A DNA stretch of 63,610 nt, taken from Pseudomonadota bacterium. Its GTDB lineage: Bacteria > Pseudomonadota > Gammaproteobacteria > Burkholderiales > JABEVD01. The position numbers and the translations under genes are program-made. The notes under the pieces were generated by a model. It ran no database searches and was not told the origin of the DNA. It saw only the letters and a program-made list of their open reading frames with translations. The DNA lies in the NCBI GenBank assembly GCA_021802655.1, contig JAJZRP010000005.1:1-63610 (forward strand), read 5' to 3'. Positions 1 through 63,610 of this stretch are shown here, one piece after another. Numbering within the stretch: the stretch's first letter is position 1; each line of letters starts with the position of its first letter.

Positions 1-262
1 AGGGCACTTCTGCTGCGCCTGCCGTTTTTTCGACGAACGCGAGGCAGTTCCTGGCATAGTTCTCGGCGCTTTTTTCGAACTGTTCCACCGTCAGGGGATC
101 GATGTATCCCATGCCTTCCGTGGCGAGGACCGGAGAATATTCCTGACGCACATACAATCCGGACACCTGAGCGCCGACCGATTTCGCGAATTCGATGGCT
201 TTCTTTACTGCATTTTCGGACAACTCGGAGCCGTCTGTGGGCAACAGGATATGTTTGAACAT
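1..262 (-). CDS. Universal stress protein (UspA family), 5' part only; runs off the window start
   Basis: Manual translation from ATG at 262: MFKHILLPTDGSELSENAVKKAIEFAKSVGA, a typical Usp N-terminus. Not in the ORF track because it is truncated. Confidence 0.85.
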   Translation of the reverse strand, partial: MFKHILLPTDGSELSENAVKKAIEFAKSVGAQVSGLYVRQEYSPVLATEGMGYIDPLTVEQFEKSAENYARNCLAFVEKTAGAAEVP

Positions 263-315
263 GATTTTGCCTTTCCGTTAGATCGAGTAAAGCAGAGAAG
301 CCGGTTCATGTAAAG

Positions 316-1215
316 CTAGGCCCCTGGAAGCTGCTCCCGTTTCAGGAGGAAGACATGGCCCGATCCGCCTTGCGTGTCCAGCCAGGTGAATTCGATATCC
401 GGAAAGGCTGCTTCGAGCGCTTCGCGGTTATGCCCGATTTCGACCACGAGAAGCCCGTTTCGATCGAGGTGGGGGGCGCTCCCCAAAATGATTCTTCTCG
501 CAGCATCCAGACCGTCATCGCCTGAAGCGAGCGCGATGTCCGGCTCGTGCAGATATTCGGGGGGCAATGCAGACATCGAGGCTGCATTGACATAAGGGGG
601 ATTGCTGATAATGAGATCGAAGGATTTTCCGGAAAGGGAATCGAACAGGTCGGATCGGACAAGATTGATTCTGTCTTCCAGCCGGTAGCTGGCGACATTG
701 CACTCTGCAACTGCGAGCGCATCCCCGGAGATGTCTGCGGCATCGATGATCGCTTCAGGAAAGGCATGTGCCATCAGGATTGCGAGGCATCCCGAGCCAG
801 TGCACAGGTCGAGCGCTCTTGCGACCTCTTCAGGCGCATCGACCCAGGGATAAAGCTGCTCCAGAACGAGTTCGGCGATGAAGGAGCGCGGGATGATCAC
901 GCGCTCGTCGACATAGAAGCTGAAATCGCCGAGCCAGGCTTCATGGGTAAGATAGGCGACCGGGATTTTCTCGCTGACGCGCCGTTCGATCAGGCTCAGG
1001 ATCATCTCTCGCTCCTGCGGAAGGAGTTTCGCATCCAGAAAGGGATCGAGCTTGTCGTGCGGCAGATGGAGCGCCGAAAGAAGGAGATAGGCCGCTTCAT
1101 CGAAGGCATTCGTGCAGCCATGTCCATAGGTGAGTTCGGCACGGTTGAAGCGGCTGACCGCATAGCGCAGGAAATCCCTGAGGGTGAGGAGGCAGGTTTT
1201 TACTTCTTCGTACAT
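316..1215 (-). CDS. prmB: 50S ribosomal protein L3 N5-glutamine methyltransferase
   Basis: LDLCTGSGC SAM motif, SNPPY motif, N-terminal YGHGCTNAFDEA; follows dapE. Confidence 0.95.
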   Translation of the reverse strand: MYEEVKTCLLTLRDFLRYAVSRFNRAELTYGHGCTNAFDEAAYLLLSALHLPHDKLDPFLDAKLLPQEREMILSLIERRVSEKIPVAYLTHEAWLGDFSFYVDERVIIPRSFIAELVLEQLYPWVDAPEEVARALDLCTGSGCLAILMAHAFPEAIIDAADISGDALAVAECNVASYRLEDRINLVRSDLFDSLSGKSFDLIISNPPYVNAASMSALPPEYLHEPDIALASGDDGLDAARRIILGSAPHLDRNGLLVVEIGHNREALEAAFPDIEFTWLDTQGGSGHVFLLKREQLPGA

Positions 1216-1216
1216 G

Positions 1217-2687
<1,471 letters not shown>

Positions 2688-2691
<4 letters not shown>

Positions 2692-3830
2692 GATTTGCTT
2701 TCCGAGTTGTCGATTTTGAAATTCCTGAACGAACCCGTCCTGATCGCCTCGGGGGTTTCGCTGCCTTCTGCATGTTCGGCATATTCGATGAGCGAAGAGA
2801 GATTGCTGGGGGAATCCGAGTGAACCATGGCTTCTTCATAGCTGATCTGGCCGGATTTGTAGAGTTTGTAGAGCGACTGCTCGAAAGTCTGGCAGCCCGA
2901 AGCGAGGCTGTGGTCCATCGCCTCCTTGATCTGGTCGAGTTCGCCGTGCCTGATGAGCTCGGCGATATGCTTGGTATTGGGCAGGATTTCGACTGCGGGC
3001 ACGAGCTTTCCACTGGTTCCGGGAACGAGCCTCTGGGAGATGATGCACTTCAGGCTGGAGGAGAGATCGGAAAGCAGGCTCGCTCTCGCTTCGTAAGGAA
3101 AGAAGGTGACGATCCGGTTTAGCGCATGATAGCTGTTGTTGGCATGCAAGGTGGAAAGACACAAGTGGCCAGCCTGGGAGAAAAGCAGCATGTGCCTGAG
3201 CGATTCCTGATCGACGATTTCGCCCAGCATCACGACATCCGGCGCTTCGCGCATCGCATTGACGAGGGCAGCAGAATAGGATCGGGTGTCGGTACCGATT
3301 TCGCGCTGATTGATGATGGATTTTTTGTGGGTGAAGCGGTATTCGATCGGATCCTCGATCGTCAGGACATGCCCCGTCGCGATCTGGTTACGGTAATCGA
3401 TCATCGATGCGAGCGTCGTCGATTTGCCCTGTCCTGCCGCACCCACCACCAGAACCAGGCCGCGTTTGGCCATGATCAACTCCTTGAGGACGGGAGGGAG
3501 CATGAGCGAATCGAGGTCCTGAATATGTTCCCTGATATAGCGGATCACCATGGCCGGACTGCCCTGCTGGAAGAACACATTGACCCTGTAGGTTCCGATT
3601 TCCGGCTGGTTGAAGGCGAAACTGATTTCCCACTCCGATTCGAAATCGCGAATCTGCTGTTCGCTCATCAGGCCATAGGCGAGTTCCCTGATTTTGGCCG
3701 AATCCAGCACCTGATTGTTGACGGGGCGAGTGATTCCATTGATTTTGATGTGGATCGGCGCCCCCGGCGAAAAATACAGATCGGATGCCTGTTTTTCCGC
3801 CATCAATTTGAAAAGGGGGGGCAATGCCAT
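2688..3830 (-). CDS. pilU: PilT/PilU family type IV pilus ATPase (PilU-like)
   Basis: ASDLY, Walker A GAAGQGKSTT, TIEDPIEY, QREIG, STLHANN. Confidence 0.85.
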
Positions 3831-3850
3831 GATGTTTTCCTCTGGATGGA

Positions 3851-4672
3851 TCAGATGCCCCTCAGAAGCTCGTTGATGCTCGTCTTGGCGCGCGTCTTCG
3901 CATCGACCTGCTTGACGATCACCGCGCAGTAGAGGCTGTATTTGCCGTCCTTAGAGGGAAGGCTTCCCGATACCACCACGGCGCCTGCCGGGATGCGCCC
4001 ATAGCTGACTTCCCCGGTTTCCCTGTTGTAGATTTTGGTGCTTTGTCCGATGTAGACGCCCATCGAGATGACTGCGCCTTCGCCCACGATCACGCCTTCC
4101 ACGATCTCGGATCTGGCACCGATGAAGCAGTTGTCCTCGATGATGGTCGGGTTGGCCTGGACGGGTTCCAGCACTCCGCCTATGCCCACGCCGCCCGAAA
4201 GATGCACATTCTTTCCGATCTGCGCGCAGGAGCCTACGGTCGCCCAGGTGTCGACCATGGTGCCTTCGTCGACATAGGCGCCGATGTTCACATAGGAAGG
4301 CATCAGCACCGCGTTTTTCGCGATGTGGGAACCCTTGCGTACGGCTGCCGGCGGAACCACGCGGAAACCGCCGTCGCGGAAATCCCTGGAATTATAATCG
4401 GCGAATTTGGAAGGAACCTTGTCGTAGTAATTGGTATAGCCGCCCTTGATGAAGCTGTTGTCCTCGATCCGGAAAGAAAGCAGCACTGCCTTCTTGAGCC
4501 ATTGATGGGTCACCCAGTCGCCTCCGATCTTTTCGGCCACCCTGAGCTTGCCCGTGTCGAGCAGATGCAGGGTTTCCTGGATCGCCTCTTTCAGCTTGGG
4601 GTCGACATTGCGCGGGGTAATGTCGGCGCGGATTTCGAAAGCTTCGTCAATGAGGGGCTGAAGTTCATGCAT
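3851..4672 (-). CDS. dapD: Tetrahydrodipicolinate N-succinyltransferase
   Basis: [38 protein letters not shown]. Confidence 0.98.
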
Positions 4673-4684
4673 TGTTGTTGATCC

Positions 4685-5884
4685 TTAAGGTTGGTCGCCC
4701 AATGTGGCGCACAGTTTTCTGATTCGATCTGCCGCCGCCACGCACTCTGCAAGCGGCGCGACCAGGGCGATGCGAACGAACCCGCCGCCCGGATTGAGTC
4801 CACCGGATTCCCTGGCGAGGTAGCTTCCTGGCAGAACCAGAACATTATAATCCCGATAGAGCAGACGTGCGAATTCGGTGTCGTCGATCGGGGTTCTTGC
4901 CCAGAGATAGAAGCCTGCATCCGGCATTTCGGTCTGCAGGGCGTTTTTCAGCAGGGGAACGACGGCTGCGAATTTCTCCCGGTATAAAATCCGGTTCTGC
5001 AGCACATGCGCCTCGTCCTGCCATGCGGCCATGCTTGCCGACTGCACGGCAGGGTTCATGGCGCAGCCGTGATAGGTGCGATAGAGCAGGAATTTTTGCA
5101 AGATGGCAGCGTCTCCTGCAACGAACCCGGAGCGCATTCCGGGAACGTTGGAGCGCTTGGAAAGGCTGCTGAAGACGACGAGATTCCTGAAGTCGCTTCT
5201 TCCCAGTTTTCTTGCTGCTTCCAGGGCACCAAGCGGGGGGTGCGCTTCATCGAAGTAGATTTCGGAATAGCATTCGTCGGATGCGATGATGAAGCCGTAT
5301 CGGTCCGAGAGCGCGAAAACCGCTTCCCATTCAGCGATGCTCATGACGCGGCCGGTTGGATTGCCGGGCGAGCAAAGATAAAGCAACTGGGTATTGCCCC
5401 AGGTTGATTCGGAAAGCTGCGAAAAATCCGGTGCGAAGCCGTTTTCGGGCAGGGTGTTGAGAAAATGCGGCGTTGCGCCCGCCAGCAGGGCTGCGCCTTC
5501 GTAAATCTGGTAGAAGGGGTTCGGGCAGACCACCGCTGCGGGCTTGTGCGGGTCGACGACGGCCTGGGCAAATGCGAACAGGGCTTCCCGGCTGCCGTTG
5601 ACAGGCAGAACCTGGGTTTTTGCATCCAGCGTCGCATGGTAGCGTCGGTGCAGCCATTTTGCGATACATTCCCTCAGCGCATCGCCGCCCTGGGTTGTGG
5701 GATAATGGGAAAGGCCGCCGAGATTCCGTGCGAGGGCATGGCAGATGAAGGGGGGCGTTTCATGTTTCGGTTCACCGATGGAGAGCTTGATCGGGGAATA
5801 ATCCGGATTGGGTTCGGCCCCCTGGCAAAGCGAAGCCAGGCGCTGAAAGGGATAGGGTTGCAATCGCTCTAGGTCGGGATTCAT
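4685..5884 (-). CDS. dapC: Succinyldiaminopimelate aminotransferase
   Basis: LQPYPF, PNPFYQIYEGA, PLP lysine in SLSKRSN; upstream of dapD. Confidence 0.95.
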   Translation of the reverse strand: MNPDLERLQPYPFQRLASLCQGAEPNPDYSPIKLSIGEPKHETPPFICHALARNLGGLSHYPTTQGGDALRECIAKWLHRRYHATLDAKTQVLPVNGSREALFAFAQAVVDPHKPAAVVCPNPFYQIYEGAALLAGATPHFLNTLPENGFAPDFSQLSESTWGNTQLLYLCSPGNPTGRVMSIAEWEAVFALSDRYGFIIASDECYSEIYFDEAHPPLGALEAARKLGRSDFRNLVVFSSLSKRSNVPGMRSGFVAGDAAILQKFLLYRTYHGCAMNPAVQSASMAAWQDEAHVLQNRILYREKFAAVVPLLKNALQTEMPDAGFYLWARTPIDDTEFARLLYRDYNVLVLPGSYLARESGGLNPGGGFVRIALVAPLAECVAAADRIRKLCATLGDQP

Positions 5885-5926
5885 GCAGGCCTGTACTCGA
5901 AATTCTTGATTATAATGTTTCAGGGC

Positions 5927-6784
5927 ATGTTATCCAAACAAATTCCTGCAATTTCCCTGCTCGCGGGGGCCACGGTATGGGGCCTTTTCTGGTATCCCTA
6001 CCGCGTTCTCGCATTGTTCGGGATGTCCGGCTGGATTTCGCTCACCCTGAGCTATGGCGCGGCGCTCTTTTTCGGGTTGATCTTTTTCCGAAACGGCATC
6101 CTGTCGTCCGGATTTTCCTGGATGCTGGTGTGGATAGGCCTGTCTGCCGGGCTGTGCAATATCGGCTATGTGCTGGCGATGCTCGATGGCGAGGTGATGC
6201 GGGTTCTGCTCCTGTTTTATCTCGCCCCGTTCTGGACCGTCCTGCTTGCCAGGCTTCTTCTCGGGGAGCGCCTCACCGCAAGAGGATACCTCGTGATTTT
6301 CTGTTCCGTGGCCGGCGCCGTGGTAATGCTCTGGAGCCCCGGGCGCGGCAGCATTTTCCCGAAAAACGATGCCGAATGGCTGGGACTCGGCTCAGGATTC
6401 CTGTTCGCCCTGTCCAACGTCCTGGCAAAGCTCGGCCGGGGCTGCAGCATCGAGGCGAGATCGGCCAGCGTATCGGCGGGCGTGGTGGTTGCGGGATTGG
6501 TATTCGAATTGTTCCAGCCGTCCGGCTGGTCGGGATTTTCCCTCGATGCGCTGATGCTCCTTGCGATCATGGGCATGGTCATCCTTGCCGTCAACATGGT
6601 GATGCAATACGGCCTGACCCATACTCCAGCGAACCGCGCCATCGTCATCCTGCTTTTCGAACTGGTCGTCGCAGCGATTTCTTCCTATTTCCTGGCGGGG
6701 GAGGCAATGCGCTCCCAGGAATGGATAGGGGGCGGAATGATCGTTGCGGCCAGCCTGCTTTCGGGAAAAATGGAAGAGGATTAG
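5927..6784 (+). CDS. DMT/EamA family transporter
   Basis: About 10 hydrophobic segments, LLFYLAP..LLGE pattern. Start placed at ATG 5927 because TATAAT lies at 5911-5916; the ORF track begins at 5906. Confidence 0.85.
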
Positions 6785-7179
6785 CGTGTATTCGATTGTG
6801 CTTCGAACTGGCTGAGCGCGATCAGGGGTCTGGGTTGCCAGCCCTGCTTGCTGTGTTCTGCCACGACGTTTGTGAAAATGCCGCCGCGGACGTAGAATTT
6901 CGCAGTCAGGCGCATGAACCTTGGGCGGGTTGCCGCAAGCAGGTCGTTCAGGATCTGGTTGGTGACCGCTTCATGGAAAGCGCCCTTGTTGCGGTATGAG
7001 ACGACATACAATTTGAGACTTTTGAGTTCGACACAGAGTTCGTCGGGGATATAATCCAGATGGAGTGTCGCGAAATCGGGTTGCGAGGTTTTCGGACAGA
7101 GGCAGGTAAACTCGGGAATCTCCATGTGGATGTGGTAATCGCGCTCCGGATTCGGATTGGGGAAAGTTTCGAGAATCAT
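6781..7179 (-). CDS. queF: NADPH-dependent 7-cyano-7-deazaguanine reductase (short QueF)
   Basis: [31 protein letters not shown]; likely start at ATG 7179 (ORF extends to 7212). Confidence 0.95.
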
Positions 7180-7238
7180 GCTGACGCCTTTCGATAAGCT
7201 GAATAACCGCATTATAACGTTTTACCTTACGGATTAAA

Positions 7239-10200
7239 TTGCGACTTTCTCAGATCAAGCTGGCAGGCTTCAAGTCCTTCGCCGATCCGACCCATATCCA
7301 TGCGCCCGGGCAGATCGTCGGCATCGTCGGCCCCAACGGTTGCGGCAAGTCCAACATCATCGATGCACTGCGCTGGGTTCTGGGCGAATCCAGGGCTTCC
7401 GCGCTGCGCGGAAAATCCATGCAGGACGTGATTTTCAACGGCTCCGGGAACAGGAAGCCGGTTGCGCGCGCAAGCGTGGAACTGGTTTTCGACAACAGCC
7501 AGGGCAGGGTTGCCGGGCAATGGTCGAACTATGCGGAAATTGCCGTGAAGCGCGTCCTGCAGCGCGATGCGGAATCGAGCTATTTCATCAACAATCTCCG
7601 CGTCAGGCGCAAGGACGTCTCGGATATTTTCCTGGGAACTGGGGTGGGGGGGCACGCCTATGCCATCATCGAACAGGGCATGATTTCCAGAATCATCGAA
7701 GCCGATCCGGCAGACTTGAAGGTTTTTCTCGAAGAAGCGGCGGGAATTTCCAAATACCGGGAAAGAAGGCGCGAAACCGAGCTTCGCCTCTCCGCAACCC
7801 GGGGGAACCTGCAGCGAGTCGAGGATATTACCAGGGAACTGCGCGAGCGCATCGAACACCTGGAAGATCAGGCGCGCGTTGCAAAAATTTACCATGAATT
7901 GCAGGCATCCCTGAAAACGGCCCAGAACCTGCTGTGGCTGAGGCGGAAAACCAAAGCACGGGAGCTTCGCCGAAAGCTCGTCGAGGAAGCATCCAGGCTG
8001 GAGACTGCCATGGAAGCTGAAACTGCGAATCTCAGGCATCTCGAAAACCGGTTGGTCCTGGCTCGCGAGGAGCATGACTCGACGGCGCAGAGGCTTCAGG
8101 ATGCGCAGGGCGCAATGTATCAGGCCAATGCCGAAGTTTCCAGGCTGCAGCAGCAGATCGACCATCTCAAGAGCAATCGCTTGAGGGCTGAAGCGCGTAT
8201 CGAGTCGGGAAGAAAGGAACTCGATGCGCTCGAGTTGCAACATGCCGAAGCTCTGGATAACAGGCGGCAATGGCAGCAGGATGCCGCCGAGGCAAGGCGG
8301 CAAAGCGAGGCCTGTCTGCTGGAAGTGGAAAAGCTGAAGACGGCGTGCTCGGATGCCGACGAGCGGGTGAAGGAGGCGGAAAGGCTTTTCGAGGAAGCGC
8401 GACTTGCGCTCTCGGCAGGCGAGCATCAGGAGAAAATCGAGCAGGCGCATTGGGGGCATTGTGAAAACACCCTGAATCAGCTTGCCAAAAAGCGCGAAAA
8501 GCTCGCTGAAGCGAAGCGTTTTCTTCCCGTGGCTGAGGAGGAAAGGCTTGCCATGCTCGAAGGAGATCTGGCAGCCATGGAAGCCGGAATGGCGCTTGAA
8601 GCGGGCGCATCCAGCGAACTCGCGCAGCGCCTCGAGACCGCTCGGGCTGCGAGGCAGGATGCTTTTCTGCACTTGCAGGAAAACGAAAGCAATATCGCCG
8701 AAATCCGTGCCCGCCTTGCTGCACTTCGCGAAATCCAGGAGGGACTTGAAAAACGGTCCGATCTGGGCGCATGGCTTGCCGAAAACGGGCTCGATCGTCT
8801 GCCCCGTCTCTGGTCGAAGGTCGGAATTTCGGCGGGATGGGAAAACGCGCTGGAATCCGTGCTGCGCGAACGCGTCAATGCCATCCTGGCAGAGCCTTGT
8901 CAGGGTGAAAATCCACCGGGAGAAGTGGTGTTCGTCCAAAGCGGATCGTTTTCTCCCAGGTCTTCCGGAAACCCATCGCTTGTTCCCCTGCTGGGCTTGA
9001 TTACCCTGAGCGAAGAGGAAGTCGGCGGCGCCCTTTGCGAGTGGCTTTCCTCCGCCTACATCGCGCAGGATCTGGAACAGGCAATGACATTGCGTCCGAT
9101 GCTGGGGGCTTCCGAATTGCTGGTGACCCCGGAAGGGCATATCGTCACAAGACACAGCGTTCACTATTATGGCGCCGATTCCAGGGTTCACGGGGTGCTG
9201 ATTCGGCAGCAGGAAATCGAACGCCTGCTTGCGGCGGAAAACGATGCGGCTTTACTACTCGAAGCATCGAGGAAGCTTCATCAGGCTCGCGAGGAGGAAG
9301 CGGCCGGGCTGGAGTCGGCTTTAAAGGAGAAGTCGGTTTTGCTCTACCGGATGGAGAAGGAGAGGCATGAGTTGCAACTGCAGCGCGTCAGGGTCTCTGA
9401 GTCGAACGGGCGGATTCGTGAACAGTCGGCGCGCATCATTGCGGAAATGGACGAAATCGAGGGTCAGTTCAGATCGGAATCGGAGAAAAAGCTCGAGCTC
9501 GGCAAAAGAATCGAGGCGCTGCGAGAAGAAATCATCCTATTTCGCGAGCGTCTGAGCAAAGCCAGGCATGAACTGGATCAAATGAAAAGCCTGTTCGATG
9601 AAAAAAACAGGCTGATGCAGCAGGCAGTCGGAAAAAACCGTGAAGCGGAATTCCATGAAAAATCCTGCACCATGAAACTCGATGAGTTGGAGCGCAGGAT
9701 TGAATTGTTGTCGCGGAACATGGCGCAGGGAAGAGCATCACTGGATGCGCTTGGAGAGGAAATTTCGGCTCATGACCCGGCTTCTCTCGATCTTCATCTG
9801 CAGCAGGCACTCGTCACTCGGCAGGAGAAGGAAGAGGCGCTCCTTGCCGTGCGCAAGGCGAGCGAGGAATTATCTTCCTGGCTAAAAGAGCTTGACGGGC
9901 TGCGACAGGGGTCTGAACTGAAATTGGGCCCGTTGAGGGAGAAGATCGGCGATATCCGCCTCAGGGAACAGGAAGCCAGAATCAGCGAAGAGCAGTTTGA
10001 TGCGTCCTTGAAAGCTGCCGGGGCGATGGAAGAAGAACTTGTCGGTATGCTCGAAAAGGCGCCCGATAGCGAACAGCTTCAGGCCGAAATTTCGAAATTG
10101 AACGGAAGAATCGAAAGCCTTGGGGCGGTCAATCTGGCTGCTTTCGAGGAGTTGCAGACTGCGCAGGAAAGAAAGGGTTATATAGATTCTCAGGTATTGG

Positions 10201-10733
10201 ACTTGAGCGAAGCGGTCGAGACGCTGGAAAACGCCATCCGCAGGATAGATCGCGAAACCAGGGAGCGCCTGATGGCGACTTTCGATGAGGTCAACAGAAA
10301 TTTCAGCGAGCTTTTTCACCAGTTGTTCGGGGGAGGACAGGCAAGGCTGGTTTTGACCGGGGATCAGATCATCGACAGCGGGATGGAGATCGTGGCGCAG
10401 CCTCCTGGCAAGAAAAATGCTTCGATACGCCTTCTCTCGGGAGGGGAAAAGGCGCTGACTGCGATTTCTCTGGTATTCTCCCTGTTCAAACTGAATCCTG
10501 CGCCCTTCTGCCTGCTGGATGAAGTGGATGCGCCCCTGGACGACAGCAATACCGGGCGATTTTGTGATATGGTCAGGAAAATGGCCGAACACACCCAGTT
10601 TTTGTTCATCAGCCACAACAAAATCACCATGGAAATGGCGCATCAGCTCATCGGCGTGACGATGCAGGAGCAGGGCGTTTCACGCATCGTGGCAGTGGAT
10701 GTCGAGGCTGCTTCGAGAAAGGCGGCGGTATAA
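7239..10733 (+). CDS. smc: Chromosome segregation protein SMC
   Basis: GFKSF, Walker A GPNGCGKSN, long coiled coils with hinge, LSGGEK, LDEVDAPLD; TTG start. Confidence 0.97.
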   Translation: MRLSQIKLAGFKSFADPTHIHAPGQIVGIVGPNGCGKSNIIDALRWVLGESRASALRGKSMQDVIFNGSGNRKPVARASVELVFDNSQGRVAGQWSNYAEIAVKRVLQRDAESSYFINNLRVRRKDVSDIFLGTGVGGHAYAIIEQGMISRIIEADPADLKVFLEEAAGISKYRERRRETELRLSATRGNLQRVEDITRELRERIEHLEDQARVAKIYHELQASLKTAQNLLWLRRKTKARELRRKLVEEASRLETAMEAETANLRHLENRLVLAREEHDSTAQRLQDAQGAMYQANAEVSRLQQQIDHLKSNRLRAEARIESGRKELDALELQHAEALDNRRQWQQDAAEARRQSEACLLEVEKLKTACSDADERVKEAERLFEEARLALSAGEHQEKIEQAHWGHCENTLNQLAKKREKLAEAKRFLPVAEEERLAMLEGDLAAMEAGMALEAGASSELAQRLETARAARQDAFLHLQENESNIAEIRARLAALREIQEGLEKRSDLGAWLAENGLDRLPRLWSKVGISAGWENALESVLRERVNAILAEPCQGENPPGEVVFVQSGSFSPRSSGNPSLVPLLGLITLSEEEVGGALCEWLSSAYIAQDLEQAMTLRPMLGASELLVTPEGHIVTRHSVHYYGADSRVHGVLIRQQEIERLLAAENDAALLLEASRKLHQAREEEAAGLESALKEKSVLLYRMEKERHELQLQRVRVSESNGRIREQSARIIAEMDEIEGQFRSESEKKLELGKRIEALREEIILFRERLSKARHELDQMKSLFDEKNRLMQQAVGKNREAEFHEKSCTMKLDELERRIELLSRNMAQGRASLDALGEEISAHDPASLDLHLQQALVTRQEKEEALLAVRKASEELSSWLKELDGLRQGSELKLGPLREKIGDIRLREQEARISEEQFDASLKAAGAMEEELVGMLEKAPDSEQLQAEISKLNGRIESLGAVNLAAFEELQTAQERKGYIDSQVLDLSEAVETLENAIRRIDRETRERLMATFDEVNRNFSELFHQLFGGGQARLVLTGDQIIDSGMEIVAQPPGKKNASIRLLSGGEKALTAISLVFSLFKLNPAPFCLLDEVDAPLDDSNTGRFCDMVRKMAEHTQFLFISHNKITMEMAHQLIGVTMQEQGVSRIVAVDVEAASRKAAV

Positions 10734-10776
10734 TGGCAGAAAAATTGCTGGCAGGGCCGGCGTTCATGAGGTGGAT

Positions 10777-14800
<4,024 letters not shown>

Positions 14801-14801
14801 A

Positions 14802-15350
14802 ATGTTGAGCGCGAGGGAAGCTCGGGATATTTATGTTCATGCGGAACAACTCTATTCTGCGGAGGAGGTGACTGCTGCCGTGAAGCGGCTTGCAGATGAA
14901 ATCACCGATGCCCTCTCGGAAATGCACCCCCTCGTGCTGAGCGTGATGGGGGGCGCCGTCGTGTTCACGGGCCAGCTGTTGCCCATGCTGAATTTTCCGC
15001 TGGATTTCGATTACATCCATGTCAGCCGCTACGGGAACAAAACAAGAGGAGGCGATCTGGACTGGCGGGTGGCGCCTCGCGAAAATGCGCGTGGCAGGGT
15101 CGTGCTGGTCCTCGACGACATTCTTGACGAAGGCGAAACCATGTTGGGAGTGAAGGAGAGAGTCATGACTGAAGGGGCGGCAGGTTTTTACAGCGCAGTG
15201 TTTTGCGACAAGCAAATTAAAAAGGCAAAGCCGATCAGGGCTGATTTCGTGGGACTGTCACTGCCCGACAGATATGTCTTCGGGTTCGGCATGGACGTAC
15301 ACGGCGCATGGCGGAACCTGCCGGCGATTTATGCCATGAGGGAAGGATAA
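14802..15350 (+). CDS. hpt: Hypoxanthine-guanine phosphoribosyltransferase
   Basis: PRPP motif VLVLDDILDEGET, YVFGFGMD, WRNLP; start at ATG 14802. Confidence 0.92.
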   Translation: MLSAREARDIYVHAEQLYSAEEVTAAVKRLADEITDALSEMHPLVLSVMGGAVVFTGQLLPMLNFPLDFDYIHVSRYGNKTRGGDLDWRVAPRENARGRVVLVLDDILDEGETMLGVKERVMTEGAAGFYSAVFCDKQIKKAKPIRADFVGLSLPDRYVFGFGMDVHGAWRNLPAIYAMREG

Positions 15351-15352
15351 AC

Positions 15353-16099
15353 ATGCTGGCGATAATCGGAGGCTCGGGCCTGACAGGAATCGGGAATATG
15401 GAGGTGACCAGGCGCCTCGTCATGCGCACGCCTTACGGAGAACCCTCGGGCGCGCTGACATTCGGGAAAATCAGAGGGCATGAAGTCATTTTCCTGGCGC
15501 GCCATGGCTATGCGCATACGATACCGCCGCATGATGTGAATTATCGCGCCAACATCTGGGCGCTCAGTTCCCAGAATGCAAGCCATGTGGTTTCGATTGC
15601 ATCCGTGGGAGGCATCCGCAGCGATCTCGCTCCCGGTTCACTGGTCATTCCCGATCAGATCATCGATTATACGCATGGACGCCAATCGACTTTTTTCGAT
15701 ACGCGCGAAAAGCCGGTTACCCATACCGATTTCACGGAACCCTATTGCGAGGAATTGAGACAGAAATGCATCAGGGCAGCTGCGCTTTGCGGCAAAGAAG
15801 TGCTCAATGGCGGGATTTACGCGGCGACGCAGGGACCGAGGCTGGAATCCGCTGCGGAAATCAACAGGCTGGAGCGCGACGGTGCGGATATGGTCGGCAT
15901 GACAGGCATGCCCGAGGCGATTCTCGCAAAGGAGGCAGGCCTGTGCTATGCGGCGATAGCCGTGGTTGCCAATTATGCGGCAGGCAGGGGGAGTAGCCTG
16001 CATGCGGTGAAGCTCGAAGACGTCAATGCCGTGCTGAAGGTGTCCATGGAGCGGGTACGGGATATACTGGAAAACCTGGCGGAAATTCATGGCGATTGA
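15353..16099 (+). CDS. S-methyl-5'-thioinosine/thioadenosine phosphorylase (MTAP family)
   Basis: [33 protein letters not shown]; start at ATG 15353. Confidence 0.92.
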
Positions 16100-16619
16100 C
16101 GTGCTGAAAATGGGGGATGCTCGCCTCTTGAATCAGGCGGATCCCGTGACCGAGTTCGATACTCCGGAACTGCACGAGCTCGTATCCGGCATGATCGATA
16201 CCATGCGCACCTTGAATGGGGCGGGACTCGCTGCACCCCAGATCGGGGTGGGATTGCAGATCGTTCTATTCGAGGTTGTCGAGAATCCGCGCTACCCGGA
16301 TGTGGAAGGCATCCCGCTCACCGTATTGATCAACCCCGTCCTTGAGCCGATAGGGGATGAAATGAAAGAGGGCTGGGAGGGGTGTTTGAGCATCCCGGGA
16401 ATGCGGGGGCTTGTACCAAGATTCACGAAGCTCAGGTACAGCGGATTCGATGCTCATGGCAAGACGATCGACAGGGAGGTCGGCGGATTTCATGCAAGAG
16501 TGGTGCAGCACGAGTGCGACCATCTTCAGGGGATCCTCTATCCGATGAGAATCCGGGATTTGCGTAATTTCGGATTCAGCAGCGTACTGTTTCCCGGGAA
16601 GCCCTGCCCGGAAGAGTAG
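16089..16619 (+). CDS. def: Peptide deformylase
   Basis: [22 protein letters not shown]. Confidence 0.96.
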
Positions 16620-17570
16620 TTATTTCTTTGCGGATGGCGTTTCTGCGGCATTTCTGGTCAGCGTATCAGTAGTGACCTTGGTATGGCTGTCCACGTTGTT
16701 CACGCTTTCGTTGGAAGTGATGGCATCTTCGGTTTTCTTGTTCATGACGATGATGCTGATGCGACGGTTGATGGGATTGTAGGGGTTGTCCTTGTCGATC
16801 GGCACTGCGGACGCGAGGCCGACAACGCGCAACATCTTGCTTCCGTCCATTCCTCCCTTGATCAATTCCCTGCGCGAAGCATTCGCCCTGTCCGCAGAGA
16901 GTTCCCAGTTGCTGTAACTTTTGTCGCCGCCGCTGTAGGGCGTTGCGTCGGTATGGCCGGACAGGCTGATCCTGTTCGGTACGCCATTCAGGGTCTTGCC
17001 GATTTCGTCCAGGATGGCTTTCGTATAGGGCTGAAGTACCGTGCTGCCGAGGTCGAACATGGGCCTGTTCTTGGCATCGACAATCTGGATTCTGAGCCCT
17101 TCGCTGGTTATGTCGATGAGGAGCTGGTCCTTGAATTTCTTCAGTTCGGGGTTGGAGTCGATCGCCTTCTCCAGGGTGCTCTTGAGGGCTTTCAGCTTCT
17201 CCTCTTCCTGCTGTTCAAGCGCCGCCTTGGCATCTTTCAGATTGATTTTTTTCTGCTTGACCTCGATGTCCCCATACTTGACCTGTCCGGAGGCTCGCGT
17301 CAGATCCTGCCCTCCACCCTTGATGATGCTGGAGCTGTCGCCGGTACCCTGGCCGCCCATAAGCGCAATTTTGAGCGGCGTCTGGAAGTATTCTGCTATC
17401 CCTTTCAGGTTACCCGCCGTGGTCGAGCCCAGCAGCCACATCAGCAGAAAGAATGCCATCATTGCCGTGACGAAGTCGGCATAGGCGATTTTCCAGGCGC
17501 CGCCGTGATGACCCCCGCCGCCCTTCTTGATGCGCTTGATGATAATCGGGCGCTGGGAATCGTCGCTCAT
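16620..17570 (-). CDS. motB: Flagellar stator protein MotB
   Basis: WKIAYADFVTAMMAFF TM helix with conserved Asp; OmpA-like GHTD, NWELS, NRRI. Confidence 0.96.
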   Translation of the reverse strand: MSDDSQRPIIIKRIKKGGGGHHGGAWKIAYADFVTAMMAFFLLMWLLGSTTAGNLKGIAEYFQTPLKIALMGGQGTGDSSSIIKGGGQDLTRASGQVKYGDIEVKQKKINLKDAKAALEQQEEEKLKALKSTLEKAIDSNPELKKFKDQLLIDITSEGLRIQIVDAKNRPMFDLGSTVLQPYTKAILDEIGKTLNGVPNRISLSGHTDATPYSGGDKSYSNWELSADRANASRRELIKGGMDGSKMLRVVGLASAVPIDKDNPYNPINRRISIIVMNKKTEDAITSNESVNNVDSHTKVTTDTLTRNAAETPSAKK

Positions 17571-17592
17571 TCACTATGCCTTGGAAGGGACT

Positions 17593-18453
17593 TTATTTCG
17601 ATTTGCTTTTCTTGACATGCTCTTCAAGTTCGCTGAAGGTCGGGCGTTCGGTCGAGTTGAGCACTTTTCTGCCGAATTCGACGGCCAGTGCCGGCGCATA
17701 GCCGTTCAGGCTGGCAAGCAGCGTGACGCGCATGCATTGCAGCAGCTTGCTCGATTCGTTCACTTTTTGCTCAAGCAGGCCGGAAAGCGGGCTAACGAAC
17801 CCGTAAGAGAGCAGAATGCCAAGGAAAGTGCCGACCAGCGCATGGGCGATCAGGAGACCGAGTTCCCTCGGAGGAATGCCGACGGATTCCATGGTGTGAA
17901 CCACCCCCATGACAGCGGCGACGATACCGAAAGCGGGCAAGCCTTCGCCGATTTTCCCCAGGATGTGGGCCGGCGCAAGTTCCTCATGGTGGTGCGTTTC
18001 GATTTCAACATCCATCAGGTTCTCGATTTCGAACGAGTTCAGATTTCCGCCGACCATGATGCGCAGATAGTCGGTCAGGAACTCGATGGCATGGTGGTCG
18101 CTGAGAATCCTGGGATATTTGGAAAAAAGGGGGCTGCTCTTCGGATTGTCGACATCCCCTTCAATCGACATCAATCCTTCCTTCCTGATTTTGGAAAGGA
18201 TCTCGTACAGGAGCGCCATCAGCTCCATGTACAATGCCTTGTTGTATTTTGAGCCCTTGAAAACGGCAGGGAGCGCTTTCAAGGTGGCTTTGATGGCTTT
18301 CCCCGAGTTGCCTACCACGAAGGCGCCGCCGGCGGCTCCGGCGATCATGAGCAGTTCGATTGGCTGGAGCAGTGCCCCAAGATGCCCGCCAGCAATCGCA
18401 AATCCCCCGAAAACGCTTGCCAGGATGATGACATAACCGACTATGACCAGCAT
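17593..18453 (-). CDS. motA: Flagellar stator protein MotA
   Basis: RKEGLMSIE, PAFGIVAAVMG, ALVGTFLGILLSYG, EFGRK. Confidence 0.96.
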   Translation of the reverse strand: MLVIVGYVIILASVFGGFAIAGGHLGALLQPIELLMIAGAAGGAFVVGNSGKAIKATLKALPAVFKGSKYNKALYMELMALLYEILSKIRKEGLMSIEGDVDNPKSSPLFSKYPRILSDHHAIEFLTDYLRIMVGGNLNSFEIENLMDVEIETHHHEELAPAHILGKIGEGLPAFGIVAAVMGVVHTMESVGIPPRELGLLIAHALVGTFLGILLSYGFVSPLSGLLEQKVNESSKLLQCMRVTLLASLNGYAPALAVEFGRKVLNSTERPTFSELEEHVKKSKSK

Positions 18454-18577
18454 TGCTCAATCTCTCCTGAAGGCTTGATAAAGGGGGGGGTTCTTCAAGT
18501 TAGTACAATAGTCATCGCAATATACTGCGAGTTATGATAACCAAAACTTGCTGCTTGCGCCATCCTTTGAGCTATAT

Positions 18578-19375
18578 TCAAAGTTTGAGTTTTTCGGTCA
18601 GGTAAGGTGAAATCGTTTGCAGAAGCTGTCCGAAAATTTTCGGCGAGCCCGCCACGATATGTCCATTTTTCAAATAATTGGCTTCTCCATGCAGGTCACC
18701 GACGAGTCCGCCGGCTTCCGTTATCAGGAGGGTGCCCGCTGCAATATCCCAGGGGCTCAGACTGAATTCCCAAAAACCGTCGAACCTTCCGGCCGCGACC
18801 GAGGCGAGATCGAGCGCGGCAGAACCCGGACGGCGGATACCGGAAGTCTTTTGCACCAGTTCGCGGAATATGGCGAGATAGGCGTCCAGATGGTCGAAAT
18901 TCCTGAAGGGAAATCCTGTGCCGATCAGGGCGTCTTCCAGGCGGGTTCTTTTGGATACCCTGATCCTTCTGTCGTTGAGGAACGCTCCTCCCCCCCTGGT
19001 TGCCGTGAAAAGATCGTTGTGCACGGGATCGAATACCACGGCTTGCGTGATCAGCCCCTTGTGAGACAGTGCAATGGAAACGGAATATTGCGGAAATCCA
19101 TGAAGGAAGTTGGTCGTGCCGTCTAGCGGATCGATGATCCACTGGAATTCCGAATCGCCTTGAGTGCCGCTTTCTTCTGCTAGAATGGCGTGGTTCGGAT
19201 AGGAATCCGTGATGATTTCCAGAATGGCTGCTTCGGCGGCTTTGTCCACTTCGCTCACGAAGTCGTTGTAGGACTTGTGCTCGACTTTGAGCAGATCAAG
19301 ATTCTGGGATGCGCGGTTGATGATCGATCCGGCACGACGTGCAGCCTTGACTGCGGTGTTGAGCATGGGGTGCAT
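18578..19375 (-). CDS. suhB: Inositol monophosphatase family protein SuhB
   Basis: [25 protein letters not shown]; likely start MHPMLN at 19375. Confidence 0.94.
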
Positions 19376-19456
19376 GGTGCGTGTCTCTAAGGGTTCTGTA
19401 AACTGCGACATTCTATCAGGTTACGCATTAAAATTTGCTTTCAAGTTGTAGGGAAG

Positions 19457-20209
19457 ATGGGGACTGTGGGCCACAGATTTGAAAATATACGCATCGTGCT
19501 GTGCAGGCCGACGCACCCAGGGAATATAGGGGCGTCGGCCCGCGCCATGAAGACGATGGGGCTTTCACGCCTCTATCTGGTTTCACCGAAACATTTCCCC
19601 CATCCTGAAGCCACCGCACGCGCTTCCGGTGCCGAGGATGTTCTGGAAAAAAGCGTGGTTTGCGAAACGCTCGACGATGCGCTCATCGGTGCTCAACTGA
19701 TGGTTGCGGTGACGGCAAGGCCGCGAGACCTTTCTCACGAAGTGCATGACCCGCGCGGCGCTGCACGCATCCTTCTCGATGAGGCTGTCCGGAGCGAAGT
19801 CGCGCTGGTTTTCGGAACGGAAATGTCAGGCCTCACGACCGAAGAAATCGGAAAATGCCAGGTCATTTCGACCATTCCTGCGAACCCGGCCTATTCTTCG
19901 CTGAATCTGGCTTCTGCCGTTCAGGTCATGGCCTACGAGTTGAAAATGACCCTTCCAGAGGAAATGAATCCGTCCGGAAAAGCGCTCGACCTCGCAACTT
20001 TCGAAGAAATCGAACATTTTTATCAGCATTTGGAAAAGACTTTGGTTAAGATTGGATTTCTCGATCCCGAAGAGCCGAAAAGATTGATGCAAAGAATGCG
20101 CAGGCTGTTTGCAAGGAGCCGCCTTGAAAAGACGGAAGTGAACATCCTCAGGGGAATTTTGCGAGATTTGTCGAAGTATTCGCCAGATACAGGTAATGAA
20201 ATTGTTTGA
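19457..20209 (+). CDS. trmJ: tRNA (cytidine32/uridine32-2'-O)-methyltransferase
   Basis: [28 protein letters not shown]; divergent from suhB. Confidence 0.92.
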
Positions 20210-20954
20210 GTCCATGAAGGAAGACATCCGGGTCGTATTCGAACGCGACCCTGCGGCACGCACCCGATGGGAGGTGATCACCTGCTATCCGGGTTTTCAT
20301 GCCATTCTGATTCACAGGTTGTCCCGTCGTCTGTGGCATGCCGGGCTGAAATGGCTGGCGAGGTTCGCTGCGCATCTTGGACGCTGGCTTACCGGAATCG
20401 AAATCCATCCCGGCGCAAAAATTGGCAGGCGGGTATTCATCGATCACGGCATGGGGGTTGTGATCGGCGAAACAGCTGAAATCGGAGACGATTCCACTCT
20501 TTACCATGGCGTCACCCTGGGAGGAACATCCTGGAATGAAGGCAAACGCCATCCGACTTTGGGCAGGGGAGTCATTGTCGGGGCAGGCGCCAAGATACTC
20601 GGCCCGATCCGAATCGGTGACGGAGCCAAGATCGGATCCAATGCCGTTGTTGTCAAGGATGTTCCGGATGGTGCGACTGCCGTGGGTATTCCGGCAAGAA
20701 TCCTTGATGAATCCAAGCAGCAGGTGCGGGAGAAGAAGGCTGAGAAAATGGGTTTTAGCGCCTATGCCATCGGGGACGACATGAACGATCCGATTGCCAA
20801 GGCTATACATGGCTTGATCGACCACAGCGTCGCCAGCGACCACAAGATCGAGCTGATACTCCAGTATCTCGAAAAAATGGGCATCCATACCGAAGAAGCC
20901 AAGGCCACAGCCGACAGTTTCGATCCGAAATACCTCAACAAAATAGTTGACTGA
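20196..20954 (+). CDS. cysE: Serine O-acetyltransferase
   Basis: [28 protein letters not shown]. Confidence 0.96.
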
Positions 20955-20996
20955 TTTTTTAAACTTGCTATATAGTTGACCAAAGACATCGGGTAT
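20943..20996 (+). promoter_or_regulatory. Two tandem IscR type-1-like operators upstream of iscR
   Basis: ATAGTTGACTGATTTTTTAAACTTG (20943-20967) and ATAGTTGACCAAAGACATCGGGTAT (20972-20996). The second closely matches the 25-bp IscR type-1 box, and iscR autoregulation is established. Confidence 0.75.
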
Positions 20997-21025
20997 GATC
21001 CGGTCGTCAACCATACGGAGCAAAC

Positions 21026-21472
21026 ATGAGATTAACCACGAAAGGCCGCTTTGCCGTGACGGCCATGGTCGATTTGGCCATCCATTCCGACGGTGCGCCG
21101 GTAACATTGGCCGGAGTAAGCGAACGTCAACTGATCTCCCTGTCCTACCTCGAGCAGTTGTTCGGCAGGCTGAGGCGTCATGGTCTTGTCGAGAGCGTGA
21201 GAGGCCCCGGCGGGGGATATTGCATTGCCAAGCCGCTGGACCAAATTTCGGTTGCGAAAATCATTTTGGCTGTCGATGAACCGCTCGATGCGACCAAGTG
21301 CGGCGGGAAAGCAAACTGCAAGGCCAACGGACCCTGCCTCACCCATAATCTCTGGACCGACCTGACCGACCAGATCTACAGCTACCTCGAGTCGATTACG
21401 CTGGATCAGTTGATTTACGGCGGGGATGCGCCGGTACGGGATGAAATGCGGGTGATGCTCGCGCCTGCCTGA
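21026..21472 (+). CDS. iscR: Fe-S cluster assembly transcription factor IscR (Rrf2 family)
   Basis: MRLTTKGRFAVTAM, SYLEQLF, SVRGPGGGY, C-x5-C-x5-C-x2-H ligands. Confidence 0.93.
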   Translation: MRLTTKGRFAVTAMVDLAIHSDGAPVTLAGVSERQLISLSYLEQLFGRLRRHGLVESVRGPGGGYCIAKPLDQISVAKIILAVDEPLDATKCGGKANCKANGPCLTHNLWTDLTDQIYSYLESITLDQLIYGGDAPVRDEMRVMLAPA

Positions 21473-22608
21473 TGCCGGTTTATCTGGATTACAATGCCAC
21501 GACGCCGGTGGGGGAGGAAGTTCTGGATGCGATGCTCCCCCATCTCCGAACAGGTTTTGGAAATCCTTCGAGCAGTCACACCTTCGGCAGGGCCGCGAAA
21601 GAAGCTGTCCACAATGCCAGAAGCCAGGTTGCAGAGGCTGTCGGCTGCCAAAGTTCCCAAGTTGTTTTCACGAGCGGCGGGAGCGAGGCCAACAACCTGT
21701 TCGTCAAGGGTGCGGCAGGATACCTGAAGCCTGCCACGATTGCGATCAGTTCGATAGAACATCCCAGCATCATGAAGCCCGCCGCCTCATTGACCCGATC
21801 CGGCTGGCTGTTGCGCAAAATCTCGGTTGATGCTGATGGCTTGCTCGACATGGGGGATGCCGAAAGTGCGCTTTCGAGCCCATCCAGCATGGTTTCGGTG
21901 ATATTGGCCAACAATGAGACGGGCATCATCCAGGATGTGGCGAAAGTGGCTGAAATGGCCCGCTCCAGCGGGGCATGGATGCATACCGATGCGGTTCAGG
22001 CTTTCGGCAAGATTCCTCTGGATTTCTCTTCCCTTGGCGTGCATGCCATGACGATTTCGGCTCACAAGATTTACGGCCCGAAAGGCGTGGGGGCCTTGAT
22101 CGTGGACAAACGCCTTGCCCTGATGCCCCTTGTCGAAGGGGGGGGGCAGGAATCGGGCTTGCGTTCTGGAACCGAGAATGTTGCTGCCATCGTCGGTTTC
22201 GGCGTTGCCGCCATGCTTGCCAAAACCCGTATCCTGGACTACGCGCGACATGTCGAATACCTGAAGAAAAAACTTGAAAGCGCACTGCTGGACATGGGAG
22301 CGGTTCTTTTTTCCAGAGGCGTGCCATGCCTGCCAAACACGGCCTACTTCTCCTTTGCCGGTATCGATGGCGGCACCCTTGTCCTTGAGATGGATCGCGC
22401 GGGCTTTGCCATCGCAAGCGGTTCGGCCTGTTCCAGCGGTGCGACGGAGCCGAGCGAGACGCTTCTCGCCATGGGGGTGTCGCCCGATCTGGCGCGAGGG
22501 GCGGTGAGGGTGAGCCTGGGGGCAGGGAGCCATGATTCCCATGTGGCTGATTTTGTCGCTGCACTGAAAGCTGCGCTCCGGCGTCTTTCCGGTATGGCTG
22601 CCATATAG
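21472..22608 (+). CDS. Cysteine desulfurase (NifS/IscS-like, group I)
   Basis: YLDYNATTP, SAHKIYGPKG PLP lysine, SGSACSS catalytic Cys; lacks the IscS C-terminal tail. Confidence 0.92.
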   Translation: MPVYLDYNATTPVGEEVLDAMLPHLRTGFGNPSSSHTFGRAAKEAVHNARSQVAEAVGCQSSQVVFTSGGSEANNLFVKGAAGYLKPATIAISSIEHPSIMKPAASLTRSGWLLRKISVDADGLLDMGDAESALSSPSSMVSVILANNETGIIQDVAKVAEMARSSGAWMHTDAVQAFGKIPLDFSSLGVHAMTISAHKIYGPKGVGALIVDKRLALMPLVEGGGQESGLRSGTENVAAIVGFGVAAMLAKTRILDYARHVEYLKKKLESALLDMGAVLFSRGVPCLPNTAYFSFAGIDGGTLVLEMDRAGFAIASGSACSSGATEPSETLLAMGVSPDLARGAVRVSLGAGSHDSHVADFVAALKAALRRLSGMAAI

Positions 22609-22611
22609 CTT

Positions 22612-25170
22612 TCAGGCCTGCAATTCTTCCAGAAGCGCAGTTTCGATGCGGATCAATGTCCTAGGGTTTTCCAGCAGAGAACCCGAAACCAGAAAAGTGT
22701 CTTCGGCGCGCTCGCCGAGCGTGCTGATTCTTGCGCTATGGACACTGATATGGTTGTCCTTCAGCGTTCTTGCAATCCTGGACAGCAACCCGGGACGATC
22801 GCCGGCGATGATCGAAAGCACGCGATAAATGCCTTTTTCGTCGGGGACGATGTTGACCTGCGGCGGTATCGGGAAATGCTTCAGGTGTCGGCTCAGGCGG
22901 CTTTGAATCGGTGCTTCCAGGGGTTTTTTTTGAACCAGCCTCTGCTCCAGTTCGAATTCAATGAAGCTGATCAGGTCGCGGTATTGTTCGACTTTCCGCT
23001 CGGGGTCGAGCACCAGAAAACTGTTCAAACAATAGCCGTGTCGGGTCGTGTGTATTCTGGCTTCGGCGATGTTGTAGCCGATGCGCTCGAAAAAACCGCT
23101 GATCTGCGCAAAGAGATCGGGCTGGTTCTCCGCATAGATCATGACTTGCAGGCCTTCTCCTACAGGGCTCAATCTTGCCCTGACGACGGGTGTGCCCGTG
23201 TCGACCCGGTTGTAGAGAATGCGCGCATGCCAAGCGATTTCGTTGGCGTCGTGCTGCAAAAAATAGCTCATTTCGAGCTTCGACCAGAGATTCTGCTGAC
23301 TGTCCCTGGGCATGGCATATAGTTGTAACAGCCTGACGGCCTCGATCTGGCGTTTCTGGAAGTTGCCGATCGAGGAGGGTTTGTCCCCTCTCAGGCAGCG
23401 CTGCGCCGCTCTGAAGAGATCTTCCAGCAGTTTTTCCTTCCAGGCATTCCACACCTTCGGGCTGGTCCCCCTGATGTCCGCCACCGTAAGCAGATAGAGC
23501 GCCGAAAGCTGTCTTTCCGTACTCACTCTGGCAGCGAAATTTGCAATGACGTCCGGATCGGATAAATCCATTTTCTGGGCAGTGGATGACATGATCAGAT
23601 GCTTTTCGACAAGATCTCCCACCAATGCCGCATCGGCCTCGCTCAAGCCATGCTGCCTGCAAAAGATCAGGGCGTCGCGTTTTCCGAGCTTCGAATGGTC
23701 TCCACCGCGGCCTTTTGCGATGTCATGGAAGAGTCCGGCGAGATAAAGCACTTCGGGATGTTCGAACTCGTTGATCAGTCTGCTGCAAAGGGGATATTCG
23801 TGGGCATATTCCGTCATTTTGAAGCGCCTCAGGTTGCGCACCACCTTGAGGATGTGCTCGTCCACCGTGTAGACGTGGAAGAGATCGTGCTGCATGCGTC
23901 CCACGATGCGGCCGAAAGCCGGGATGTATTTTCCCAGCACGCCGTACTGATTCATGCGCTGCAGGGCATGCGAGACTCCTCTGGGTTCGCGCAGGATCTG
24001 CATGAAAAATTCACGGTTCTTTTCATCCCTGCGGAATTTGGCGTCGATTTTCGAGGTGGCTCTCCAAAGAGCGCGCAATGTCTCTGAACTGATGCCCTTG
24101 AGTTCGGGGTGACGCTCGATCAGCAGAAAGCATTCGAGAATGGCACTGGGTTGGTCCGTGAAAAGCGATTCGCTGCGCGCTGCGAGCAAATCGCCTCTGG
24201 CCTCGAAGCGCTCATTGATGACAGCCCGCGCAACCGGCGAAGAAGTGAATATGCTGGTGCGCATGTTTTGCAGCAAAATGGTGTTGAGCTGGGAAACCGA
24301 TTTGGCTATACGGTAATAATTTTGCATCAACTGCTCGCTTGCGCGGCGAGAGCGTTTTTCCTCGTATCCGAGTTCGGTTGCGAGCACCGTCTGGTAATCG
24401 AACAGGAGTCTGTCCTCCCTGCGTGCGGCAAGGTAATGCAGACGGATGCGCAGATTCTCAAGAAAAGCCTGATGACGCGCTATACGCCTGGCTTCATTCT
24501 TCGTGATGATGCCGTTTCTTGCCAGATCGTTCCACGAGGAGCCCAGGTTGCAGGCCTTGCCAATCCAGATCAGGGTCTGGAGATCCCTGAGCCCGCCGGG
24601 ACTTTCCTTCAGATTGGGTTCCAGGTTGTGCGAGGTGTCGTGGAGGCGCATGTGGCGCTGCTGCTGCTCGAGTTCTTTCGCGTTGAAAAATGCCTTGCAA
24701 TCGATCGATGCGCGCAATCCCACGGTAAAGGACTGGTACAGTTTCCGGCTGCCTGCAAGGAGCCTTGCTTCGAGCATGTTGGTTTGCACCGTGACATCCT
24801 TCGCAGCTTCGATCGCGCACTCTTCCAAAGTGCGCACGCTGTGCCCGACGTCGAGGCCGGAATCCCACAGGAGGCCCACGAGGTGCTCCAGTTTTGCGGC
24901 TGTATCCGGATCTGCCTGTTTTTCGAGCAGGATCAAAAGATCGATATCGGAATGAGGGAAGAGGACTTTGCGCCCGTATCCGCCGACTGCCAGCAGGGCG
25001 GCATCAGCCGGAAGGGAAATGCCATTCCAGGCGGCTTTCAGGATGCGGTCGACAAGATGGCTGAGGTTTCCAGGGAGAGTTGAAGAACGTTCGTCCTGCC
25101 GGAATTTTTCCTGAAGGGATTTTTTTCCTTCGGCCAGCTCCAGCTTGATTTCATTCGATGCCAGGTTCAA
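22612..25170 (-). CDS. glnD: [Protein-PII] uridylyltransferase
   Basis: AVGGYGR..PHSDIDL, PGGLRD, HD domain (FHDIAKGRGGDHS), two ACT domains. Confidence 0.97.
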   Translation of the reverse strand: MNLASNEIKLELAEGKKSLQEKFRQDERSSTLPGNLSHLVDRILKAAWNGISLPADAALLAVGGYGRKVLFPHSDIDLLILLEKQADPDTAAKLEHLVGLLWDSGLDVGHSVRTLEECAIEAAKDVTVQTNMLEARLLAGSRKLYQSFTVGLRASIDCKAFFNAKELEQQQRHMRLHDTSHNLEPNLKESPGGLRDLQTLIWIGKACNLGSSWNDLARNGIITKNEARRIARHQAFLENLRIRLHYLAARREDRLLFDYQTVLATELGYEEKRSRRASEQLMQNYYRIAKSVSQLNTILLQNMRTSIFTSSPVARAVINERFEARGDLLAARSESLFTDQPSAILECFLLIERHPELKGISSETLRALWRATSKIDAKFRRDEKNREFFMQILREPRGVSHALQRMNQYGVLGKYIPAFGRIVGRMQHDLFHVYTVDEHILKVVRNLRRFKMTEYAHEYPLCSRLINEFEHPEVLYLAGLFHDIAKGRGGDHSKLGKRDALIFCRQHGLSEADAALVGDLVEKHLIMSSTAQKMDLSDPDVIANFAARVSTERQLSALYLLTVADIRGTSPKVWNAWKEKLLEDLFRAAQRCLRGDKPSSIGNFQKRQIEAVRLLQLYAMPRDSQQNLWSKLEMSYFLQHDANEIAWHARILYNRVDTGTPVVRARLSPVGEGLQVMIYAENQPDLFAQISGFFERIGYNIAEARIHTTRHGYCLNSFLVLDPERKVEQYRDLISFIEFELEQRLVQKKPLEAPIQSRLSRHLKHFPIPPQVNIVPDEKGIYRVLSIIAGDRPGLLSRIARTLKDNHISVHSARISTLGERAEDTFLVSGSLLENPRTLIRIETALLEELQA

Positions 25171-25172
25171 GG

Positions 25173-25961
25173 CTATATTCCAGGAGGGGAGCCAGACGAC
25201 AAGGTCAATACTTCATGTGCGGTTTCGGTAACCAGTATGGTGTGTTCCCATTGAGCGGAAAGGCTGTGATCCTTCGTGACCACTGTCCAGCCGTCGCCCA
25301 GATGCCGAATGGCAGCTTTTCCCGCATTGATCATGGGTTCAATGGTGAAAATCATTCCGGGGAGCAATGTCAGTCCGGTTCCCGCGTTGCCATAGTGCAG
25401 GACCTGGGGCTCCTCGTGGAATTTGACGCCTATGCCATGGCCGCAGTATTCCCTTACGACGCTATATCCGTTCTTCTCGGCATGTTTCTGAATGGCAGAA
25501 CCGATATCCCCGAGCCTGTTTCCCGGTTTAACCTGATGGATGCCGTGCCACATGCATTCATGACTGATTTCGCATAAACGCCTGGCATGAGGCGCCACTT
25601 CCCCGACGCAGAACATGCGGCTGGTATCCCCGTGGTAGCCATCCTTGATGACGGTGATGTCAATGTTCAGGATATCGCCATTTTTGAGAACCTTATCCCC
25701 GGGAACGCCGTGGCAAATCTGATGATTGATGGATGTGCAGATCGATTTCGGGTAGGGTCTGTGCCCGGGCGGTGCGTAATTGAGCGGCGCGGGAATCGTT
25801 TTCTGGACGTTCACCATGTAATCGTGACAGAGCCGATCCAGCTCTCCAGTGGTGATCCCGGCTTTCACAAAAGGTTCGATATAATCCAGGACTTCGGCAG
25901 CAAGCCGCCCCGAGATGCGCATTTTTTCGATTTCCTGCTGGCTTTTAATGCTTACTGTCAT
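25173..25961 (-). CDS. map: Methionine aminopeptidase type I
   Basis: CHGVP, DITV, HGDTS, GHGIG, FHEEP, EPMIN, WEHT. Confidence 0.97.
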
Positions 25962-26128
25962 GTGTGTTTTCCTGCCGGACGAGATTCGGCAGTGGAGCCT
26001 TTAAATTTTCGAGCATATCGAATAGTTGTCTTCAAGGCAATCCGCCAGCGCATGGTTTTTGTTGAGAAATCAGCATGCGGGATGTTACAATTGCGAAATC
26101 AGTTCGGAGGGGGATTCCCAACGTCTGA

Positions 26129-26207
26129 AATTCGCACACTCGTCCTGCAGGGTGCCCGATATCGGGTCGTTGGACGGGTGGAAGTCATAACCCTAATGGA
26201 GAATTCA
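26129..26207 (+). ncRNA. rpsB leader (t44-like cis-regulatory RNA); boundaries approximate
   Basis: CGCACAC..GGGTG..hairpin..GTGGAAG..TAACCC immediately upstream of rpsB, resembling the conserved S2 autoregulatory leader. Confidence 0.65.
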
Positions 26208-26951
26208 ATGTCGGTTACAATGCGTCAAATGCTGGAGGCGGGTGTCCATTTCGGGCATCAAACCCGTTACTGGAATCCGAAAATGGCTCCCTACATTTTC
26301 GGGCATCGCAACAAGATCCATATCGTCAATCTCGAGAAAACCCTGGCGATGTACCAGGATGCGATGAAATATGTGCGCCAGCTTGCATCCAGCAAGGGAA
26401 CGATACTGTTCGTCGGCACCAAGCGGCAGGCTCGCGAGATTGTCAAGGAAGAAGCCGCACGCTGCGGCAGCCCGTATGTCGATCATCGCTGGCTTGGCGG
26501 AATGCTGACCAACTTCAAGACGGTCAAGCAATCGATCAAGCGCCTGCATGACATGGAAGCCATGATGCAGGATGGGTCCATAGACAAGCTTTCCAAGAAG
26601 GAAGCGCTGGAGCTGCATCGTGAATACGAGAAACTTGAAAGGAGCCTCGGCGGAATCAAGGATATGCCGGGCCTTCCGGATGCGATTTTCGTGATCGATG
26701 TCGGGTATCAGAAGGGGACGATCGTGGAAGCCGCCAAGCTGGGCATTCCCGTGGTCGGAGTTGTCGATACCAACCACTCCCCCGATGGCGTCGCCTATGT
26801 CATTCCGGGCAACGACGATTCCAGCAGGGCGATACGTCTCTATGCAAGAGGGGTGGCCGATGCGATTCTGGAGGGCAGGAGCCAGGTCATCAAGGAACTG
26901 GTCAGCGACGAATTTGTCGAAGTGAGCGACCCGGCGGAGTCGGGCGAATAA
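26208..26951 (+). CDS. rpsB: 30S ribosomal protein S2
   Basis: [33 protein letters not shown]; true start ATG 26208 (the ORF track over-extends). Confidence 0.98.
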
Positions 26952-26956
26952 TCCTG

Positions 26957-26982
26957 AAAAAAGGGGCGTGAGCCCCTTTTTT
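26957..26982 (+). terminator. Intrinsic terminator between rpsB and tsf
   Basis: AAAAAAGGGGC-GTGA-GCCCCTTTTTT. Confidence 0.85.
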
Positions 26983-27011
26983 AAACTTTTAATTTTCTGG
27001 GAGTTTTGGAA

Positions 27012-27893
27012 ATGGCGGAAATTACCGCAGGTATGGTCAAGGCGCTGCGCGAGTTGACCGGTCTTGGCATGATGGAGTGCAAAAAGGCGTTGAGTGAAAC
27101 GGACGGCGACATGAAGGCAGCCGAAGATTTGCTGCGTATCAAGAGTGGGGCGAAGGCGAGCAAGGCTGCTGGCAGGGTCACCGCAGAGGGCATGATAGGC
27201 GCCTTCGTCTCCGCCGACAAGAAGTCCGGTGCCCTGGTCGAACTCAATTGCGAAACCGACTTCGTTGCGAAGAACCAGGATTTTGTCGATTTCGCAAAAG
27301 CGCTTGCGGAGTTGGTGAGCAAAACCGGCCTGACCGATGTCGCAGCCCTATCCGGGAGCGAAATGGATGGCGGAAAGACTGTCGAAGCATTGCGTCAGGC
27401 ACTTGTCATGAAGCTCGGCGAGAACATCAGCGTCCGCAGAATGGTGCGCTTCCAGACCCAGGGCCAGCTTGCCTGTTATCTGCACGGTTCGAAAATCGGC
27501 GTGCTGGTCGATTATGCCGGAGCGGACGAAGCGCTGGGCAAGGATATTGCCATGCACATCGCTGCAAGCAAGCCGGTGTGCGTTTCAAAGGACGAGGTTC
27601 CGGCTGAACTTTTGGCGAAAGAGCGTGAAATTTATACTGCGCAGGCTGCCGAGAGCGGCAAGCCTGCCAATATCGTTGAGAAAATGGTCGATGGCAGGAT
27701 GGCCAAATATCTTGCCGAAATCACTTTGCTGGGCCAGCCTTTCGTGAAGGATCCGGATCAGACGGTGGAGAAATTGCTTGCGGCCAGGAAAGCGAAAGTC
27801 AACGCCTTCCAGATGTTCGTGGTTGGGGAGGGCATCGAAAAGGCATCCACCGATTTCGTCGCCGAGGTTATGGCCCAGGTGGGGCAATCTTGA
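27012..27893 (+). CDS. tsf: Elongation factor Ts
   Basis: [33 protein letters not shown]. Confidence 0.97.
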
Positions 27894-28609
27894 AAAAGAT
27901 GCCCGCTTACAAGCGCATCCTGCTCAAGCTGAGCGGGGAGGCGCTGATGGGTGACGACAGCTACGGCATCAACCGCCCGACGATTGCGCGCATCGTTTCC
28001 GAAATCAAGGAAGTCGTCGAGCTCGGCGTGCAGGTTGCTATCGTGATCGGCGGTGGCAACATTTTTCGGGGCGTAGCGCTTGGCGCAGCCGGCATGGATC
28101 GTGCGACAGCGGATTACATGGGGATGATGGCCACCGTCATGAACGCGCTTGCATTGCAGGATACGATGCGTGGTGTCGGACTCGACTGCCGCGTGCAATC
28201 CGCGCTCAATATCGAGCAGGTCGCCGAACCTTATATTCGCGGCAAGGCGATGCGCTACCTTGAAGAGGGTAAGGTGGTGGTATTTGCTGCCGGGACGGGC
28301 AACCCCTTTTTCACGACAGATACGGCCGCCGCATTGCGCGGAATGGAAATGAACGTCGATATCGTTCTCAAGGCGACCAAGGTTGATGGCGTTTATACCG
28401 CCGATCCGGCGACTCACCCCGAGGCAACACGATACCATCGCCTGAGCTTCGATGAAGCAATCCTGAAAAACCTGAAGGTCATGGATGCCACTGCGTTGGC
28501 ATTATGCAGGGATCAGAACATGAACGTGAACGTGTTCAGCATATTCAAACCTTCCGCCTTGAAGCGGGTAGTGTTCGGGGAGGATGAAGGTACTCTGGTA
28601 TACTGCTGA
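27890..28609 (+). CDS. pyrH: Uridylate kinase
   Basis: [25 protein letters not shown]; start could be ATG 27899. Confidence 0.97.
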
Positions 28610-28635
28610 TTTCAGCATATTGGGAAAGCACGAAG

Positions 28636-29193
28636 ATGTTGGGTGAAGTCAAGAAATCTGCCGAGCAAAGAATGATCAAGGCGCTCGAAGCCCTGAAAGT
28701 CGATTTTTCCAAAGTCAGGACGGGACGGGCGCATACCGGCATACTCGACCATGTCGTAGTGGATTATTACGGCAATCCCACGCCGATCAGCCAGGTTGCC
28801 GGCGTGAGCTTGCTGGATGCGCGTACCATCAGCGTATCCCCATGGGAGAAGAAGATGCTGGCGCAGATCGAAAAGGCGATCAGGGATTCCGATTTGGGCC
28901 TTAATCCTTCCACGGTGGGAGATATTGTGCGTGTTCCCATGCCCATGCTCACAGAAGAGCGCAGGCGCGACCTGATCAAGGTGGTCAGGGGGGAAGCAGA
29001 GAATGCGCGAATAGCTATCCGGAATATTCGCAGGGATGCCAATTCCTCGCTCAAGGAGCTCGTTAAGGAGAAGGCCATTTCCGAGGATGATGAGCGGCGT
29101 GCCCAGGATGAAATCCAGAAGCTGACGGATCGCCATATCGCTGAAGTGGATAAGGCATTGCAGGCCAAAGAAGCCGATCTTCTGGCAGTCTGA
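28636..29193 (+). CDS. frr: Ribosome recycling factor
   Basis: [25 protein letters not shown]. Confidence 0.97.
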
Positions 29194-29948
29194 TGGCTCG
29201 TTTCCAAAGCTCGACTTGCGAGATTCCCGCTGCAAAAGCCATCCCGTCGCATATCGCGATCATTATGGACGGCAACGGCCGATGGGCTAAGCAGCGCATG
29301 TTGCCGAGAATTGCCGGACATCAGCGAGGCGTCAAGAGCGTGCGCAATACGGTCCGGCATTGTGTCGAAATCGGCGTCGAGTATCTGACCCTGTTCGCTT
29401 TCAGCAGCGAGAATTGGCGCAGGCCGAAGGATGAAGTGTCTTTCCTGATGACGCTTTTTTACAGCGCTCTGGAACGGGAAATCGATCAGATTCACAAGGA
29501 TAATCTGCGTTTCAGGGTGATCGGGGATCTTTCCCCCTTCAACGCCAAACTGGTCAGGCTGATCGAAGATGCCGAGCTGCGCACCGCAGACAATACAGGG
29601 TTGACTTTTACCATAGCTGCCAATTATGGGGGAAGATGGGATATCCTGCAGGCGGCAAGGCGCATGTTGAAGGATCGTCCGGAACTTGCAGGCGGATTCG
29701 AAGAGTGTGACCTCTCCCCCTATCTTTCGATGAATTATGCGCCGGAGCCCGATCTTTTCATAAGAACGGGGGGGGAGCAGCGAATCAGCAACTTCCTTTT
29801 GTGGCAGCTTGCCTATACCGAACTCTATTTCACAGATACCCTATGGCCGGATTTCGATTCGGCAGCAATGGATCTCGCTATCACTTCCTATCAGGCGAGA
29901 GAGCGTCGTTTCGGGCGAACCAGCGAACAGTTGCTTGCAACACCCTGA
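29193..29948 (+). CDS. uppS: Undecaprenyl diphosphate synthase
   Basis: [37 protein letters not shown]. Confidence 0.97.
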
Positions 29949-29950
29949 CA

Positions 29951-30763
29951 ATGCTTAAAGCCAGGATATTAACTGCAATAGTATTGATTCCGCTTTTTCT
30001 GGGTGCCCTGTTTTTCCTCTCGGATGAGTTATGGATAGGAGTGACGCTGGCAGTGACGATGCTCGCGTGCCGGGAATGGGGAAGGATGGCCGGTTTTTCG
30101 AAAATGCTTATCCAGCTTTATCTCCTCCTGTCCTTCATGATGTCGTGGTTCGTTCTCTGGCTGATTCATATCGATTCTGCGCGCATCCTGTTTTTCTATG
30201 GCGCTTCGGCCATCTTCTGGCTTGTTGTTGCTCCATCCTGGCTCGCATTCGGCTGGCATATCCGGCATCCGCTCCCCATGGCATTGGTAGGGTGGATTGT
30301 GCTGATCCCGACATGGCTTGCCCTGATCGATCTGAGGTTATATGGGCCATGGCTTTTGCTCGGGGTCATGGCAATAGTCTGGATTGCCGATACGGCCGCC
30401 TATTTTTCCGGGAAAAGGTTTGGGGAACACAAGCTTGCCCCATCGATCAGCCCCGGCAAAACCTGGGAAGGTGTTGCCGGGGCTGCCGCTGCCGTGGGAA
30501 TTTATGCATGGTTTCTGGTTTTCTCGGGCAATACCGATGCCTTGGCTATTGATCCGCCCTGGCTGATTCTTTCGATATGGGTGCTGATGGGTTTCAGCAT
30601 CATCGGAGACCTTTTCGAGTCGTCTGTCAAGCGCAATGCAGGCCTCAAGGACAGCGGAAACATTCTTCCCGGACATGGCGGGATACTGGATCGCATCGAC
30701 AGCCTGACGGCGGCACTCCCGCTGGCCGCACTGGGCCTGATGCTCACACAGTTGCTGCCATGA
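29951..30763 (+). CDS. cdsA: Phosphatidate cytidylyltransferase
   Basis: [31 protein letters not shown]; start at ATG 29951. Confidence 0.96.
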
Positions 30764-31941
30764 CCACGCAAAATATCACCGTACTGGGATCCACGGGCAG
30801 CATCGGCAAAAGCACACTCGACGTAGTGGCGCGGCATCCCGAGAAATTCACGGTGTTCGCGCTGAGCGCGAACACCCAGCATGAGGCCTTGCTCGAGCAG
30901 TGCTTGAAGTTCAGGCCGAAATATGCCGTGATGCGGGACGAGTCAGGCGCGCAGCGTTTAAGAGAAGGGATTGTTCGAGCAGGGCTGAATACCGAAGTCG
31001 AGAGCGGGGTTGCTGCACTCGAAAAAATAGCGTCCCTCCCCGAGGTGGATACCGTGATGGCGGCCATTGTCGGAGCTGCGGGAATGCAGCCGGCGCTTGC
31101 CGCGGCAAGAGGCGGGAAAAGAATCCTGCTCGCCAACAAGGAGACCCTTGTCATGGCAGGGCAGCTTTTTATGGATGCGGTCAGAGAAAACGGCGCAGTT
31201 CTCTTGCCCATAGACAGCGAGCACAACGCCATTTTCCAGGTGCTGCCGCGCAATTACACCCGTGACGGGGGAGGAGGCGTGAAGCGCATTCTGCTTACGG
31301 CTTCTGGCGGCCCTTTCAGGAGTTTTTCGAGGGAAGCGCTCGAACATGTTACGCCGGATGAGGCGTGCAGGCACCCGAACTGGGTAATGGGCAGAAAGAT
31401 TTCCATCGATTCCGCGACGATGATGAACAAGGGGCTGGAGGTGATCGAGGCGCACTGGCTGTTCAATGCGGGAGCCGATCAGATCAGGGTGGTCGTGCAT
31501 CCCGAGAGCATCATCCATTCCATGGTCGAATACATCGATGGCTCGATACTTGCACAACTCGGCAATCCCGATATGCGCACACCGATCGCCTATGCGCTCG
31601 GTTTTCCACAAAGAATCGACTCCGGTGTCGAATCGCTCGATTTGTGCCGGATTGCGACGCTTCATTTCGAAGAGCCGGATCTTTCCCGCTTTCCCTGCCT
31701 TGCCCTGGCATTTCAGGTATTGAAAGCCGGCGGGTCGGCTGCGACCATACTGAATGCTGCGAATGAAGTGGCTGTCCAGTATTTTTTCGAGAAGAGGATA
31801 CGCTTTACGGCCATTTCCGAAATGATAGAAGAAACGCTGAGCAAATTGGGCGCCTTGCCTCTCGATACTGTGGAACAAGCGATCGAGATCGACAGGATGG
31901 CGAGGGTCGCCGCCAAAGCCCTGCTTTCGCAAGTCTCATGA
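30760..31941 (+). CDS. dxr: 1-deoxy-D-xylulose 5-phosphate reductoisomerase
   Basis: [31 protein letters not shown]; start at ATG 30760. Confidence 0.97.
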
Positions 31942-33296
31942 ATATCCTGTATACCCTGGCTGCATTCGCCATAGCCCTCGGTATCCTCATCGTGATCCAT
32001 GAGTTGGGGCACTATCTGGTTGCCAGGGCCTGTGGCGTCAAAGTGCTGCGTTTTTCTGTCGGCTTTGGCAAACCGCTCTTTTCCAGACGCATCGGGTCGG
32101 ATCGGACCGAATGGTCGATTGCCGCTTTCCCGATCGGGGGCTATGTCAAGATGCTCGACGAGCGGGAAGGGGAGGTGTCGCCGGGAGAAGCCCACCGCGC
32201 TTTCAACCGTCAGACGGTCTACCGTCGCAGCGCAATCGTCCTTGCCGGTCCTGCCTTCAATCTTGTTCTGGCCGTTCTCCTGTACTGGGTGCTCTTCGTG
32301 CACGGCATTCCCGGGATGAAACCAGTCCTTGGACCGATCAAGCCGGATTCGGCTGTCGCCCAAGCGGGTTTCAGGGAAGGAGACGAACTTCTGGATATCG
32401 ATCATCGGAAAGTCAAAACCTGGGACGATGTGCGCTGGATTTTGATTCAGCAAGCCGTGAAAAAGGCTGCAATTGATATTTCCGCACGCGATACCGAAGG
32501 GCGTATCGTTCCGTACAAACTCGATTTGAGTCATGCGAATATCGACAGCAAGGATTTTCTTTCCGATTTGGGTTTTGAGAGAGTGCAATTTTTCCTCCCT
32601 CCGGTGATCGATGAGGTGACGAAGGATGGACCTGCCGGTCGTGCAGGTGTTGCGGCCGGAGACAGGATCGTTGCGCTCAATGGGGAACCGGTTAAATCAT
32701 GGGCAGAGGTGGCTGCATTCATCCGGAAGAATGGCTCAGTTCCGGTCAGGATGGAAATTGAGCGCAATGGCGCTCCCGTAGCGGTGAATATCATTCCGGA
32801 GCTAGCGACAGAAAATGGCCAGCGTATCGGAAGGATCGGTATTGCAGCGAAAATCGACCAGGGCGAAATGGACAGGCTGTTTACCGAGGTACGCTATTCG
32901 CCTCTTGAAGCATTTATTCGGGCATTCGACAAGACTTGGGAAACATCCGGATTTACATTGAAAATGCTGGGGGAGATGTTTCTCGGGAAAATTTCAATGA
33001 GGAATATAGGCGGGCCGATCACGATCGCAGACTATGCCGGACAGTCTGCCAGGATGGGCGCTGTTGCCTATTTGAATTTTCTGGCGCTCATCAGCATCAG
33101 CCTCGGCGTGCTCAATTTGTTGCCCGTTCCTGTGTTAGATGGAGGGCATTTGATGTATTATATGGCCGAAATTGTAAGAGGCAGGCCCCTGTCTGACAGG
33201 GCTATGGAAATCGGCCAGCAGATGGGGATGTTCTTGCTGTTCTCGCTGATGGCCCTGGCTATTTACAATGATCTACACCGTCTGATTACCGGCTGA
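31938..33296 (+). CDS. rseP: RIP metalloprotease RseP
   Basis: HELGH, two PDZ domains, [11 protein letters not shown]. Confidence 0.96.
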
Positions 33297-33302
33297 GCAT
33301 TA

Positions 33303-35630
33303 ATGAAAATAAAACATTTGGTGGCAATTCTTTCCAGTCTTTATGCAACTTCGAGTTTTGCGATGCAGCCATTCATCGTGAAGCACATCAAGGTCGAAGG
33401 TATACAGCGCACCGAAGCCGGTACGGTATTCAGCTATTTGCCGGTGAAGGTTGGCGACACGATGAACGACGAAAAATCGATTGCGGCGATCAAGGCGCTT
33501 TATGCCACCGGTTTTTTCAAGGATGTGCGCATCGAGGCCGACAGGGATGTGCTCATCGTGGTCGTTCAGGAACGTCCCGCGATTGCGTCGATCGATATTG
33601 TGGGCGCCAAGGAAATCAAAAAGGATACGCTGAAAACCAGTTTGAAGCAGATCGGGCTCGCCGAATCGCGTATCCTAGACAGATCGCTGCTCGACAAGGC
33701 AGTCCAGGAATTGAAGAGGCAATACATCGGACGCGGCCATTACGCTGTGAAGGTTGTCGCTACGCTTACGCCGCTCGAGCGCAATCGTGTCGATGTCAGC
33801 TTCAATATTACCGAGGGGGATGTCGCCAAGATCCACAAGATCGGCATCATCGGGAACCATGTTTTCAAGGAAAAGGACCTGGTCAAGCTTTTCTCGCTCT
33901 CCACACCGAACTGGCTTTCGTGGTTTACTGACGACGACCAGTATTCGAAAACCAAGCTCTCGGCCGATGAGGAAACCCTGCGTTCATATTACCAGAATCG
34001 CGGCTATCTGGAATTTGCCATCAATTCGACGGATGTGTCGATTACACCGGACAAGAAGGATATCTATATCACCATCAATATCACGGAAGGGCCGAAATAT
34101 ACTGTCAGCGGCGTCAAGTTCGCCGGAGACAAACTGATCCCGGAAGCGGAGTTGCGCAAAATGGTTTCCGTCAAGGCTGGCGATATTTTTGACCGGGAAA
34201 AAATAACCGATTCCATAAAACTCATCAGCGACAGACTTTCGGACGAAGGTTATGCTTTTGCGAATGTCAATGCCATACCCGACATCGACAAGAAAAACCA
34301 CACGGCCACCTTCACTTTTTCAATCGACCCGGGCCATCGTGTCTATGTCAGGCGCATCAACATCACTGGCAATACGCGAACGAAGGACGAGGTGATACGC
34401 CGTGAGTTCAGGCAGATGGAAGGTGGATGGTACATGGGCCAGAATATCAAGGATTCCAAGAACCGGATCGACAGGCTGGGCTATTTTTCCGATTCCAACA
34501 TCGAAACGCCAGCCGTGGTAGGCACGAACGACCAGGTCGACCTCAACCTCAACGTGACCGAGAGGCCGACTGGCAACATCTCGGTCGGCGCAGGTTATGC
34601 GAGCGCTGAAGGCCTGATATTGAATGGATCGATTTCGGAAAACAATATTTTCGGGACAGGCAATCAGGCATCGATATCCGTCAATACGAGCATACTGAAC
34701 AGGGTCATCGACCTCTCCTATACCAACCCCTATTATACGGATGCGGGCACCAGCCTGGGATACGACCTATACAGAAGGGATGTCAACCCTTCCGCGCTGA
34801 TGCTCGGCCAATATCAGACCAACACGACAGGTGCGATGGTACGCTATGGTGTTCCGGTGACGGATATCGACACCATTCATTATGGTTTCGGGTTGGAGGA
34901 AACGACCATCAATTTGGTCAACTATGCTGCGCTTTATCCCTATTACGGTGTATATAACCCTTACCTCAACTTCACTTCGCCGGTATATACCCAGTTCGTC
35001 CAGCAGTTCGGCAACTACAACACCACGGTCAAGGGTACTATAGGCTGGTCGCGGGATACGCGCAACAATGCCTTCTTTCCCACAGAAGGCAGCATGGTTA
35101 GCGCCTATACTGAGATGGGGCTGCCTGGCGGCTCTTTAAAGTATTATAAAGTTACAGGTCAGGACATGTGGTTCCATGATCTCTATAAAGATATTACCCT
35201 GATGCTCGAGGGACAGCTCGGTGTCGGTGGCGGCTATGGCGGCAAGCCGCTGCCTTTTTTCGACAATTTCTTTGCCGGTGGCGTGGGTTCTGTGCGAGGT
35301 TACGACATCAGTTCCCTGGGGCCCAAGGACAGCTATTATGAGCCTATAGGCGGCAATAAAATGGTCACGGGCAGCGCAGAAGTCTATTTCCCCATGCCCG
35401 GCATCAAGGACAAGAAATCGGTTCGCCTGAGCACTTTCGTCGATGGCGGCCAGGTTTACGGGAACAGCCAGATACCGTTGCAGGGCGGCGGATTGCGTTA
35501 TGCGGCAGGGGTTGCGCTGACCTGGATATCTCCCGTCGGGCCGCTCAAGTTCAGTTTTGCCCAGCCGATCAATCCGCAGCCTTTGGATAACATCCAGAGG
35601 TTCCAATTCATGTTGGGCAACATATTCTAA
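33303..35630 (+). CDS. bamA: Outer membrane protein assembly factor BamA
   Basis: Signal peptide, POTRA repeats (YATGFF, YQNRGY), VRGY loop motif, C-terminal Phe. Confidence 0.96.
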   Translation: MKIKHLVAILSSLYATSSFAMQPFIVKHIKVEGIQRTEAGTVFSYLPVKVGDTMNDEKSIAAIKALYATGFFKDVRIEADRDVLIVVVQERPAIASIDIVGAKEIKKDTLKTSLKQIGLAESRILDRSLLDKAVQELKRQYIGRGHYAVKVVATLTPLERNRVDVSFNITEGDVAKIHKIGIIGNHVFKEKDLVKLFSLSTPNWLSWFTDDDQYSKTKLSADEETLRSYYQNRGYLEFAINSTDVSITPDKKDIYITINITEGPKYTVSGVKFAGDKLIPEAELRKMVSVKAGDIFDREKITDSIKLISDRLSDEGYAFANVNAIPDIDKKNHTATFTFSIDPGHRVYVRRINITGNTRTKDEVIRREFRQMEGGWYMGQNIKDSKNRIDRLGYFSDSNIETPAVVGTNDQVDLNLNVTERPTGNISVGAGYASAEGLILNGSISENNIFGTGNQASISVNTSILNRVIDLSYTNPYYTDAGTSLGYDLYRRDVNPSALMLGQYQTNTTGAMVRYGVPVTDIDTIHYGFGLEETTINLVNYAALYPYYGVYNPYLNFTSPVYTQFVQQFGNYNTTVKGTIGWSRDTRNNAFFPTEGSMVSAYTEMGLPGGSLKYYKVTGQDMWFHDLYKDITLMLEGQLGVGGGYGGKPLPFFDNFFAGGVGSVRGYDISSLGPKDSYYEPIGGNKMVTGSAEVYFPMPGIKDKKSVRLSTFVDGGQVYGNSQIPLQGGGLRYAAGVALTWISPVGPLKFSFAQPINPQPLDNIQRFQFMLGNIF

Positions 35631-35650
35631 TTTCGAATCAGGAGATTAAA

Positions 35651-36154
35651 TTGAAAAGGATATATGCAGGTTTAGTCGCAATGGTTCTGGCTGCAAGCGC
35701 ATCCATCGGTTGCGCGGACGAAATCAAGATAGGAATCGTGAATACCGAGCGGGTTTTGAGGGAATCTGCGCCAGCCATCGCCGCGCAGAAAAGGATAGAA
35801 AAGGAGTTCGCTGCAAGAGATCAAAACCTGCAGAAGATGGCGAAGCAAGCCAAGGATCTCCAAGCACAGCTGGACAAGGAAGGGATGACGATGTCCGATT
35901 CGGACAGGGCGGCCAAGGAGCGGGATCTTGCCAATCTGAGCCGGGATTTTCAGCGCATGCAGCGCGAATTCAGGGAGGATCTCAACCTGAGGAAAAACGA
36001 GGAGCTGGCTACAGTGATCGAGAAGGCCAACAAGGCGATCACCAGTATCGCCCAGTCCGAGAAATACGACCTGATACTGCAGGAAGCGGTGTACAGGAGT
36101 CCCAAGATCGATATCACCGACAAGGTGATCAAGGCATTGGCCAACGAGAAATAA
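35651..36154 (+). CDS. skp: OmpH/Skp periplasmic chaperone
   Basis: Signal peptide, KIGIVN, coiled coil, DITDKVI; TTG start. Confidence 0.93.
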   Translation: MKRIYAGLVAMVLAASASIGCADEIKIGIVNTERVLRESAPAIAAQKRIEKEFAARDQNLQKMAKQAKDLQAQLDKEGMTMSDSDRAAKERDLANLSRDFQRMQREFREDLNLRKNEELATVIEKANKAITSIAQSEKYDLILQEAVYRSPKIDITDKVIKALANEK

Positions 36155-36157
36155 TTT

Positions 36158-37198
36158 ATGGGCCAAAGTTTCCGGCTATCGGATATCGTCGGACGCTTTG
36201 GGGGAGAACTCATCGGCGACGGCGAAATCATGGTCTCCCGGGTCGCGACACTTGCGAGCGCGGAGCCGACGGACATTTCTTTCCTGTCCAGCGGGAAATA
36301 CAGGCAGCAACTGGAGCATTCGCGGGCAGGCGCTTTTATTCTCGGCAAGAACGATCATGATGCCACCGAAAAACCGAGAATTGTCTGTGACAATCCCTAT
36401 GTCTATTTTGCGAGGGTGTCTTCCTTCCTGAATCCTGCTCCAAGCTCGGAGCCCGGCATCCATCCGAGCGCAGTGGTCCATGAAGGTGCCTTGATTCATC
36501 CTTCGGTATCGATAGGCCCACATTGCTGCATAGGCAGAAATGCCAGAATAGGGGAAAATTCGGTGGTCGGCGCATCCTGCGTCATAGGCGAGGATGTGGC
36601 GATCGGCAGCAATGCAAGGCTCTATGCGGGTGTTTCGGTTTATCCGGGCTGCATTATCGGAAGCGACTGCATCATTCATTCGGGTGCCGTGATCGGCGCA
36701 GACGGCTTTGGCATCGCGATGGATGAAGGGAAATGGCTCAAAATCCCCCAGATCGGGAAGGTGGTGATTGGGGACGATGTCGAAATCGGCGCGAACACCA
36801 CCATAGACAGGGGGGCGCTCGACGACACGATCATCGGGGACGGGGTTAAAATTGACAATCAGGTGCAGGTTGCCCATAACGTCGTGATCGGCGCGCATAC
36901 GGCAATCGCAGGATGCACGGGCATCGCGGGAAGCACGAGAATCGGGCGGTATTGCAAGATTGGGGGGAGCGGAATGATCCTGGGGCATCTGCACATTGCA
37001 GACCATGTGGATATTTCGGCAGGGACGATGATCACCAAATCGATCGAAGCGCCGGGCGCCTATACCTCCATTTACCCGTTCGCCCCCCACCGTGAATGGC
37101 TCAGGAATACCGCGCATTTGCGGCATTTGAATGAATTGGCGGAGAAAGTGCGCCAGCTCGGGAAAGACATCGAAGCTCTGGAAAGGAAAAAGTCCTGA
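36158..37198 (+). CDS. lpxD: UDP-3-O-(3-hydroxymyristoyl)glucosamine N-acyltransferase
   Basis: Hexapeptide repeats, [28 protein letters not shown]. Confidence 0.96.
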
Positions 37199-37635
37199 TG
37201 AACATCCACGAAATACTCAAGTATTTGCCCCATCGCTACCCGTTTTTGCTGATCGACAGGGTGCTCTCGGTCGAACCCGGCAAGGAAATCACCGCCCTCA
37301 AGAACGTCACGGTCAACGAACCCTTTTTCCCGGGGCATTTCCCCCACCATCCCGTCATGCCGGGCGTTCTGATCGTGGAGGCCCTGGCGCAGGCTGCAGC
37401 GATCCTGTCCTTCAAAACCATGGACAGCCTGCCGAGCGACGATTCGGTCTACTATTTCGTCGGCATCGACGGCATTCGTTTCAAAAAGCCGGTCATTCCA
37501 GGGGATCAGTTGATACTCAAGGCTTCGATCACGCGCCATGCCCAGGGGTTGTGGAAATATGCCGTGAGGGCGGAAGTGGAGGGTTCCCTGGTGACGGAAG
37601 GACAACTGATGTGTACTTTGCGGTCGGTCAAATGA
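37198..37635 (+). CDS. fabZ: 3-hydroxyacyl-ACP dehydratase
   Basis: [30 protein letters not shown]. Confidence 0.97.
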
Positions 37636-38402
37636 TACACCCGACTGCCATCATCGAACCCGGTGCGCAAGTTGCGAGCGGCGTCGAAATCGGGGCCTAT
37701 TCGATCATAGGTTCACATGTCGAAATCGGATCGGGAACGAAGATCGGGCCGCATGCCGTGATCAAGGGACATACGCGCATAGGAAGGAACAACCGCATCT
37801 ACCAGTTCGTTTCTCTCGGCGAGATTCCTCAGGACAAGAAATATGCGGGCGAGCCGACACGGCTCGAAATCGGCGACAACAACGAAATCAGGGAATTTTG
37901 CACTTTCAATATCGGGACGGCCCAGGATATCGGCGTTACCCGAATAGGCAATAACAACTGGATCATGGCTTATGTCCATCTTGCCCACGACTGCCAGATT
38001 GGAAACCATACCATTTTCGCCAACAATGCCCAGTTGGCGGGCCATGTCACCGTCGAGGATTTCGCCATTCTGGGCGGATTCACCGTCGTTCACCAATTCT
38101 GCAGGATAGGCACCCACTCTATCACCGCGATGGGCACCATCCTGCTGCAGGATATCCCGCCCTACGTCACCGCTTCCGGCAATCCGGCTTCCCCGCATGG
38201 CATCAATTCCGAGGGACTGAAGCGGCGCGGGTTTTCTTCTGATGCCATTCTCGAAATCAGGCGGGCCTACAAGACGCTTTACAAATCGGGTTTGAGCCTT
38301 CAGGAAGCGAAGGATGCCCTCTTTTCCAAAGTCGAGGCTCATGCCGAACTCGGCCCGTTTTTGGAATTCATAAGCGGCTCGAAACGCGGGATCGTTCGCT
38401 GA
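37632..38402 (+). CDS. lpxA: UDP-N-acetylglucosamine O-acyltransferase
   Basis: IHPTAII, PQDKKY, HLAHDC, GHV, VHQF; start at ATG 37632. Confidence 0.96.
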
Positions 38403-38404
38403 AC

Positions 38405-39577
38405 ATGGAGCGGAGGAAAGTGCGGATCGGTATCGTCGCCGGGGAGGCGTCGGGCGATCTCCTGGGCTCGCACCTCGTCAGGGCGCTGAAGGAGAAACTG
38501 CCCGAGATCGAATTCGTCGGTGTTGGGGGACCCAAAATGCAGTCCGCAGGGGTAACTTCCCTGTTTCCGATGGAGAAGCTGGCTGTCATGGGCTATGTGG
38601 AAGTCTTGAAACGCTACTTCCAGATTATCGCTATCAGGCGCAAGCTGATACGCTATTTCAAATCGAACCCGCCCGACATATTCATCGGAGTGGATGCGCC
38701 GGACTTCAACCTCGATCTGGAGAGGGATCTCAAGAAGGCGGGAATCCCCGCCATCCATTATGTGAGTCCTTCGATCTGGGCATGGCGGGGAGAGCGCATA
38801 CACAAGATCAGGAAATCCTGCACCAAAGTGCTCGCGCTTTTTCCTTTCGAAAAGGAATTGTACGACAAGGCGGGAATTGACGCCGATTATGTCGGCCACC
38901 CGCTTGCCGACATGGTTCCGGAGTCTGCGGACAGGACTGCAATGAGAAGGAACATGAAACTGCCGCTGGATGCAAAAATATTCGCTTTCCTGCCGGGAAG
39001 CAGGCAGAGCGAATTGCAATACATGGCCGATACCTTCATCCAGACGGCGATGCTGGTGCGGGAAAAATGGTCCGATGCGAGATTCCTGGTTCCGCTTGCA
39101 AGCCGTGAAACCAGGGCGCTCTTCGAGGAAGCGATCTACCGCAACCATGCCGAGGATATTGCCTTCACGCTTTTTTTCGGGCATGCCGTGGATGCGATGA
39201 TCGCATCCGATATCGTGCTTGTTGCATCCGGTACTGCCACTTTGGAGGCTGCGTTGCTCAAAAGGCCCATGGTGATCACTTACAAGATGGCGCCATTGAC
39301 CTACAGTCTCAAGAAGCGCAAGAAATACCAGCCTTACGTGGGGCTTCCCAATATCCTTTCCGGGAAATTCGTCGTGCCTGAATTGCTCCAGGACGAAGCG
39401 ACACCGGAAAATCTGTCCCGTGCCTTGATCAACCTGATGCAGGATGAAGCGGTTATCCGCAAGCTTGAAGACGTGTTCGCCGAAATGCAGCGCAGCCTGA
39501 GGCAGAATACCGCCGAAAAGGCATCATTGGCCATTCTGCCCCTTCTGGCGCATGACTATCGTCTGCGGCGTGGATGA
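38405..39577 (+). CDS. lpxB: Lipid-A-disaccharide synthase
   Basis: [39 protein letters not shown]. Confidence 0.97.
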
Positions 39578-40115
39578 GGCGGGGCGCGGTCCCCTGGCTG
39601 GTCCGGTTTACGCCGCAGCGGTAATTCTGGACCCGGCCAAGCCTATCATCGGGCTGAATGATTCGAAGAAGCTGAGCGAGAAAAGGCGCAAAGAACTTGC
39701 ATGCCGGATCAGGGAGGATGCGCTTTCCTGGGCCGTGGCGAGTGCTTCGGTGGAAGAGATCGATTCGATCAATATCCTGCAGGCGAGCCTGTTGGCGATG
39801 AAAAGGGCGATAGACGGACTTCCCGTCCTGCCCCATGAAATCCTGGTCGATGGCATCTATTGTCCTGAAGTACTGATGCCGTCGAAAGCGATCGTCAACG
39901 GGGATGCCCTGATCCCTGAAATATCGGCAGCATCGATCCTCGCCAAAACGTCGAGGGACGCTTTCATGCTAGAATTGCATGGTGATTTTCCAGAATTCGG
40001 CTTTGACAGGCACAAGGGTTATCCGACCAAGATGCACATCGAAGCACTCGGCAAGTACGGCCCATCAGCCGTCCACAGGAAGAGTTTCGCTCCGGTCAGG
40101 GTATTTTTGAGATGA
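39552..40115 (+). CDS. rnhB: Ribonuclease HII
   Basis: [32 protein letters not shown]. Confidence 0.97.
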
Positions 40116-40588
40116 ACATTCTCTGGTATTACCGCCACGAGCAGCAGGTCGTCGGACCTGTTCCGCAGCAGGCGATAGAGCGCTACCTCATTCTCGGCCG
40201 CCTGAAGATGGATGATGAAGTCAGGACAGGCGATTCACCCTGGCTGAAAATCGGGGATTGCCCGGAGTTTTCATCTACCTGCGAATTGCTCCGGGGGGGG
40301 GGCGAGGCGAAGCTTTCTGCCGCGAGACGCTTTGCCGACGAGAGGAGCCGCTTCAGGCGTGTGGATGGGCAAAGCCCGGCGGAGAATCATCGCAGGGAGG
40401 AGCGGCGCAGTGAAGAGCCACAAGAAATCAAGGTGTTGCGCTCCCATCGTGCGGTTGTTTTCGAGCCGCCGAAACAGAGAAGCTGGATGGGCTATGTCCT
40501 GATCGCAGGTCTCATAGGGCTGGTGCTGCTCGTCATCATATTTTACCATCCCGTCAACCCGATCAAGGTCGGCGTTTCCGGACATTGA
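40112..40588 (+). CDS. Hypothetical membrane-anchored protein with GYF_2/DUF4339-like N-terminus
   Basis: [14 protein letters not shown]-terminus, charged middle, C-terminal TM helix; ATGA overlap with the rnhB stop. Confidence 0.6.
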
Positions 40589-40596
40589 GCAGGTCC

Positions 40597-41361
40597 ATGA
40601 AGCACATCGCCTCCAAAGACAATGCGCTTTTCAAGATGCTCTTCAGGATCGAAAATTCCGTGAGGGAAAGAAGAGAGCAGGGCAAGACCATTCTGGACGG
40701 CGTCCACCTCCTGGATGCCTGCATTTCGGCAGGAGTCAAACCCGAGCTTGTCGTCGCCAGGGAATCCTCACGGGATGCTCCGGAAATCCGGCCTTTTCTG
40801 CAGGATGGCAATGTCGCCTCGATGAGCGACAGCCTTTTCGACAGGATTTCGCCGGTCAAGAACCCGACCGGAATCCTTGCACTGATTTCGATTCCGCTTC
40901 GTGAGCCGCTGGAACAGCCCGAGTTCTGCGTTTTCCTGGACGAAATCCGGGACCCGGGCAATATGGGGGCGATATTGCGTTCTGCAGCCGCAGCCGGTGC
41001 GACGGATGCCTTCCTCTCCAAAGGCTGCGCGGACCCCTGGTCGCCCAAGGTATTGCGGGCAGGAATGGGGGCGCATTTTTCGATCAGGGTCCATGCCGAT
41101 TCGGAACTTGCCGGCCTCGTGCGCAATTTCCATGGGAATGCGATTGCCTTGAGCCTGGATGCCGATATCTCGCTTTTCGACCTGGATCTGAAGGGAAGGG
41201 TAGGGTTCGTGATCGGCAACGAAGGAGCCGGGATTTCCAGGGAAATTCTCTCCGTTGCAGGCATCCGGGCGAGGATTCCGATGCCGGGGAGGATCGAGTC
41301 GCTCAATGCGGCTCAAGCCGCTTCAGTCTGCTTTTTCGAGCGAGTCAGGCAAATGGCATGA
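40597..41361 (+). CDS. TrmH/SpoU family RNA methyltransferase
   Basis: IRDPGNMGAILRSA, KVLRAGMGAHF, GNEGAG, IPMPGRIESLN. Confidence 0.93.
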   Translation: MKHIASKDNALFKMLFRIENSVRERREQGKTILDGVHLLDACISAGVKPELVVARESSRDAPEIRPFLQDGNVASMSDSLFDRISPVKNPTGILALISIPLREPLEQPEFCVFLDEIRDPGNMGAILRSAAAAGATDAFLSKGCADPWSPKVLRAGMGAHFSIRVHADSELAGLVRNFHGNAIALSLDADISLFDLDLKGRVGFVIGNEGAGISREILSVAGIRARIPMPGRIESLNAAQAASVCFFERVRQMA

Positions 41362-41888
41362 TCGTTCTGTTCAACAAGCCCTATGGCGTGCTTTCCCAGT
41401 TCAGCCAGGAGGCAAATCATGGAACGCTCAAGGACTTCATCCCGATTCCCGGAATCTATCCTGCCGGGCGCCTGGATGCTGACAGCGAGGGGCTCTTGGT
41501 TCTGACCGACGAAGGGGGCTTGCAGCACAGGCTGAGCCATCCCAGAGGGAAAACCGAAAAAACCTATCTGGCTCAGGTCGAGGGCGAGCCTGGCGAAGTT
41601 GCGATCTCCGCGCTTTCGCGGGGGCTGGACCTTGGCGACTTCGTCACCAAACCCGCGAAAGCCAGAGCTATCGGGGAGCCGGAATGGTTATGGGAGCGCG
41701 ACCCACCCATACGATACCGCAAATCCATTCCCACCTCTTGGCTGGAACTCGTGATTTCGGAAGGGAAGAACAGGCAGGTGAGAAGGATGACCGCGAAAGT
41801 CGGCCATCCCACCCTGAGACTGATTCGTTATGCGGTCGGGAGCTGGACCCTGGAGGGGTTGCTCCCGGGCCAATATTCAGCCCTCTGA
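41358..41888 (+). CDS. rluE: Pseudouridine synthase (RsuA family, RluE-like)
   Basis: FNKPYGVLSQF, GRLDADSEGL catalytic Asp, EGKNRQVRRM; no S4 domain. Confidence 0.88.
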   Translation: MIVLFNKPYGVLSQFSQEANHGTLKDFIPIPGIYPAGRLDADSEGLLVLTDEGGLQHRLSHPRGKTEKTYLAQVEGEPGEVAISALSRGLDLGDFVTKPAKARAIGEPEWLWERDPPIRYRKSIPTSWLELVISEGKNRQVRRMTAKVGHPTLRLIRYAVGSWTLEGLLPGQYSAL

Positions 41889-43700
41889 TTTGCTGCCTCT
41901 GGAATGGCGCTTCCTCTCGTTTTCGGTGAGGTGGCGCTTTCTCAGGCGTATCGTTTTCGGCGTGATCTCGACGAGTTCATCGTCGTCGATGAATTCGATT
42001 GCGGATTCCAGCGTCAGCTGGATCGGAGGCGTCAGGGTTACGGCCTCGTCCGTTCCGGAAGCCCTGACGTTGGTGAGTTGCTTGCCCTTGATCGGATTCA
42101 CCACGAGATCGTTGTCCCGGCTGTGAACGCCGATGATCATGCCTTCGTACAGCCTGTCTCCGGGGACCACGAACATCCTGCCCCGATCCTGCAGTTTCCA
42201 CAACGCATAGGCGACTGCCTCGCCCTGTTCGGCCGATATCAGTACGCCGTTTCTGCGCGATGCAATCTCGCCCTTCGCGGGCGCATAGTCGTCGAAAACA
42301 TGGCTCATCATCCCGGTGCCTCGGGTCAGGGTCATGAATTCGGACTGGAACCCGATGAGGCCCCGCGCGGGAATGCGATAATCGAGCCGGGTTCTGCCCA
42401 GACCGTCGGAGACCATGTCCAGCATTTCGCCGCGCCGTGTGCCGAGGGCTTCCATGACTGCTCCCTGATTCGCTTCCTCGACATCCACCGTGAGCGCTTC
42501 ATAAGGTTCGCATTTTACGCCGTCGATTTCCTTCATCACCACGCGTGGACGGGAAACGGAAAGCTCGTAACCTTCGCGGCGCATGGTTTCAAGGAGAATG
42601 GTCAAGTGGAGTTCGCCGCGTCCCGAAACCAGGAAGCTGTCGGTATCCGATGTGTCCTCGACTCGCAGGGCGACATTGGTGAGAAGTTCCTTGTCCAGCC
42701 TTTCCCTGATCTGGCGGCTGGTGACGAATTTGCCTTCCTGTCCTGCGAAGGGCGAGGTATTGACCTGGAAAGTCATGGTCAGAGTGGGCTCGTCCACTGC
42801 GAGGATGGGCAGGGCCTCGGGCCTGGCCACGTCGCTGATGGTGACGCCGATGCCGATCTCTTCGATACCGTTGATGAGCACGATGTCGCCGGCTTGAGCT
42901 TCATCGAGCAATACCCGGTTGAGTCCTGAAAACCCCAGTACCTGGTTGATTCTTCCTTTTTTGGCCGGCTTGTCGCCGTTCAGGACAACCACTTCCTGCC
43001 CCGGCCTGATTCTGCCGCGCGCGATTTTGCCGACGCCGATCCTGCCGACAAAGCTCGAATAATCGAGTGCGCTGATCTGGAGCTGGAGCGGTTCATCAGG
43101 ATTCCCGGAGGGGGCGGGAACATGCTTCAGGATGGTATCGAACAGCGGACGCATGTCGACATTTTCGTCGGCAAGGTCGAGCTTGGCGTAACCGTTCAAC
43201 GCGGAAGCGTAAACAACCGGGAAGTCGAGCTGCTCGTCTGTGGCGCCAAGATTCGCGAAGAGATCGAAGGTGTGATTCACCACCCAGTCAGGTCGTGCGC
43301 CCGGACGGTCGATCTTGTTCACCAGGACGATGGGCTTGAGTCCGAGGGCGAGCGCCTTTTTCGTCACGAAACGGGTCTGCGGCATCGGGCCGTCGACTGC
43401 GTCGACCAGGAGCACCACGCCGTCGACCATCGACAGAACGCGCTCGACTTCGCCTCCGAAGTCCGCGTGTCCGGGGGTGTCGACGATGTTGATGTGGGTA
43501 CCCATGTAATTGACGGAAGTGTTTTTGGCAAGGATGGTGATCCCGCGCTCCTTCTCGAGGTCGTTGCTGTCCATGACCCTTTCGGACACGACCTGATGGG
43601 AAGAAAAGGTGCCGGCCTGATGCAGCAGCTTGTCCACCAGGGTGGTTTTGCCGTGGTCGACGTGGGCGATAATGGCGATGTTTCTCAAAGCGCGCGACAT
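41877..43700 (-). CDS. typA: Translational GTPase TypA/BipA
   Basis: [38 protein letters not shown]. Confidence 0.98.
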
Positions 43701-43958
43701 AAATAAGTACTCTGTGGATAAAAACGTTAGATTATATCATGCCCGACACTATGAAACTCTTTAATATCCGGTTATAATTGCCTGGATTTGGTCGTCTTGA
43801 CTTGACTTCCATTTGTTTCATCGTTCCCTGACCTTCCTTTCCACACGGAAATTGAAAAATGCCGGTTAGCGACGATGTGGTGCGCTGGCGGCTTTTTTCT
43901 GCCCTTTCAGGCTTTATCTGCCTGCGCGCGTTTATTTCATCCATTTAGGAAAAAACAC

Positions 43959-45221
43959 GTGTCTTTTGAAAATTTGAATCTGAATCCCCTGATCCTTAAA
44001 GCGATTGCCGAGACGGGTTATACTGCGGCTACCCCCATACAGGAAAAGGCCATACCTGAACTTGTCGCAGGCCACGACCTGATGGCTTCCGCCCAGACCG
44101 GGACGGGAAAAACGGCTGCATTCATGCTGCCCGCCCTGAACAGGCTGGTTGAGCCGGCCAAGGTTGCCGGAAAAGGTCCCCGCATTCTCGTCCTGACGCC
44201 GACCAGGGAGCTTGCGCAGCAGGTGAGCGCTGCCGCTGCGAAATACGGCAAACACCTGCGCAATGCGAAAGTTGTCACGATCCTCGGAGGGATGCCCTAT
44301 CCGCTCCAGAACAAGCTGCTTTCCCAGCATGTCGACATTCTGGTCGCGACCCCCGGGCGCCTCATCGATCACATCGAGCGCGGCAGGATAGATTTCTCCC
44401 GTCTGGAGATGCTCATCCTGGATGAAGCCGACAGGATGCTCGACATGGGATTCATCGACGATGTCGAGAGGATTGCGGATGCGACCCCGAGCGGACGCCA
44501 GACCGTCCTTTTCTCGGCGACCCTCGAGGGCGGGATTGCCAAGCTCGGCGCCTCCCTCATGAGGTCTCCCAAGCTTATCCAGATCGCTGCGCAGACGGCA
44601 AGGCACGAGAACATCGAGCAGCGCCTGCACTATGTGGACGACATGCACCACAAGAACCGTCTCCTGGATCACATGCTGCGCGATATCAACCTCAAGCAGG
44701 CGATCGTCTTCACTGCGACGAAACGGGATGCGGACCTGCTTGCGGACGATCTTCTGTCCAAGGGATACGAGGCTGCTGCATTGCATGGCGACATGAGCCA
44801 GAGGGAGCGCACCAGAACGCTTACGCGCCTGCGCCAGGGGGGGCTCAAGATACTGGTTGCAACCGATGTGGCTGCGCGCGGGATCGACGTGGCGGGAATC
44901 ACCCATGTCATCAATTTCGATCTGCCGAAATTCGCCGAGGATTACGTGCACAGGATAGGGCGAACGGGGCGGGCAGGAGCTTCCGGGATCGCCATTTCCT
45001 TCGCATCCGGACGCGATGCCATGCATGTCAAGAAGATCGAGCGCTTCACCGGGCAGAGCATTGCCCCCCATGTGATCGAGGGGCTTGAGCCCAAATTCAG
45101 GAACCGCCCTGTCGTCACCCACAAGAAGGGCTATGCAGGAAAGGGCGGCGAATTCAGGAATGGCGCCCCGCCACGAAGAAGCTCGAGCGACCGCTTCGCA
45201 CGCGACCGCGGCAACAGATGA
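43959..45221 (+). CDS. DEAD-box RNA helicase (RhlE-like)
   Basis: Q motif, AQTGTGKT, PTRELA, DEADRM, SAT, HRIGRTGRAG; likely GTG start at 43959 after AGGA. Confidence 0.94.
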   Translation: MSFENLNLNPLILKAIAETGYTAATPIQEKAIPELVAGHDLMASAQTGTGKTAAFMLPALNRLVEPAKVAGKGPRILVLTPTRELAQQVSAAAAKYGKHLRNAKVVTILGGMPYPLQNKLLSQHVDILVATPGRLIDHIERGRIDFSRLEMLILDEADRMLDMGFIDDVERIADATPSGRQTVLFSATLEGGIAKLGASLMRSPKLIQIAAQTARHENIEQRLHYVDDMHHKNRLLDHMLRDINLKQAIVFTATKRDADLLADDLLSKGYEAAALHGDMSQRERTRTLTRLRQGGLKILVATDVAARGIDVAGITHVINFDLPKFAEDYVHRIGRTGRAGASGIAISFASGRDAMHVKKIERFTGQSIAPHVIEGLEPKFRNRPVVTHKKGYAGKGGEFRNGAPPRRSSSDRFARDRGNR

Positions 45222-45223
45222 TC

Positions 45224-45254
45224 AAAAAAAAACGGCCCCAGGGCCGCTTTTTTT
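45224..45254 (+). terminator. Intrinsic terminator after the helicase
   Basis: A9-CGGCC-CCAG-GGCCG-C-T7. Confidence 0.75.
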
Positions 45255-45273
45255 CGCCCTATAATAACGGTCT

Positions 45274-47073
45274 ATGACTCACACCACGGACCATCTCATC
45301 AGGCCGGAACAGGCGGTGACCCTGCACGGGCTTTTCCTGGAACGCGCGCGAATCTCGCCGGAAGCCGTCGCCTACCGTTATTTCAACGCGGGTTCCTGGC
45401 ATGACATGACCTGGTTGGATGCGAAGCAGGAAGTTGCGCGCTGGCAGAGAGCGCTGATTTTGGAAGGATTGTCGCCAGGTGATCGGGTTGGCCTCATGCT
45501 CAGGAATTGCCCGGAATGGGTGATGTTCGACCAGGCGGCATTGTCTCTTGGACTCGTCGTCGTGCCGCTCTACACCGTGGACAGGCCTGACAACATCGCC
45601 TATATCGCGAATGATGCGGAAATCAGGGTGCTGCTTTTCGAAACCGAAATTCAGTGGAATGCCCTGAAAAGCGTGAAGGAGCGGTTGCATAACGTGAAGC
45701 GCTTCGTGAGTCTTTCCGGAATCCCCGATTCCGGCGAGCCAAGGCTGGTTTGCTCCAGGGACTGGCTTCCGAAAAACGCAGCGTTGCAGGAGGGGTTCTG
45801 CAAGGATCGCGATGCACTTGCCACCATCATCTATACATCCGGCACCACGGGGCACCCGAAGGGAGTCATGCTCTCCCACCGCAACATCGCCTACAATGCC
45901 TATGCGGGGCTGCTCGCCTTTCCCATAGGGCCGGGGGACGTCATGCTTTCCTTTCTGCCGCTTTCGCATTCCTTCGAACGGACGGTGGGCTATTACATCA
46001 GCATCATGGCCGGTTCCACGATCGCTTTTTCGCGATCCATCCAGCTTCTTCTGGACGACATGCAGGTAGTGCGCCCAACCATACTGGTTTCCGTTCCGAG
46101 GATATACGAGCGCATTTACAATTCGATCCAGGTGGCGCTCGAAAAGGGCACTGCGCTTTCCCGCTGGCTGTTTCGCCTCACCGAAAGAACCGGATGGGGC
46201 ATTTTCGAGCATCGGCAGGGCAGGGCGGGTTGGCAGGTTTCCTTTCTGCTCTGGCCGGTGCTCAGGCGCCTCGTCGCCGACAAGGTGATGCTGCGCTTCG
46301 GGGGCAGGCTGCGCCTTTCGATCAGCGGCGGCGCGCCCCTCCCGCCGGAAATATCGAAGCTGTTCGTATCCCTGGGGCTGCCGCTCCTCCAGGGTTACGG
46401 GCTCACCGAAACCAGCCCCATCGTCAGCGCCAACAGGATAAACAACAATTTTCCGGCAAGCGTGGGACTGCCGCTCCACGGAATAGAGGTCAGAATAGGG
46501 GAAAGCGATGCGCTGCTCGTCAGGAGCCCCTGCAACATGCTCGGATACTGGAAAAACAGGGAAGCGACGGACGCCATGATCTCTCCGGATGGCTGGCTCA
46601 ATACCGGAGACACGGCCAGAATATCGGATACCGGGCATATCTACATTACCGGGCGCATCAAGGAGATCATCGTCATGTCCAACGGCGAGAAGGTGCCGCC
46701 TGCCGACATGCAGCATGCCATCCTGCGGGACCGTTTGTTCGAGCAGGTGATGGTCTGGGGAGAAGGCAAGCCCGGCCTCGTCGCCCTTGCCGTATTGAAC
46801 CCGGAAGCCTGGGCGAGGCTTGCCGGTGAAATCGGGATCGATCCCGATGCGCCGCAGTCTTTGAAGGACAGGCGCGCCGAGAAGAAGGTCCTGGAACGCA
46901 TCGCATCTCAGGTCAGGGAGTTTCCGGGCTACGCCAGGATTTCCAGGGTTCTGCTGCTGCTCGAGCCCTGGAGCATCGAGAACGGCCTCCTGACTCCGAC
47001 GCTCAAACTGAAGCGCGGCAAGGTCTTCGACAGATACTCGAAAGAGATTGAAGAGTTCTATTCAAGATATTGA
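45274..47073 (+). CDS. Long-chain fatty acid-CoA ligase (AMP-binding)
   Basis: YTSGTTGHPKG, LPLSHSFER, GYGLTE, TGD, LTPTLKLKR. Confidence 0.92.
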   Translation: MTHTTDHLIRPEQAVTLHGLFLERARISPEAVAYRYFNAGSWHDMTWLDAKQEVARWQRALILEGLSPGDRVGLMLRNCPEWVMFDQAALSLGLVVVPLYTVDRPDNIAYIANDAEIRVLLFETEIQWNALKSVKERLHNVKRFVSLSGIPDSGEPRLVCSRDWLPKNAALQEGFCKDRDALATIIYTSGTTGHPKGVMLSHRNIAYNAYAGLLAFPIGPGDVMLSFLPLSHSFERTVGYYISIMAGSTIAFSRSIQLLLDDMQVVRPTILVSVPRIYERIYNSIQVALEKGTALSRWLFRLTERTGWGIFEHRQGRAGWQVSFLLWPVLRRLVADKVMLRFGGRLRLSISGGAPLPPEISKLFVSLGLPLLQGYGLTETSPIVSANRINNNFPASVGLPLHGIEVRIGESDALLVRSPCNMLGYWKNREATDAMISPDGWLNTGDTARISDTGHIYITGRIKEIIVMSNGEKVPPADMQHAILRDRLFEQVMVWGEGKPGLVALAVLNPEAWARLAGEIGIDPDAPQSLKDRRAEKKVLERIASQVREFPGYARISRVLLLLEPWSIENGLLTPTLKLKRGKVFDRYSKEIEEFYSRY

Positions 47074-47184
47074 TAAAAAAAATACAAATCCCGTGCTTGA
47101 TTTATGCCCGGATTTTTATCACAATCTCTCAGTCGCCAACGGTTATTTCATGCAGATTCCTCCACTTTTCTCCCCGAACATGCC

Positions 47185-47925
47185 ATGCGCATCCTGATCA
47201 GCAACGACGACGGCTATTTTTCTCCGGGGCTGGCCTGTCTTGCAGAGGCGCTCTCCAAAATCGCGCAGATCACCGTGGTGGCCCCGGAGCGGGACAGGAG
47301 CGGAGCGAGCAATTCGCTTACCCTCGACCGGCCGCTCAACCTCAAGCGCGCCCACAACGGCTTCTATTATGTCAACGGCACGCCGACCGATTGCGTGCAT
47401 CTGGCCGTCACCGGGATGCTGGACGAATTGCCGGACATGGTGGTATCCGGGATCAATCATGGCGCCAACATGGGGGATGACACCATCTATTCCGGGACTG
47501 TCGCTGCGGCAACCGAGGGATTCCTGCTGGGGATTCCTTCCATTGCCGTATCCCTCGCGAGGACCGAGAATGGCAATTTTCAGACTGCCGCGCGCATCGT
47601 TCTGGAAATGGTGCAGCGCTGCAATGAAAAGACGATGAAACAGCCCATGCTTCTGAACGTCAACGTCCCGGATTTGCCCTATGAGGCATTGAATGGCATC
47701 CAGGTGACGCGTCTTGGCAAAAGACACAAGGCCGAGCCCGTGGTGAAAACCAAAAATCCGCGCGGCGAGACGGTTTATTGGGTGGGGGCGGCCGGAGCGG
47801 CTCAGGACATTGCGGAAGATACCGATTTCTACGCCGTTTCCCATAATCAGGTTTCAATTACACCCTTGCAGATCGACCTGACTCATTTCAACCAAATGGA
47901 TGCGTTGAGAAAATGGCTGACCTGA
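47185..47925 (+). CDS. surE: 5'/3'-nucleotidase SurE
   Basis: [26 protein letters not shown]; start at ATG 47185. Confidence 0.97.
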
Positions 47926-48578
47926 TCAAAAGGCACAACGGCATAGGCATGACCTCCCAGCGCACCCGGGCGCGCATGGTCGAACGTTTGCGCGAGCAGG
48001 GAATCAGGGATGAGGCAGTGCTGCTTGCGATGAATTCCGTTCCCAGGCATATCTTCGTCGACGAAGCCCTTGCAAGCCGCGCCTACGACGATGTTTCGCT
48101 GCCGATCGGGTTCGGGCAAACCATTTCCAATCCGAAAATCGTCGCGCGCATGCTCGAATTGCTCAATCTGCAAGGCGAACTGGGGCATGTTCTGGAAATA
48201 GGCACGGGATGCGGCTACCAGGCTGCAGTCCTTTCGAGGATTGCGCGGGAAGTCTATTCGGTCGAGCGCATTGCGCCGTTGATCGCCAAGGCCCGCGCTT
48301 CGCTCAAGGAATTGCGCATCCATAACGTCAAGCTCCGTCATGCAGACGGCAATTTGGGTTTCAAGGAAGGCGCGCCGTTCGATGGCATCGTCATGGCGGC
48401 AGCGGCGACTCGGGTTCCGAAAGCTTTGCTGGAGCAGCTTGCCGTTGGTGGTAAAATGGTTTTGCCCCTGGGTGGGCAGGAGCAGCAGTTGTGCGTCATC
48501 GAGCGCGACGAGCGCGGCTATGTCGAGACGATCATGGATGCGGTGAAGTTTGTGCCGCTTGTTCCCGGCATAAACTGA
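47913..48578 (+). CDS. pcm: Protein-L-isoaspartate O-methyltransferase
   Basis: [27 protein letters not shown]. Confidence 0.96.
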
Positions 48579-48590
48579 GGGTCAAAACCG

Positions 48591-49490
48591 ATGAAATGGC
48601 TTTGTCTTGTTCTACTGTTCCTGGCGGGCTGTTCAACGGCGCCCAACAGGGCGCCGGTCGTCCACAGGCGTCCGACTTCTCCGAGCTTGTCCCAGGTGCA
48701 GGTCGGGAAAGATTGGCGGCCGCAAGTCTACATCGTGAAGAAAGGGGATACCCTGTTCGGAATCGCCCTTGAATTCGGCATGGATTACAGGGAACTCGCC
48801 AACTGGAACAACATCAACGATATCAACAAGATCACCGTAGGCCGGGAACTCAGGCTGACTCCGCCGAATAATGTAGCCGTGACGAAGCCGCTTGCCGGCA
48901 TTACTTCTCCGCTGCAATCTGGTGCGCCCGTCCCGGCGCAGGGCATGGCATCGGCGGCAGGTGAGAACTTGCTGAAAACCCAGCCTGTGGGCGTAGAATT
49001 GCCTTATTCCGACAAGGCACTGCAGCAACTCCAGCCTACTGCGCCGCAGCCCGTTCAGAAGACTGAAGAACCCGCCGTCCAGCCGGTTGAAGCGGCGGGT
49101 CCGGACTGGGGATGGCCGACGAACGGCAAGGTCGTGGCCGGATTCAGCGAAAATGCCAATCTCAAGGGAGTGGACATCGCAGGGAAGATGGGGCAGCCGA
49201 TACTGGCAAGCGCGCCTGGAAAAGTGGTCTATACTGGAAGCGGTTTGCGAGGCTATGGGAAGCTCATCATCATCAAGCACGACAAGACCTATCTCAGCGC
49301 CTATGCACACAACAGCAAAATCCTGGTCAAGGAGGGGCAGATGGTCAAGAAAGGGGAGCAGATCGGGGAAATGGGGGATAGCGACGCGAACCAGGTTATG
49401 CTTCATTTCGAAATCAGGCGATTCGGCAGGCCTGTCGATCCCATGAATTACTTGAAATCCAATCCCTATGATCAAGGTGCTCATCGTTGA
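48591..49490 (+). CDS. nlpD: LysM/M23 lipoprotein NlpD
   Basis: Lipobox LAGC, LysM (VKKGDTL), M23 domain (YAHN, LHFEIR). Confidence 0.92.
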   Translation: MKWLCLVLLFLAGCSTAPNRAPVVHRRPTSPSLSQVQVGKDWRPQVYIVKKGDTLFGIALEFGMDYRELANWNNINDINKITVGRELRLTPPNNVAVTKPLAGITSPLQSGAPVPAQGMASAAGENLLKTQPVGVELPYSDKALQQLQPTAPQPVQKTEEPAVQPVEAAGPDWGWPTNGKVVAGFSENANLKGVDIAGKMGQPILASAPGKVVYTGSGLRGYGKLIIIKHDKTYLSAYAHNSKILVKEGQMVKKGEQIGEMGDSDANQVMLHFEIRRFGRPVDPMNYLKSNPYDQGAHR

Positions 49491-50100
49491 TGACCATGCC
49501 ATAGTCAGGCAGGGTCTGAAAAGAATACTGGCTGAAACGCCCGACATGACCGTGGCCGGAGAGGCCGAAAACGGCGTCGAGGCACTGAAGAAAACCAGGG
49601 AAGGGGAGTGGGATGTCATCCTGCTCGACGTTTCCATGCCCGGAAGAAATGGCGTGGATACCTTGAAACAGATCATGGGTGAAAACAGGGGAGGGAAGGT
49701 GCTGATTTTGAGCATGTATCCCGAGGACCAGTACGCCGTTCGCCTTCTGAAAGCCGGGGCTGCCGGCTACATGACGAAGGAAACCGCTCCCTGGGAACTG
49801 GTGGAAGCGATACGCAAGGTTGCGCAGGGAAGGAAATACATCAGTCCGGCGCTTGCCGAACTGCTATTGCTCGAACTCGATATCGACGCTGAAAAGCAGC
49901 CGCACGAGAGATTGAGCGATCGGGAATATCAGGTTTTCAGAATGCTGGGGTCGGGCAGAACGGCATCGGAAATCGCTTCCCTGATGTCCCTCAGCGTTAA
50001 AACCATCAGCACGCACCGCGCCCATATACTGGAAAAGATGAAACTGAAAAACAACGCGGAGCTCACCCTTTACGCGATTCAGAACGGATTGCTGGACTAA
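49468..50100 (+). CDS. NarL/UvrY-family response regulator (REC + LuxR HTH)
   Basis: VLIVDDH, LLDVSMP phospho-Asp, LSDREYQV..LSVKTISTHR. Confidence 0.93.
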   Translation: MIKVLIVDDHAIVRQGLKRILAETPDMTVAGEAENGVEALKKTREGEWDVILLDVSMPGRNGVDTLKQIMGENRGGKVLILSMYPEDQYAVRLLKAGAAGYMTKETAPWELVEAIRKVAQGRKYISPALAELLLLELDIDAEKQPHERLSDREYQVFRMLGSGRTASEIASLMSLSVKTISTHRAHILEKMKLKNNAELTLYAIQNGLLD

Positions 50101-50151
50101 GGCCTGTTAACCTTGTCCGGTGCGATCGGCAAGTGTTTTAACAGGCCCTAA
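50097..50151. repeat. 47-bp element with 10-bp terminal inverted repeats flanked by CTAA direct repeats
   Basis: CTAA|GGCCTGTTAA..TTAACAGGCC|CTAA between two convergent genes. Confidence 0.6.
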
Positions 50152-50152
50152 T

Positions 50153-50596
50153 TCACTTCGAGCGCATCAGGCGCTGCTTCTCCCTTTCCCAGTCTTTCTC
50201 CTTCTCGGCTTCCCGCTTGTCATATTGCTTCTTGCCTTTCGCCAGGCCGACTTCCAGCTTGATCCTGCCGCTTTTGTAATGCATGTCCAGAGGGACCAGG
50301 GTATAGCCTGCGCGCTCGACCTTGCCGATCAGTTTGTTGATTTCTTCGGCATGAAGCAGCAGCTTGCGGGTTCTCAACGGATCCGGCTGGATATGCGTGG
50401 AGGCGGTGGTTAACGGACTGATATGGCAACCTATGATATAGATCTCTTCTCCTCGGATGACGACATAGGCCTCCTTCAGATTGACCCTGCCGGCGCGAAT
50501 CGATTTGACTTCCCATCCTTCCAGGGCGATGCCGGCTTCATATCGTTCCTCGATGAAGTAATCGTGGAAGGCTTTTTTGTTCTGGGCAATGCTCAT
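50153..50596 (-). CDS. smpB: SsrA-binding protein
   Basis: [38 protein letters not shown]. Confidence 0.98.
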
Positions 50597-50644
50597 GAAT
50601 CACGGGAAAATGAGATAAAATGCCATTTTACCAGCAATTGACCC

Positions 50645-51079
50645 ATGGCTTTAGTCGAAAAAACGGTATTGGTCCATCATTCCGCGCAACAGATGTTCTC
50701 CCTGGTGGACAACATAGAGGACTATCCTTCCTTCCTGCCCTGGTGCGGTGGCGCTTCGGTAGCCCCCAAAGGGGAGGATGGTTTGGTGCATGCCACTGTC
50801 TTGATCGATTTCCATCATGTCAGAAAATCCTTCACCACGGAAAACAGACGGCAGGCGCCCCATCTCATCGAAATGAAACTGGTGGACGGTCCCTTTGAAA
50901 TGCTGGATGGAAGCTGGCGCTTCATCCCTTATGGCGACGAGGCGTGCAAGATCGATTTCAGGCTGCATTATGAGTTTTCGAACAAGCTGCTCGAAACGCT
51001 GGTGGGACCGATTTTCAACCTGATCGCGAACAGCTTCGTCGATGCATTCGCCAAGAGAGCCGAGAAAGTGTACAAATGA
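50645..51079 (+). CDS. ratA: RatA/PasT (Coq10/START domain) protein
   Basis: YPSFLPWC, GPF..LDGSWRF, FVDAF; divergent from smpB. Confidence 0.92.
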   Translation: MALVEKTVLVHHSAQQMFSLVDNIEDYPSFLPWCGGASVAPKGEDGLVHATVLIDFHHVRKSFTTENRRQAPHLIEMKLVDGPFEMLDGSWRFIPYGDEACKIDFRLHYEFSNKLLETLVGPIFNLIANSFVDAFAKRAEKVYK

Positions 51080-51393
51080 CAGAAGAAATCGAAGTGGAAG
51101 TCGTCTATGCCCTGCCTGAAGTGCAGACGCTGCTCAAATTGAAGGTGCCTGCCGGGACGACCGCGACTCAGGCAGTGGAGCGTTCGGGAATTATGGGGCA
51201 ATATCCGGAAATCGATCTGGAAAAGAACAAGATCGGCGTTTTCGGAAAACTGGTGAAGGGGGATACGGGTTTGCGCCAGAACGACAGGGTGGAAATCTAC
51301 AGGGCGCTCATCGCCGACCCCAAGGAAGTCAGGAGGAAGCGCGCAGAAGAAGGGAAGGTCATGAAAAAAGGCGGGGGCGATCTGCCTACTTGA
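51076..51393 (+). CDS. rnfH: RnfH/RatB family protein
   Basis: VEVVYALP, IGVFGK, DRVEIYR.LIADPKEVRR. Confidence 0.92.
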   Translation: MTEEIEVEVVYALPEVQTLLKLKVPAGTTATQAVERSGIMGQYPEIDLEKNKIGVFGKLVKGDTGLRQNDRVEIYRALIADPKEVRRKRAEEGKVMKKGGGDLPT

Positions 51394-52057
51394 ACGGGTA
51401 GCGCTTTCGCCTGTTTTTCAGGTATTCGGCAAGATCCTTCCTCCTGCCTGCATAAACCAGAATGGCCACCAATGCAATTATGCCGAGAATAATCACCAGA
51501 TAATATCCTATTTCTTCGAGAGAAAAGGGCTTTATCATGACAGTGTGCAGGGGAGGTGTAATATCATCAACCCGTGCTTCGGATAGTTTCTGGACGATAG
51601 CATCGATGCCTTTCAACAGTGCCTGGTTTGTCATTCCGGCCCGCAAGTCGGGCAGCACACTCGTTTTCAAAATCGACTTTGCGGTCGATTCGGGAAGCCC
51701 CTCCTTCAGTCCTTCCCCTATGGTGAGGTGCGCCACTCGCTCTCTTGCTGCAATCAGAAACAAAACATGCTTGTCCACTGCATTTTCTTCAGGGTGCCAA
51801 ACCGACTCGACCCGGGCGGCGTATTTCTCGATGGGTTCCTTGTCGAGAGCGGGTACCAACAGGATTTCGATATTGACTCCATTGAAGGTTTCCAGGCTTT
51901 CAAGTTTCGCATTCAAAGATTGGATCTGCGCCACATTCAGAAGACCTGTCAGGTCGGTGATGCGATTCCCTTCGGGGGGAACGTCAATTTCTGCAGATGC
52001 TATTCCCGTGCAAAGCAGCATGGCAATACCCAGCAATGGCCCGAATAATTTGTTCAT
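51386..52057 (-). CDS. TPM domain membrane protein
   Basis: Signal peptide, RITDLTGLL, EPIEKYA, GEGLKEGLP, C-terminal TM helix. Confidence 0.8.
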   Translation of the reverse strand: MNKLFGPLLGIAMLLCTGIASAEIDVPPEGNRITDLTGLLNVAQIQSLNAKLESLETFNGVNIEILLVPALDKEPIEKYAARVESVWHPEENAVDKHVLFLIAARERVAHLTIGEGLKEGLPESTAKSILKTSVLPDLRAGMTNQALLKGIDAIVQKLSEARVDDITPPLHTVMIKPFSLEEIGYYLVIILGIIALVAILVYAGRRKDLAEYLKNRRKRYPFK

Positions 52058-52230
52058 GTTAGACGCCCGTCTGAGGTGATTGCACTAGTTGCAATTATAA
52101 CGCTGATGGGGTGGGTGCTGTCATGAAACCATTTTCATCTTTAATCTCTCCGGGTTCAATTCCCCGCCGCTTTAGGTACCAAGTGAAGTTTCTGGAGCGG
52201 GCGGTTGGCAATCTATCTGGATGACTGGAT

Positions 52231-52256
52231 AAAAAAAGAGGCCGTAGCCCCTTTTT
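52231..52256 (-). terminator. Intrinsic terminator for the 85-aa ORF
   Basis: Minus strand GGGGC-TACG-GCCTC followed by T7, directly after the stop codon. Confidence 0.75.
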
Positions 52257-52514
52257 CTATGCTTCCACAAGATCAAGTCGCCGTTCTATTCGGGTCAGTT
52301 TCCCGTCCATTTTGTCGATTCTGCGGTTTATCATTGCTACGTCTGCATGTAACCCGGTGAGCTCGCTTCGTATGCTTACCATTTGATCTTCTATTGAGCA
52401 CATACGGTTTTTCATGGTTTCGAAGTTTTCCTCTGTTTCTTCCTTGAAGCTTCGAAGCTCGTTTCTGAGCGCTTTCAAGTGTTCGATGATGATGTTGTCG
52501 ATTTCGTTTTCCAT
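52257..52514 (-). CDS. Small coiled-coil hypothetical protein
   Basis: AGGAG RBS, heptad-rich sequence (IIEHLKALR..LTRIERRLDL), its own terminator. Confidence 0.75.
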   Translation of the reverse strand: MENEIDNIIIEHLKALRNELRSFKEETEENFETMKNRMCSIEDQMVSIRSELTGLHADVAMINRRIDKMDGKLTRIERRLDLVEA

Positions 52515-52544
52515 GCTGGTTTCTCCTATTGTGAATATCTTAGA

Positions 52545-52700
52545 CTATTTTTGATGACCCATCATCAAAATTCGTTTTTCCTTTTTCCGCCTCCGGCAGG
52601 CTCTGGCTGCTTTTCTGCGTTGTTCCTTTCGGCTGAGTGTCGAAGTTTTCGGTCTGCCTGGATTTTTCGGGATTCCCGATGGAAGCTCATTCGCAAATCT
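52545..52700 (-). pseudogene. Start-less fragment with GRPK and basic helix motif (YbfE-like or small phage DNA-binding protein remnant)
   Basis: Manual translation RFANELPSGIPKNPGRPKTSTLSRKEQRRKAARACRRRKK; preceded in frame by a TGA, no start codon. Confidence 0.45.
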
Positions 52701-52723
52701 TCAAAGCGAATGGGGCGCACCAT

Positions 52724-52945
52724 CTACTCGGTCCTCGCCCGGACCTTGACGGCATAGGCTGACATGAAGGCAAGCGACTTTTCCCTGCGCACTTTCTCGA
52801 TGACGTTCCAGTTTTTGATATACCAGTTTTCGCGACTGCTTCCGGCCCATCGTGGAACGTTGCGTTCCATCCAGTCGTAGACTTCTGGCCATGTTACGGG
52901 GATTTCGCCGAACAGATCGGCGGCGGGGTTGAATTTAGAGGGCAT
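52724..52945 (-). CDS. Hypothetical protein, possibly phage-derived
   Basis: 73-aa Trp-rich ORF (DLFGEIPVTWPEVYDW) next to the dif half-site. Confidence 0.55.
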   Translation of the reverse strand: MPSKFNPAADLFGEIPVTWPEVYDWMERNVPRWAGSSRENWYIKNWNVIEKVRREKSLAFMSAYAVKVRARTE

Positions 52946-53000
52946 GCGCCATGTTAAGGCGGCTTTTGAAATATTGGCCTATCAGTTCTGATAGCTTACG

Positions 53001-53010
53001 ATTTAACATA
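53001..53010 (-). other. Left junction: XerD half-site of the split dif
   Basis: ATTTAACATA equals the first 10 nt of the reverse-complemented dif XerD arm (ATTTAACATAA). Confidence 0.8.
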
Positions 53011-53073
53011 TATGCATACCAATCATGTATATTGTATGTAATAACAATATGATAGCTCATTTACTATGTCAAC

Positions 53074-54012
53074 TTAGTCGTTTCCGTAGTCAGGTTCATA
53101 TTTCATTTCACGTTCTTGTTCATCTTCGTAGATATAGTTTAGGTTGGCCGCAATGATTTCATCGCTTCCCATAAGAATCAGATCGCACGTTGGGCAACAG
53201 AATTCCTCACCCTCAAATTCTCGTCTGACGATCTCCCAGATGTCATACTCATCGCGCTCTTCAGTAATATCTTCGCTAGTTTGATCTCCCGTCATGAAGG
53301 CACGGCAATTACATGCGGGGCAGTTTATAGTCCAAATTTCACCATAGAGTCCCTTGAACAGACTTGCCTGTGAGTACGCTTCTCGCTGTTGTGATTCTTT
53401 TTGTAGGCGCTCTCGTTCTGCTTTTTTGATTGCCTCAAATTGTTCCTTGGCAGCGACGACGCGAAGTTTTACTGCTGCGGTGAGAGCTTTTGCAGCTTCG
53501 GTGAGCAATCGGCGAGGTGCTTTAGCATCGGCAGCACCTAGCCAGTGCTCAAGTGAAGACTCCATATAACGGAGGATTGTGTCGCCGACATGCCAGTAGC
53601 GCGTTTCCCAAGCATCTAACCGCATGGATCGAAAGGGAAGATCAGCGGAATGAAGTTCAGCATTTCGACGTTCTGCAATGTCCTGGCAGAATTTTTGGAG
53701 CGTTTTGTCAAACCTCGGGACAAGATGCGAGAGGCGCTCGAAGAGCGTCTTGGAGGTGATGGTCTTCACGTCTGTTGTTATGTTGATACCGGCTGCTACG
53801 AACATGGATTGCCAATGGTTTGGATCCACAACAAGGCTTGGATGATTACGAGCAAGCGCAGCCTTGCCTAGAAGCTCAAGGGCGAGCGAAGCCCAAAGCT
53901 GATATTCTTCGAGATCATCGCAGCTTTTCCTGGAAAGAGCGCGACCGATATAGACTTTCGACTTTGAGTAAAGTGCATCACTGTCGATAGCTATGAATAT
54001 GTCGTCACTCAT
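53074..54012 (-). CDS. HEPN-domain protein with C-terminal Zn ribbon (putative RNase effector)
   Basis: LALELLGKA helix and RNAELH (R-x4-H) HEPN motif; CPAC and CPTC pairs; acidic tail. Confidence 0.7.
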   Translation of the reverse strand: MSDDIFIAIDSDALYSKSKVYIGRALSRKSCDDLEEYQLWASLALELLGKAALARNHPSLVVDPNHWQSMFVAAGINITTDVKTITSKTLFERLSHLVPRFDKTLQKFCQDIAERRNAELHSADLPFRSMRLDAWETRYWHVGDTILRYMESSLEHWLGAADAKAPRRLLTEAAKALTAAVKLRVVAAKEQFEAIKKAERERLQKESQQREAYSQASLFKGLYGEIWTINCPACNCRAFMTGDQTSEDITEERDEYDIWEIVRREFEGEEFCCPTCDLILMGSDEIIAANLNYIYEDEQEREMKYEPDYGND

Positions 54013-54691
54013 TTATGAGAATCCTCACTAGGCGGCGCCTTGAGTTTTGTACACATGATCCACGTCCATGAAGGACACGCCAGTTATCGATGATCAGGAT
54101 ATCGCCCTGTCGCCACTCGTGAATATAAGGGTAGCTAGATGTTAACCGGTCTTCGACTAGCTGTAGAGCATCCCGTCCACGCTCGTTAACCGCTTCGAGA
54201 CAACCAGGATCATAACGGAGGAACGTACGATCTTGTGATAGGATGGTTGAGTAGAATGAACGCCGACCGGTTCGCACTAGAATAGGAGCGCTTTCGAGAA
54301 GCAGAAGCTCATGTGCCGAGAAGCTAAGACTTCGCCAGTCGATTAACCTTGAGTCTGTGCTGGGTGTTCCTGGATTGATGCATCCCAGAAGAATATAGCG
54401 GCAGGGGCGTGGCCGATGACTATGTTCGGCGTGAAAAGGTAATTCATTCAGGCCATATCGAGCGCTTAAGGATCTCGGATGGGCATAATCGGTTGTTTGG
54501 GGGCGAATTATTTCCTCAAGCGCACCAGCCCTGCCAAATGCGCGCGAACCTAAGAGGTCGCCGATTCGTCCGATCTCATCGCTGACGGCATCTGCCTCTG
54601 AATTCTGGGTACTATGACAGGCCCAACCGACCTTGGCTAGTGAGGTTAGCAATGTTGTCGAAATAGCGCTTTCGGTACAGGAGTGCTTCAT
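54005..54691 (-). CDS. TauD/TfdA-family Fe(II)/2-oxoglutarate dioxygenase
   Basis: PFHAE (H-x-E), WRQGDILIIDNWRVLHGR, distal Arg in RRLVR. Confidence 0.85.
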   Translation of the reverse strand: MKHSCTESAISTTLLTSLAKVGWACHSTQNSEADAVSDEIGRIGDLLGSRAFGRAGALEEIIRPQTTDYAHPRSLSARYGLNELPFHAEHSHRPRPCRYILLGCINPGTPSTDSRLIDWRSLSFSAHELLLLESAPILVRTGRRSFYSTILSQDRTFLRYDPGCLEAVNERGRDALQLVEDRLTSSYPYIHEWRQGDILIIDNWRVLHGRGSCVQNSRRRLVRILINE

Positions 54692-54699
54692 CGATGACC

Positions 54700-57675
54700 T
54701 TAGCGATTGAGACGGACGCGAAGCCGCCGTGCTCGTTCAAGGAATGCTGTTTCACCACCCTCAAGGATGTCGCAGACTGCCTTCCGAATTGCCTCGTTTT
54801 CCAGCCCACCCGCAACATACTTAATCAGTGGAAGTCCGCCTGATGGATGAGGGCCGGCTTCGGCTACGATAATCTGGTCTGCATCTGTGTTGATGACCAA
54901 GTTGGCATTATGCGTAACTATAATGACCTGGCGTTTCGCCTTGGCTGCAATGAAGAGCGCTACCAATTCATCGAAGACGGATTTCGGGTCCAGATTTTCT
55001 TCGGGTTGGTCGATAATTAACGGTCGATCATCAGAATCATCGAGAGCAAGATAGAGAAGCAATAGCACTATGCCCCTAGTGCCCGGTGAGAGCTTCCGGA
55101 TGTCGACGCCATCATAGGCGATTTCATAATGAACGGTGATATGATCGGTGTTGAAGAGCCAGTGTGCAAACTGCTTCGACCAAGTACGGAATTCGGCCTG
55201 CTGCGTCGGTGCATAGGGGGCGTGCGAGAGTAGATCGTTCAGGTGCTTCCCAATGAAAGCTGTCATCGCAGACCGAACTTCAGCTGAATTTCCGGTCTCC
55301 CACACGGATTTGAGTGCTTCCGTCGCAGCTGCGATTAGAGAACCACGACCATAAAATGGACCGGTTTTACGCCTGTCGAGGAGTTTTTCTTCTGCAATTG
55401 AGCCCCATACTTCTATGTCAGCACTCCTGCGAACTGAGAAGCTAAGCTTTTTGAGCGTACCAGACGATGCCGCAAGCCGTGCCATAAGTGGTGCATAGAG
55501 GCTGGCAAGTGCATCTTGTTCATTGATAATTGCCTCAAAAATTCTACCATAAGTATCGTCTCGCTCAATCTGAAGACTCTTCCGGCGAGCGGCGGCGCCT
55601 TGTGCATCGATGAGCCGGGCTTCCAGGGTTTGAAGGGCGGAATTTTCCTGTGAAATTCTGGAGGTCAGTGCAGTGTATTGATCTCGGACCAGTTTGTCGG
55701 CGCTAAACAGCGCTTCGAGACGCGTCATTTCAGCGGCAATCGGCGCAAGTGGAAAAGTTTCAAGATCGGCATGGTCTGCGATCAGTGAGGCGTTCGGATC
55801 TCCTAGTGGTGGAGGGATGCCGTTGAGCTTGGCGATCTCCTGATCCGCCCATGCGATATAAGCAGTAAGGCTTTTATCGACATCGCCTTTATATACCATC
55901 AGGAATTCATCCCATTGCTGAGCGCCCAAGCCACTGTTGCCGTGTCGCGCCTGGACTTGGCGGAGCATCTCAAGTGCACCAGTAGTACGCATGCTCCGAA
56001 CTTCATCTTGCAGGGCTACGAAAGTACGGCGCTGGTTTCCCAAGGTCTGAATCTTGCTTCGAAGTTTTTGTGCAGCCTCACTGAGTTGGGTGTAACGCGT
56101 CATTTGTGCTTCGGTTCCCTTGACGACGAGCTTAGCGCGGTCAGTGTTGTAATCGGCGATCTGCTGCTTCTTCTGAGTGACCTGTGCCGTCAGTGTGGTG
56201 ACGAGGCTCTCTTTCTCGAATTCAGTAGCGATGCGCTCGGAAATATCGGAGATCGCATCGACTTCACGCGCACGCGCCTGCTGAAAACGTGTAGTTTGCT
56301 GGGATCGCAATTCTGTGAAATCGATTACCCATTCGCGATCGTCTTGGGAGTGTGATTCAAAAATTACGCGTTCGATCTCGTTTACGAGACCGTCTGAGAT
56401 GCCCTTGGCAGAGCAAAGCTCTTCGACGAACTGTTGGGAAAGATAGCGGGCGCGCGGAAATGACATATGGCCATTGGCATCGCTGCCGTCTAGAGAGCGA
56501 TTGACAGTCGTGCCGTTGCCCCAAGTGAGTGTCGTGGTTGCATCTCCAATTAGACTTCGGGCACGCGCCAAGAAAGATGGGCTGCTGTTTTCGTCCATAT
56601 CCCATCCAGAAGGTGAAATTGCATCGCAGCCTGCAGCAATCACGTCGGCCAAAGCGGTTTTTCCTGAGCCTCGTGCCCCAATGATCGCTACAAGACCGGG
56701 GTTGAGGGGGATGTCTGGTGTGTTAGCCCAATCAGCGTTATCAATCCTAACGTGCGAGATGACCTGTGAAGGTATCGCAGATCGAGGCGGCTGTTCCCCG
56801 ACATAAGTTCGTCCCTCGGGATCGATACATGCCTGACGGAGTGTATCGAATTCCAGCGCACCTTTGACCCAGGAGAAACGATTATCATTGGGTTGGCCTA
56901 CGGATTTCTGCTCATGAGAGTCGCTGCCATGAAGACATGGTTTACAGCCGTCATATCGTTCCCTCAACTTTTCTTCGCTTATGTCACGCTGACCAAGCCA
57001 AAATTCTCGTTGAGCAGGGTTGCTTGAGAAAATGATATGGGCGAACTTCTCGATTTCTTGACGCACGGTTGCGTCTGCGGCTTGCCGAAGACCGGACGTA
57101 CCGTCGCCGGTACCGCCAGCTACGGCGATCAGGATGTTCTTTGTCGCCCATTCGCTTTCTTGAAAGACGTTACGTAGCTGGTCGAAATTGACCTTAAATT
57201 GTGTCGCACCGTGTCGAAGAGCAGCGCCATCATCGCTGATCGTTGAGTCGGCACACTTGCCGAGCTTGATCAGTTCCTCGCGCGTACAGTCGAAGCGATC
57301 CTTATAGGCATGAAATTGCAAGCGCTTGAGGATACGCTTTACCTCCGTAAGGTGCTCAGGATCCTCGGGGCTAACTAGTAGATGGATGTTCACGAAGCCC
57401 GTTTTCGCCGCTACGTCGAGGCGCAGTTCTATATTAGGGAAGATAAGTTGCACCCCCGGCAATCGTCCGGCCATCTTGTGTTTGAGAAATTCCTCGTAAG
57501 TGTCGGTGACGTAGTAGTCGGTGACGGCGATCGCCTCAATTTTTGGCGTTAGAGTTTCAAGCGTCGTTAGATATGCGCTCCATGGATCGTTAGTACCGAA
57601 CTGATCGTTGAGGATGGTTCCGGGTGCATGAATATGGGGATCCCATCGGTGCCATTCTGAACCACGACTGATCAT
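54700..57675 (-). CDS. PHP-domain + ABC/SMC-type ATPase (TrlF family, Ppl-like)
   Basis: PHP motifs WDPHIH, VTDY, NIHL, GSDSH; Walker A GARGSGKT; coiled coil; LSPGT signature, IIDQPEENLD, VTHN; GGAGGGG RBS. Confidence 0.9.
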   Translation of the reverse strand: MISRGSEWHRWDPHIHAPGTILNDQFGTNDPWSAYLTTLETLTPKIEAIAVTDYYVTDTYEEFLKHKMAGRLPGVQLIFPNIELRLDVAAKTGFVNIHLLVSPEDPEHLTEVKRILKRLQFHAYKDRFDCTREELIKLGKCADSTISDDGAALRHGATQFKVNFDQLRNVFQESEWATKNILIAVAGGTGDGTSGLRQAADATVRQEIEKFAHIIFSSNPAQREFWLGQRDISEEKLRERYDGCKPCLHGSDSHEQKSVGQPNDNRFSWVKGALEFDTLRQACIDPEGRTYVGEQPPRSAIPSQVISHVRIDNADWANTPDIPLNPGLVAIIGARGSGKTALADVIAAGCDAISPSGWDMDENSSPSFLARARSLIGDATTTLTWGNGTTVNRSLDGSDANGHMSFPRARYLSQQFVEELCSAKGISDGLVNEIERVIFESHSQDDREWVIDFTELRSQQTTRFQQARAREVDAISDISERIATEFEKESLVTTLTAQVTQKKQQIADYNTDRAKLVVKGTEAQMTRYTQLSEAAQKLRSKIQTLGNQRRTFVALQDEVRSMRTTGALEMLRQVQARHGNSGLGAQQWDEFLMVYKGDVDKSLTAYIAWADQEIAKLNGIPPPLGDPNASLIADHADLETFPLAPIAAEMTRLEALFSADKLVRDQYTALTSRISQENSALQTLEARLIDAQGAAARRKSLQIERDDTYGRIFEAIINEQDALASLYAPLMARLAASSGTLKKLSFSVRRSADIEVWGSIAEEKLLDRRKTGPFYGRGSLIAAATEALKSVWETGNSAEVRSAMTAFIGKHLNDLLSHAPYAPTQQAEFRTWSKQFAHWLFNTDHITVHYEIAYDGVDIRKLSPGTRGIVLLLLYLALDDSDDRPLIIDQPEENLDPKSVFDELVALFIAAKAKRQVIIVTHNANLVINTDADQIIVAEAGPHPSGGLPLIKYVAGGLENEAIRKAVCDILEGGETAFLERARRLRVRLNR

Positions 57676-58182
57676 GCCCCCTCCATAATCTCTTTTGATC
57701 GTACTTTACCGTCATGGGAATATTTCTTCAATCCAACTTGCTACCAATAAGCCTAGTTACTTAGAATATGCCTTCTTCCAGCATTTGAACATGTGTCTCA
57801 TACCAGAATATTAATTTCCGGTTCATAGCAATGTGTTGAGAGCTGGATGGATTGTTGGATGCGCTTAGAGATCGGGAAGAATCTATGACTTGGCTGGAGA
57901 TGATGGAACGTGGTGTCGGTGCTGCTAAATTAAATGACCTCTTGTGTCGCCGGAAAAAGCTGAAACCGCGAGCCAGCATGTTGCATGGCTATTGTTTCCA
58001 TGCTATTCTCAGATCACTATCTACGTACCAGACGGCCCGGCGTGGTGAATCCAATATTTTGGACACTGTGCTGGCATGTGCGGATCCGATAGTTAGGTTT
58101 GCGCCAGAACACTTAGTTTCAGCGTTGCACGCCTCTCTATTGCCGCAGCGGTAGGGAGTTATGCGATAGATACCGAATAATG

Positions 58183-58215
58183 GCGGAAACTAGCGAAAGC
58201 TGGTTTCCGCTTTTT
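58183..58215 (+). terminator. Strong intrinsic terminator on the + strand
   Basis: GCGGAAACTAGC-GAAA-GCTGGTTTCCGC-TTTTT (12-bp stem with one G-U pair, GNRA loop). Confidence 0.8.
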
Positions 58216-58217
58216 CA

Positions 58218-59042
58218 TTAAAAAAAATCATTGCTGAACATGTTTAGGTGAGAGCTGGATTTTACCTCATGCTGGGAATTATGGCAGTCCAAGAACGAAC
58301 CGCTTATATGCGTTGTGTCGCCACTGCCGCATGAAACATTGTAATGCCTCCAGGAGTCAATCCGCCTTCCAAACCTAAAGTTGCCGCTGATCACACAGGC
58401 AATAACATGCGGTGCTCCGGTACCTAATCTGGCATGTCGTTCCTTTCCATAGGAAAAATATTTCTTATCATCGTCGATGATGTATATCGTGGGACGATCA
58501 GATTTCCGACGCGGCTGCTTTCTATTCTTAAGTAGAGCGATCTGATCGGTCACATTGCCTGAGAATGTCGATTTACTTGCATCGTCACGACATATTCGTG
58601 CTAATGTCTGCAGATCATTCCCAACAAAGTTACGAAGTGGAAGAATAACGACCTGTTCTGTATCCGAATCCTGCATTTCCTCAATCAGAAATGAAAAGTT
58701 CCGGAGTGGTTTGGAAAGTTTCTGCCTTAGGAAGTTTTGGAGATTTTCAATCTTGTGAGGCACCTCGAGTATCACTGTAAAGAACGAGTTCCTGACTTCG
58801 GCTATCATGTTCTCCAGCGAGGAATCCACCAAAAGGATCACAGCATCCATATTTCTGGTGGCATATTCGAGATATTCTAATGCATTTCGATGATCACCTG
58901 AAGGATTAAAGATTCCGACGCTGAAGTCATCACCTTTAAACCGACCGGGAAGCTGTGATTTTGGCATGATGTTAGCCTGCCGCCGCCTATATTCTTCACA
59001 TAATTCCTGGTTAGTTGAAATTAACCCAACGAAGACCTTCAT
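58218..59042 (-). CDS. Hypothetical protein with His/Cys-rich C-terminus
   Basis: 274-aa ORF coupled to the upstream gene (TGA-C-ATG); no family recognised. Confidence 0.75.
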   Translation of the reverse strand: MKVFVGLISTNQELCEEYRRRQANIMPKSQLPGRFKGDDFSVGIFNPSGDHRNALEYLEYATRNMDAVILLVDSSLENMIAEVRNSFFTVILEVPHKIENLQNFLRQKLSKPLRNFSFLIEEMQDSDTEQVVILPLRNFVGNDLQTLARICRDDASKSTFSGNVTDQIALLKNRKQPRRKSDRPTIYIIDDDKKYFSYGKERHARLGTGAPHVIACVISGNFRFGRRIDSWRHYNVSCGSGDTTHISGSFLDCHNSQHEVKSSSHLNMFSNDFF

Positions 59043-59043
59043 G

Positions 59044-59469
59044 TCACCTGAAAAGTTTAACCAATACTGAAACGGGAATCGTAATCTTCTCTAAGTCGGA
59101 ATCTGGCAATTTTGAGAGTAACCGCATTAAGGCTACACCGTTTACAATACCCTTGGTAGCTCTTCCATCGGTGGCTATATTCTCGTCTTTTGTTGGTTCC
59201 ACAGGAAAACTATACTCTACGTTTCCGGGCACTATACCTAATTTTGCACGCTGTGTTGGATGCTCAACCAACTGATAGCCAAAATCCGTGCCGCTGTTTT
59301 TTACAAAAGACTTCAGGGACTCCGTTCCCAGAATGCTTTTATAGTCTTCATTTTCAAACTTGCGCTTCAACTGCGCAGGAAGGTCGCTTAGAAGAAGAGG
59401 TTTCTGCTCGGAGCGCCAAGTGTCATCAGCCAAGTTTTTTAATGCATTACCAAGGTCATTTTTATTCAT
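59044..59469 (-). CDS. Hypothetical protein with LOTUS/OST-HTH-like N-terminal domain
   Basis: LLLSDLPAQLKRKFENEDYKSILGTESLKSFV resembles the OST-HTH pattern; GGAG RBS. The domain call is by eye. Confidence 0.6.
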   Translation of the reverse strand: MNKNDLGNALKNLADDTWRSEQKPLLLSDLPAQLKRKFENEDYKSILGTESLKSFVKNSGTDFGYQLVEHPTQRAKLGIVPGNVEYSFPVEPTKDENIATDGRATKGIVNGVALMRLLSKLPDSDLEKITIPVSVLVKLFR

Positions 59470-59631
59470 AACATCTCCCAGAATAAGCTAATGCCAGCGT
59501 GCGGCAATTTATTATGCCAATACATTGATTCACATGCACGCTACGTTAGGAAAAAGTGATGCGAAATTCTTTTTTCGCAGATGAAATTTAACAATTATGC
59601 ATCCTAGTAATAACTTAAGGAACAGAGCGCA

Positions 59632-60057
59632 TTAATTTGAACTTGCATTAATCCAGTTCTGTCGAAAATGCTCTGCTTTTCCCCGCTCCCTTTCAAGAGC
59701 TATCTTTAGCCTTGCGTTCTCTTGGCGGACTTCCCCCAACTCCATCTTTAGCCGTCCAATCTTGTTCCGAAGCAATGCCTCAATATGACGAGCTTCCTCT
59801 GAAGTTCGAGATGGAACTGTCACCCCATCGATCTCGATAGCTGTCGATCGGTCTCCCTCACGGAAGCTGGAAATGGCATCCTTGAAGTTGTTGTAGAGGT
59901 ACTGGCGGCTTACATTTGCGAGGGTAGCGATCGCTTTGAAGGTAATTGTTTCGTTGCGCTGCTTAAGCAGCTCGATTGCATCTTCAACAGCCCGGCGCTT
60001 CTTCAGACTGCGTTGCTCCCTGGCGTGACGAACTCCATCGAGATTGTCGGTGCTCAT
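59632..60057 (-). CDS. tnpC: Tn554 TnpC-like accessory protein (DUF6262-like HTH + coiled coil)
   Basis: ITFKAIATLANVSRQYLY HTH, C-terminal coiled coil; overlaps the tnpB stop by 4 bp. Confidence 0.75.
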   Translation of the reverse strand: MSTDNLDGVRHAREQRSLKKRRAVEDAIELLKQRNETITFKAIATLANVSRQYLYNNFKDAISSFREGDRSTAIEIDGVTVPSRTSEEARHIEALLRNKIGRLKMELGEVRQENARLKIALERERGKAEHFRQNWINASSN

Positions 60058-62171
60058 TGCTCTGTCTCCAGTGATATTTTCTTGAGCTGCTGCTCGCCAC
60101 CTTGATATTGGCCATCGGACTCAATAGCCGTAACAATTGCACTGAGTCTTTTGTAAACCTCTTTGTTCTTGGCAAGTCGTCGTTTGGTGATCTCTGACAT
60201 TCTTGCCCGGCCAAGTTCTTCAAGGGCGAGGGTCTCTTCCTGTTGGACTTCAATCAGGTTGATAATTGACCCGCGCTCGGCTTTGAAGAACTCGATATCC
60301 TTGGCGTCGGCACGATAGTGCTTGCACGTGTAGCAGGCATTGGCGTGTTCGCACCAGTCACCTATCTGGGCGGGCATAGTACAGGCGCCGCCGCACACGC
60401 GCGTGGCACTAATCTGTTCCTTTCGAACCAGCAACTCTGACACACGATCATCAACCCTGCCTTCAATGGTATAGAAACGGCCGCCACCGTTTTCCAATAG
60501 CGCCTTTTTCTTCAGCTCAAGCCTGTTATTGATGTACACAGTTGCCATATCAGGGCTAGCATGACCCAGCTCCATCATGATGGATAGGACGTCGTGGCCA
60601 GCCATCGCGAGAGACGTGCCTTTTGTATGCCGGAGAGGGTGCCAGGAAAAGGCTAGGGGGGCTCCGTTATCTGTCAGTATATTATGCTTAACGCACTGGC
60701 GCTTGATTTCATTCGCAGTGTAGCTAGGAGCAATAAAGCTCTCGTGAGTACCGTTGAATACCGGAAAAAGGTACTTAGTGGCCTTTCCGTATTTCTTGAC
60801 CACATCCGTTCGCTGTGCCTCAACGATTTCAATAAGATCAGCGTGCGCAGAATCTTTCTTGTGCAGCGGCTTAATGTTCCACTTTCTAACCTTATTCTGC
60901 CAGAAAGTAAGTAGCATAAACTCATTGTCGTTCGGGTCTTGTTCAAGGCAATCAAAAAGCACGGCGTGGCCATCTTCGGCACGCATCCCTGTCCCAAGAA
61001 TAAGTGCGAAAATTCTTGGGACAGGGAGAGGGGCATCTTCTACAGCCACGCGTATGTCATCGACTACCCTTTGTGAATAGGATCTATTTGCCCCTTCCTG
61101 AACATAGCCGATTCTTCCAAGCCCTTCCTTGTAATGGGTCTTTTTAATCTTCTTTATGGCCCTATTAGATACTGAAAGAGAAGGCCACTTGTCGGGCCAT
61201 TTTCGTGATGCAGTAGACAGTACTGCAAGGCAGTCTGTGAACCAGTTCTTCCCTGCGAGCCCCTTTTTATTTCCCCAAGCGACAAACTCATCCTCTATTA
61301 ATGTGTCGGTAATAAGCGAAGGGGAGGGGCAGGAAAACTTTTCATGCATGAAATTGCGAAAGTGAATCATCCTTCCAACGTAACCCGGTAGCGTTTTGGG
61401 CGCCAATTCGTCATGTTCAATTTTGTTAATGATGTGCTCTTTGATGGCAGGCCTTAACCATTCGGGAAATAAATAAAAGTTCACATATAGGTCACGTTGT
61501 CTTTGGTCATCTCTAAATCTGACATCGCGCTCAGAATAAAGATTATTTAGAAAAATAATGTTTCTCTGGTGAAATATTTTGAACTGTTCTTTCTGGATTA
61601 GAATTTTTTTGTGAAAATCTCCCACAATGGTTATTCTCCCAGGCAAATATTCTTTTTCTGTAATTTTCCCTGACCGAACATAGTCTATTTTTATATTCGC
61701 TCGGGAAGTGTTCACCGAAAAACCAGAATATGCGGTTACGAACTGCTGGTTATGCTCTTTTCGTGTTCTGTTCGAGGCCGTGTGACCACCGATAGGAAAC
61801 TCCGGATGAGGAATATCGGCCAAGCAGGATACACTGAATATTTTAAGTATGGTTTGCCACTCAACCCTGAACCATTCCATAGGTAAGCGTCGGCGTTCCA
61901 CATTACTCATGGAATTCATACGAGGATCAGCGAGCAGGCGAGCCCAGTATAGCTTAAGCTCCAAAGACAAAGGCGGTGGAATATCTTCAAAAATTATTGG
62001 GGTGCGAGCTCCAATATAATCATTGACCATCTGCGGAATGGATCGTATGAAGTCTTTATCCCAGATATCATGAGACAATAATAGAGGCGATATATCCGAT
62101 ATAGCCTTTTTCAGTTGGCTGGCATACAAGTCTGCATCACTGTTGGTGCTGTGAGCCAACCCTAAATCCAT
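60054..62171 (-). CDS. tnpB: Tyrosine recombinase, Tn554 TnpB-like
   Basis: GTGMR, HPLRH, LGHASPDMATVY catalytic set; C-terminal Cys cluster GACTMP..CEHANACYTC; 705 aa. Confidence 0.85.
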   Translation of the reverse strand: MDLGLAHSTNSDADLYASQLKKAISDISPLLLSHDIWDKDFIRSIPQMVNDYIGARTPIIFEDIPPPLSLELKLYWARLLADPRMNSMSNVERRRLPMEWFRVEWQTILKIFSVSCLADIPHPEFPIGGHTASNRTRKEHNQQFVTAYSGFSVNTSRANIKIDYVRSGKITEKEYLPGRITIVGDFHKKILIQKEQFKIFHQRNIIFLNNLYSERDVRFRDDQRQRDLYVNFYLFPEWLRPAIKEHIINKIEHDELAPKTLPGYVGRMIHFRNFMHEKFSCPSPSLITDTLIEDEFVAWGNKKGLAGKNWFTDCLAVLSTASRKWPDKWPSLSVSNRAIKKIKKTHYKEGLGRIGYVQEGANRSYSQRVVDDIRVAVEDAPLPVPRIFALILGTGMRAEDGHAVLFDCLEQDPNDNEFMLLTFWQNKVRKWNIKPLHKKDSAHADLIEIVEAQRTDVVKKYGKATKYLFPVFNGTHESFIAPSYTANEIKRQCVKHNILTDNGAPLAFSWHPLRHTKGTSLAMAGHDVLSIMMELGHASPDMATVYINNRLELKKKALLENGGGRFYTIEGRVDDRVSELLVRKEQISATRVCGGACTMPAQIGDWCEHANACYTCKHYRADAKDIEFFKAERGSIINLIEVQQEETLALEELGRARMSEITKRRLAKNKEVYKRLSAIVTAIESDGQYQGGEQQLKKISLETEQ

Positions 62172-63367
62172 TTTATTTCCCTTTCAGAAAGGTGTACGCC
62201 ACTGTCTCTGAACTCCCTGAGCCGCTTTTCAAGATTATCCGGGCCAGTAAGGTGCAGCTTACGTATTTCTGAGCTGAACAGGTGTTTATAGAAATCAAGT
62301 GTTGTTTGTGGGCTTGCATGACCTAGACGATCGGCCACAGCCAAGAGCCCATGTCCATCTGCAATCGCTTCGCTGGCATGCGTGTGCCGGAAGTTGTGCC
62401 AGGTGAATACGCACCCAGTTCGTTTAATGAGGTAGGTTTTAAGGTTTTCGGCATAGCTTTTCGATAAAGCGCGGCCGACGCGGCCACGTTGTACGTTACA
62501 GAAGACGTACTCTGTGCCAGATTCAAAAGCCGCCACGTACTCCTCGCTGGTCAGGTAGTCTTCGTACATTTCCAGCAGATAAGGCATTACTGGTATTGCT
62601 CGGGCGCGACCAGATTTGGCGCGGGCACCGTTTTCGTTGTCAGCGCGGGGTATGACCCAAATAATTTTTTCAGCCAAATCGATATCGGTATGGCGGAGGC
62701 CCAATGCCTCTCCTATCCTCATGCCAGTGTTGTACAGAAGGGTCAGGAGAAAGGCATCCCGAATCAGGTGGCAGGCCAGAATTAGATCCAAGACAATCTC
62801 CGGAGACATTCTCTTCAGAGTAACCCTTTTCTGGATCAGCCCCAAATCACCTCTCAGATATGGGTCTTTTTGGCGGGTATTCCTTCGCTGGTTGATATGC
62901 TCTAGGAATGGCTTATAGCTGTGCGTTCCCTGATAGCGGTTTGATTCGGTAACATTCGCAAAGGTCGGTGTTCTACCAGTTAGGTATCGGTAGAAGGACT
63001 TCACAGACAAATGGATCTGATTTCTCAGGGTTGGACTCAGCGGGGATATAGGGGCCACGGAAGAAGTCAGGTAGGCTAAGTTAGTGCCTGAGGGGGCGTT
63101 TCCCTCAAGGTGGTACGGGAGCCATTGTAGGAAACGGTCATAGTCCGTCACAGAAATGTCGGACAGGTCTTTCCTGCACGCCAGCAAATATGATCCTAGT
63201 CGGGCGACATGCCTAGCGTAGGCTTGGACGGTGTTCGGTGATTGATTAATCTGCTCAAGATGCACAATCCAGTCACGAATGCAGTCGATTGGTGTGCCGT
63301 CATCATCGACAACAGTCCATGAATAGCGCGAATCATCAAAACGGATCTTTACAAGTTCAAGTGCCAA
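62162..63367 (-). CDS. tnpA: Tyrosine recombinase, Tn554 TnpA-like
   Basis: SPNTVQAYA, TGMRIGE, AKSG, HNFRH, LGHASPQTTLDFY; likely TTG start at 63367 after GGAAG (ORF track starts at 63433). Confidence 0.9.
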   Translation of the reverse strand: MALELVKIRFDDSRYSWTVVDDDGTPIDCIRDWIVHLEQINQSPNTVQAYARHVARLGSYLLACRKDLSDISVTDYDRFLQWLPYHLEGNAPSGTNLAYLTSSVAPISPLSPTLRNQIHLSVKSFYRYLTGRTPTFANVTESNRYQGTHSYKPFLEHINQRRNTRQKDPYLRGDLGLIQKRVTLKRMSPEIVLDLILACHLIRDAFLLTLLYNTGMRIGEALGLRHTDIDLAEKIIWVIPRADNENGARAKSGRARAIPVMPYLLEMYEDYLTSEEYVAAFESGTEYVFCNVQRGRVGRALSKSYAENLKTYLIKRTGCVFTWHNFRHTHASEAIADGHGLLAVADRLGHASPQTTLDFYKHLFSSEIRKLHLTGPDNLEKRLREFRDSGVHLSEREIKWI

Positions 63368-63481
63368 ATCAAGCTTCCATGCACAGTATGGACAAGGTGT
63401 GCATATTCTGGCGGCATTAGCTTCAGGCCACAATTACAAATTCATTCTTTACATAGTGGACATAGACGCCATTGGTGTTCG

Positions 63482-63509
63482 TATTAACATAATATACATT
63501 ATGCGAAAT
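63482..63509 (-). other. dif: dif site (XerCD chromosome dimer resolution), reconstituted at the right junction
   Basis: Minus strand ATTTCGCATAA-TGTATA-TTATGTTAATA. The central 22 bp are identical to E. coli dif; the two outermost XerD-arm bases are altered. Confidence 0.92.
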
Positions 63510-63543
63510 AAGTATGTAAAAAGCGGGCAGTTGAACCGTAAGC

Positions 63544-63596
63544 TTGACAATGCCCTTCCGGCAGGCTATCAATGATAATCGGTCTTTTTTAGGAGG
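63544..63596 (+). promoter_or_regulatory. Sigma70-like promoter and RBS for the next gene (ATG 63602, runs off the window)
   Basis: TTGACA (63544-63549), 17-bp spacer, TATCAA (63567-63572); AGGAGG (63591-63596). Confidence 0.55.
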
Positions 63597-63610
63597 ATGA
63601 CATGAGACAC

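Follow-up and report, generated by a model that had tools for sequence, protein, structure and literature searches.

Few non-coding sites of bacteria are as conserved as dif, which serves to unlink joined chromosomes. Mobile elements are known to insert there as well, for the most part ones that rely on the host recombinases XerC and XerD. In the window, the whole stretch of 63,610 bp analysed here, dif adjoins an element with two tyrosine recombinase genes of its own, which raises the question of what this element is and which recombinases placed it there.

An element resembling Tn554

The element is 10,481 bp long (53003/53011 to 63483/63491) and is bounded by two copies of TTAACATA (Table 1). 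These are the only copies in the window, against an expectation of 0.30, and at least two copies arose in 2 of 100 shuffles. The left junction (52999-53020) reads cgATTTAACATA/TATGCATACC and the right junction (63472-63509) TTGGTGTTCGTA/TTAACATAATATACATTATGCGAAAT, the slash marking the border. An earlier note on this DNA had read the same letters at both junctions and had given the coordinates as 53001-63509, which are correct.

Three genes lie at one end of the element on a single strand (-) in the order tnpA-tnpB-tnpC, overlapping by 10 nt and 4 nt, and 116 nt separate the start of tnpA from the element end. With the TTG at 63433 as start, the tnpA reading frame would have 423 aa, probably too many, as homologues are about 400 aa. 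The earlier note had called this a Tn554-like TnpABC element, and comparison with Tn554 of the S. aureus plasmid pWBG4 bears this out with a significant match for each: TnpA is 33% identical over 353 aa (BLASTP, E 3e-51), TnpB 26% identical over residues 363-683, spanning the catalytic half and the C-terminal Cys cluster (E 1e-21), and TnpC 32% identical (E 2e-9). TnpA also matches PF00589 (E 1.6e-26) and scores 80-96 bits with the XerA/C/D models, below their cut-offs, while TnpC reaches 28.7 bits with DUF6262, just below the cut-off of 29. Both recombinases retain the R-H-R-H-Y catalytic residues, and the five of TnpA are invariant across 27 homologues.

The TnpA, the long TnpB (600-830 aa in the superfamily, the catalytic domain lying in its C-terminal half), the TnpC and the gene order are those of the Tn554 superfamily, as is the site- and orientation-specific insertion through a 7-8 bp core with no duplication beyond the core. 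The target is dif and not att554, which lies in radC; att554 as a target defines Tn554 proper, not the superfamily. Bastos and Murphy reportedly found in 1988 that transposition of Tn554 needs TnpA, TnpB and TnpC. Taken together, these similarities support the assignment of the element as an integrative member of the Tn554 superfamily carrying tnpA-tnpB-tnpC and five cargo genes.

The cargo looks defence-like, judging by family-level resemblance to TrlF-family and Ppl-like ATPases: in addition to the TrlF match of the 991-aa product, a resemblance to the anti-phage protein Ppl is seen in its C-terminal part (PADLOC, E 1e-30; 124 bits against a cut-off of 1000). Cargo is absent altogether from the sphingomonad members of the family.

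Both ends of the element are conserved family-wide, with inverted arms flanking the core. The far-end arm is kept as TTGGTGTGCATA or CTGGTGYTGATA in relatives, and the far-junction geometry (element end, ATGTTAA, AT) recurs in 13 other elements. At the place matching the subterminal motif, the far ends of relatives carry GTTGACA/TGGACAG and the near ends TGTC[CA]A, and we infer that the motif at 53064-53073 is a candidate accessory binding site.

Table 1. Positions in the window of the sites and genes of the element.
Feature	Position	Strand	Remarks
Orphan XerD-arm half-site ATTTAACATA	53001..53010	+	junction distal to tnpA (far); far copy of the 8-bp core TTAACATA at 53003-53010
Far-end core-type arm TATGCATACCAA (reverse complement TTGGTATGCATA)	53011..53022	+	imperfect inverted repeat of the near-end arm, 9/12
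Subterminal motif CTATGTCAAC	53064..53073	+	inverted copy of the motif at 63456-63465
Cargo ORF, 312 aa, Cys-rich C-terminus	53074..54012	-	weak DUF3644-like PADLOC match, E 0.003; no family assigned
Cargo ORF, 228 aa	54005..54691	-	C-terminal part TauD/TfdA-type Fe(II)/2-oxoglutarate dioxygenase, PF02668 E 4e-16
Cargo ORF, 991 aa, TrlF-family AAA-like ATPase	54700..57675	-	NF045780 714 bits, cut-off 350
Cargo ORF, 274 aa	58218..59042	-	no family in profile searches
Cargo ORF, 141 aa	59044..59469	-	no family in profile searches
tnpC, 141 aa, DUF6262/HTH	59632..60057	-	4-nt overlap with tnpB
tnpB, 705 aa, long tyrosine recombinase	60054..62171	-	catalytic R397, H511, R514, H537, Y546; C-terminal Cys cluster 593-616
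tnpA, 401 aa, Xer-like simple tyrosine recombinase	62162..63367	-	R217, H324, R327, H350, Y360
Subterminal motif GTGGACATAG (reverse complement CTATGTCCAC)	63456..63465	+	18 nt inside the near end
Near-end core-type arm TTGGTGTTCGTA	63472..63483	+	ends in TA in place of the XerD arm's outer AT
Regenerated dif	63482..63509	+	XerD arm TATTAACATAA, centre TATACA, XerC arm TTATGCGAAAT; near copy of the 8-bp core at 63484-63491

The target is the dif site of the host

Removal of the element together with one repeat copy gives ATTTAACATAATATACATTATGCGAAAT. This sequence, which the earlier note had described as a consensus-type dif, equals the intact dif of a congener (G005). Six others (G001, G003, G004, G006, G007 and G008) have 1-3 different letters in dif, each within the outer XerC arm. 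The XerD arm ATTTAACATAA is common to six of these seven congeners, that of G006 ending in A instead of T, and in all seven dif adjoins the same left-flank genes. No dif-like site other than the right-hand 28-mer occurs in the 2.01-Mb assembly when up to 6 substitutions are allowed. GC skew is positive over the whole contig, and GGGNAGGG occurs 13 times on the + strand and twice on the - strand, pointing at the dif site. The host encodes both XerD (389 bits) and XerC (356 bits), each scoring above the cut-off.

The unoccupied site exists in nature. In Logan contigs, position 53002 is joined to 63484 with 10,481 bases skipped and 8 letters ambiguous, so that the empty allele joins at TTAACATA, the outcome by which the earlier note had proposed to judge its reading. 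Two public metagenome runs from one study, X1 and X4, are informative here. In X1, which may be the source sample of this DNA, occupied and empty alleles coexist (depth 35.5 at the empty joint, about 27 over the element and 85-145 over the flanks). In X4, the empty allele lies on a 726-nt contig at depth 80 and the element is at a depth of about 0-2. No circle junction was found among the metagenome contigs examined, a form of data that drops rare forms, and this TnpB query found a match in 0 of 40 genomes of relatives (8 of the same genus and 32 of the same order, including the unpublished G034).

Related elements lie at dif on chromosomes and plasmids

The analysis drew on 80 loci of 406 tblastn-confirmed relatives. 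Among the matches listed, 30 were proteobacterial and 29 of these were read, the other (L051) having no upstream DNA. The tnpA-side junction was readable in 21 proteobacterial relatives among the matches listed. At 14 of the 21 it consists of a XerC arm, 6 nt and TTATGTWAA followed by TA; a variant dif-like site (GAA, 6 nt and TTATGGAAT followed by TA) is found at 2, the centre and XerD arm only at 1, and other sequences at 4. Homologous elements therefore do sit at dif, as the earlier note had predicted, in 14 of 21 cases plus the 2 variants among the matches listed. tnpA faces the dif centre at all 16 dif-type junctions and in the window. Hosts of the proteobacterial relatives include Alcanivorax, Halomonas and sphingomonads, and their sites include the plasmids pNL1 and pNL2.

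The tnpABC sets of pNL1 and pNL2 (Novosphingobium aromaticivorans) belong to the same clade as the window element. Both elements are minimal (4,082 bp), have ends like those in the window and occupy plasmid dif-like sites (2 of 2). The pNL1 TnpA is 56% identical to that of the window and clusters in the tree with sphingomonad elements inserted at dif. The pNL1 and pNL2 copies agree at 4091 of 4092 positions, and one metagenome-assembled genome holds identical copies (4090/4090) on contigs of 126 kb and 4.1 Mb; such near-identical copies on two replicons, in two organisms other than the host of the window, we take as evidence that the family has moved recently. The Tn554-like genes of pNL1 and pNL2 are listed, and the identical copies noted, by Van Houdt et al. 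(2012; PMC3414803); the passages on these genes give no attB, and the text contains the word dif 0 times.

On the complete chromosome of Alcanivorax sp. IL2, the occupied site is the only match to ATAAN6TTATGTWAA. Between 2.36 and 2.44 Mb, the interval that holds this site, GC skew turns from + to - and KOPS counts go from 8:0 to 0:10. A far end, sought as the core or as the arm motif with up to 3 mismatches, was found within 11 kb in none of three Alcanivorax copies, and the sole ATATATGTTAAAT match in the whole IL2 genome (up to 1 mismatch) is about 500 kb away. Some copies are therefore decayed or larger.

The proteobacterial clade has an SH-aLRT support of 100 and its dif subclade of 93. 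Actinobacterial relatives, with GTTATCT ends, and cyanobacterial relatives differ from this clade in their ends and lie at targets other than dif. Judged by these ends and targets, site specificity tracks the recombinase clade, and the earlier description of these elements as dif-targeting in Proteobacteria applies to this clade but does not extend to the actinobacterial and cyanobacterial relatives, which use other sites.

Strand exchange maps inside the XerD arm

The letters shared by the two junctions amount to 7-8 bp, XerD-arm positions 3-9/10. Halomonas-type relatives have just 7 bp (ATGTTAA) in common, arm position 10 differing between the junctions. In four relatives (G042-G045), the far junction reads ATACATGTTAA/AT and the near junction TATTATGTTAA/TA; because these differ, only ATGTTAA within the XerD arm is identical. 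The crossover accordingly falls where the earlier note had placed it, within the XerD arm instead of the 6-bp central region, and the two junctions have different letters between the shared core and the dif centre. The borders of the 6-bp centre are the points at which XerC and XerD cleave. Had strands been exchanged at one of these points, the whole arm would have moved, which counts against a Xer-type crossover here. Strand exchange outside the XerCD crossover region argues for catalysis of integration by TnpA and TnpB.

We therefore propose, with a probability of roughly 70%, that the element is a Tn554-type self-integrating circle that uses its own recombinases at the XerD arm of dif. It would move as a circle whose attP consists of the imperfect 12-bp inverted arms TTGGTATGCATA and TACGAACACCAA around the 8-nt spacer TATGTTAA. 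TnpA and TnpB would exchange strands, independently of XerCD, between this spacer and the identical letters at XerD-arm positions 3-10 of dif. Insertion is orientation-specific and rebuilds a complete dif beside tnpA, only the outermost two bases of the XerD arm being changed from AT to TA, and leaves an orphan XerD half-site at the far end. Because the regenerated dif is complete, chromosome dimer resolution by XerC and XerD should be preserved, and the site would be open to further insertions. Since dif-like sites occur on plasmids too, the element could shuttle between chromosome and plasmids. Read on the + strand, attP (TATTAACATA-TATGCA) is like a XerD arm and centre minus one base, so that XerD binding to attP is possible.

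Alternative explanations

The host proteins may contribute to the choice of site. In such a hybrid, TnpA and TnpB would cut and join while host XerC and/or XerD, bound to dif, served as the landing platform, making the element self-catalysing but Xer-dependent in where it lands. The targets are always a full Xer site of 11-6-11 geometry, attB has no element-type arms beside the core, the core alone seems too little information, and TnpA itself is Xer-like. The single clear secondary site, on a Halioglobus plasmid (L032/L106), fits as well, since its XerC arm (10/11) and the spacing of 6 nt are kept and its XerD arm is poor (5/11); this hints that the XerC side, possibly through host XerC, aids targeting. 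At locus L027, however, the insertion is kept and the XerC arm is absent upstream, although this may reflect a later rearrangement, and actinobacterial relatives with the same protein set lie at unrelated sites, so that the family needs no Xer in general. We regard the hybrid as unlikely.

Much less probable is that the element is an IMEX, integrated and excised by host XerCD through a dif-like attP, with tnpABC as passengers or in another role. It does lie at dif with a dif regenerated on one side, its attP resembles a XerD arm and centre, and dif-type DJR phages with XerD-arm-only attPs are among the elements reported in PMC12715192. That account, in its definition of IMEXs, has them lack an integrase; here two intact recombinases are present and their clade predicts the target. 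The exchange point also lies inside the XerD arm: arm base 11 (in Halomonas-type relatives also base 10) goes with the centre at the near junction, and at the far junction it comes from the element. We give least credence to a fixed, immobile island whose empty alleles would be strains that never received it or slippage deletions between the 8-bp repeats. The missing circle junction among the metagenome contigs examined, the 0 of 40 TnpB tally, which points to a single copy in the lineage, and the decayed look of the Alcanivorax copies would suit it. Against it, none of the three genes is disrupted and the catalytic residues are present, both ends agree with the family consensus, occupied and empty alleles coexist in X1 with the element nearly absent from X4, and two other organisms carry identical copies on two replicons.

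Relation to known systems

Like the window element, IMEXs (CTXphi, VGJphi, TLCphi, the gonococcal genetic island and dif-type DJR phages) are integrated at dif, regenerate a working dif at one junction, have a defective site at the other and are stackable. Unlike it, they have no recombinase of their own, and XerC and XerD cross over in or at the 6-bp centre; here there are two recombinases and the crossover lies inside the XerD arm. The element thus shares with IMEXs the dif location and the regenerated dif, and neither the lack of a recombinase nor exchange at the 6-bp centre. SEs (strand-biased circularizing integrative elements) and GInts have four core genes, including the catalytically dead Tfp/GinC, whereas here there are three, which match Tn554 directly; tnpA and tnpB overlap by 10 nt with no gene between them, and gene content sets the element apart. 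The SE and GInt targets, as described in the sources consulted, are other than dif.

In the literature on Tn554 together with dif or XerD, no paper that we found connects the Tn554 family with dif. We think it fairly probable that a proteobacterial Tn554-type clade has as its universal attachment site the XerD arm, both in dif and in plasmid multimer-resolution sites, that it cuts by means of its two recombinases and not through XerCD catalysis, and that a usable dif is rebuilt every time. Next to IMEXs it would be the second class of dif-integrating elements, with a distinct mechanism, could move across classes between chromosome termini and plasmids, could stack defence genes at the terminus and might read the site through bound Xer proteins. 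Its own recombinases, a crossover in the XerD arm and a restored dif would amount to a different solution to the same problem. As a universal and safe attachment site shared with plasmids, dif would explain a non-conjugative element of 4-15 kb in Alcanivorax, Halomonas, sphingomonads and plasmids. The conserved ends offer a simple annotation rule for such islands and candidate defence cargo beside dif, and N. aromaticivorans DSM 12444, Alcanivorax sp. IL2 and Halomonas nitroreducens are cultured carriers in which the mechanism and any interplay with XerCD/FtsK could be studied.

Tn554 of S. aureus, and also Tn553, Tn558, Tn559 and Tn6674, have an identical gene set and order, and all three proteins are similar. 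Tn554 likewise inserts in a site- and orientation-specific manner through a short core, without true target duplication. Tn554 and SEs are described as leaving a 'footprint', their junction cores differing (PMC10214605, in the part on these elements). The Halioglobus plasmid element has two unlike junction cores of this type, TGGCGAGA on the tnpA side and the retained CATGTTAA on the far side. The core is 6 bp in Tn554 and 7-8 bp here. Also unlike Tn554 with its att554, the present elements have clear 12-bp inverted arms, target the XerD arm of dif and of plasmid dif-like sites, occur in Gamma- and Alphaproteobacteria and carry cargo other than antibiotic resistance. They extend both the host range and the targets known for the Tn554 family.

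The Tn554 copy of pWBG4 abuts a JAB-domain gene. Its far end, TTGATAA/GATGTA, bears a resemblance, suggestive only, to TGATAT/ATGTTAA.

A Tn554-type element within the dif XerD arm

The window element is a real, recently mobile member of the Tn554 superfamily, and it lies in the chromosomal dif, inside the XerD arm. The window is a complete contig (C73) of an assembly of 86 contigs (2.01 Mb, 88% complete). The left junction reads cgATTTAACATA/TATGCATACCAA and the right junction TTGGTGTTCGTA/TTAACATAATATACATTATGCGAAAT (the slash marks the boundary), and the 8-bp core common to both, TTAACATA, is present in only two copies in the window, with an expected count of 0.30. Between 53,011 and 63,483 the minus strand holds every ORF of at least 140 aa, and the GC content is 43-53% compared with 55-60% further left. 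The recombinase genes overlap by 10 nt (tnpA/tnpB) and 4 nt (tnpB/tnpC). As reference we used Tn554 on the S. aureus plasmid pWBG4, annotated with tnpA (361 aa), tnpB (630 aa), a DUF6262 protein (125 aa), ant(9)-Ia and erm(A). All three window proteins have significant similarity to those of this reference, bearing out the Tn554-like TnpA/B/C set of the earlier note, and the catalytic residues are kept in TnpA and TnpB.

Features of the element and its insertion site in the window
Feature	Position	Strand	Size	Remark
Segment beside left flank	52142-52996		855 bp	two small ORFs (73 aa; 85-aa coiled coil)
Core, left copy	53003-53010		8 bp	
Subterminal motif CTATGTC[CA]AC, left copy	53064-53073			inverted relative to right copy
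tnpC	59632-60057	-	141 aa	32% identity to Tn554 TnpC, E 2e-9
tnpB	60054-62171	-	705 aa	26% identity to Tn554 TnpB over residues 363-683, including C-terminal Cys cluster, E 1e-21
tnpA	62162-63367	-	401 aa	33% identity to Tn554 TnpA, E 3e-51
Subterminal motif, right copy	63456-63465			
dif-like site	63482-63509		28 bp	
Core, right copy	63484-63491		8 bp	

With up to six substitutions allowed, the assembly contains a single dif-like site, the right-hand 28-mer. The genome also encodes XerC and XerD, with profile scores over the curated cut-offs. A third, partial Xer-like reading frame lies on another contig of the source genome (C72:2318-2530; 84-88 bits, model positions ~206-277, open frame 181 aa). 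GC skew is positive along the entire contig and the KOPS motif of E. coli, GGGNAGGG, is found 13 times on the plus strand versus 2 on the minus strand, directed to the dif site. This use of KOPS is supported by a polarity flip at the corresponding site in Alcanivorax. Alcanivorax sp. IL2 has a complete chromosome, on which ATAAN6TTATGTWAA matches only at the occupied site (2,398,383); from the sample at 2.34 Mb to that at 2.44 Mb GC skew moves from +0.057 to -0.031 and GGGNAGGG strand counts from 8:0 to 0:10.

In seven genomes of the same genus (G001, G003-G008) an intact ATTTAACATAATATACATTATGCGAA[AG]T-type site lies 20-1,000 bp from the left-flank genes that they have in common with the window, genes for RatA/RnfH-type proteins and for a TPM-domain protein. 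In G005 the left flank, dif and right flank are contiguous with no insert, and when the element and a single core copy are taken out of the window, the exact G005 site results. In the dif regenerated at the near junction (the tnpA side), the outer AT of the XerD arm has become TA. We compared window positions 51500-63610 with contigs from public sequencing runs, all belonging to one study that is labelled a mine-drainage metagenome. These contigs contain an empty-allele joint from 53002 to 63484, skipping 10,481 bases with 8 letters ambiguous between the sides, at the place predicted from the two junctions in the earlier note. In run X1, possibly the source sample, depth is 35.5 at the joint, ~27 over the element and 85-145 in the flanks; in run X4 a 726-nt contig has the joint at depth 80 and the element is nearly missing (depth 0-2). 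The occupied and the empty allele thus occur side by side in nature. A circular form did not appear among the public-run contigs, the comparison being of contigs only.

The surroundings of the site vary within the genus. The XerD arm is on the left-flank side in the window, G001, G003, G004, G007 and G008; in G005 (L013 3515-3542) and G006 (L021 813-840) dif is inverted relative to the conserved flanks; the XerC arm adjoins the left flank there, and the inverted region around dif is small. The 855-bp segment, which in the window stands between the conserved left flank and CGAT plus the XerD arm, is missing in G005; in G006 it is inverted and across dif, again abutting the XerD arm. It is also missing in a divergent strain whose contigs are joined 52141-CGAT-63484. 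The many differing loose ends at 52140 and 52172 point to a hot spot that varies between strains.

Target sites of related elements

A search with TnpA returned 356 homologues. A pattern from an alignment of 27 of them, run against a single genome of each species, gave 599 matching stretches, of which tblastn confirmed 406. Pseudomonadota account for 30 of the 80 loci listed among these 406, and 29 were read (L051 is without upstream DNA). For 8 of the 29, the contig begins at the element end or within it, and the tnpA-side junction is readable in the other 21. Fourteen of these 21 show a XerC-arm-like sequence, 6 nt and TTATGT[TA]AA, followed by the element (TA...); the hosts are sphingomonads (8), Halomonas and allies (3), Alcanivorax (2) and an uncultured gammaproteobacterium (1). 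Two more (Acetobacteraceae and a Microvirga plasmid) read ...GAA, 6 nt, TTATGGAAT/TA, one (L027) has the centre and XerD arm without a XerC arm, and four (L032, L047, L048, L050) have other junctions.

The dif expected upstream of tnpA in homologues was found in those 14 proteobacterial junctions, with a variant dif-like site in the two GAA-type ones, and not in actinobacterial or cyanobacterial relatives. All actinobacterial loci (L058-L104) start with GTTATCT[GCT][GC]AG ~150-200 nt upstream of tnpA, and in the cyanobacterial relatives (CAA)n runs are found close to the end; neither group is at a dif-like site. Several actinobacterial copies break apparent coding sequences common to unrelated contigs. 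A TnpA tree was built from 46 rows (L041 dropped for internal stops, near-duplicates left out by choice); SH-aLRT support is 100 for the proteobacterial clade and 93 for the dif subclade within it. The window element is a member of this proteobacterial clade with target specificity for the XerD arm of dif.

The predicted XerD half-site at the far end is likewise present: in the window and 10 loci the conserved element end is followed by ATGT[TA]AA and AT. The pattern ATGT[TA]AA plus 2 nt also occurs on pNL1 (AT), pNL2 (TT) and a Halioglobus plasmid; a search for the far end of the Alcanivorax copies did not detect it within 11 kb. Sphingomonad elements measure ~4.07-4.08 kb and others ~4.7, 6.0, 8.6, 10.5, 12.4 and 15.5 kb. 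A Novosphingobium MAG has identical copies on contigs of 126 kb and 4.14 Mb (4090/4090), and the pNL1 and pNL2 copies match at 4091/4092 positions.

At L027 (9850-9890, Alcanivoracaceae) the junction is TGTATA-TTATGTTAA/TA with CCGCCAAAGCTC upstream, unlike its two close relatives in having no XerC arm; its XerC side may have been altered by a later event. At L112, in the Halomonas-type relative G045 (contig C1), two far-end copies with ATGTTAAAT (1501-1513 and 2242-2254) lie 741 bp apart around a dCMP/cytidine-deaminase-like gene. This stretch resembles what is left of an earlier insertion and is more distant from dif than the intact element is, which stacking at a regenerated dif would lead one to expect. 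The TA plus near end expected at its left edge was not seen there.

A 2012 paper (PMC3414803) had already listed sets of Tn554-like genes from Actinobacteria and from pNL1/pNL2, in a main text that does not contain the word dif and whose available part gives no attB. Tn554 TnpA has been classed with simple, Xer-like recombinases (PMC8138268, the available text of which yielded no mention of a dif target). We found no paper linking the Tn554 family to dif in the full-text literature, the coverage of which excludes most subscription journals and leaves such absence unproven.

Crossover point and catalysis

We aligned the near and far junctions of ten elements and reconstructed the empty target site (attB) and the attachment site of the proposed circular form (attP). 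The attP reads TTGGT[AG]TGCATA or CTGGTGYTGATA, then [T/C]ATGTTAA, then TA[CG]NNNCACCA..., that is, an 8-nt spacer flanked by two imperfect 12-bp inverted arms (agreeing at 9/12 in the window), which is the usual layout of tyrosine-recombinase core sites. The subterminal inverted motif is also conserved. The junctions have 8 bp in common in the window and only 7 bp (ATGTTAA) in the Halomonas-type relatives G042-G045, because there the near junction has T and the far junction C next to the centre. The extent of these common letters places the exchange within positions 3-9/10 of the XerD arm, in agreement with the earlier note's crossover in the arm and not in the 6-bp centre.

XerC and XerD cleave where the 6-bp centre borders on either arm. 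Exchange at these borders would leave the whole chromosomal XerD arm at the far junction, which is not observed. With the crossover inside the XerD arm as the main argument, we infer from these alignments that strand exchange would be catalysed by TnpA/TnpB, although attP resembles the XerD arm plus the centre minus one base. The clades of the TnpA tree, together with the non-dif sites outside the proteobacterial clade, fit TnpA/TnpB catalysis.

So do the unlike end cores of the Halioglobus plasmid copy (L106 10680-10730 and 15341-15365; L032 is the same context), TGGCGAGA on the tnpA side and CATGTTAA+AT retained on the far side. They match the carried footprint that gives Tn554 and SEs different end cores, as described in PMC10214605. 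The insertion site, GATGCGCATAA-CCCACC-TTGGCGAGA, comes directly after a 257-aa plasmid tyrosine-recombinase gene. It matches the XerC arm at 10/11 positions with correct spacing and has a poor XerD arm, a combination which suggests a role of the XerC side in site choice, possibly by way of a bound host protein.

The far end of Tn554 on pWBG4 (L105 8470-8495) reads CTTGATAA/GATGTA beside a JAB-domain (RadC-like) gene. It resembles the ...TGATAT/ATGTTAA far ends of the dif-targeting clade, which may reflect an ancestral ATGT core or chance.

Cargo

The window element carries five cargo ORFs. The largest (991 aa) encodes a TrlF-family ATPase (NF045780, 714 bits) with a C-terminus resembling Ppl, a protein active against phages (PADLOC E 1e-30); a 228-aa product is TauD-like, and three have no family. 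The name TrlF goes back to the temperature-restriction locus of Photorhabdus (bioRxiv 10.1101/2020.06.02.129163). Of two more cargo-bearing elements that we examined, L030 has a HamB-like helicase (PADLOC E 1.6e-39) and L031 a DUF4209 protein that matches PDC-S39, a candidate system (E 1e-25). Given these defence-like matches in the window element and its relatives, putative defence cargo, as proposed in the earlier note, is a reasonable label by family resemblance. The minimal sphingomonad elements have no cargo, and the Halioglobus plasmid copy has a ParE-type toxin gene aboard.
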